A program made the position numbers and the translations under genes. Below the pieces are notes generated by a model, which was given only the letters and a program-made list of their open reading frames with translations, was not told the origin of the DNA and did not search any database. A DNA stretch of 32,000 bases, from assembly GCA_042566265.1 (NCBI GenBank), contig JBHOMX010000025.1:80749-112748 (forward strand), in the 5' to 3' direction. Of the stretch, positions 1 to 32,000 are shown in pieces. The stretch comes from Candidatus Brachytrichaceae bacterium NZ_4S206 (lineage in GTDB: Bacteria; Chloroflexota; Anaerolineae; J036; Brachytrichaceae). Within the stretch, counting starts at the first letter, position 1, and each line of letters starts with the position of its first letter.

Positions 1-2727
1 GAAGGTGATCGTCGCGTCGAACGCGCCGGGCTGGCCCAGCTCGCCGGCCACGGTGATCGGCCCGATGCCGACCTGCGCGCCGCTCGCGTCGAAGACGCGA
101 TACACCAGGTTGCTCTCGAACGGCGTGAGCGAGATGTTGCCTTTCACCTGCGCGGGGCTGACGATCGCCGCGTTGGGCAGGGGCGCATCGAGCGTGATGG
201 TGAAGACGGGCGGTTGTCCCTCCAGGTTCACGGGCGCGAGCGTCACGCTCACCCCGGCCGTGGCGAAGGGCTGGCCGGTGGCGGCGTCAATGTCCAACAC
301 CTCGATGCGCCCGGCTTCGCGCTGCGTCACGGTGAAGGGCAGGGTGGCCGCGAACGTGCCGGGGCTGCCCAGACTGCCTTTTACGGTGAGCGGGCCTTCG
401 CTGATGATGAAGCCGGCGCTGTTGTAGATGCGATACACCAAGTTGTTCTCGAAAGGCGTCCGGCTGGTGTAACCGCTCACCATCACCGGGCTGGTGACCT
501 CGTCGTCGCGCTGCGGCGTCTCGATGACGATGGTCTGCGCCGATGCTTGGATGGCGAAGAACGACTCGACCGCCGGCAGGAACACCTCCTTGTAGAGCAT
601 CGCGCGTTGCTCCGGCGCGCCGCTGACCATTTGCACGATGAAGCGGCCGTCGTTGCCGATGGCGATGTCTTGCAGCAGCCGGCCGTCGCTCGCGCTGCCA
701 CTGAAGAACTGCCAGACGATCTCGCCGATCGTGCGCGTATCGGTGCGCTGGAAACGGCCGGTCTCCAGTTGTCGCCGGATGGCCGCCGGGTTGGGCGTCG
801 TCTGGTGCTCGAACTGGATGGCCGCCACCGACACGTCGTCACCGAACACGCCGGGGCTGACTTCGATCCAACCGACCGGCCGCTTGCCGCCGACGCCGGC
901 GATCGGGTCGGTGAATTCGGTCAACTGGATGCTGGTAGTGCTGAACTCGATCGGCCGGCCCTGGGCGCACTTGACATCCAACGGCTCGGCAGGCGCGTTG
1001 AGGAAGTTGGCAATCAGGCTGGCAGCGCACGCGTTGGCCGGCGCGAGCCCGTGGCCTTGCGCTTTGAAGCGCACCTGCGTCGCGTTGGGGAAGCCGGCTG
1101 CGGCCTGCGCGCCGAACTCCGGAGGCGTGAGCGGGTCGAACTCGCCGCTCAGCACCAGCACAGGCATGTCACCCTTGGCCGCGGCGTGCACCTCGTCACT
1201 CAGCAGCGGCACGTCCCACGCTTTGCAAGTGGCCAGGATCTCGCGCGCCGAGCGGAAGACCTTCAGCTCGGGCCGCACATCGGCGTCGGCTTGCTGCGCT
1301 TCGTCTTCGGTGAAGTTCGCCTCCTCCGAGCAGAAGATCGAGTTGAACATGCCGATGGTGGTCTCGTTCAACACCTGCAGCTCGAAGCGGTCGCGCAGCC
1401 GGGCGAGATAATCGAGGTCGCGCTTCTCCACTAAGTCCACCAGCCGCGGCAGCCGGCTGATGCCGTACGAGTCATACAGCATGGTGTAAACCACACCCAG
1501 CAACGCCTCGCCAGTGAGAGGCGCGTTCAGCGTGACGACCTCGGTGAGCGACCGGGTGGTGATCGTCATTGGCTCCGGTGAGGCATTCAACGCGCTCACC
1601 AGTGCGACGAAGCGCTGCTCGATGTCTGGGTAGTCTTTGGCGCACAGCGGGTCGGCGGCGCAGGTATCGGCGACCTTCTGCAAGGCTTTCTGGAAGTTCG
1701 CGTTGCGGGTAAGGGCAAACTTGCCGGCGCGCGGGATCGCGCCATCCAAGATGACGCTGCGCACACCTTGCGGATAGAGCGCCACGATGTGCTGGGCGAG
1801 CAGCGCACCGTAGGATTTGCCATAGAGGTTGTAGTCCACATAGCCCAACGCGCGGGGCAAGGCAGCGATGTCGGCAGCGTTCTCCAGGCTGTTGTAGGCA
1901 GCCAGGTTGATGCCCTCGCCAGCCAGCCGCGCGCGGCACGCGGCGTTGGCGGCGATGCGCTCTTGCTCCGCCACGTCGCCCATCAGGCCGCTTTGAATGT
2001 GCTTGAGCGTGGTCTCGCGATATTCGGGGCAGGCCAGGGACGGCTGGGTCAGGAATGAGCCGCGTTGATCCACCAGGATGATGTCGCGATCGTCGCCGGG
2101 CGAGAAGCCGGAGCGCACGATCGCGCTGAAGAACTCGCGGATAGCCGAGCCGCCGGGGCCACCCTGCAGCATGACCAATGGATCGGAGGCCGGATTGGGG
2201 CTGGCCGATTTGATCACTACGACCGGCAGCTTAATCGTGTTGCCGTCCGGCTTGGCGTGCAACTCGGGCACAGTGAACGTCCCGCAACGCAGATAGCGGA
2301 TCAATCCCTCGGGAATCTTCTCGCCGATGAACTGTTCGCACAGCGCGTTGTCCTCCTCGAAGGTGCCGGTCGTGGCGATGGCTGCCGGACCGGCTGCCGA
2401 CGTGCTTGGTTCCTGGGCTGCCTGCGGTGTGGCTTGCGCCGGCGCAGCTTCAGCGGCTGCAGTGGGGGTGGCTTCGGCAGGCTCAGCCGTGGGTGCGGAG
2501 GCCGGCGCCATGGTTGCAGCCGGTTCGGCCGGCGCGAGCACGCTGATGGGCGTGGCCTCGGGGGTGGGCGCCTCGGTCGCGACGGCAGGCGGTTGCGGCG
2601 TCGCGGTGGGCTGCTGTCCGGCGTCGGAGCAGGCGGCTGTGATGAGAACGAGTGCCATCAGGCTGGCCAGCGCGCGCAGGGAGCGATGAATGCGTCGAGA
2701 GGAAGGCGGGACTCGATCACTGGACAT
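1..2727 (-). CDS. Secreted lipoprotein: TAP-like alpha/beta-hydrolase fused to C-terminal Gmad2-type Ig-like repeats; 3' end runs off the window
   Basis: Absent from the supplied ORF track (no stop inside the window). My translation from ATG at 2727 (GAGG 9 nt upstream, in-frame TAA TAA just upstream) stays open for 909 codons down to position 1. It reads MSSDRVPPSSRRIHRSLRALASLMALVLITAAC (lipobox), a Pro/Ala/Thr linker, LVMLQGGPGGS, the nucleophile elbow NLYGKSYGA (GxSxG) and PVLVLSGEFDPLTP. Two Ig-like repeats follow (SPVMVSGYTSRTPFENNLVYRIYN.. and SPAQVKGNISLTPFESNLVYRVFD..). Confidence 0.75.
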   Translation of the reverse strand, partial: MSSDRVPPSSRRIHRSLRALASLMALVLITAACSDAGQQPTATPQPPAVATEAPTPEATPISVLAPAEPAATMAPASAPTAEPAEATPTAAAEAAPAQATPQAAQEPSTSAAGPAAIATTGTFEEDNALCEQFIGEKIPEGLIRYLRCGTFTVPELHAKPDGNTIKLPVVVIKSASPNPASDPLVMLQGGPGGSAIREFFSAIVRSGFSPGDDRDIILVDQRGSFLTQPSLACPEYRETTLKHIQSGLMGDVAEQERIAANAACRARLAGEGINLAAYNSLENAADIAALPRALGYVDYNLYGKSYGALLAQHIVALYPQGVRSVILDGAIPRAGKFALTRNANFQKALQKVADTCAADPLCAKDYPDIEQRFVALVSALNASPEPMTITTRSLTEVVTLNAPLTGEALLGVVYTMLYDSYGISRLPRLVDLVEKRDLDYLARLRDRFELQVLNETTIGMFNSIFCSEEANFTEDEAQQADADVRPELKVFRSAREILATCKAWDVPLLSDEVHAAAKGDMPVLVLSGEFDPLTPPEFGAQAAAGFPNATQVRFKAQGHGLAPANACAASLIANFLNAPAEPLDVKCAQGRPIEFSTTSIQLTEFTDPIAGVGGKRPVGWIEVSPGVFGDDVSVAAIQFEHQTTPNPAAIRRQLETGRFQRTDTRTIGEIVWQFFSGSASDGRLLQDIAIGNDGRFIVQMVSGAPEQRAMLYKEVFLPAVESFFAIQASAQTIVIETPQRDDEVTSPVMVSGYTSRTPFENNLVYRIYNSAGFIISEGPLTVKGSLGSPGTFAATLPFTVTQREAGRIEVLDIDAATGQPFATAGVSVTLAPVNLEGQPPVFTITLDAPLPNAAIVSPAQVKGNISLTPFESNLVYRVFDASGAQVGIGPITVAGELGQPGAFDATITF

Positions 2728-2891
2728 GCGTTATTACCTCAGCGGGGAATTGTCTCATAAATGACGTTGGTGGTAGGCTCACTTCGCCGTAGTGTGGCAG
2801 TCGAAGGGAGATAGAGCAATCGAACGGAAGGTGTGCGCTGCATCGCCTTACAATCCCCGATGATTCGCGCAATCGAAGCGGGAGGTTGAAA

Positions 2892-4037
2892 ATGACGATG
2901 AGTCGTTCGAACCATGGGTCCCCGCGCGTTCGCCCTCGCATCGCAGCCCTCGCGGTGACGTTGATCATGAGCGTCGCATTTGCGACGATGTTCGCTTCTC
3001 TGTCGCCTGCGCCGGCGACGGCAGCCGGCTCTGCGCAGGCATGTGTGCCGACGCTGCGCGCCGTGGGGAACGTGCCCATCCGCTTTGGGCCCGGGCCGCA
3101 ATACCGGCCGCCCATCGGGACATTACGGCCCGGCCAGCAGGTGCAGGTGACCGGCCGGCTGCGCAACAACACCTGGTATCGCATCTCCTACGATGGGCAA
3201 GAAGGTTGGGTATTCCGGGCGTTCGTCCGGACGACGTGCATCCACAACGCGCCGGTCGTGCCGCCCTTCCCCGTGAATGAGCCGCGCTTCCGCGCCGACG
3301 CGATGCTCATCGCACCCGGCCAGTGCACGACGCTGCGCTGGAACATTGACAACGTGGCGGCGGTGTTTCTGATCAGCGACGGCGTCACGCAGGGCGTGGC
3401 CGGCAACGACGCGCGCCAAGTGTGCCCGACGACCACGACGACCTACATCCTGCGCGTGCAGCGCCGCGACGGCTCGATCTTCGACACGCCGCTGACGATC
3501 ACCGTTGCGCCGGCGACGCCGATCGCCCAACCGAACTTCCGTGCCGACGCCTACACGATCAGCCCCGGCCAATGCACCACGCTGCGCTGGAATGTGGAAG
3601 GGGTGAACGCGGTGTTCTTCTGGGACGGCAACGTGCGCCAAGGAGTGGAGGGCGTCGGCTCCAAGCAGGTATGCCCAGCGACGACCACGAAGTATCGCCT
3701 GCAAGTGTTCCCGCGCACCGGCGGCTCGACGGACTACTTCGTCACGGTCGTGGTGGCAGGCGCACCGGCGCCGGGGATTACGTTCACGGTGGACAACGGC
3801 AGCATCGTGCGCGGCCAGTGCACCACGCTGCGCTGGAACGTGACCGGAGCATTCAACGCCGTGTTCCTGTTGGACTCGTCGGCCAACACCACCAGCCAGG
3901 TGGGTGCCAGCGCTGCAATCACCGTGTGCCCACAGGTGAACGCCACGTACACGCTGCGCGTCATCGGCACAGACGGCCGGCTGTTCGATCAGTCGGTCAG
4001 CGTGAACGTGGCGCAGTTCCCGACGCCGATGCCATGA
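2892..4037 (+). CDS. Secreted protein with SH3b-like domain and three tandem ~83-aa repeats of unknown function
   Basis: GGGAGG lies 6 nt before ATG 2892 (track starts at TTG 2886). Signal peptide RIAALAVTLIMSVAFATMFASLSPAPATAAG. SH3b-like segment NNTWYRISYDGQEGWVFRAFV. Three repeats each carry GQCTTLRWN and VCP..T.Y.L; the nucleotide motif recurs at about 3316, 3564 and 3813. Confidence 0.8.
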   Translation: MTMSRSNHGSPRVRPRIAALAVTLIMSVAFATMFASLSPAPATAAGSAQACVPTLRAVGNVPIRFGPGPQYRPPIGTLRPGQQVQVTGRLRNNTWYRISYDGQEGWVFRAFVRTTCIHNAPVVPPFPVNEPRFRADAMLIAPGQCTTLRWNIDNVAAVFLISDGVTQGVAGNDARQVCPTTTTTYILRVQRRDGSIFDTPLTITVAPATPIAQPNFRADAYTISPGQCTTLRWNVEGVNAVFFWDGNVRQGVEGVGSKQVCPATTTKYRLQVFPRTGGSTDYFVTVVVAGAPAPGITFTVDNGSIVRGQCTTLRWNVTGAFNAVFLLDSSANTTSQVGASAAITVCPQVNATYTLRVIGTDGRLFDQSVSVNVAQFPTPMP

Positions 4038-4480
4038 GGGTGGAACTCGTCACTCGCCCAGAGTCTCAAGACTGGGCGCGCAGCAAGGTAGTCGCGCGCG
4101 ACGCTCTCCTCCGATACCACCTCTACGACGAGATCGGCCGGCCCGTCGAGCGCCTCTCTCCGCACGCGATCTAGATGAGCGGCAGAGACGAACATGAGGT
4201 CGGGTGCGCGGATGCTTCCCTCCGGCGTGGCGCGCATGGCGTAGGGTGCGCTGCGCACGACACCCAACCCGAACGCCTGGACGAAGATGCCCAGCAGACG
4301 ATTCAAAAAGTCCACCATGCGTTGGTACTCGTTCGTGACGGCCATGATGGATACCTCGCCGTTTACCCATTCTGCGATGCCGTTGTGTTCCCAGCGCAGG
4401 AACTCCTGCGCCGTCATATGGCGGGGCATCGTCTGGGATGCCTGGACAGCGATTGGGGGTGACTCAGGTGCGCGCGTCAT
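3989..4480 (-). CDS. Uma2/DUF820-family PD-(D/E)XK endonuclease-like protein, C-terminus atypical
   Basis: MTAQEFLRWE, APDLMFV and ADLVVEVVSEES fit the Uma2 pattern (D...E.V.S). The usual K...Y..GV.EYW tail is only loosely recognisable (RDYLAARPVLRLWASDE) and short. The last 49 nt overlap the convergent gene ending at 4037. Confidence 0.55.
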   Translation of the reverse strand: MTRAPESPPIAVQASQTMPRHMTAQEFLRWEHNGIAEWVNGEVSIMAVTNEYQRMVDFLNRLLGIFVQAFGLGVVRSAPYAMRATPEGSIRAPDLMFVSAAHLDRVRREALDGPADLVVEVVSEESVARDYLAARPVLRLWASDEFHPHGIGVGNCATFTLTD

Positions 4481-4776
4481 GCTTTCTGCACGAGGAAGAT
4501 TATAGGCCGGTAGCTGCAGAACCCGACGCTGGCTGCTGAACCGCTCACTGTTCTAGCGCCAGTTCGCGTTAGGCGAGGTTGCATCTTTAACCAGGCGCGT
4601 TGCGCGGGAATACCCGCAACTCGCAACTAAGCCGACGCACGGCCGGCTTAGCCGGAAATTGCCTGCGATTTCAGTCGCCGGGCATTTTGCCCCAGCCAGA
4701 AATACATCCGAGCAAACCTATCCGTCCATGCCCCCTGTCGTGCATGATTCGGACGGCTCCGCGTGGTCAACGCTGC

Positions 4777-4785
4777 TGCTAGAAT
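4777..4785 (+). promoter_or_regulatory. Candidate extended -10 promoter element (TGcTAGAAT) for the mntA-hepT pair
   Basis: TGCTAGAAT matches TGnTAnAAT. Its 3' end lies 7 nt before ATG 4793 and no Shine-Dalgarno lies between, which suggests a leaderless transcript. No clear -35. Confidence 0.35.
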
Positions 4786-4792
4786 GCCTCTT

Positions 4793-5119
4793 ATGGCAGA
4801 AGCCAAGACACGCGCCGAGATCATTCAGCGACTGGGTGAGCATCTGGCTGCCCTGAGGCAGGAGTTTCACATCAGATCGCTCAGCTTGTTCGGCTCCGCC
4901 GCCCGAGACGAACTGAGACCCGACAGCGATGTAGATGTTTTGGTGGAATTCGAAGAGCCGCCCGGCTTCATCGAATTCATGCGCCTCAAATTCTGCCTAG
5001 AAGCACTGCTTGGCTTGAGTGTTGATCTGGTGACGCCGCGCGCACTCAAACCGTGTATCCGGCCACGCGTCGAACGAGAGCTGGTGCATGTCACGGAACT
5101 ATCGCCTATATCTGGATGA
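4793..5119 (+). CDS. mntA: MNT-type nucleotidyltransferase antitoxin (MntA) of a HEPN/MNT type VII TA pair
   Basis: LFGSAARDELRPDSDVDVLVEF is the GS...DxD nucleotidyltransferase motif. The protein is small and immediately precedes and overlaps a DUF86/HEPN gene. The track ORF starts at GTG 4763; ATG 4784 and 4793 are in frame, and 4793 was chosen because of the -10 element spacing. Confidence 0.85.
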   Translation: MAEAKTRAEIIQRLGEHLAALRQEFHIRSLSLFGSAARDELRPDSDVDVLVEFEEPPGFIEFMRLKFCLEALLGLSVDLVTPRALKPCIRPRVERELVHVTELSPISG

Positions 5120-5435
5120 CATAGTCCTCGCCTGTGAAAAGGTGTTTCGCTACACCGCAGGAATGTCTTTTGAGGAGTTCGTTACGGACGACAAGACGTT
5201 CGATGCTGTGATCCGTAACCTACAAATCATTGGCGAGGCGGCTGCCCGAATTCCGGCAGAAGTGAGAGTGAAGTATCCCGACGTCCCATGGGCTGAGATC
5301 GTCGGATTTCGCAACGTTCTCGTGCACCAATACTTTGGCGTGGACGAAACGATTATATGGCGCGTTGTCGAGTCACAACTTGCACCGTTGATGAGCCAAG
5401 TGCGTGAGATTCTCGAACGCGAAAACCCCGAATAA
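5088..5435 (+). CDS. hepT: HEPN (DUF86) toxin HepT
   Basis: 115 aa with [13 protein letters not shown] (Rx4H HEPN motif). Overlaps mntA by 32 nt. Confidence 0.85.
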
Positions 5436-5447
5436 AACTGCTAAGCT

Positions 5448-6506
5448 ATGACGACCACCCTCCCAACACCAAAGCGACCTCGTTTCGCCCTCTACATGCA
5501 AGACAAGCATCCGCTCGGCTACGAGCTGGAGATGGCCGAATACGCCGAAGCCAATGGCTTCTCCGAAATCTGGCAGGCCGATACGCGCCTAGCGCGTGAC
5601 TGCATCGTGATGATGAGCGCGTTCCTGACGCGCACCAAGAAGTTGCGCCTCGGCAGCGGCGTGTTGCCGATCTGGACGCGCAATCCGGCCGTCATCGCCG
5701 CGACCTGGAGCACGATGTGGGAGCTGGGCAAACAAGTCAGCGGCGACCCCGACGCGCCCAGCCGCGTCATGCTCGGCCTCGGCGCGTGGTGGGAGCCGAT
5801 CGCCGGCCGCGTCGGCGTGAGGCGCGAGCGCCCGCTGCAGGCCATGCGCGAATACGTCGAAGCCATTCGCCAGCTCTTCACGATGGAGGAGGTGACGTAT
5901 CAGGGGGAGTTCGTCAAGCTCGACCGCGTCAAGCTCGATGTGGTGTTCGGCGATACGCGCCCGCGTGACATCCCGATCTATATCGGCGCGACCGGCGACA
6001 AGATGCTCGAACTCACCGGCGAGATCTGCGACGGCGTGGTGCTGAACTACGTCGTCAGCGTGGACTACATCAAGCGCGCAGTCGAGTTGGTGGCCCAAGG
6101 CGCAGCTAAGGCCGGCAAGACGATTGACCAGATTGACCGGCCCGAATTGTTGGTGTGTTCGCTCAGCGACGACGACCCGAAAGCCGCGATGTTCGAGGGC
6201 AAGAAGCTGGTGGCCTACTACCTGGCCACCGAGCCGCACATCATGAAGGCCAGCGGCGTGCCCGACGACCTGATCGCCAAGGTGCAGAGCGTGATGAGCT
6301 GGCCCGCGACTGAGGCCGAATACATCGCTGCGGCCAAAGTCATCCCCGACGACGTGCCGCGCATGTTGATGGCGGTGGGCACGAGCGACGAGTGCGTGGC
6401 CAAAGTGCGCGAATACGTCGCCGCCGGCGTCACTTGCCCGATCCTGTATCCGCTGATGGACGACATCAAACCGGTGGTGGATGCATTTGCGAAGTTCACG
6501 ATGTGA
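5448..6506 (+). CDS. LLM-class (luciferase-like) flavin/F420-dependent oxidoreductase
   Basis: 352 aa with the N-terminal pattern typical of LLM/F420 reductases: [48 protein letters not shown]. The C-terminal part carries [24 protein letters not shown]. Confidence 0.8.
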
Positions 6507-6578
6507 CGCTAAATTGCTCGCTTGGTTATCTGCGGCGAATCAGCGCGTGCTGTTCATTCAGTCATCAGGGAGTGCGAA

Positions 6579-8073
6579 ATGAGCAACCCACTTGGCTTGC
6601 GTCGCGTGATTACGGCGCTCGCATCACTGGCCGTGGTCGCCGCCTCTGAAATGTCGGGCGTTGCGCAAGAGCCGATGCCGCCCGAGGCGCAATATACGCC
6701 CAGAACGCAACTGGACCTCAATCTGCCGATGCTACAGCTGTCGCCAGCGCGTGGGTGACGCCGCTGGTTCTGGACTTCGGCCGGTCGGCGTCGGGTTCAC
6801 CAGCGCAGTGCAGACCGTTTCGATCACCAACACCGGGACGACGACATTGACGAACTTCGCCGGCGGTGCGCCGCTCGATACACAGTTCCTGGCCTCGCAA
6901 AATTGCGCGGGTGGCGTAGCGCCCGGCGCGAGCTGCAAATACTTCTTCAGCTTCAAACCTACGGCGGTCGGCACGTTCACGACCACATCCAACTCCTCGA
7001 CCAATGCCGGCAACATCGTGATCACCTTGCGCGGCACAGGTGTGGGCGCCGGCCTACATGTGACGCCGCTGTCGTTTGATTTCCATCGCGTGGTCAGCGG
7101 GACGACCAGCCCCAATCAGATCGCCACCATTCGCAACACCGGCGCGACGACATTGACAAACTTCACCGGCGGCGCGCCGTTCGATACGCAGTTCGGCGCG
7201 TTTCAGAACTGCGCTGGCGGAGTAGCGCCCGGCGCGAGCTGCCAGCATGTCTTCCACTTCACACCGACGGCGGCGGGCACGTTCACCACCACCTCGAACT
7301 CATCCACCAGCGCCGGGCCGTTCGTCATCACCTTGCGCGGCACAGGGGTGGGGGCCAGCTTCTATGCCTCGCCGCTGTCGCTCGACTTCGGCTACGTGCC
7401 GGTGGGCAACACCAGCCCGCCGCAAGTCGTGACGATCACGAACACTGGCCCGATCACGCTGACGAACTTCGCCGGCGGCGCGCCGTTCGATACACGGTTC
7501 AACGCGACGCAAAACTGCGTCGGAGGCGTCCCGCCGGGCGGGAGCTGCAAATACACCTTCACCTTCAAGCCGAACGCGCTTGGGCGATTCACCAGCACTT
7601 CCAGTTCCAGCACCAACGGCGGGCCGCTCGTCATTCAACTCGCGGGTGGCGTGGCCCCACCGACGATTAGCATGGACTTCTCGCCGGCAAGTGTTGCGGT
7701 GGGCGAGGTGACAACCCTGCGCTATACCATCACCAACACGAATGCCGCTTTGGCCGCGACTAGCGTTGGGTTGAACAACGCGTTGCCCGCTGGCTTGAAG
7801 GTGGCGTCGCCCAGCGGCGCGACCGCTTCGCCGGAGTGCAATTCGCCTACCATTACCTCTGTGCCCGGCGGCGGCAGCATCGTCGTGACAGACGGCGCGA
7901 TCACGGGAGGCAAGGCATGTGTCATCACCGTGCAGGTGAAGCCGGAGGTGGCCGGAGACTTGGTCAACGCCGTCGCTGTAAGTTCGGTGAACGGCGGCAC
8001 AGGCAACACCGCTACGGCGACGCTGGTTGTGCGACACAAGGTGAGGCTGCCCATCGTGGTGCGCCAGACGTAG
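6579..8073 (+). pseudogene. Secreted surface protein with three choice-of-anchor-D-like domains and a DUF11-like C-terminal domain; N-terminus broken by two frame changes
   Basis: Signal peptide in frame 0 (ATG 6579, GGGAG 6 nt upstream): MSNPLGLRRVITALASLAVVAASE...LQLSPA, stop at 6756. The first repeat start WVTPLVLDFG is readable only in a second frame (6752-6781). The rest, PVGVGFTSAVQTVSITNTG..., lies in the third frame (6781-8073). Repeats 2 and 3 (HVTPLSFDFHRV..IATIRNTG and YASPLSLDFGYV..VVTITNTG) show what repeat 1 should look like. Confidence 0.6.
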
Positions 8074-8107
8074 GGCTAGTTAAGCGACGCGTGTGTAAAA
8101 CGTCCTT

Positions 8108-8155
8108 TGTATCGCGTATGGCGTATCGACGGAATACGTGATACGTGATACGCGA
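8108..8155. repeat. Heptad-spaced inverted repeat array (3x YGTAT / 3x ATACG) forming an imperfect hairpin
   Basis: The sequence reads GTATCGC GTATGGC GTATCGA cgga ATACGTG ATACGTG ATACGCG. TCGCGTAT (8112-8119) pairs with ATACGCGA (8148-8155), and CGTATC (8122-8127) pairs with GATACG (8140-8145). It lies between the surface-protein gene and the Gfo/Idh/MocA gene. Confidence 0.6.
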
Positions 8156-8215
8156 CATGCAATCCACGATTCACAACGATCAAGGAGGATCACCCTGTCA
8201 CCCATTGAAGCTGTC

Positions 8216-9484
8216 ATGATCGGCGCGGGCAACCGCGCGACGTGGTCGTACGGACCCTATGCTTTGCAACACCCGGATGAAATTCAGTTCATTGCCGTGG
8301 CCGAGCCGGACCCCGAGCGGCGCGCGCGCTTCGCGTCGTATCACGACATCCCGGCCGACATGCAGTTCGCCTCGTGGGAGGAGCTGGCCGCGCGCCCGCA
8401 ACTGGCGCGTGCAGCGGTGAACTGCACACAAGATCGCATGCACCATGCCAGCACCCTGGCGCTGCTGCACGCCGGCTACGACGTGTTGCTGGAGAAACCC
8501 ATCGCGCCCACCCGCGACGAATGCGTCGAACTGGTGGAGACTGCCGAGCGGCTGGGGCGCATGTTGCAGATCTGCCACGTGCTGCGCTACACCGCTTTCT
8601 TCACCGCGCTTTACGACATCGTGAACAGCGGCCGGCTGGGGCGCATCGTCACGATTGACCACCGCGAGAACGTGAGCTACTGGCACATGAGCCACAGCTT
8701 CGTACGCGGCAATTGGCGCAACGAAGCTCTGTCGGCGCCGATGATCCTCGCCAAGTGCTGTCACGACTTGGACATTTTGATTTGGGTGATGGGGCGGCGC
8801 GTGACGCGGCTTTCGTCGTTCGGATCGCTGATGCACTACCGCGCCGAGCAAGCGATGGAACTCGCAGGCGCGGCGATTCCATTGCGCTGCACCGATGGCT
8901 GCCCGATCGAGGCGACCTGCCCCTGGTATGCGCCGCGCCTGTATGGCGCAGACATCCATCAACGCTCGAAGCTAGAACCGTTCGAGACGCATGGCTTCAT
9001 GCTCACCGCCGCCGACATGTTCAACACGCTGCCGGAGGAGCGCTGGGAGAAGCTGAAGACCAGCCCCTACGGCCGATGCGTATATCACTGCGACAACGAT
9101 GTAGTGGATCACCAAACGCTCAACCTCGAATTCGAGGGGGGCGCGACCTGCACCTTCACTATGCACGGCCACAGCGACCGCGAAGGCCGCACGCTGCGCT
9201 GGGATGGCACGCGCGCCACGCTCTACGGCGACTTCAGCGAAGGCCGGCCGTATTCGCTCCGCATCGTGGAGCACGGCAGCTTGAAGGAAGAGGTGATCCA
9301 TCCGACCGGCGATGGGAGTGGCCACGGCGGCGGTGACTTCGGCCTGATGCGCGATTTCGTGAAAGCGCTGAACGGCGAGCACACCAAGCACCAGACCACC
9401 GCGCGCGTGTCGCTGGAGAGCCACCTGCTGGCGTTTGCGGCGGAAGAGGCGCGCAAGAAAGGGCGCGTCGTGGAGATGGCGTAA
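8216..9484 (+). CDS. Gfo/Idh/MocA family NAD(P)-dependent oxidoreductase
   Basis: Rossmann start MIGAGNRATWSYGP, the LLEKPIA motif and a long alpha/beta C-terminal domain. The start is uncertain: AAGGAGG at 8182-8188 is better spaced for an in-frame CTG at 8195 than for ATG 8216. Confidence 0.8.
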   Translation: MIGAGNRATWSYGPYALQHPDEIQFIAVAEPDPERRARFASYHDIPADMQFASWEELAARPQLARAAVNCTQDRMHHASTLALLHAGYDVLLEKPIAPTRDECVELVETAERLGRMLQICHVLRYTAFFTALYDIVNSGRLGRIVTIDHRENVSYWHMSHSFVRGNWRNEALSAPMILAKCCHDLDILIWVMGRRVTRLSSFGSLMHYRAEQAMELAGAAIPLRCTDGCPIEATCPWYAPRLYGADIHQRSKLEPFETHGFMLTAADMFNTLPEERWEKLKTSPYGRCVYHCDNDVVDHQTLNLEFEGGATCTFTMHGHSDREGRTLRWDGTRATLYGDFSEGRPYSLRIVEHGSLKEEVIHPTGDGSGHGGGDFGLMRDFVKALNGEHTKHQTTARVSLESHLLAFAAEEARKKGRVVEMA

Positions 9485-9531
9485 ATCGTAGCGGCGCCCC
9501 GGTGCGTATAGAGGCGCGCTATGGCCCACCT

Positions 9532-11826
9532 CTACTTTCTCCCGAACCGAGATTGCAATAGCGCCCGACGCAGGTAGCTGCGCGCATGCGCCCAGGCCGA
9601 CAGCGCTTCTGCGTCATTGCCTTGGCCGCGGGCGTCCTTCGGCGGCGCGAAGCGTTTGTGCACATAGAGATCGGTGATGCGCTGCACCGGCGCTTGTGCT
9701 TGCGGCGCGCGCTGCGCCAGTGCCTCGGCCTGCTCGTAGGGCGTGAACTGGCGTTGCTTGCCGACACCGAGCCAGCCGGCGTAGCGAGTGATCAGCGCGT
9801 ATGCGCGCTCGACCGCCGGCAGCTTGCTCAACCCTGCGCTTTCGAGATAGCGCAACACCCCTAACGCTGCGGCGATCAGCAGCGGAATCAGCAGCAGATA
9901 AGGCAGCCAACTGTTGCGCAGCCGATTGAGCGCCTCGGATAGGCCGTTCGCTCCGGGGTTCGTCGCAGGCGGCGGATTGGCCGGTGCGTCGGGTTGCACG
10001 GGCTGTGGCTCGGGCGTGGGCGTGGCAGCTTGCGCCGCTTGCGTCTCCTCGGGCTGCGGCGTGAGTGTAGGCGGTGGCAGTGTCGGTGCGGGGGTCGGGG
10101 TGACCTCGGCCTGCGGCTCGAATCGCTCGATCGGCGGCTGGCCGGCGGTCGGCTCGAACTCCACCCAGCCGTAGCCGGGGAAGAACACCTCCACCCACAT
10201 GTGGCTGTCGTCGCCCTTGACGTGGTAGAGCGCGCGATCGGGGACGTTCGGGTCGAGCGCCATTTCGCCCTGGGCGTAGCCGACCGCCACGCGCGAGGGG
10301 ATGCCGAGCGAACGCAGCATGGTCACCATCGCCGTCGCATAATAGTTGCAATAGGCGCGCCGGACGTCGAAAAGGACGTAGTCGCTGGCCTCGACGCCGG
10401 GCGGCGGCGCAGGCAGTTGTTCGTCGTAGGCGATGTTATCCCTCAGCCAGCGCTCGACGGCGGCTGCTTTGTCGAACATCGTCGGCGCGCGCGCCGTGAT
10501 GTTGCGCGCCAGGTCGACCACGCGCGCGGGCACTTGCGGTGGTAACTGCAGGTAGCGCGCGGTCCAAGCCGGGTAATCCGACGGCGCTGCGCGCAACTGC
10601 TCGACGTTCGCAATGCTCACCGAGCCGATGGCCGAATAGCGATTTCCGTCGAGCAAAGGCACGGGCAGTCTGAGCTGGATCAGGTTCACGGTGGCGTTGC
10701 TCACCTGCTCGAAGATGGCCTGCGCGCCGACGCTGGCGCGCAGCGGTTGCAACGGCGCGTAGATGCTGTCGGTGCCGCGGTATAGGCTGAAGTCGGCCTG
10801 CACTGGTGTGCGCTCGGCGTAGCCGGCCAACGGAATGTTGACGTCGAACGGCTGAGCGTTGGTCGCGGTCTCGACGGTGTTCCGCCAGGTCAAGCCATCG
10901 TAGTAGTCGTAACTGGCAGCGCGCCAGTAATAGCGCGCCGGCGGCGCGACCACGTCCATGATTGGCTCGGCGGTGAGGTTGCGCGGGCCGCTGAGCGTGA
11001 CCGATGAAGCGTAGCTATCTACCTCGCGTGAGATGTTGTTATTCAGGTTGGCGAACAGACGGTTCCAGCGCGCGAGCAGCTCGTTGTAGGGTTGGTTGAG
11101 CTGTTCGAGAAAGTTGCGGCCGGCTGCCGAGGTCGTCGCCTCGCCTAATCGCCATCCGAACAAGCCGGCGATTGCGGCGATAGCGAGGCTGCCGACGACG
11201 AACCATCGCCCCAGGGTAGGCGAGAAGCGCACCTGGCTGTGCAACCAGCCGGCCTCGCGCTCGGCCAGATGCGAAAGCGCCAGTAACGTCACGGCGCATA
11301 GCAGGTAGATCAGTAAGAACGGCGCCATCGGGTTCTGGCCGGCGTAATAGTAGACGTCGGAGAACATCGCGACGCCGGTCGGAAGGATCACGTGCCAGAT
11401 GCGCCGGTGACGGAAGGAATACCATGCAGCCGTGTAGCCCAGCACCCAGAACAGCCCGCTCAGCAACAGGATGAAGATCACCGGCTCGCTGCTGGCACCG
11501 TTGTTCAACGCCTCCCCGAGCCAGACGAAGATCTTCTGGAAGAGCAACGCAGCGCGCGCGCGCCAGTCGCCCGTCTCTCCGGCGACGCTGGGATGCGTCG
11601 CGCCGATCACGCCCAACGTAAACAGCCCATAGACCATACTAGTCAGGTGCGCCGTCCAACTGGGGAAGCTGCTGTAGGCCAGCGCGGTGCCGGCCAGTAG
11701 GCCCAGAGCTGCCGCCCAGGCGATGACGCCCAACCCCGGCATCCACTCCGCCGCGACGATGCTGCCCACTGCAGCGAACAGCATGGCGAAGAGGACGAGG
11801 AGGGTAATCAGGTCAGATCGTTTCAC
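9532..11826 (-). CDS. Transglutaminase-like multi-pass membrane protein (TgpA-like)
   Basis: Polytopic N-terminus. Transglutaminase core YCNYYATAMVTMLRSLGIPSRVAVGY ... SHMWVEVFFPGYGWVEFEPT (Cys/His/Asp). Pro/Thr-rich linker, then a C-terminal TM segment plus a DUF4129-like tail. Confidence 0.85.
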   Translation of the reverse strand: MKRSDLITLLVLFAMLFAAVGSIVAAEWMPGLGVIAWAAALGLLAGTALAYSSFPSWTAHLTSMVYGLFTLGVIGATHPSVAGETGDWRARAALLFQKIFVWLGEALNNGASSEPVIFILLLSGLFWVLGYTAAWYSFRHRRIWHVILPTGVAMFSDVYYYAGQNPMAPFLLIYLLCAVTLLALSHLAEREAGWLHSQVRFSPTLGRWFVVGSLAIAAIAGLFGWRLGEATTSAAGRNFLEQLNQPYNELLARWNRLFANLNNNISREVDSYASSVTLSGPRNLTAEPIMDVVAPPARYYWRAASYDYYDGLTWRNTVETATNAQPFDVNIPLAGYAERTPVQADFSLYRGTDSIYAPLQPLRASVGAQAIFEQVSNATVNLIQLRLPVPLLDGNRYSAIGSVSIANVEQLRAAPSDYPAWTARYLQLPPQVPARVVDLARNITARAPTMFDKAAAVERWLRDNIAYDEQLPAPPPGVEASDYVLFDVRRAYCNYYATAMVTMLRSLGIPSRVAVGYAQGEMALDPNVPDRALYHVKGDDSHMWVEVFFPGYGWVEFEPTAGQPPIERFEPQAEVTPTPAPTLPPPTLTPQPEETQAAQAATPTPEPQPVQPDAPANPPPATNPGANGLSEALNRLRNSWLPYLLLIPLLIAAALGVLRYLESAGLSKLPAVERAYALITRYAGWLGVGKQRQFTPYEQAEALAQRAPQAQAPVQRITDLYVHKRFAPPKDARGQGNDAEALSAWAHARSYLRRALLQSRFGRK

Positions 11827-11833
11827 TCGATTT

Positions 11834-11862
11834 CACCACGAAGGCACAAAGATACGAAGAGG
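11834..11862 (+). repeat. CCACGAAG-type repeat, copy R1 (downstream flank of GxxExxY gene)
   Basis: CACCACGAAGGCACAAAGATACGAAGAGG. About 23 of 28 positions match the reverse complement of 12297-12327. Confidence 0.7.
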
Positions 11863-11879
11863 TTCTGTCCTAACGGTTC

Positions 11880-12284
11880 TTAGAGGACGAAGCGCTTGAT
11901 CCCATGCTTGATGAGTGGGACGTTGAAGTTGATAAGAAATCCTAGGCGTTTATGCGAGAGTTTCAAGTAGGTCAATAACTGAGCCTCGTGGACGGGAAGG
12001 ATGACCTCAACAGCCTTCAACTCGCATATCACGAGTGACTCAACGAGTACGTCTATTCGAAAGCCTTCATCAAATGCCACGCCATCGTAGGTCACTGGAA
12101 CCACGACTTGACGCACGCAGTGAAACCCTTGCTTGGTTAGGGTATGGCAGAAGCACGCTTCATAGACGCTCTCCAACAAGCCCGGCCCCAGCTCTTTGTG
12201 CACAGCAAAAGCCGAAGACACAATCGCAGCAGCGATTCGCTCCTCGCGCTCGCTCAAAGGACTTGTCACTCGTTGTAGTCCCAT
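11880..12284 (-). CDS. GxxExxY protein (PD-(D/E)XK-like family)
   Basis: 134 aa with LGPGLLESVYEACF (the GxxExxY motif) and FRIDVLVESLVICELKAV, typical of this family. Confidence 0.85.
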   Translation of the reverse strand: MGLQRVTSPLSEREERIAAAIVSSAFAVHKELGPGLLESVYEACFCHTLTKQGFHCVRQVVVPVTYDGVAFDEGFRIDVLVESLVICELKAVEVILPVHEAQLLTYLKLSHKRLGFLINFNVPLIKHGIKRFVL

Positions 12285-12296
12285 TTCGTTGTATTA

Positions 12297-12327
12297 CCCC
12301 CTTCGCGTCTTCGCGCCTTCGTGGTTC
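12297..12327 (-). repeat. CCACGAAG-type repeat, copy R2 (upstream flank of GxxExxY gene, inverted relative to R1)
   Basis: The reverse complement reads GAACCACGAAGGCGCGAAGACGCGAAGGGG and shares ACCACGAAGGC...AAGA..CGAAG with R1. Confidence 0.7.
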
Positions 12328-12334
12328 AGACCAA

Positions 12335-13777
12335 TCAAATGTGAATCGGCAATCCGCCCACGCCCTCGGCGGCTTCCATCAGCGATTCGCTCAGTGTGGG
12401 GTGCGCGTGCACGGCGCGGGCGATCTCCGCCGGCGTCAGCTCGGCGTTCTTGGCCAGCACGAACTCCGGCAGCAGCTCGGTCACGTCCGGCCCGATGCAG
12501 TGTACGCCGAGGATCTCGCCGTATTTCGCATCGGCAACGACCTTGACGAAGCCTTCGGTGTTGTTCAACGCCAGCGATTTGCCGTTGGCGCGCAGCGGGA
12601 ACTTGCCCACCTTGACCTCGTAGCCCTTCTCTTTGGCCTGCGCTTCCGAGAGGCCCATGCTCGCCACCTGCGGGATGGTGTAGGTGCAGCGCGGCATCGC
12701 GTCGTAGTCGAGCTTGGGGATATGGCCGTGATACTTGCCCATCTTGGCAGCGATGGACTCCGCGGCTACTACACCCTGCGCTTGGGCAACATGCGCCAGC
12801 CGCAACTTGCCGGTCACGTCGCCGATGGCGTAGATGCCCGGCACGTTCGTCGCCATGTGGTCGTCCACCTCGATGTAGCCGGCGTGATTCACCTTGACGC
12901 CGACCTTGTCCAGACCGATGCCCGCGGTGTTCGGCGTCACGCTCACGGCCACCAGCACCCACTCCGACTTGACGGACTGCATCCCCTTGTCACTCTCGAA
13001 GAACACTTCGACGCCGTCTGCGCCGACCTTGGCGTCGGTCACCTTCGCGCCGGCGATCGTCTTGATGCCCCGGCGATTGAACGAACGGGTGATCTCGGCG
13101 CTGATCTCCTCGTCCTCTAGCGGCATGATGCGCGGCAGCGCCTCCAGCACGGTCACGTCCGAGCCGTAGGCGTGAAAGACGTAGGCGAATTCCATGCCGA
13201 TCGCGCCGGAGCCGATCACCACCATGCTCTTCGGCGCGTGTTGTACTTCGAGCAGTTGCCGGTAGGTGAACACGCGCACGCCATCGGGTTTCAGAAAGGG
13301 CAGCACCAGCGGCTTCGCGCCGGTCGCCACGATCAGATTGCTGGCCGTGATGGTGCGCTCTTCGCCGCGGTGCTCGACGAGGATCGCGTTCGGCGCGACG
13401 AGCGTCCCATCACCGATGAACACCTTGATGTCGTTCTTCTTCATGAGGAACTCGATGCCCTTCACCAGGCGGTTGCTCACCTCACGGCTGCGCTTGTAGG
13501 CCTTGGCATAGTCCACGCGCAGGTTGTCATAGCTGATGCCGTAGGCCTCGCCATCCTTGATCAGCTCGACGACCTCGGCGTTGCGCAACAACACCTTGGT
13601 GGGGATGCACCCCCAGTTCAAACAGATGCCGCCCAGTTGATCGCGCTCGATCAAGGCGACCTTCAACCCCAGTTGTGCGGCGCGGATGGCGGCGACGTAG
13701 CCACCGGGTCCTGCGCCGAGGACCGCAACATCGAACATCGGAGCGCCGTTGGAAGATGTGACAGAGACCGTTGCCAT
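12335..13777 (-). CDS. lpdA: Dihydrolipoyl dehydrogenase (E3)
   Basis: FDVAVLGAGPGGYVAAIRAAQLG (FAD site), GGICLNWGCIPTK (redox disulfide) and HAHPTLSE near the C-terminus. The track ORF extends to 13882 with an implausible leader. ATG 13777 (MATVSV..) or ATG 13738 (MFDVAVLG) are the likely starts. Confidence 0.9.
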   Translation of the reverse strand: MATVSVTSSNGAPMFDVAVLGAGPGGYVAAIRAAQLGLKVALIERDQLGGICLNWGCIPTKVLLRNAEVVELIKDGEAYGISYDNLRVDYAKAYKRSREVSNRLVKGIEFLMKKNDIKVFIGDGTLVAPNAILVEHRGEERTITASNLIVATGAKPLVLPFLKPDGVRVFTYRQLLEVQHAPKSMVVIGSGAIGMEFAYVFHAYGSDVTVLEALPRIMPLEDEEISAEITRSFNRRGIKTIAGAKVTDAKVGADGVEVFFESDKGMQSVKSEWVLVAVSVTPNTAGIGLDKVGVKVNHAGYIEVDDHMATNVPGIYAIGDVTGKLRLAHVAQAQGVVAAESIAAKMGKYHGHIPKLDYDAMPRCTYTIPQVASMGLSEAQAKEKGYEVKVGKFPLRANGKSLALNNTEGFVKVVADAKYGEILGVHCIGPDVTELLPEFVLAKNAELTPAEIARAVHAHPTLSESLMEAAEGVGGLPIHI

Positions 13778-13853
13778 ACGAGCGATTATCCCACCGCCAT
13801 CTGAACGTTTCATGACCGGAGCGCCTAACGTCACGGGCACGAGCGTTTGAAGT

Positions 13854-13907
13854 AACCACAAAGACACGAAGACACCAAGCACTTTGAGCCCTCGTGTCTT
13901 CGTGGTT
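13854..13907. repeat. Hairpin copy of the CCACGAAG-type repeat in the lpdA / RNase H-like divergent intergenic region
   Basis: AACCACAAAGACACGAAGACAC ... GTGTCTTCGTGGTT. There is a perfect 11-bp stem, CACGAAGACAC (13865-13875) with GTGTCTTCGTG (13894-13904). Confidence 0.7.
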
Positions 13908-13951
13908 GTTTTGAAGCGCTGCTACACACAACAGACATACAATCAGGCCAC

Positions 13952-15217
13952 ATGAACCCCGATCTGCGTGAGCGATTGCGGCGGCTGGGCGTGCACAAGG
14001 GCGCCGCGCAGCTCAAGCCATCGCGGCCGGCGCCGCAACCGGATCACGGCGGCGCGCTGGCGCGCGCGCAACTCGAACCACTGCGCACCCCGTTCGGCTA
14101 TGCCTACGTGAGCCGATCGGCATATGCGCTGGCACATCGCCATGGCGATCGCACCCTCGACGCTGCGCTGCGCTATGCGCCGGAGTTGCTCGCCCGGCTG
14201 ATCTCAGGACGCGCCGCTGTTGAGGTGGACCTGCGCCAGGCGCTGTTCCTCGACACCGAGACGACCGGCCTGAACGGCGGCGCCGGCACGTTCGCCTTTC
14301 TGGTCGGCCTGGGGTATTTCGACGACGAGCGCTTCGTCGTCGAGCAGTTCTTCCTGCGCGACCCGGCCGAGGAGGCCGCGATGCTATGCGAGGTGAACCG
14401 GCGCGTCTATGACCGGCAGCACATCGTCACGTTCAACGGCCAGGCCTTCGACGTGCCGCTGCTGGAGTCGCGCTTCATCCTCTCGCGCATCACGCCGCCT
14501 TTCGCCGGCAAGCATCACCTCGACCTGCTGTTGCCGGCCCGGCGCGTCTGGCGCGGCAGCCTGGACTCGTGCAGCTTGGGCTCGCTCGAGTTTCACCTGC
14601 TCGGCGTGCGGCGCGAGCAGCGCGACGTGCCCGGCGCAGTCATCCCGTTCCTGTATCGCGAATATCTGGCTGCCGGCGGCGGTGACCTGAACGAGGACAT
14701 GCAGCGCGTGATGTATCACAACCTGAACGACATCCTCTCGATGGTCGCGCTGGTGGCGCGCCTGGCGGACGCACTCACGCAGCCGCAGGATGCCGCCGAG
14801 CACTTCAACGCAGCCCGATTCTATGAGCGCGCGGGCGACTACGCCGCCGCCGAGCGCGGCTATCGCGCAGCAGTTGGGCAATTGGGGATTGAGAGACTGG
14901 AGATAGAAGATTTGTCCAATCTCCAATCTCTAATCTCTGATCTCCCGCTTGCCTCCCTGCGGCATGTCGCGCGCTTCATGAAGCGCCGTGGGCATCTGGA
15001 AGAGGCGCTGGCCATCTGGCAACGTTTGGCGGAATCGGACGATGTCGAAGGCTTGATCGAGATCGCCAAGCACTACGAGTGGCGCGCGTGCGATCCCGAT
15101 CGCGCGCTGGCCTACGCGCGACGTGCGCTGCGGGCAAGTGCCAACTCAGCGCTGCGCGAGGCGATCGCGCATCGGATCGCGCGGCTGGAGCACAAGGCAC
15201 TTCGATCCAAAGCGTAA
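13952..15217 (+). CDS. RNase H-like (YprB-type) exonuclease-fold domain protein with helical-repeat C-terminus
   Basis: ALFLDTETTGLNGGAGTFAFLVGLGYF and IVTFNGQAFDVPLLESRF fit the RNase_H_2/YprB-type DEDD-like fold. The C-terminal half is helical and TPR-like. Confidence 0.65.
   Translation: MNPDLRERLRRLGVHKGAAQLKPSRPAPQPDHGGALARAQLEPLRTPFGYAYVSRSAYALAHRHGDRTLDAALRYAPELLARLISGRAAVEVDLRQALFLDTETTGLNGGAGTFAFLVGLGYFDDERFVVEQFFLRDPAEEAAMLCEVNRRVYDRQHIVTFNGQAFDVPLLESRFILSRITPPFAGKHHLDLLLPARRVWRGSLDSCSLGSLEFHLLGVRREQRDVPGAVIPFLYREYLAAGGGDLNEDMQRVMYHNLNDILSMVALVARLADALTQPQDAAEHFNAARFYERAGDYAAAERGYRAAVGQLGIERLEIEDLSNLQSLISDLPLASLRHVARFMKRRGHLEEALAIWQRLAESDDVEGLIEIAKHYEWRACDPDRALAYARRALRASANSALREAIAHRIARLEHKALRSKA
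14884..14946. repeat. 63-nt imperfect palindromic element (ATTGAGA-type) inside the RNase H-like CDS, in frame
   Basis: GGGGATTGAGAGACTGGAGAT agaagatttgtcca ATCTCCAATCTCTAATCTCTGATCTCCC. The arms pair (GGAGAT/ATCTCC, GATTGAGAGA/TCTCTAATC). It is translated as GIERLEIEDLSNLQSLISDLP and is locally AT-rich relative to the gene. Confidence 0.6.
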
Positions 15218-15342
15218 AGGCGCGTTCCGTTGAGGATCGTTGTTGAGAAGATAGTCGGAGGTTTGAGCGCCTGTGCATCTCCCGGTCGCGGCACGATGCT
15301 GTCCGCCGAGATGAAGCGAGCCAGTTTGTCGCGAGCAACGCT
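15196..15342 (-). pseudogene. Eroded third RHS core-tail remnant (no toxin domain)
   Basis: The minus strand reads SVARDKLARFISADSIVPRPGDAQAL (15342-15265). After a 1-nt frame slip it reads SDYLLNNDP (15259-15233). Compare the intact tails LARFISADTIVPDPANPQALNRSAYVLNNPLRYTDPSGH and KRFISPDSIVQAPSDPQTLNRYSYTRNNPLRYVDPSGH. Extension to 15196 (PLRFGSK) is tentative. Confidence 0.5.
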
Positions 15343-15361
15343 TTACATCAGCGGAACTATG

Positions 15362-15937
15362 TCAAACGCAAGAAGGCCTCCCTATATCAAAGATGTCAAC
15401 CTGTCGTCTCTCAAGTAACTCCTCAAACTGGTCGGTCCCTTTATCTTGGAGATACTGATACTCAGATAATGAGATCAAACAAGCCAAGTAGACTCGACCT
15501 AATTTCGAGTTGCAAATTAGTTCTCCAAAACCTTCGGAAAGTCCGAATGGCTGAGCAAAGTAAATAGCCTGTTTCCCGAATTGTTGAGCGAATTCAGGAG
15601 AGATATTCTTGATACCACTCACAGCCGTTCCTCTATGTAACACCAGCCGATTTTCGACCATATAGAACAAGGCATTGGCTAGCAAAAAAGGAATATGTGC
15701 CCATCCAACACTCGCCGGCAGAATCACCTCTGCCAAATTAGCAACAGCGTCTTCGTACAGAGACAACCCGAGAGAGCAAAATGCACGACATCCTGAAAAG
15801 ACGTTGTCGAAAGTCAAGATTTGTATGCATTGCGCCCCCTCATCCTCTGGACAAAACACCTGATGATCAATCGGCTCTGAGCCTAGATGTAAAACGAAGT
15901 GATCGAAATAGCATAAACCCAATTGTTTCTCATTCAT
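15362..15937 (-). CDS. SUFU-like immunity protein (cognate to the upstream GH-E nuclease module)
   Basis: Start ATG 15937 overlaps the toxin stop (CATGAATGA; 8-nt overlap). 191 aa. The layout fits bacterial suppressor-of-fused-like immunity proteins: QILTFDNVFSGCRAFCSLGLS, ...VYLACLISLSEYQYLQDKGTDQFEELLERRQVDIFDIGRPS. The track ORF (to 16114) adds 59 implausible codons that overlap the toxin. Confidence 0.65.
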   Translation of the reverse strand: MNEKQLGLCYFDHFVLHLGSEPIDHQVFCPEDEGAQCIQILTFDNVFSGCRAFCSLGLSLYEDAVANLAEVILPASVGWAHIPFLLANALFYMVENRLVLHRGTAVSGIKNISPEFAQQFGKQAIYFAQPFGLSEGFGELICNSKLGRVYLACLISLSEYQYLQDKGTDQFEELLERRQVDIFDIGRPSCV

Positions 15938-16785
15938 GCCTCTCCCTTTGCTCAAATTTCTTACTACGGTTGCAGGACGGACATTGCGCTCTAAGTTTTG
16001 ACACGTCGTTGAATTCATCAAGCACCTGCTTGCGCGTCCAACCAAATATGTTGACGATTCTATCTCGCCAGGGCGGGGTGTGATCCAAGTCTGGCTTCGC
16101 CATTGGTTGTCCACAAGTTGGGCAGATCATTTCTCCGCGATCATTTCGTTGAGCTTTAGATTCAACTGCCTCACGTATCCCTTGTCTGAAATGACGTGGC
16201 CGCTTCGTTACACTTCCGCTTTCATCCTGCACTGTCAACAGTCCGCCAATCTGCAGCGTCGCGCTGCCCTGTAGCGGCGTGGTGAGCTGCAACCCGCCGC
16301 TCTCCCCCGGCCAGCAGGTATCCGCTGCCGGCCCCTACGCCCCGCACCGGCCCCAGCGGGTAGCCCAGCGCCGGCGCAGGGTCAATCTGCGGCCCGGATC
16401 CCGCCGTGTGGGTTGCTATCGGGCCGGCAACGTCCAGCGGATTGGTCAGGAAATCAATCCGCGGCGGTGGCGTGGTTGCGTAGTAAATCGCACCAGCGGC
16501 GAGCAGACCCAAGCCCGAGACCGCACACACCGGGGTAACCGGCGGCACGAAGCAGTGTCCACTCGGATCAACGTAGCGCAGCGGATTGTTTCTTGTATAG
16601 CTGTAGCGGTTGAGCGTTTGCGGGTCGCTCGGCGCTTGCACAATGCTGTCCGGCGAGATGAAGCGCTTGCGGCCCAAATGGGCTGTGCCAGCAGCGGCAA
16701 GGAGTAGCGCGCGTTGTGTTACCCTAAGTGCAGGCATGCCGCCCGCCTTGAGCAGCACTAGCTCGTCACCAAGGACGTTGCCGGC
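15930..16785 (-). pseudogene. Orphan RHS C-terminal module 2: RHS core tail + GH-E-type HNH/EndoVII nuclease toxin domain, interrupted by a +1 frameshift
   Basis: The frame opens right after the TAG of the upstream immunity gene. It reads RKRFISPDSIVQAPSDPQTLNRYSYTRNNPLRYVDPSGH (RHS core end), followed by a hydrophobic/Gly-Pro linker. After a frame change (most simply at the G5 run, C5 on plus strand 16304-16308) it reads RPRHFRQGIREAVESKAQRNDRGEMICPTCGQPMAKPDLDHTPPW...LDEFNDVSKLRAQCPSCNRSKK, which matches the GH-E nuclease pattern as I recall it. No upstream RHS repeats. Confidence 0.7.
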
Positions 16786-17121
16786 CTAGACAGCTCCGTT
16801 TGTTAATCCTCGCCAATTCGTGTCACAAAGCTCTATGTATCTAGAATCGAAAAACTCTTCTATTCCGCATATTTCACATTCGCATCCTCTCCCCTCCTCA
16901 TCTTGAAAGACCAACCCCGTAACCAAAATCGGCTTCCTTTCAACTGCGTCGAGTATGAGACTTACTAAGTCCTCATCCGGATAGTATGTGGCGTCACCAA
17001 ACCACACGGCCACTCTCCACGACGATTCACTGCATGGATCGCCCTCTACAATCTCCCACTCTACAGGGACTGTTCTACGAAACTTTCCGAGTTCAAACAC
17101 CAGAATGCCCTTTCGCGACAT
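16786..17121 (-). CDS. Putative immunity protein for RHS module 1 (no recognisable family)
   Basis: ATG 17121 has AAGGAG 10 nt upstream. An alternative TTG at 17154 overlaps the toxin stop (TTGA). Intact 111-aa ORF MSRKGILVFELGKF..., AT-richer than the surroundings, positioned directly after a toxin module. Confidence 0.55.
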   Translation of the reverse strand: MSRKGILVFELGKFRRTVPVEWEIVEGDPCSESSWRVAVWFGDATYYPDEDLVSLILDAVERKPILVTGLVFQDEEGRGCECEICGIEEFFDSRYIELCDTNWRGLTNGAV

Positions 17122-17150
17122 AGCAACACGACTCCTTGTGGTGCTTGTGG

Positions 17151-18099
17151 TCAAGGTGCCGATACTATTCCAGTCAAGGAGACAACCGTATTCGATTCGC
17201 GCAGCGTAATCGAGACACCTAGGTTCGGAGTAGTGTATTCGTAAGATAGCTTAAGCACTTCATGCGTAGTCGCCCAGCGCACCGGAACTGGATCTGTTCC
17301 TGCTAAAGCATGAACCACTAAGCTTCGGTTGTTGGTGGCATAAATAGCGCCATCTTCTAAATTCGTGAAGCGGCCACTATAGCCCTTCTCGTGCGTCCTC
17401 GTTGGTCATGAGTTCATATCGGAAGTCTTCTGAAACACTCTCACGGGCAAAGCGTCAGGACTCAGCTGACCACTCTTGATTCGATCAGCTACATCGAACA
17501 CGCTTTGATTAGCGAAGGGGCCTTTTGATCCGAAGTTCTCGGATGCAGAGTCCTGCGTCCAGCGAATTGTTGAACGTGGTAAAGCTTGAGGGCGAGGAGC
17601 CGGCAGCTGCGGCGCATTGGCCGATTTGGGCGCGGGCAATTGTCGCGATGGCGGAGTGTATCTTGGCGCGCCGTAATTGACATATTCCCCCGAAAGCGGG
17701 ATTAAAAACGATGTTGCCCCCGCCTTCTATGTAGGGTTTGCAGTTGATTCGCAGGCAGCGCGGATCACCTTGCTGCTGAGGCTTATGCCCACTCGGATCG
17801 GTGTAGCGCAGCGGGTTGTTCAGGACATACGCAGACCGGTTCAGCGCCTGCGGGTTGGCGGGATCAGGAACGATGGTATCCGCGCTGATGAACCGCGCCA
17901 GCAGCGGCGAATACATCCGCGCGTTGCCGGAGCGCAGCAGAGGTCCCCGCAGGGGATAGTCATAGAGGCCGACACTGCCTTCCAAACGCTGGCCGGCAGC
18001 TACGTCCCGCGTGAGCGCAGCGAACAGCGGGATGAACTGCCGGTCGGTCGGCCAGGTGCCAGCGCTCCGAGGGCTATAGCTTGTTCGTAAGAAGCTGCG
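17151..18099 (-). pseudogene. Orphan RHS C-terminal module 1: RHS core tail + uncharacterised toxin domain, disrupted by a +1 frameshift and an in-frame TGA
   Basis: Open from 18099. It reads ...GLYDYPLRGPLLRSGNARMYSPLLARFISADTIVPDPANPQALNRSAYVLNNPLRYTDPSGH. A frame change follows at one of two G5 runs (plus-strand C5 at 17717-17721 or 17687-17691). Next come a Pro-rich linker (YGAPRYTPPSRQLPAPKSANAPQLPAPRPQALP) and STIRWTQDSASENF..SVFDVADRIKSGQLSPDALPVRVFQKTSDMNS. TGA at 17406-17408 is followed in the same frame by PTRTHEKGYSGRFTNLEDGAIYATNNRSLVVHALAGTDPVPVRWATTHEV..., ending at TGA 17151-17153. Confidence 0.65.
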
Positions 18100-18114
18100 T
18101 CACATAAGAGATAC

Positions 18115-18468
18115 TTAGCCTGCAAAGTACTGCCCGAATCGTCGTATAAGCTCTTCCTGCTCTTTGTTGGGTTGCCATTTGCCCTCTCGGATCAGTCTGT
18201 CTATGTCGCAGGCAGCACCTCGATAAGCTTTCGCTCGGATCACTTCATGGATAGCTCGTAAGGCCGCGACCTCTCCTGTGAGCATGAGCATGTCCTCCAG
18301 CGTTAGCCTTTCATCGAGTGCGATCAGCTCAGATATGAGTCGCTTGGCTTCCTCATATCGGTCTTCAGATGCTAGCCTCTCAAGGCGTTCTAGCAGAGTG
18401 AACAATCGAGGATCCTGCCGCTGCTCGAATTGGCGCTTCATCCATTCCACATATGCTTTGTCGTCCAT
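18115..18468 (-). CDS. Hypothetical 117-aa all-helical acidic protein (possible orphan immunity protein)
   Basis: Intact ORF MDDKAYVEWMKRQFEQRQDPRLFTLLERLERLASEDRYEEAKRLISELIALDERL... with AGAGG/GAGGG upstream. It is the first gene of the AT-richer island and ends 13 nt before the frame that carries RHS module 1. Confidence 0.55.
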   Translation of the reverse strand: MDDKAYVEWMKRQFEQRQDPRLFTLLERLERLASEDRYEEAKRLISELIALDERLTLEDMLMLTGEVAALRAIHEVIRAKAYRGAACDIDRLIREGKWQPNKEQEELIRRFGQYFAG

Positions 18469-18850
18469 GGACCCTCACGCCTCTTTATGGACCCAACAAA
18501 CTCACTGTGTCTACATATACACTCATCATTCGCTCATTTTTAAGGTGTTTTCTCGGATTTGCGACACCCATATATGCCGGTTTCCTAGTTATCAACCACT
18601 ACATACAGACAAGCCGCGAATTGCCGTGGTACCCAGACTGCCGCGCCAATCGCCGGGTTGCCAGGAATTGGGCAAAATGGTCTGGCTGATGTTGACCAAA
18701 TCACGAGCTGTTCTAGTGTAAGGCCCTATGATGTTTCGCGAGTTGAGAAACTTTTTGTGAATGTCTTTTGCTAATCGAGCCGGTGCATCGTCGAATTTGC
18801 GATGACTGGCCCGAAAGCAGCGAAGATGCTGCCCAAAGCGTCGTCCGCAA

Positions 18851-19903
18851 CTACCCGACGACCCGCGCCGCCTCCGGCGCGAAGCTGATCGTCACGGTAT
18901 CGCCGGCGTGGGGCGGGGTGAAATTGGGGTTATTCAGCGCGTCGGCAACGAACGCCGAGCCGTTCACGCTCAACTGCACGCGCACGATCGAGCCGAGGAA
19001 GGTGACACCTTCCACCCGCGCGGTCAGCCGGTTGTCGCCAGGCGCCGCACCGTTCAAGGCGATCGTCTCCGGGCGCAGGGCAATCGTCACAGCATCGCCG
19101 GGGCGCTTATCGGCGAGCGGCTGACCGAGCCGCACCGGCTGGCCGCCCACTATCACGCAGCCGTCAGCGCCGGCGACACCGCGCAGCGTGCTGAGCGTGC
19201 CGACGAAGCGGGCGACGAACTCAGTCTGCGGCCGGTTGTAGATCTCGAACGGCGCGCCGACCTGCTCGATACGCCCGGCATTCATCACCACGATCCGATC
19301 GGAGAGCGCCAGCGCCTCTTCCTGGTCGTGCGTGACGTAGATGGTGGTGATGTGCAGCGCTTGCTGAATGCGCCGGATCTCGTTGCGCAGCTCGTCGCGG
19401 ATTTTGGCGTCGAGCGCCGAGAGCGGCTCGTCGAGCAGCAGCACGCGCGGCTGGATAGCCAGCGCACGTGCCAGCGCTACACGCTGCTGCTGGCCGCCGG
19501 AGAGCTGATGGCTATAGCGCTTGCCATAGCCCTGCATCTGGATCAACGCGAGCATCTCTTCCACACGTCGTCGGATCACTTCGGCCGGCGCCTTCGCCAT
19601 GCGCAAGCCGAAGGCGATGTTGTCGGCCACTGTCATGTTGGGGAAGAGCGCATAGGACTGGAAGACCATGCCCAGTCGGCGCTTGTTAGGCGGCGTGTCG
19701 GTCACATCCTCGCCATCAATGCGAATTCGGCCTTCGGTGGGCTGCTCGAAGCCGGCGATCATGCGCAGCGTGGTCGTTTTGCCGCAACCACTGGGGCCAA
19801 GGAACGAGACGAACTCGCCCTGCTCGACGTCCAGGTCGAACGACTCGACGGCGGTCGTCGTGCCGAACACCTTGCGCAGGTGGATCAATTCGAGATAGGC
19901 CAT
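18851..19903 (-). CDS. ABC importer ATP-binding protein (PotA/FbpC-like)
   Basis: Walker A GPSGCGKTT, signature LSGGQQQRVALARAL, Walker B LLLDEPLSALD, and a C-terminal TOBE-like regulatory domain. Confidence 0.9.
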   Translation of the reverse strand: MAYLELIHLRKVFGTTTAVESFDLDVEQGEFVSFLGPSGCGKTTTLRMIAGFEQPTEGRIRIDGEDVTDTPPNKRRLGMVFQSYALFPNMTVADNIAFGLRMAKAPAEVIRRRVEEMLALIQMQGYGKRYSHQLSGGQQQRVALARALAIQPRVLLLDEPLSALDAKIRDELRNEIRRIQQALHITTIYVTHDQEEALALSDRIVVMNAGRIEQVGAPFEIYNRPQTEFVARFVGTLSTLRGVAGADGCVIVGGQPVRLGQPLADKRPGDAVTIALRPETIALNGAAPGDNRLTARVEGVTFLGSIVRVQLSVNGSAFVADALNNPNFTPPHAGDTVTISFAPEAARVVG

Positions 19904-19921
19904 GGCGTGCGCGACTATGTT

Positions 19922-20794
19922 TTACCTCATTCCGGTCATCTGCGTCTGGCCGGTGCCGCGGCCCACGCGCTGGATGAGCAGCACCAAAATCCAAACCAGC
20001 ACGAAGCTGATGATCGTCAGCGCGGCCGGCTCGAAGATCTTGTTGTTGCCGACCGAGGCCATATACGACCCAAAGGCGCGTTCGTCGGGGAAGAGGAAGT
20101 TGGCCAGCGTATATTCGCCGATGGCGATGGCAAAGGTCAACAAGGCCGCACTCAACACCGCGACGCGCAAGTTGGGCAGGATCACCTGAAGGATGATCGC
20201 CGACCAGCCGGCGCCCAGGCTGCGCGCCGCCTCGGTCAGCGTGCGAATGTCAATCGCGCGCAGGCCGATATCCACCGAGCGATACGTGTAGGGCAAGACG
20301 GCGATGGTGTAGCCGCCCACCAGCAGCGCCACCGTGCCCAGCTCGGTGTTCGTCAGCGAGAACGGCGGCCCGCTGTAGGTGCGCAGCAAACCGAACGTGA
20401 GTACGATGCCGGGGATGGCAAAGGGAAGCACGGTGAAGAACTCCAGGGCCGGCTTCAGCTTCGGCACGCGCAGGTGAACCCAGTAGGCCGTGGGCACGAC
20501 GATGGCCGTGCTGACGATGATGGTCAACACAGCCATCAGGCACGAGAAGAGCAACGACGAGTAGAAGCGCGGCAGGTTGAGATTAATCTTGAATGGCGAC
20601 GTTTGCACCTGGATCACTTTGTCGGGCTCAGGAATGGCGAGCACGTTGGCGTAAGCGGTGAAGCCGATTTCACCGCGCCGGGCGCGCAGCGAATAGTCGA
20701 ACTGCGTCACCAGCGGCACGATCAGGTAAGCTGCGCAGACGATGAAGATCGCCCAGGCGAAAAGCCGCGCAACGGGAGAGCGGTTGCCGGTCAT
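19922..20794 (-). CDS. ABC importer permease (second)
   Basis: Polytopic, with the EAA loop LTEAARSLGAGWSAIILQVILPN. The start ATG overlaps the stop of the upstream small gene (ATGA). Confidence 0.9.
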   Translation of the reverse strand: MTGNRSPVARLFAWAIFIVCAAYLIVPLVTQFDYSLRARRGEIGFTAYANVLAIPEPDKVIQVQTSPFKINLNLPRFYSSLLFSCLMAVLTIIVSTAIVVPTAYWVHLRVPKLKPALEFFTVLPFAIPGIVLTFGLLRTYSGPPFSLTNTELGTVALLVGGYTIAVLPYTYRSVDIGLRAIDIRTLTEAARSLGAGWSAIILQVILPNLRVAVLSAALLTFAIAIGEYTLANFLFPDERAFGSYMASVGNNKIFEPAALTIISFVLVWILVLLIQRVGRGTGQTQMTGMR

Positions 20795-21033
20795 GGGATC
20801 TCTGCCTCGCGTTGCGGTGTATAGAGCTTGAACTTGCGCCGGATGCGGTTCAAATCTTCAGGCGATTCTACATAGCTCTCGACATAGCCGCAGGTGCAGC
20901 ACACGTAACGCGCGACCGGCACGCTGGTCAAATAGCCGCCCCAGTCCACGATGATGGACGTTTCGTCCTGCTGCCCAGGCACGCGCGCGATGATGTCGCT
21001 GCCGCACTTGGAGCAAATACCGGTGGTTTTCAT
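20791..21033 (-). CDS. Small zinc-ribbon protein embedded in the ABC importer operon
   Basis: 80 aa with CSKCG...CCTCG (two CxxC knuckles). Strong SD (GGAGGTGAGGAG) before ATG 21033, GC-rich third positions like its neighbours, and an ATGA stop/start overlap with the next permease. Confidence 0.7.
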   Translation of the reverse strand: MKTTGICSKCGSDIIARVPGQQDETSIIVDWGGYLTSVPVARYVCCTCGYVESYVESPEDLNRIRRKFKLYTPQREAEIP

Positions 21034-21049
21034 CTCCTCACCTCCTGCG

Positions 21050-21937
21050 CTAACGCAACCAGCGCGCCGTCACGCGCTGTAACCAGACATACAACGCGAT
21101 AGAGATCGCCAGGATCACCACCATGCCAAAGGCCAGCGCATAGCTCAAGCCGGGGTTGTAGAGCACGTCGCCGCGAATCTGCCGGCTGATGACGCGGGTC
21201 ACCACGTCCACCTTGCTGCCGGTGAGCGCTTCGGCGGTGGCGTACGCGCCGAAGGCGTTGCCGAACAGCAGCACCATCGCGCCGAGAAACGACGGCAATA
21301 GAATCGGGAAGCCGACGTAGCGCCAGAAGTCGAACGTCGTGCCGCCTAGGTTGGTCGCCGCCTCGAGCCACTCGCGCTTCAGTCCGTCGAACGCCGGCAC
21401 CATGATCAGCAGCATCAGTGGGAATTGGAAATACAGATAAGCCAGGATCAGGCCCTGCACAGTGTAAATACTGAAGCCGGCGGCATAGAGGTCAATGCCG
21501 AAGACGTTGCGCAGGAAAGCCGGCAGCGCGCCGGTGCGGCCAAGCAGGGTGATGAAGGCGAACGCCAGCGGAATCCCACCGAAGTTCGCCGCCACGCTGC
21601 TGAAGGTAATGACGCCCGAACGAATCCGTCCTGATAGGCCGCCCCAGGTAATCGCGTAGGCCAGCAACGCTCCCAAGCTCGCCCCGATTACCGCCGTCAC
21701 CACGCTCAGCTCGATGCTGGTGCGATACGACTCCAGGATGAGCGGCTGGAAGAGCCCGGCGATGTTATCGAACGTGAAGTTGCCATCGCGGTCGCGAAAG
21801 GCCCCGGCCATGATCGTCAGCGACGGCAGCAGAAGGAAGGCGAAGACGAACGTGAAGAACGGCAGTGTCCCCAGCCAGGCCCACGACATCGGCGGGGCGG
21901 TCGGCTTCGCCCTAGGAGCAGCGATCGCTGTGTCCAT
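21050..21937 (-). CDS. ABC importer permease (first)
   Basis: Polytopic, with the EAA loop WLEAATNLGGTTFDFWRYVGFPILLP. The track start GTG 21955 lies inside a 17-bp hairpin stem, so ATG 21937 (MDTAIAAP..) is preferred. The start remains uncertain. Confidence 0.85.
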   Translation of the reverse strand: MDTAIAAPRAKPTAPPMSWAWLGTLPFFTFVFAFLLLPSLTIMAGAFRDRDGNFTFDNIAGLFQPLILESYRTSIELSVVTAVIGASLGALLAYAITWGGLSGRIRSGVITFSSVAANFGGIPLAFAFITLLGRTGALPAFLRNVFGIDLYAAGFSIYTVQGLILAYLYFQFPLMLLIMVPAFDGLKREWLEAATNLGGTTFDFWRYVGFPILLPSFLGAMVLLFGNAFGAYATAEALTGSKVDVVTRVISRQIRGDVLYNPGLSYALAFGMVVILAISIALYVWLQRVTARWLR

Positions 21938-21952
21938 CGCGCCAGACAGAAT

Positions 21953-21991
21953 CACAGAAACCAGGTTTCCCGGAGAAACCTGGTTTCTGTG
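21953..21991 (-). promoter_or_regulatory. Perfect 17-bp stem / 5-nt loop intercistronic hairpin between the SBP and first permease genes
   Basis: CACAGAAACCAGGTTTC ccgga GAAACCTGGTTTCTGTG (21953-21969 pairs with 21975-21991). Located 24 nt after the SBP stop. Confidence 0.7.
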
Positions 21992-22014
21992 ACGATTCTA
22001 CGGCAATCAATGGC

Positions 22015-23241
22015 TCATTGGAGCTTGCGGAACTCGATCTTGGTCACCTTGTCCCAGTTCTCGGCCAGCAATTGCTTGTGCTTGTTCAACTGCTCCAGCG
22101 TGGGGAAGACGGCCTTGGCATACAGCTCATCCGACGGCAGCTTGGCAGCCAGATCTTCGGGGATCACCTTGCGGGCGACCAGATCGTTGTAGCGCGTCGG
22201 GTGGCAGTAGCCCTTGATCCAGATGAGCGAGCCTTCATCGGAGAAGACGTGCTCCATCCACAGCTTGGCGGCGTTGGGGTGCGGCGCGTACTTGCTGATG
22301 GCGGTGGCGTAGTGGCCGGCCAACTGTGCCGACTTGGGGATGACCACCTCGATGTTGATGCTGTCCTTGTTGGCGTCGCGCTGCGCCAGCGCGTTGTAGT
22401 CCCAGTCGAAGACGATCGGCGTCTCACCGCGCCCGAAGGTCTGCTGGTTCCACGACGGCAGGAAGTTGCCGATGGCGTTGAGCTGGGCGAAGAACTCCAG
22501 ACCCTTCGACGAGTCATCGGGCGAACCGCCCATCGCCAGCGCAGCGTTGAACACAGCCTGCGCCTGCGAGTTGCCAATGCGCGGATCGTTGATGGAGACC
22601 ATGCCCTTGTATTCCGGCTTGAGCAGATCGGCGAAGTCCTGAGGCACGGCCGGCACCGCGTCCACGTTCACCTGCATCGCCATCACGCCATAGTAGTTGC
22701 CGGTCCACAGCCCATCGGGGTGCTTCAGGTTGTCGGGGATAGTGTCCCAGGTCGAGACCTTGTAGGGCGCGACCAAGTCTTCCTCCACCGCTTGAACGGC
22801 GAAGGCTGGCCCAATGTCCAGCACATCCGGCGCCTGCGGACCCTTGTTGTCCTTGTTGGCCTTCACGGCTTCCAGTTCCTCGGCCGAGCCGGCGTCGGGC
22901 GTGATCTCGTTGACCTTCAGGCCATACTTCTGCTTGAACGTCTCGATCATCTCGCCATAGTTACACCAGTCGTGCGGCAGGGCGATGACGTTCAGCTCAC
23001 CTTCGGCCTGCGCCGCAGCAATCAGCGCCGCCATGTCCATCGCCTCTTGCGCTTTGGGCACGGCAGTCGCCACAGCCTCACTCACTTGTGTAGCAGCAGC
23101 TTGGATGGTCGGCGCGGCAGTCGCGGCTGCTTCCTTCGCCTGCTGCACGGCCGTAGGCACTGCGCCGGTCTGCGGCACAGCGCAGGCTGCGAGCATGAGC
23201 GCAATCGTCGTGGTCAGCACTAACGCGTTCGTCTTTCTCAT
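22015..23241 (-). CDS. ABC importer substrate-binding lipoprotein
   Basis: ATG 23241 is preceded by CAGGAGGACATC. Lipoprotein signal MRKTNALVLTTTIALMLAAC, an Ala/Thr-rich linker, then a periplasmic-binding-protein fold (LNVIALPHDWCNYGE...). The track ORF adds 80 implausible N-terminal codons. Confidence 0.85.
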   Translation of the reverse strand: MRKTNALVLTTTIALMLAACAVPQTGAVPTAVQQAKEAAATAAPTIQAAATQVSEAVATAVPKAQEAMDMAALIAAAQAEGELNVIALPHDWCNYGEMIETFKQKYGLKVNEITPDAGSAEELEAVKANKDNKGPQAPDVLDIGPAFAVQAVEEDLVAPYKVSTWDTIPDNLKHPDGLWTGNYYGVMAMQVNVDAVPAVPQDFADLLKPEYKGMVSINDPRIGNSQAQAVFNAALAMGGSPDDSSKGLEFFAQLNAIGNFLPSWNQQTFGRGETPIVFDWDYNALAQRDANKDSINIEVVIPKSAQLAGHYATAISKYAPHPNAAKLWMEHVFSDEGSLIWIKGYCHPTRYNDLVARKVIPEDLAAKLPSDELYAKAVFPTLEQLNKHKQLLAENWDKVTKIEFRKLQ

Positions 23242-23347
23242 GATGTCCTCCTGTTGATCACAGGAATATCTCAGCCGAAATTCTTTAAGGGACGTGTGAG
23301 TTCGTGTGAAGAGGTGTTTAAAGCGGCGGCATGAGAGAATTCGCACT

Positions 23348-23857
23348 ATGGCAAAGCAATACAAGTCCCCGCCCCCCATGGTGATTGACCCGACCAAAAA
23401 GTACACGGCTCGGCTCAAGACCGGCAAGGGTGACATCATGATCGAGTTGTTCGCCGACAAGGTTCCCAACACCGTCAACAACTTCGTCTTCCTCGCTCGC
23501 GAGGGCTACTACGACGGCACGACCTTCCACCGCGTCATCAAGGATTTCATGATCCAGGGCGGCGACCCGACCGGCACCGGCCGCGGCGGCCCCGGCTATC
23601 AGTTCAAGGACGAATTTCATCCCTCACTTAGGCACGACGGGCCGGGCATTCTGTCCATGGCCAACGCCGGCCCGAACACCAACGGCTCGCAGTTCTTCAT
23701 CACGCACGTCGCCACGCCCTGGCTGGATGGCAAGCACACCGTCTTCGGCAGGGTGATCGAGGGCATGGACGTGGTGAATGCCATTCCCGAACGTGACCCC
23801 AGCCGCGCCCGCCAACCTGGCGAAGCGCTGATCCGCGTCGAGATCATCGAGGAGTGA
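23348..23857 (+). CDS. Cyclophilin-type peptidyl-prolyl cis-trans isomerase
   Basis: MAKQYKSP..., [25 protein letters not shown] and [17 protein letters not shown]. Confidence 0.9.
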
Positions 23858-23940
23858 GAAATTGAAATGCAGAATTGAAAATTGAAAAGGACGGTTGTCC
23901 CCTTCTGCTTTTCAAATTTTCAATTCTCAATTCTCAATTC
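23858..23940. repeat. AATTGA(G/A)A-type palindromic element between the PPIase gene and murI
   Basis: GAAATTGAAATGCAGAATTGAAAATTGAAAAGGacggttgtccCCTTCTGCTTTTCAAATTTTCAATTCTCAATTCTCAATTC. The arms AGAATTGAAAATTGAAAAGG and CCTTCTGCTTTTCAAATTTTCAATTCT pair. The reverse complement of 23921-23940 is GAATTGAGAATTGAGAATTG, matching the lon-internal copy. Confidence 0.75.
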
Positions 23941-24762
23941 GTGATCGGCGTCTTCGACTCCGGCGTCGGAGGATTGTCGGTGTGGCGCGAAGTCGTCCGG
24001 CTGATCCCCGATGCCTCCTTGGTCTACTTGGCCGATCAGGCGCACATCCCTTACGGCGGACGGTCGCTCGATGAGGTGCGCGCGCTCACGCTGCGCGCTG
24101 CCGGCTGGTTGATCGAACATGGCTGCGATGTCGTCGTCATCGCCTGCAACACGGCTTCGGCTGCGGCACTCGAGGCACTGCGCACGACCTTTCCGGCGAC
24201 GCCGTTCGTCGGGATGGAGCCGGCCATCAAGCCGGCGGCGCTGCATACGCGAACCGGCGTGGTAGGCGTGTTAGCCACACCGGCCACGCTGCGAAGCGCG
24301 CGTTACGCCGGCTTGGTCTCACGTTGGGGGCACGCCTTGCGCGTCATCGAGCAGCCTTGCCCCGGCTGGGTGGAGGCTGTAGAGCGGCTGCCAGCTGGTG
24401 CTCGTCCCCCAGACGACGCCGGCGTGATCCGCTTGGTCGGCGACTGTGTCACCCCCCTGCTGGCGCAGGACGCGGACACGCTCGTGCTCGGATGCACGCA
24501 CTTTCCTTTCCTCCGGCCGTGGATCGAGCATGTGATCGGCGCATGGCAAGCGGCGCATCCGGGCGCTCATGCCGTGACGATTATTGACCCGGCGCCGGCC
24601 GTCGCCCGGCGCACGCAGCAAGTGTGGCTCGAGCGGGCCGAATCCATCGGCGGCGAAACGCCTGCGCATGAGTTCTGGACGACCGGGTCGGCCGCGCGAT
24701 TCGCTCAGGTCGCCTCAGCGTTGATCGGCCGTCCTGTGTCGGCACATTCGCTCACGCTCTAA
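23941..24762 (+). CDS. murI: Glutamate racemase
   Basis: GTG 23941 gives VIGVFDSGVGGLSV (canonical MurI N-terminus). Catalytic Cys motifs IACNTAS and LGCTHFP are present. The track start (TTG 23875) would add 22 residues encoded by the palindromic element. Confidence 0.9.
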   Translation: MIGVFDSGVGGLSVWREVVRLIPDASLVYLADQAHIPYGGRSLDEVRALTLRAAGWLIEHGCDVVVIACNTASAAALEALRTTFPATPFVGMEPAIKPAALHTRTGVVGVLATPATLRSARYAGLVSRWGHALRVIEQPCPGWVEAVERLPAGARPPDDAGVIRLVGDCVTPLLAQDADTLVLGCTHFPFLRPWIEHVIGAWQAAHPGAHAVTIIDPAPAVARRTQQVWLERAESIGGETPAHEFWTTGSAARFAQVASALIGRPVSAHSLTL

Positions 24763-24799
24763 CACCCGACCAACGTTCGCGTGGTAGGTGTGTTAACCT

Positions 24800-27391
<2,592 letters not shown>

Positions 27392-27413
27392 AAATTTAGG
27401 AGGGCTGGTTTTA

Positions 27414-27485
27414 CTGGGGCGGCTGGATTCGAACCAACGAATGGCGGATCCAAAGTCCGCTGCCTTACCACTTGGCGACGCCCCA
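27414..27485 (-). tRNA. tRNA-Gln (anticodon UUG), CCA not encoded
   Basis: The reverse complement is UGGGGCG UC GCC AAGUGGUAA GGC A GCGGA CUUUGGA UCCGC CAUUC GUUGG UUCGAAU CCAGC CGCCCCA G. This gives a 7-bp acceptor stem, a 5-bp anticodon stem, loop CU-UUG-GA and a T-arm with UUCGAAU. It is very similar to E. coli tRNA-Gln as I recall it. Confidence 0.9.
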
Positions 27486-27498
27486 ATCCGCAAACAGC

Positions 27499-27507
27499 AT
27501 TCTACCA
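27499..27507 (-). promoter_or_regulatory. Candidate extended -10 (TGgTAGAAT) promoter for tRNA-Gln
   Basis: The minus strand reads ...ACAAATGGTAGAATGCTGTTTGCGGATT followed by the tRNA 5' end. The -10 ends 13 nt before the mature 5' end. No convincing -35. Confidence 0.4.
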
Positions 27508-27644
27508 TTTGTAGCGCAGCCGATTGACCTCGGGTGCGTTTTTCTGTGGGGCAAGCGTATAGCGCAGCACCGGTGGAACCCAAGGTTCTCCGAGGACCAC
27601 AGGTTCTATCCTGGAAGCGCCACGCAAGCGCGTTTGGTGTTGAA

Positions 27645-28874
27645 CTATCCCGCTGCTGCCTGCTCGGTCGCGGGCGCGTCGAGGTGCTGCAGCACTACGC
27701 GCGCTAGCCGCGCAATCCCTTCCTCGATCGTCGCCTCGTCGGCCTGCGAGTAGCTCAGCCGCATATAGCGCCGGCCGTCGCCATCGGTGAAGAACGGCGC
27801 ACCCGGCAAGAAGCTCACCTTCTGTTCGACTGCGTCTTTGAGGATCGCCATCGAGTCTGTCGCTTCCGGCAGCGTGACCCAGATGAACATGCCGCCCTGG
27901 GGGCGCGTGAACGGGATGTCCGCCGGCAAATGGCGCTCTAGCGCCGCGATCATCGCACGGGCCTGCGATGCATAGCCGGCACGGATGCGCGCGATATGCT
28001 CGACGATCGGGTCGGAGATCAGGTAGCGATGCAGCACGCGCTGTGCGAAGTTGTTCGAGTGAAAGTCTGCGCCTTGCTTGGCGATGACAATTTTCGCCAT
28101 GATCTCCTTTGGCGCGATCAGCCAGCCCAAACGCAAGCCGGGTGCGACGATCTTGGAGAACGAGCCGAGCAGGACGCTCCGATCTTCCAGGTACGCGCGC
28201 ATCGGCGGTGCGCTTTCGCCGGCGAAGCCGAGTTCGCTGTATGGATCGTCCTCGACCAAGAGTACGTTGCGCCAGCGGATCACATCGGCGATGGCGCGTC
28301 GGTTGGCCTCGGTGTATGTGATGCCCGTTGGGTTCTGATAGTTGGGCGTGATGATGACGAACTTCGTGCGATCGGCGTGCGCATACAACACACGATCCAG
28401 CTCATCCACGTTCAAGCCTTCGTTGCCCAGCGTCACGCTGGCGAAGCCCGGTTGGTACATGGACAGTGCGTGGATCGCGCCCTGATAGCCCGGCCGCTCG
28501 TTGATCACCACGTCCCCGGGGTCGAGCAACACCTTGCCCAGCAAGTCGAGGCCCTGCTGCGAGCCGCTGGTGATGAGAATCTCCTCGACGGGGATGTCCA
28601 GGCCGAAGCGCTGCTTGTAGCGCGCGGCGATCCACTCGCGCAGGGGCGGGTAGCCCTCGCTTACGGCATATTGCAGCACGTTGGCGGCGTCCTCGCGCAG
28701 CACGGCCTCGGTCGCAGTGATCAGTGCTTCGGCAGGGAAGAACTTCGGGTTGGGCAAACCGCCGGCGAAAGAGATGAAGCCGGGGCCGCCAGCGTTTTTG
28801 AGCAATTCGCGCACCAGCGAAGGCCGCATGTTGCGCATACGTTCGGCGAACAAGGATTCAGTGTCGAGAGGCAT
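27645..28874 (-). CDS. PLP-dependent class I/II aminotransferase (2-aminoadipate/aromatic aminotransferase-like)
   Basis: ATG 28874 gives MPLDTESLFAERMRNMRPSLVRELLK..ISFAGGLPNP. PLP-lysine motif LGSFSKIVAPGLRLGW. The track ORF adds 102 Arg/Ser-rich codons that run into the divergent neighbour. Confidence 0.85.
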   Translation of the reverse strand: MPLDTESLFAERMRNMRPSLVRELLKNAGGPGFISFAGGLPNPKFFPAEALITATEAVLREDAANVLQYAVSEGYPPLREWIAARYKQRFGLDIPVEEILITSGSQQGLDLLGKVLLDPGDVVINERPGYQGAIHALSMYQPGFASVTLGNEGLNVDELDRVLYAHADRTKFVIITPNYQNPTGITYTEANRRAIADVIRWRNVLLVEDDPYSELGFAGESAPPMRAYLEDRSVLLGSFSKIVAPGLRLGWLIAPKEIMAKIVIAKQGADFHSNNFAQRVLHRYLISDPIVEHIARIRAGYASQARAMIAALERHLPADIPFTRPQGGMFIWVTLPEATDSMAILKDAVEQKVSFLPGAPFFTDGDGRRYMRLSYSQADEATIEEGIARLARVVLQHLDAPATEQAAAG

Positions 28875-28956
28875 GATGCGCGATGATACCGCTTGCGCGT
28901 TCATCCTCGCCCGGCTCGCCATGAACGTCGTGCGATGACCAGTATCATCGGCTCCC

Positions 28957-30492
28957 ATGGCCATCCTGATCGAACACGTAGACGTCCTCGATCCGACCGC
29001 GCCGCGCAGCACTGCGCGCGACCGATCCATCCTCATCGAAGGCAACCGCATCTCCGAAGTTGCACCATCGCGCGACCTCAATCTGACGGCGATCGCAGAC
29101 CGCAAATCGCAAATCGGCAATCTAGAGGTCATCAACGGCCGCAACCTGCTCGCCATCCCTGGCTTGATCAGTGCGCACACGCACTCGCCGGAGAACTACA
29201 TGCGCGGCGCGACGGAATGCATGCCGCTGGAGCCGTGGCTGGTCTGGCTGTACGGCACGTGCGGCGAATATACCGCGCGCGACCATTACCTGTGCGCTGC
29301 GATGAGCGCGATCGAGATGTTGCTGAGCGGCGTGACCGGCTCGCTCGATCATCTGTGGCACGGCGGCCCGTGGAAGCGCGAATACCTTGATGCCGCAATG
29401 GAGGCCTACCGCGACAGCGGCATCCGGGCGACTGTGGCGCCGATGTACGACGATCACGACTACGTGCTCGACGCCGCCGACGCGCTCGGCTATGACCTGC
29501 GCGGCAGCGTCTATGGCCTGTCGCACGGCGGCTACCGGCCCGACCGCGACGACTATCGCCGCGGCGTGCTTCGCGACAACCTCGCCATGTTCGACGACTG
29601 GATGCGCGACTGGCACCGCTCGCATGATGGCCGGCTGCAGACCTTCCTCGGGCCGGCCGCCGGCCAACTGGTGACCACCGAATGCCTGCAGTGGTCGCTG
29701 GAACTAGCGCGCAAGCATGGCGCCGGCGTGCACATGCACTGCGTCGAGACGCGCGTGCAAGACTACTGCATCCGGCGCGCGCGTGGCAAAACCGTCATCC
29801 ACTGGTTATATGACGAAGGCCTGCTCTCGCCGGAGGTGACGTTGCCCCACAGCGTTTGGGTCCGCAGTGCGGCCGATCTGGACCGGCTAGCCGAGCGGGG
29901 TGCGATCCCCGTACACAACCCGGCCGCTAACCTCAAGCTGGGCAGCGGCCTGATGGCGATGCGCGAGATGCTCGACCGCGGCATCACGGTGGCGCTGGGT
30001 GTGGATGGCGCGTGTAGCAGCGACAACCAGAATATGTTCGACGTGATCAAACTGGCCGCGCTGATCCACAACCTGAAGGATCACGATCCGAAGACATGGA
30101 TCACGGCGCGGGAAGCGTTCGAGGCCGGCACGGTCGGCGGGGCAGCGGCCATGTTGCTGGGTGGCCAAGTTGGGCAGTTGTCGAACGGTCAGTTGGCCGA
30201 CATTGCGCTGCTGGACATGCGCAGCGCGCTGCTCGCCCCGATGAACGACGCCTACGGCATGCTAGTGCATTGTGAGACTGGGGCCTCGGTGCGGCACGTC
30301 ATCGTCAACGGGCGAATCGTCGTGCGCGATCGCAAGCTGCTGACGATGGACGCCGACGCGCTGGTGGCCGAGTTCTTCGAGCGTGCCGACGCGCTGCCCT
30401 TCCGGCACCCGATCGACCCGAAGACGCAGAAGGACGTGGACGACTGCTGGGCGTTCTGGTGGAAGGTGATGGATTCGGTTACTTCAACGTGA
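28957..30492 (+). CDS. Amidohydrolase-superfamily protein (ATZ/TRZ chlorohydrolase / deaminase-like)
   Basis: ILIEGNRISEV...AIPGLISAHTHSPE (HxH metal ligands), GVHMHCVE and ALGVDGACSSDNQN fit the metal-dependent amidohydrolase pattern. Confidence 0.8.
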   Translation: MAILIEHVDVLDPTAPRSTARDRSILIEGNRISEVAPSRDLNLTAIADRKSQIGNLEVINGRNLLAIPGLISAHTHSPENYMRGATECMPLEPWLVWLYGTCGEYTARDHYLCAAMSAIEMLLSGVTGSLDHLWHGGPWKREYLDAAMEAYRDSGIRATVAPMYDDHDYVLDAADALGYDLRGSVYGLSHGGYRPDRDDYRRGVLRDNLAMFDDWMRDWHRSHDGRLQTFLGPAAGQLVTTECLQWSLELARKHGAGVHMHCVETRVQDYCIRRARGKTVIHWLYDEGLLSPEVTLPHSVWVRSAADLDRLAERGAIPVHNPAANLKLGSGLMAMREMLDRGITVALGVDGACSSDNQNMFDVIKLAALIHNLKDHDPKTWITAREAFEAGTVGGAAAMLLGGQVGQLSNGQLADIALLDMRSALLAPMNDAYGMLVHCETGASVRHVIVNGRIVVRDRKLLTMDADALVAEFFERADALPFRHPIDPKTQKDVDDCWAFWWKVMDSVTST

Positions 30493-31873
30493 TCGGCGCA
30501 TGAGCACGCGCCAGCAACCCGCCGAATTCCACGGCGCCGATGTCGCAGGCATCCGGCCGCAGCGCGTAACGTTGATCGAAGGGGCTACAGTTCGTCGCAG
30601 CGTTGATGAGCGGGCTGCCGGCCAGCGGCAGATGAAACGCAGTGAAGCTGATCTGACGCGGCCCGAGTTTCGGATCCAGGCCCAGCCCGCTCTGGTCGCC
30701 CAGCCCAGCCAACAGACAACTGTTGTCGTTGCTGAAGTTGTATCCGCCCGAGGTGACGGGCGTCCCGTCACCATCACAGTTGAGATAGCCAGGATTGTCC
30801 AGCACGCTATTGCGCAGCAACGTGGTTTCGCTGAAGCCGAAGTTGAACACGCCGTTGGTATTGTTCTTCAGCGTGACGTTCACCAGCTCCAGCGTGCCGT
30901 TGTTGAAGATGCCGCCGCCCTTGCTATCGCTCACGACATTGCCGCTGAACGTTGTGTTCACCACGCGCACCGGCGTGCCCACGCCAGAGACGTTGAGCGC
31001 GCCGCCCTGCGTCACCGCGGTGTTGTCGGTGAACGAGGCGTGCTGCACGGTCAGCGTCCCGCCGGAGCGACCAAGGCCGGCGCCCGACGTCGCCGTGTTC
31101 TTGTCGAAGGTGGTATGGGTCACCGTGATGACGCTGCTATCGTTGTTCATGTAGAAACCGCCACCGAACATCTGGGCCTTGTTGGTCGAGAAGACCGTGT
31201 TGACTACGTCGGCCCGCGCGCTGCCGCCCACGAATAACCCGCCGCCGTAGCGCGCTTCGTTTTGCGTGAAGACGCTGCCGGTCACCGTGATATTTCCCAG
31301 GCTGGCGATCGCACCGCCATAGCCCACGCCGAGCGGCGCTTTGTTCTTGCTGAACGTCCCCTGGCTGACGACGAGGACGCCGCCGGCGGCGTTATAGATC
31401 GCCCCGCCGTTGCCGGACGTGCTGTTGCTGTCGAAGGTCACGTTCGCCAAGATGACTTCGCCCTGGTTGTAGATCGAGCCGCCGTTGGCGAAGTTGCCGC
31501 GCGTCAGGGTGATCCGTCGCAGCGTCAGGCGCGCGCCGGGCTGCACCAGAAAGTGCTGGCGCAGGTTCTCGCCATCGAGCGTGATCAGTCCGTTGCCATC
31601 CACTTCGGTGACGGTATTGATGACGTAGGTGTTCGAGACGATCGTGACCGGTCCCGGCCCACAGTTGAAAGTCACCGAACCGCCGCCGGCCAGCGCTGCC
31701 TGCAACGCGCTGCCGGTGCAACTGGCCGGCGTGCCGTCGCCAACGACACCGCCATGAACTGCGCTGCCTTCGGCGCGCAGGACCGCCGCCGGAGGCAAGG
31801 CCAGAGCAACGATCATCGCTGCGCTCATTAGGCACAAGGACAACGACGCACGAAAGACCGGGGATCGGTTCAC
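30479..31873 (-). CDS. Secreted parallel beta-helix protein, choice-of-anchor-Q-like
   Basis: GTG 31873 is preceded by AAGGAGG (6-nt spacing). Signal peptide VNRSPVFRASLSLCLMSAAMIVALALPPAAVLRA. Many GG(A/G)(I/L)xN / FxxNxA repeat units. The C-terminal FDQRYALRPDACDIGAVEF resembles the choice-of-anchor Q end motif. Overlaps the convergent amidohydrolase gene by 14 nt. Confidence 0.75.
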   Translation of the reverse strand: MNRSPVFRASLSLCLMSAAMIVALALPPAAVLRAEGSAVHGGVVGDGTPASCTGSALQAALAGGGSVTFNCGPGPVTIVSNTYVINTVTEVDGNGLITLDGENLRQHFLVQPGARLTLRRITLTRGNFANGGSIYNQGEVILANVTFDSNSTSGNGGAIYNAAGGVLVVSQGTFSKNKAPLGVGYGGAIASLGNITVTGSVFTQNEARYGGGLFVGGSARADVVNTVFSTNKAQMFGGGFYMNNDSSVITVTHTTFDKNTATSGAGLGRSGGTLTVQHASFTDNTAVTQGGALNVSGVGTPVRVVNTTFSGNVVSDSKGGGIFNNGTLELVNVTLKNNTNGVFNFGFSETTLLRNSVLDNPGYLNCDGDGTPVTSGGYNFSNDNSCLLAGLGDQSGLGLDPKLGPRQISFTAFHLPLAGSPLINAATNCSPFDQRYALRPDACDIGAVEFGGLLARAHAPITLK

Positions 31874-32000
31874 GGTTGGACCTCCTTGTCTGGCGTCACA
31901 CAGCGATTGCAAATCGAGGCGAACTTTTCTCTCGGTTGTCTGTGGCTTGGGTCGCTGGGCAGAGTTGCACGGTCTGCTGTGTAACGCAACCTGCTTGACT

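Follow-up and report, generated by a model that had tools for sequence, protein, structure and literature searches.

A 3.6-kb island of RHS protein ends, interrupted toxin domains and intact small ORFs lies between an RNase H-like gene and an ABC transporter operon, raising the question of how such an assemblage arose and whether any of it still serves its host. We examined it within a 32-kb window, meaning the whole stretch of DNA analyzed. The island is probably one half, the one next to the RNase H gene, of a chromosomal array that is conserved in the lineage and made up of orphan rhs-CT/rhsI cassettes, left behind as relics of tip displacement. Each cassette consists of an RHS core-end fragment of host-like G+C content, which can serve as a recombination handle, a low-G+C toxin domain and, last, a short immunity gene that has an ATG and a Shine-Dalgarno motif of its own.

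Truncated RHS tails in a low-G+C island

The G+C content of positions 15218-18850 is 0.534, compared with 0.607-0.661 in all 211 other 3.6-kb windows, which bears out the AT-richer composition described in an earlier note on this DNA; the profile is not flat. The dip is patchy, with host-like RHS tails (0.66) and toxin and immunity modules between 0.44 and 0.53. The cassettes lie on the minus strand, as the note had it, but the adjoining RNase H-like gene (13952-15217), which it also placed there, runs on the plus strand. The host genome, a Roseilinea-like one from the Chloroflexota, is labeled at NCBI as the MAG 'Candidatus Brachytrichaceae bacterium NZ_4S206'.

On its minus strand the island carries three RHS core-end fragments truncated at the 5' end, and the proposed similarity to the RHS core was confirmed for two of them by the profile TIGR03696. 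Tail 1 (17785..18100; final residues NNPLRYTDPSGH) matches profile positions 34-76 (E = 1.9e-11; 44.3 bits, cutoff 32.5) and, by phmmer, residues 1733-1807 of the full-length RHS protein P0306 (E = 2e-27). It carries two in-frame insertions relative to full-length Roseilinea RHS proteins (P0306 and P0309), shares 31-mers with tails of a second array (L012), and starts about 100 residues before DPSGH, rather than the 30-60 residues before the core end that had been given for the tails. Tail 2 (16555..16785; final residues NNPLRYVDPSGH) is a decayed core end matching profile positions 43-76 (E = 1.6e-8, 34.9 bits) and residues 1825-1960 of P0309 (phmmer, E = 4e-34); DNA alignment A1 shows a 20-nt insertion breaking up its 5' part, where the translation also reads an in-frame stop. 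Tail 3 (15225..15345), an eroded terminal core-end remnant abutting and overlapping the 3' end of the RNase H-like gene, has no HMM match to TIGR03696. Its reading as an RHS tail is upheld instead by its membership in a three-copy family of 56-nt direct repeats (D2; also in alignment A1) and by 79-80% identity to the terminal tails adjoining RNase H in locus L018 and in Ca. Roseilinea AP024676 (L055). Tail 3 is ancestral to the lineage and orthologous to the terminal tails of the two sister genomes.

The tails lack both a start codon and any shell or delivery portion, and gene callers can start the tail ORFs solely at arbitrary GTG or TTG codons. In phmmer searches of the window, P0306 and P0309 match just the last ~75-135 residues of the core plus the linker, with no RHS shell sequence elsewhere in the 32 kb; compared with the full-length RHS proteins of AP024676, the window thus keeps only the last 75-135 core residues, without the YD shell or the N-terminal domain. 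As the note had stated, the window contains no full-length rhs gene, and none was found in the 10 kb that flank each half of the array on both sides. The core-end-only matches and the local lack of a full-length gene support its suggestion of displaced-tip orphan cassettes.

Two cassettes with broken toxins and open immunity genes

Cassette 1 pairs a ParB-fold toxin with a 111-aa immunity gene. Between tail 1 (frame 2) and toxin 1 (frame 0), the pre-toxin linker (17600..17784, minus strand) holds a frameshift: the toxin frame is open only past a TAG at 17727-17729, and the slip may lie in one of two G5 runs, at 17687-17691 or 17717-17721. Toxin 1 (17151..17599, minus strand) matches no Pfam family, and several lines of evidence show it to be a genuine polymorphic-toxin C-terminal domain with a ParB fold. 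Its AF2 model (pLDDT 95.9) has ParB, KorB and Spo0J as best Foldseek matches, and the toxin of P0309 aligns to it with an hhalign probability of 98.8%. The domain is C-terminal in 102/102 homologues, which are carried by RHS, PT-HINT and haemagglutinin (Fil_haemagg+PT-TG) proteins. It resembles the Tox-ParB/ParBL1 domains of Zhang et al. (2012; PMC3482391) in its ParB-type fold, N-terminal IRxxQ motif and NNR/DNRR motif, but the toxin-1 family differs by an insertion of ~27 residues (KTPEMDxWP...NLENG) and by matching no Pfam model. A TGA at 17406-17408 (TGG to TGA) replaces the consensus Trp of the KTPEMDxWP motif, which most homologues in the alignments (A2/A3) possess, and this stop and the frameshift together break the toxin.

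The intact orf111 (16786..17121, minus strand) has an ATG start and an AAGGAG Shine-Dalgarno motif and matches no described Imm family. Its homologue is the ORF directly 3' of a toxin-1 homologue (P0123) on the unrelated contig L053 (36% identity over 81 aa, E = 7e-12 by pairwise blastp; E = 2.3e-8 among 7431 ORFs by phmmer), which identifies orf111 as the immunity gene cognate to toxin 1.

Cassette 2 combines a GH-E nuclease with Imm-SUFU, a pair catalogued by Zhang et al. (2012; PMC3482391) among polymorphic-toxin modules and polyimmunity loci, and both members, named in the earlier note, were confirmed by profile search. Toxin 2 (15930..16292, minus strand), a GH-E (HNH/EndoVII) nuclease domain out of frame with tail 2, matches Pfam PF14410 over positions 2-68 of 68 (E = 2.7e-13, 50.7 bits, cutoff 25). 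The pre-toxin linker between them (16293..16554, minus strand) is homologous to that of a full-length Roseilinea RHS protein, KatS3mg053_2578 (55% identity over 163 aa). The frameshift is one extra G (+1) in a G5 run at 16304-16308; removing one G yields a continuous 284-aa ORF that is 55% identical to P0309 over 163 aa spanning the corrected site. The stop codon of toxin 2 and the beginning of its immunity gene overlap (ATGAATGA). Imm-SUFU (15362..15937, minus strand) is an intact gene of 191 aa, independently called at that length in Logan assemblies, and covers the full Pfam profile (PF05076 positions 2-172 of 172, E = 2.1e-13). The description of toxins as broken and immunity ORFs as intact thus stands.

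If the frameshifts and the stop were sequencing or assembly errors, the toxin ORFs would really be intact, and the located frameshift and both candidate sites of the other do fall in G5 runs, where errors are commonest. We consider this most improbable. The island sequence recurs with 100% identity in three JGI metagenome assemblies (3300044995, 3300020567 and 3300044994) and several independent Logan short-read assemblies of SRA data, all of which span the lesion sites, and the TGA is a substitution, not a homopolymer error. Because the same lesions occur in at least six independent assemblies, they are genuine and have no assembly-error origin.

An array, an inversion and related genomes

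The other array half sits ~200 kb away on this 815-kb contig, in the opposite orientation, with none of its five toxin ORFs interrupted. A sister MAG (L060) is collinear with the window exactly to the ABC ATPase stop codon at 18851 and past it continues into the flank of the other array half. This synteny shows an inversion of ~209 kb through a pre-existing array, with its breakpoint at 18850/18851, to be the origin of the ABC/RNase H junction, contrary to the earlier claim that the island was inserted at that junction. The inversion put the island directly downstream of the ABC transporter operon and co-oriented with it.

Next to the breakpoint, which forms its upper end, is a 382-nt spacer (18469..18850; G+C 0.495) without a convincing ORF, in which we found no Pfam or Rfam match, no similarity to related loci, and no promoter or terminator exceeding shuffle expectation; the interval from the ABC ATPase gene to orf117 yielded no intrinsic terminator-like site. 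The latter gene (18115..18468, minus strand), which begins with an ATG and has a Shine-Dalgarno-like motif, encodes a protein of 117 aa. Nothing in Pfam, NCBIfam or PADLOC reaches cutoff, the all-helical AF2 single-sequence model (pLDDT 64) has no significant Foldseek match, and neither a homologue in related arrays nor a link to any toxin was found. Since orf117 before the inversion lay downstream of an HTH_5/P-type ATPase (metal-ATPase) pair, it may fall outside the system, and we treat it only as a candidate orphan immunity gene.

The G+C below that of the flanks and the row of several unrelated immunity genes would also fit a horizontally acquired mobile island of AID or rAID type that had entered the chromosome where the RNase H gene and the ABC operon meet. 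The island shares with AID-1/AID-2 and rAID-1 of Bacteroidales (Ross et al., bioRxiv 10.1101/471110) consolidated orphan immunity genes, skewed G+C, some immunity genes beside pseudogenised remnants, and a proposed benefit in protection from neighbors' toxins. AID systems, however, sit on mobile elements or have a 5' XerD-like recombinase with integron-like repeats, and are made of immunity genes (10.1101/471110). Here the borders lack any recombinase, integrase, transposase or tRNA, the RHS tails and parts of the toxins are still present, the RNase H-side border and terminal tail are vertically conserved in two other species, and on the ABC side the island ends at an inversion breakpoint instead of an insertion site. 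These observations largely refute a mobile origin, to which we assign very little weight, and of the likeness drawn in the note only the functional analogy holds.

Related genomes give a view of how the orphan cassettes may have turned over. Ca. Roseilinea AP024676 has one orphan array, between an enolase-family gene (MR_MLE) and the RNase H gene, with entirely different cassettes and an orthologous terminal tail, and L018 has a single hybrid tail that resembles tail 1 in its 5' portion and tail 3 in its 3' portion; this is what recombination within tails predicts. As cassette content differs completely between sister species, individual cassettes are short-lived. AP024676 also carries two full-length DUF6443-RHS genes, KatS3mg053_3862 (2042 aa) and KatS3mg053_2578 (2092 aa), with the same core-end sequence as the island tails. 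The former, which could be located, is ~1.75 Mb from the array and has its own downstream orphans; the latter carries the tail-2 linker joined to a different toxin, which is ParB-like and homologous to the toxin-1 family (hhalign 98.8%). The earlier statement that no parental rhs is nearby therefore holds only locally, within 10 kb of either half.

These full-length genes, together with stretches of 110-220 nt that are 82-92% identical between the tails of both halves, raise the possibility of a silent toxin reservoir, a role proposed by Poole et al. (2011; PMC3150448), in which tail recombination would move a new toxin/immunity tip onto a full-length rhs and G-run frameshifts could revert by slippage. 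Cassette 2 is indeed one G deletion from an open tail-to-toxin frame. Toxin 1, however, would require two independent repairs, tails 1 and 2 have insertions relative to functional core ends (the 20-nt one in tail 2 being frame-breaking), and full-length rhs genes are absent from the window and from 10 kb around either half, so that we regard this role as unlikely.

Known orphan arrays and the fate of the immunity genes

The displaced-tip reading finds a close likeness in enterobacterial orphan rhs-CT/rhsI modules, such as those of Dickeya dadantii rhsC and Yersinia pseudotuberculosis (Poole et al., 2011; PMC3150448), with which the orphan rhs of Salmonella Typhimurium (PMC7043789) can be grouped. 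In both, a core end running to DPxG without initiation signals precedes a variable toxin, and behind the toxin comes a small, independently initiated immunity gene. In-frame stops occur in some of the retained core, and full-length genes of other genomes bear tips related to the orphan ones. The island differs in that its array is not downstream of a full-length rhs, its site is conserved across species, both toxins of this half are inactivated, and the parental family, in a Chloroflexota host, carries DUF6443 at its N-terminus instead of standing in a PAAR/VgrG-linked T6SS context. In Vibrio cholerae T6SS arrays (Kirchberger et al., 2017; PMC5361080), modules likewise recombine at a conserved upstream segment and old immunity genes are left behind, building arrays by sequential displacement, but those arrays stay attached to an active auxiliary cluster, whereas this one is detached and split by inversion.

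With the toxins presumably not made, the small proteins would be the sole possible products. If the island is still active at all, the genes orf111 and Imm-SUFU, possibly with orf117, would neutralise matching RHS or other polymorphic toxins from neighbors, and may be transcribed by read-through from the ABC operon. Alternatively, the whole island, immunity genes included, may be functionless and decaying, its immunity ORFs still open through shortness and few lesions; we take such neutral decay to be a substantial possibility, though somewhat short of an even chance. All three lesions fall in 1.8 kb of toxin sequence as against 0.9-1.3 kb of immunity sequence, which length alone would produce with p = 0.20-0.29; intact immunity genes beside broken toxins are statistically indistinguishable from random decay. 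This, and the uninterrupted toxins of the other half, undercut the earlier proposal that selection acts on the immunity genes alone. The visible erosion of tails 2 and 3, the lack of a promoter-like site beating shuffle expectation and the wholly different cassettes of sister species also fit a neutral relic, and no close orthologues of the immunity genes were found. On the other side, all three small ORFs retain an ATG and a Shine-Dalgarno motif, Imm-SUFU spans its full profile, and for one orphan immunity gene, the orphan cdiI of E. coli EC93, Poole et al. (2011; PMC3150448) demonstrated both expression and protection. Between a protective role and pure neutral decay we see the balance as roughly even.

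The Chloroflexota background suggested in the note is supported, and the island represents a well-known type of relic in a little-studied phylum. Tox-GH-E with Imm-SuFu had already been listed for Chloroflexi (Zhang et al., 2012; PMC3482391), and short RHS-tail/toxin ORFs are common in Chloroflexota MAGs.

Layout of the island and identity of its RHS tails

The island (window 15218-18850) lies between an RNase H-like gene and an ABC ATPase gene, and all of its genes are on the minus strand. Although the earlier note had placed it on the same strand, the RNase H-like gene (13952-15217) is on the plus strand. Following the ABC ATPase stop codon (18851) come a 382-nt spacer (18469-18850), the gene orf117 (18115-18468), RHS tail 1 (18100-17785, ending in NNPLRYTDPSGH and followed by a linker), the toxin 1 domain (17599-17151, in a different frame from tail 1) and orf111 (17121-16786). 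These are succeeded by RHS tail 2 (16785-16555, ending in NNPLRYVDPSGH and again followed by a linker), a GH-E domain (16292-15930, in a different frame from tail 2), a SUFU-like gene (15937-15362) and an eroded tail 3 (15345-15225), which extends into the 3′ end of the RNase H gene.

In sliding 3.6-kb windows, the G+C content of the island is 0.534, compared with 0.607-0.661 in all 211 other windows, so the AT-richer composition that had been noticed is real. The island is itself a mosaic, the RHS tails being host-like (0.66) and the toxin and immunity modules lower (0.44-0.53); a core of host G+C with a low-G+C tip is the classic rhs pattern. We considered whether the 382-nt spacer could be the decayed 3′ end of a toxin gene and rejected this reading, as it has no Pfam or Rfam match and no similarity to related loci. 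Promoter and terminator scans of the island gave nothing beyond chance level, and a search of a plasmid collection gave no match to it. No family or fold could be assigned to orf117 using Pfam, NCBIfam, PADLOC, AF2 and Foldseek, a hemerythrin match falling below threshold (E 0.011).

Tails 1 and 2 passed the cutoff of the RHS core-end HMM TIGR03696, with matches to only the last 34-43 profile positions, and NNPLRY(T/V)DPSGH, which fits the core-end motif PxxxxDPxG(L/H), can be read directly in the tail translations. Tail 3 had no TIGR03696 match and is recognizable at the DNA level only, as a member of a three-copy repeat family with orthologues in sister genomes. The HMM check that had been suggested recovers two of the three RHS tails proposed from the sequence.

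When two full-length Roseilinea RHS proteins (KatS3mg053_3862, 2042 aa, and KatS3mg053_2578, 2092 aa) were used as phmmer queries, only residues ~1733-1960 matched in the window, and neither the RHS shell nor the N-terminal delivery region was found elsewhere in its 32 kb. The tail ORFs are called from arbitrary GTG or TTG codons without translation initiation signals, and no RHS-like ORF in the window exceeds 196 codons. The island therefore does not hold a full-length Rhs/YD-repeat toxin, with a continuous shell of >1000 aa and an N-terminal trafficking domain. Nor does it lie downstream of a full-length rhs gene within the window or the 10 kb flanking the island on each side. Both cassettes have a core end followed by a polymorphic toxin domain known from full-length toxins elsewhere, and in both a small, predicted cognate immunity gene comes next, which has an ATG and a Shine-Dalgarno motif of its own. 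By these sequence features we identify the locus as putative orphan rhs-CT/rhsI modules, showing every structural characteristic of such modules except linkage to a full-length gene.

In the second cassette, the GH-E domain (PF14410, 50.7 bits against a gathering score of 25, profile positions 2-68 of 68) and Imm-SUFU (PF05076, 51.0 bits against 25, positions 2-172 of 172) match almost end to end, confirming the identities first proposed from the sequence. The GH-E stop codon overlaps the Imm-SUFU start. Imm-SuFu is already catalogued as the partner of GH-E, and Chloroflexi are among the bacteria in which the two are on record (PMC3482391). Over 163 residues, the tail 2 linker shares 55% identity with that of KatS3mg053_2578, and the toxins beyond the linker differ.

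Three JGI metagenome assemblies and several Logan short-read assemblies carry the island with 100% identity and span every lesion, so the frameshifts and the stop are genuine; as a description of sequence state, broken toxins beside intact immunity genes is correct. In toxin 1, TGA at 17406-17408 replaces the tryptophan of a KTPEMDxWP motif that is carried by most aligned homologues, and one G-to-A substitution (TGG to TGA) is enough to explain it. Removing one G from the G5 run at 16304-16308 gives an unbroken 284-codon frame from tail 2 through the linker to GH-E. Breaks in Logan contigs at 17814 and 17940 were considered as a sign of a parental rhs gene, a reading that we rejected because they arise from 31-mers common to the tails of a second orphan array and of a co-occurring relative.

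The toxin 1 and orf111 families

Toxin 1 had no match in Pfam, NCBIfam, PDB sequences or a word-indexed protein search, and an exhaustive HMMER search found 102 homologues. The word-indexed search missed a 62%-identical homologue that the exhaustive HMMER library contains. The family (P0121-P0222) has at least 102 representatives at 50% clustering. Its domain is C-terminal in every homologue, on carriers that include a 3566-aa RHS protein, short RHS-tail proteins, a PT-HINT protein and a haemagglutinin/PT-TG protein, supporting that toxin 1 is a genuine polymorphic-toxin domain. One further candidate homologue, P0007, was rejected as it matches the tail only and carries Ntox10.

The family profile matches the C-terminal toxin of the full-length Roseilinea protein KatS3mg053_2578 (P0309) with 98.8% probability, and differs from it by a ~27-residue insertion. 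An AlphaFold model of toxin 1 on the family alignment (pLDDT 95.9) was compared with the PDB using Foldseek, and the top eight matches were all ParB, KorB, Spo0J, PadC or Atu1540, that is, ParB-type N-terminal domains, the best of them being weak (probability 0.97, E 0.03, TM 0.42). The family motifs are IRx[ST]Q, and NNR[GS] or DNRR. The conserved motif of the described Tox-ParB/Tox-ParBL1 toxins is [ST] ... [NT][RT][RT] (Zhang et al., 2012); the double arginine occurs in only some members of the toxin 1 family. Based on the model, we provisionally regard toxin 1 as a putative ParB-fold toxin.

The protein encoded by orf111 is homologous to that of the ORF directly downstream of the toxin 1 homologue P0123 on an unrelated contig, suggesting that orf111 belongs to the cognate immunity family of toxin 1. 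Neither the toxin 1 family nor its ~110-aa partner (window 16786-17121) could be linked by sequence to any Pfam model or solved structure. What is new here is this predicted pair of families, a ParB-fold toxin and its immunity protein, which is widespread on RHS, HINT and haemagglutinin toxins and missing from Pfam.

A second array half and the history of the array

The nearest relatives are Ca. Roseilinea genomes (gene identity 88% for RNase H, 97% for Lpd and 96% for the enolase-family gene MR_MLE). A second, larger orphan array lies ~200 kb away on the same 815-kb contig (Ga0484949_000003) in the opposite orientation (locus L012, 4700-12800). Behind each of its five RHS tails is a toxin ORF without interruptions; one of these toxins is Ntox8, accompanied by DUF2750/Imm, and the other four have no family assignment. 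Small candidate immunity ORFs come after the toxins. The array also includes a fragment of RHS shell, 313 aa long, that shares 80% identity with the full-length RHS proteins of Roseilinea.

Comparing synteny at the ABC ATPase and RNase H junctions, as the earlier note had proposed, reveals a ~209-kb inversion. The complete Ca. Roseilinea genome AP024676 has a single array between its MR_MLE and RNase H genes. In another Roseilinea MAG (locus L060), only 34 nt separate the ABC ATPase gene from the genes that in the present genome border the second array on its far side. Its neighbor across those 34 nt is a 352-aa gene, and here the two are each joined to one array half. Collinearity between the window and L060 ends exactly at 18851. 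These three observations show that the inversion split one ancestral array. It broke the chromosome within that array and immediately past the ABC ATPase gene, and the breakpoints map to window 18850/18851, L012 15343/15344 and, in the sister MAG, L060 11053-11088. The upper border of the island is this breakpoint and not an insertion site. One junction carries an HTH_5 regulator and a heavy-metal P-type ATPase (L012 12897-15321), both of which the sister locus lacks. Before the inversion orf117 stood downstream of this pair, which makes its membership of a toxin-immunity system uncertain.

No RHS shell was found in the 10 kb flanking each array half on both sides, nor in the window itself. 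Exact 31-mer scans for another copy of tail 1, in collections of metagenome and genome contigs that do not include this organism, gave no match. The earlier statement that there is no parental rhs gene nearby holds to that extent, and does not extend to the sister genome AP024676, which has two full-length DUF6443-RHS genes. KatS3mg053_3862 is ~1.75 Mb from the AP024676 array and has its own downstream orphans. A protein search with the 313-aa shell fragment returned only proteins of <550 aa, although RHS proteins of 2009-2092 aa sit in the same collection; the search is apparently biased against long proteins, and its lack of full-length rhs carries no weight. Other samples are the source of the Logan sequences in the full-length RHS cluster. 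Elsewhere in AP024676, an identical 314-aa orphan tail-toxin (P0003) occurs in two arrays 170 kb apart (L054 and L055, at about 2.48 and 2.65 Mb), and transposase genes are found in or beside both the L055 array and the orphan array that follows the full-length rhs gene of L056.

The terminal eroded tail is orthologous in a sister locus (L018) and in AP024676, indicating that the RNase H-side border is old. Cassette content is otherwise wholly different between these close relatives, indicating fast turnover. The only tail at L018 is a hybrid, resembling tail 1 at its 5′ end and tail 3 at its 3′ end, as expected if recombination inside tails is how cassettes enter. By their indels the orphan tails can be sorted into subtypes, which are shared between the two array halves and with sister genomes (window 18095-17785 and ~16700-16660; L012 11217-11439 and 4880-5017; L018 11399-11630; L054 and L055 10016-10189). 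Compared with functional core ends, subtype A carries two additional in-frame segments, IPLFAALTRDVAA and PLRGPLLRSG, and subtype B has a 20-nt insertion (AGTAHLGRK). This recurrence suggests that cassettes may be copied from orphan array to orphan array, bypassing any working rhs gene.

Besides the toxin 1/orf111 pair, the new element is this clear evolutionary history: an array can outlast the link to its parental gene, its site can be kept across species while its cassettes are fully replaced, and a large inversion can cut it in two. In Proteobacteria, Rhs and CDI loci are textbook carriers of orphan toxin/immunity cassettes, and the island, a well-documented example from filamentous Chloroflexota, leaves the understanding of rhs orphan systems unchanged.

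Possible activity and comparison with acquired interbacterial defence

The toxins are predicted not to be made because they have no start codon, no shell and carry lesions. The immunity ORFs have translation start signals and are co-oriented with the upstream ABC operon, and the terminator scan gave no terminator-like site between the ABC ATPase gene and orf117. Together these features leave protection against matching toxins as the sole plausible activity of the locus, if it has one; an orphan cdiI gene in E. coli is protective (PMC3150448).

That selection acts only on the immunity genes, as had been proposed, is not supported: all three lesions fall in toxins, which has a chance probability of 0.20-0.29, and the toxin ORFs of the sister half-array are open. 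Broken toxins beside intact immunity genes cannot be read as selection without a test. Selection on the immunity genes of the island is plausible.

The island had also been likened to the orphan-immunity (acquired interbacterial defence, AID) islands of Bacteroidales. AID/rAID systems are defined by the presence of a mobile element or of a XerD-like recombinase (10.1101/471110), and the island differs from AID/rAID-1 in having neither, so the likeness fails on the defining features. Among Pfam-annotated genes, no recombinase or transposase was found within 10 kb on either side; the only repeats of the island are its RHS tails, and the only tRNA is at 27413. Two immunity genes are assignable, interleaved with toxin remnants. 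We think it unlikely that the arrays of the Roseilinea lineage form a rhs-derived, recombinase-free counterpart of AID. On that reading, they would have been kept through speciation at a fixed site >1 Mb from any full-length rhs gene, with cassettes swapped via indel-marked "dead" tails unable to close an RHS shell; they would in effect be poly-immunity islands, expressible here through the inversion that placed this one behind the ABC operon.

Other repeats were seen in the window. An AT-rich motif, AATTTTCAATTCTCAATTCTCAATT, occurs as inverted copies (23914-23940, 25949-25974 and 27372-27397) in the Lon protease gene region and on its flanks, in an otherwise GC-rich genome, one copy adjoining tRNA-Gln (27413-27486). 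Three tandem ~306-nt direct repeats (6792-7695, 61-76% identical) lie in an ORF at 6661-8073, and three ~250-nt repeats (3311-3862) in an ORF at 2886-4037; both ORFs probably encode repeat-domain surface proteins.
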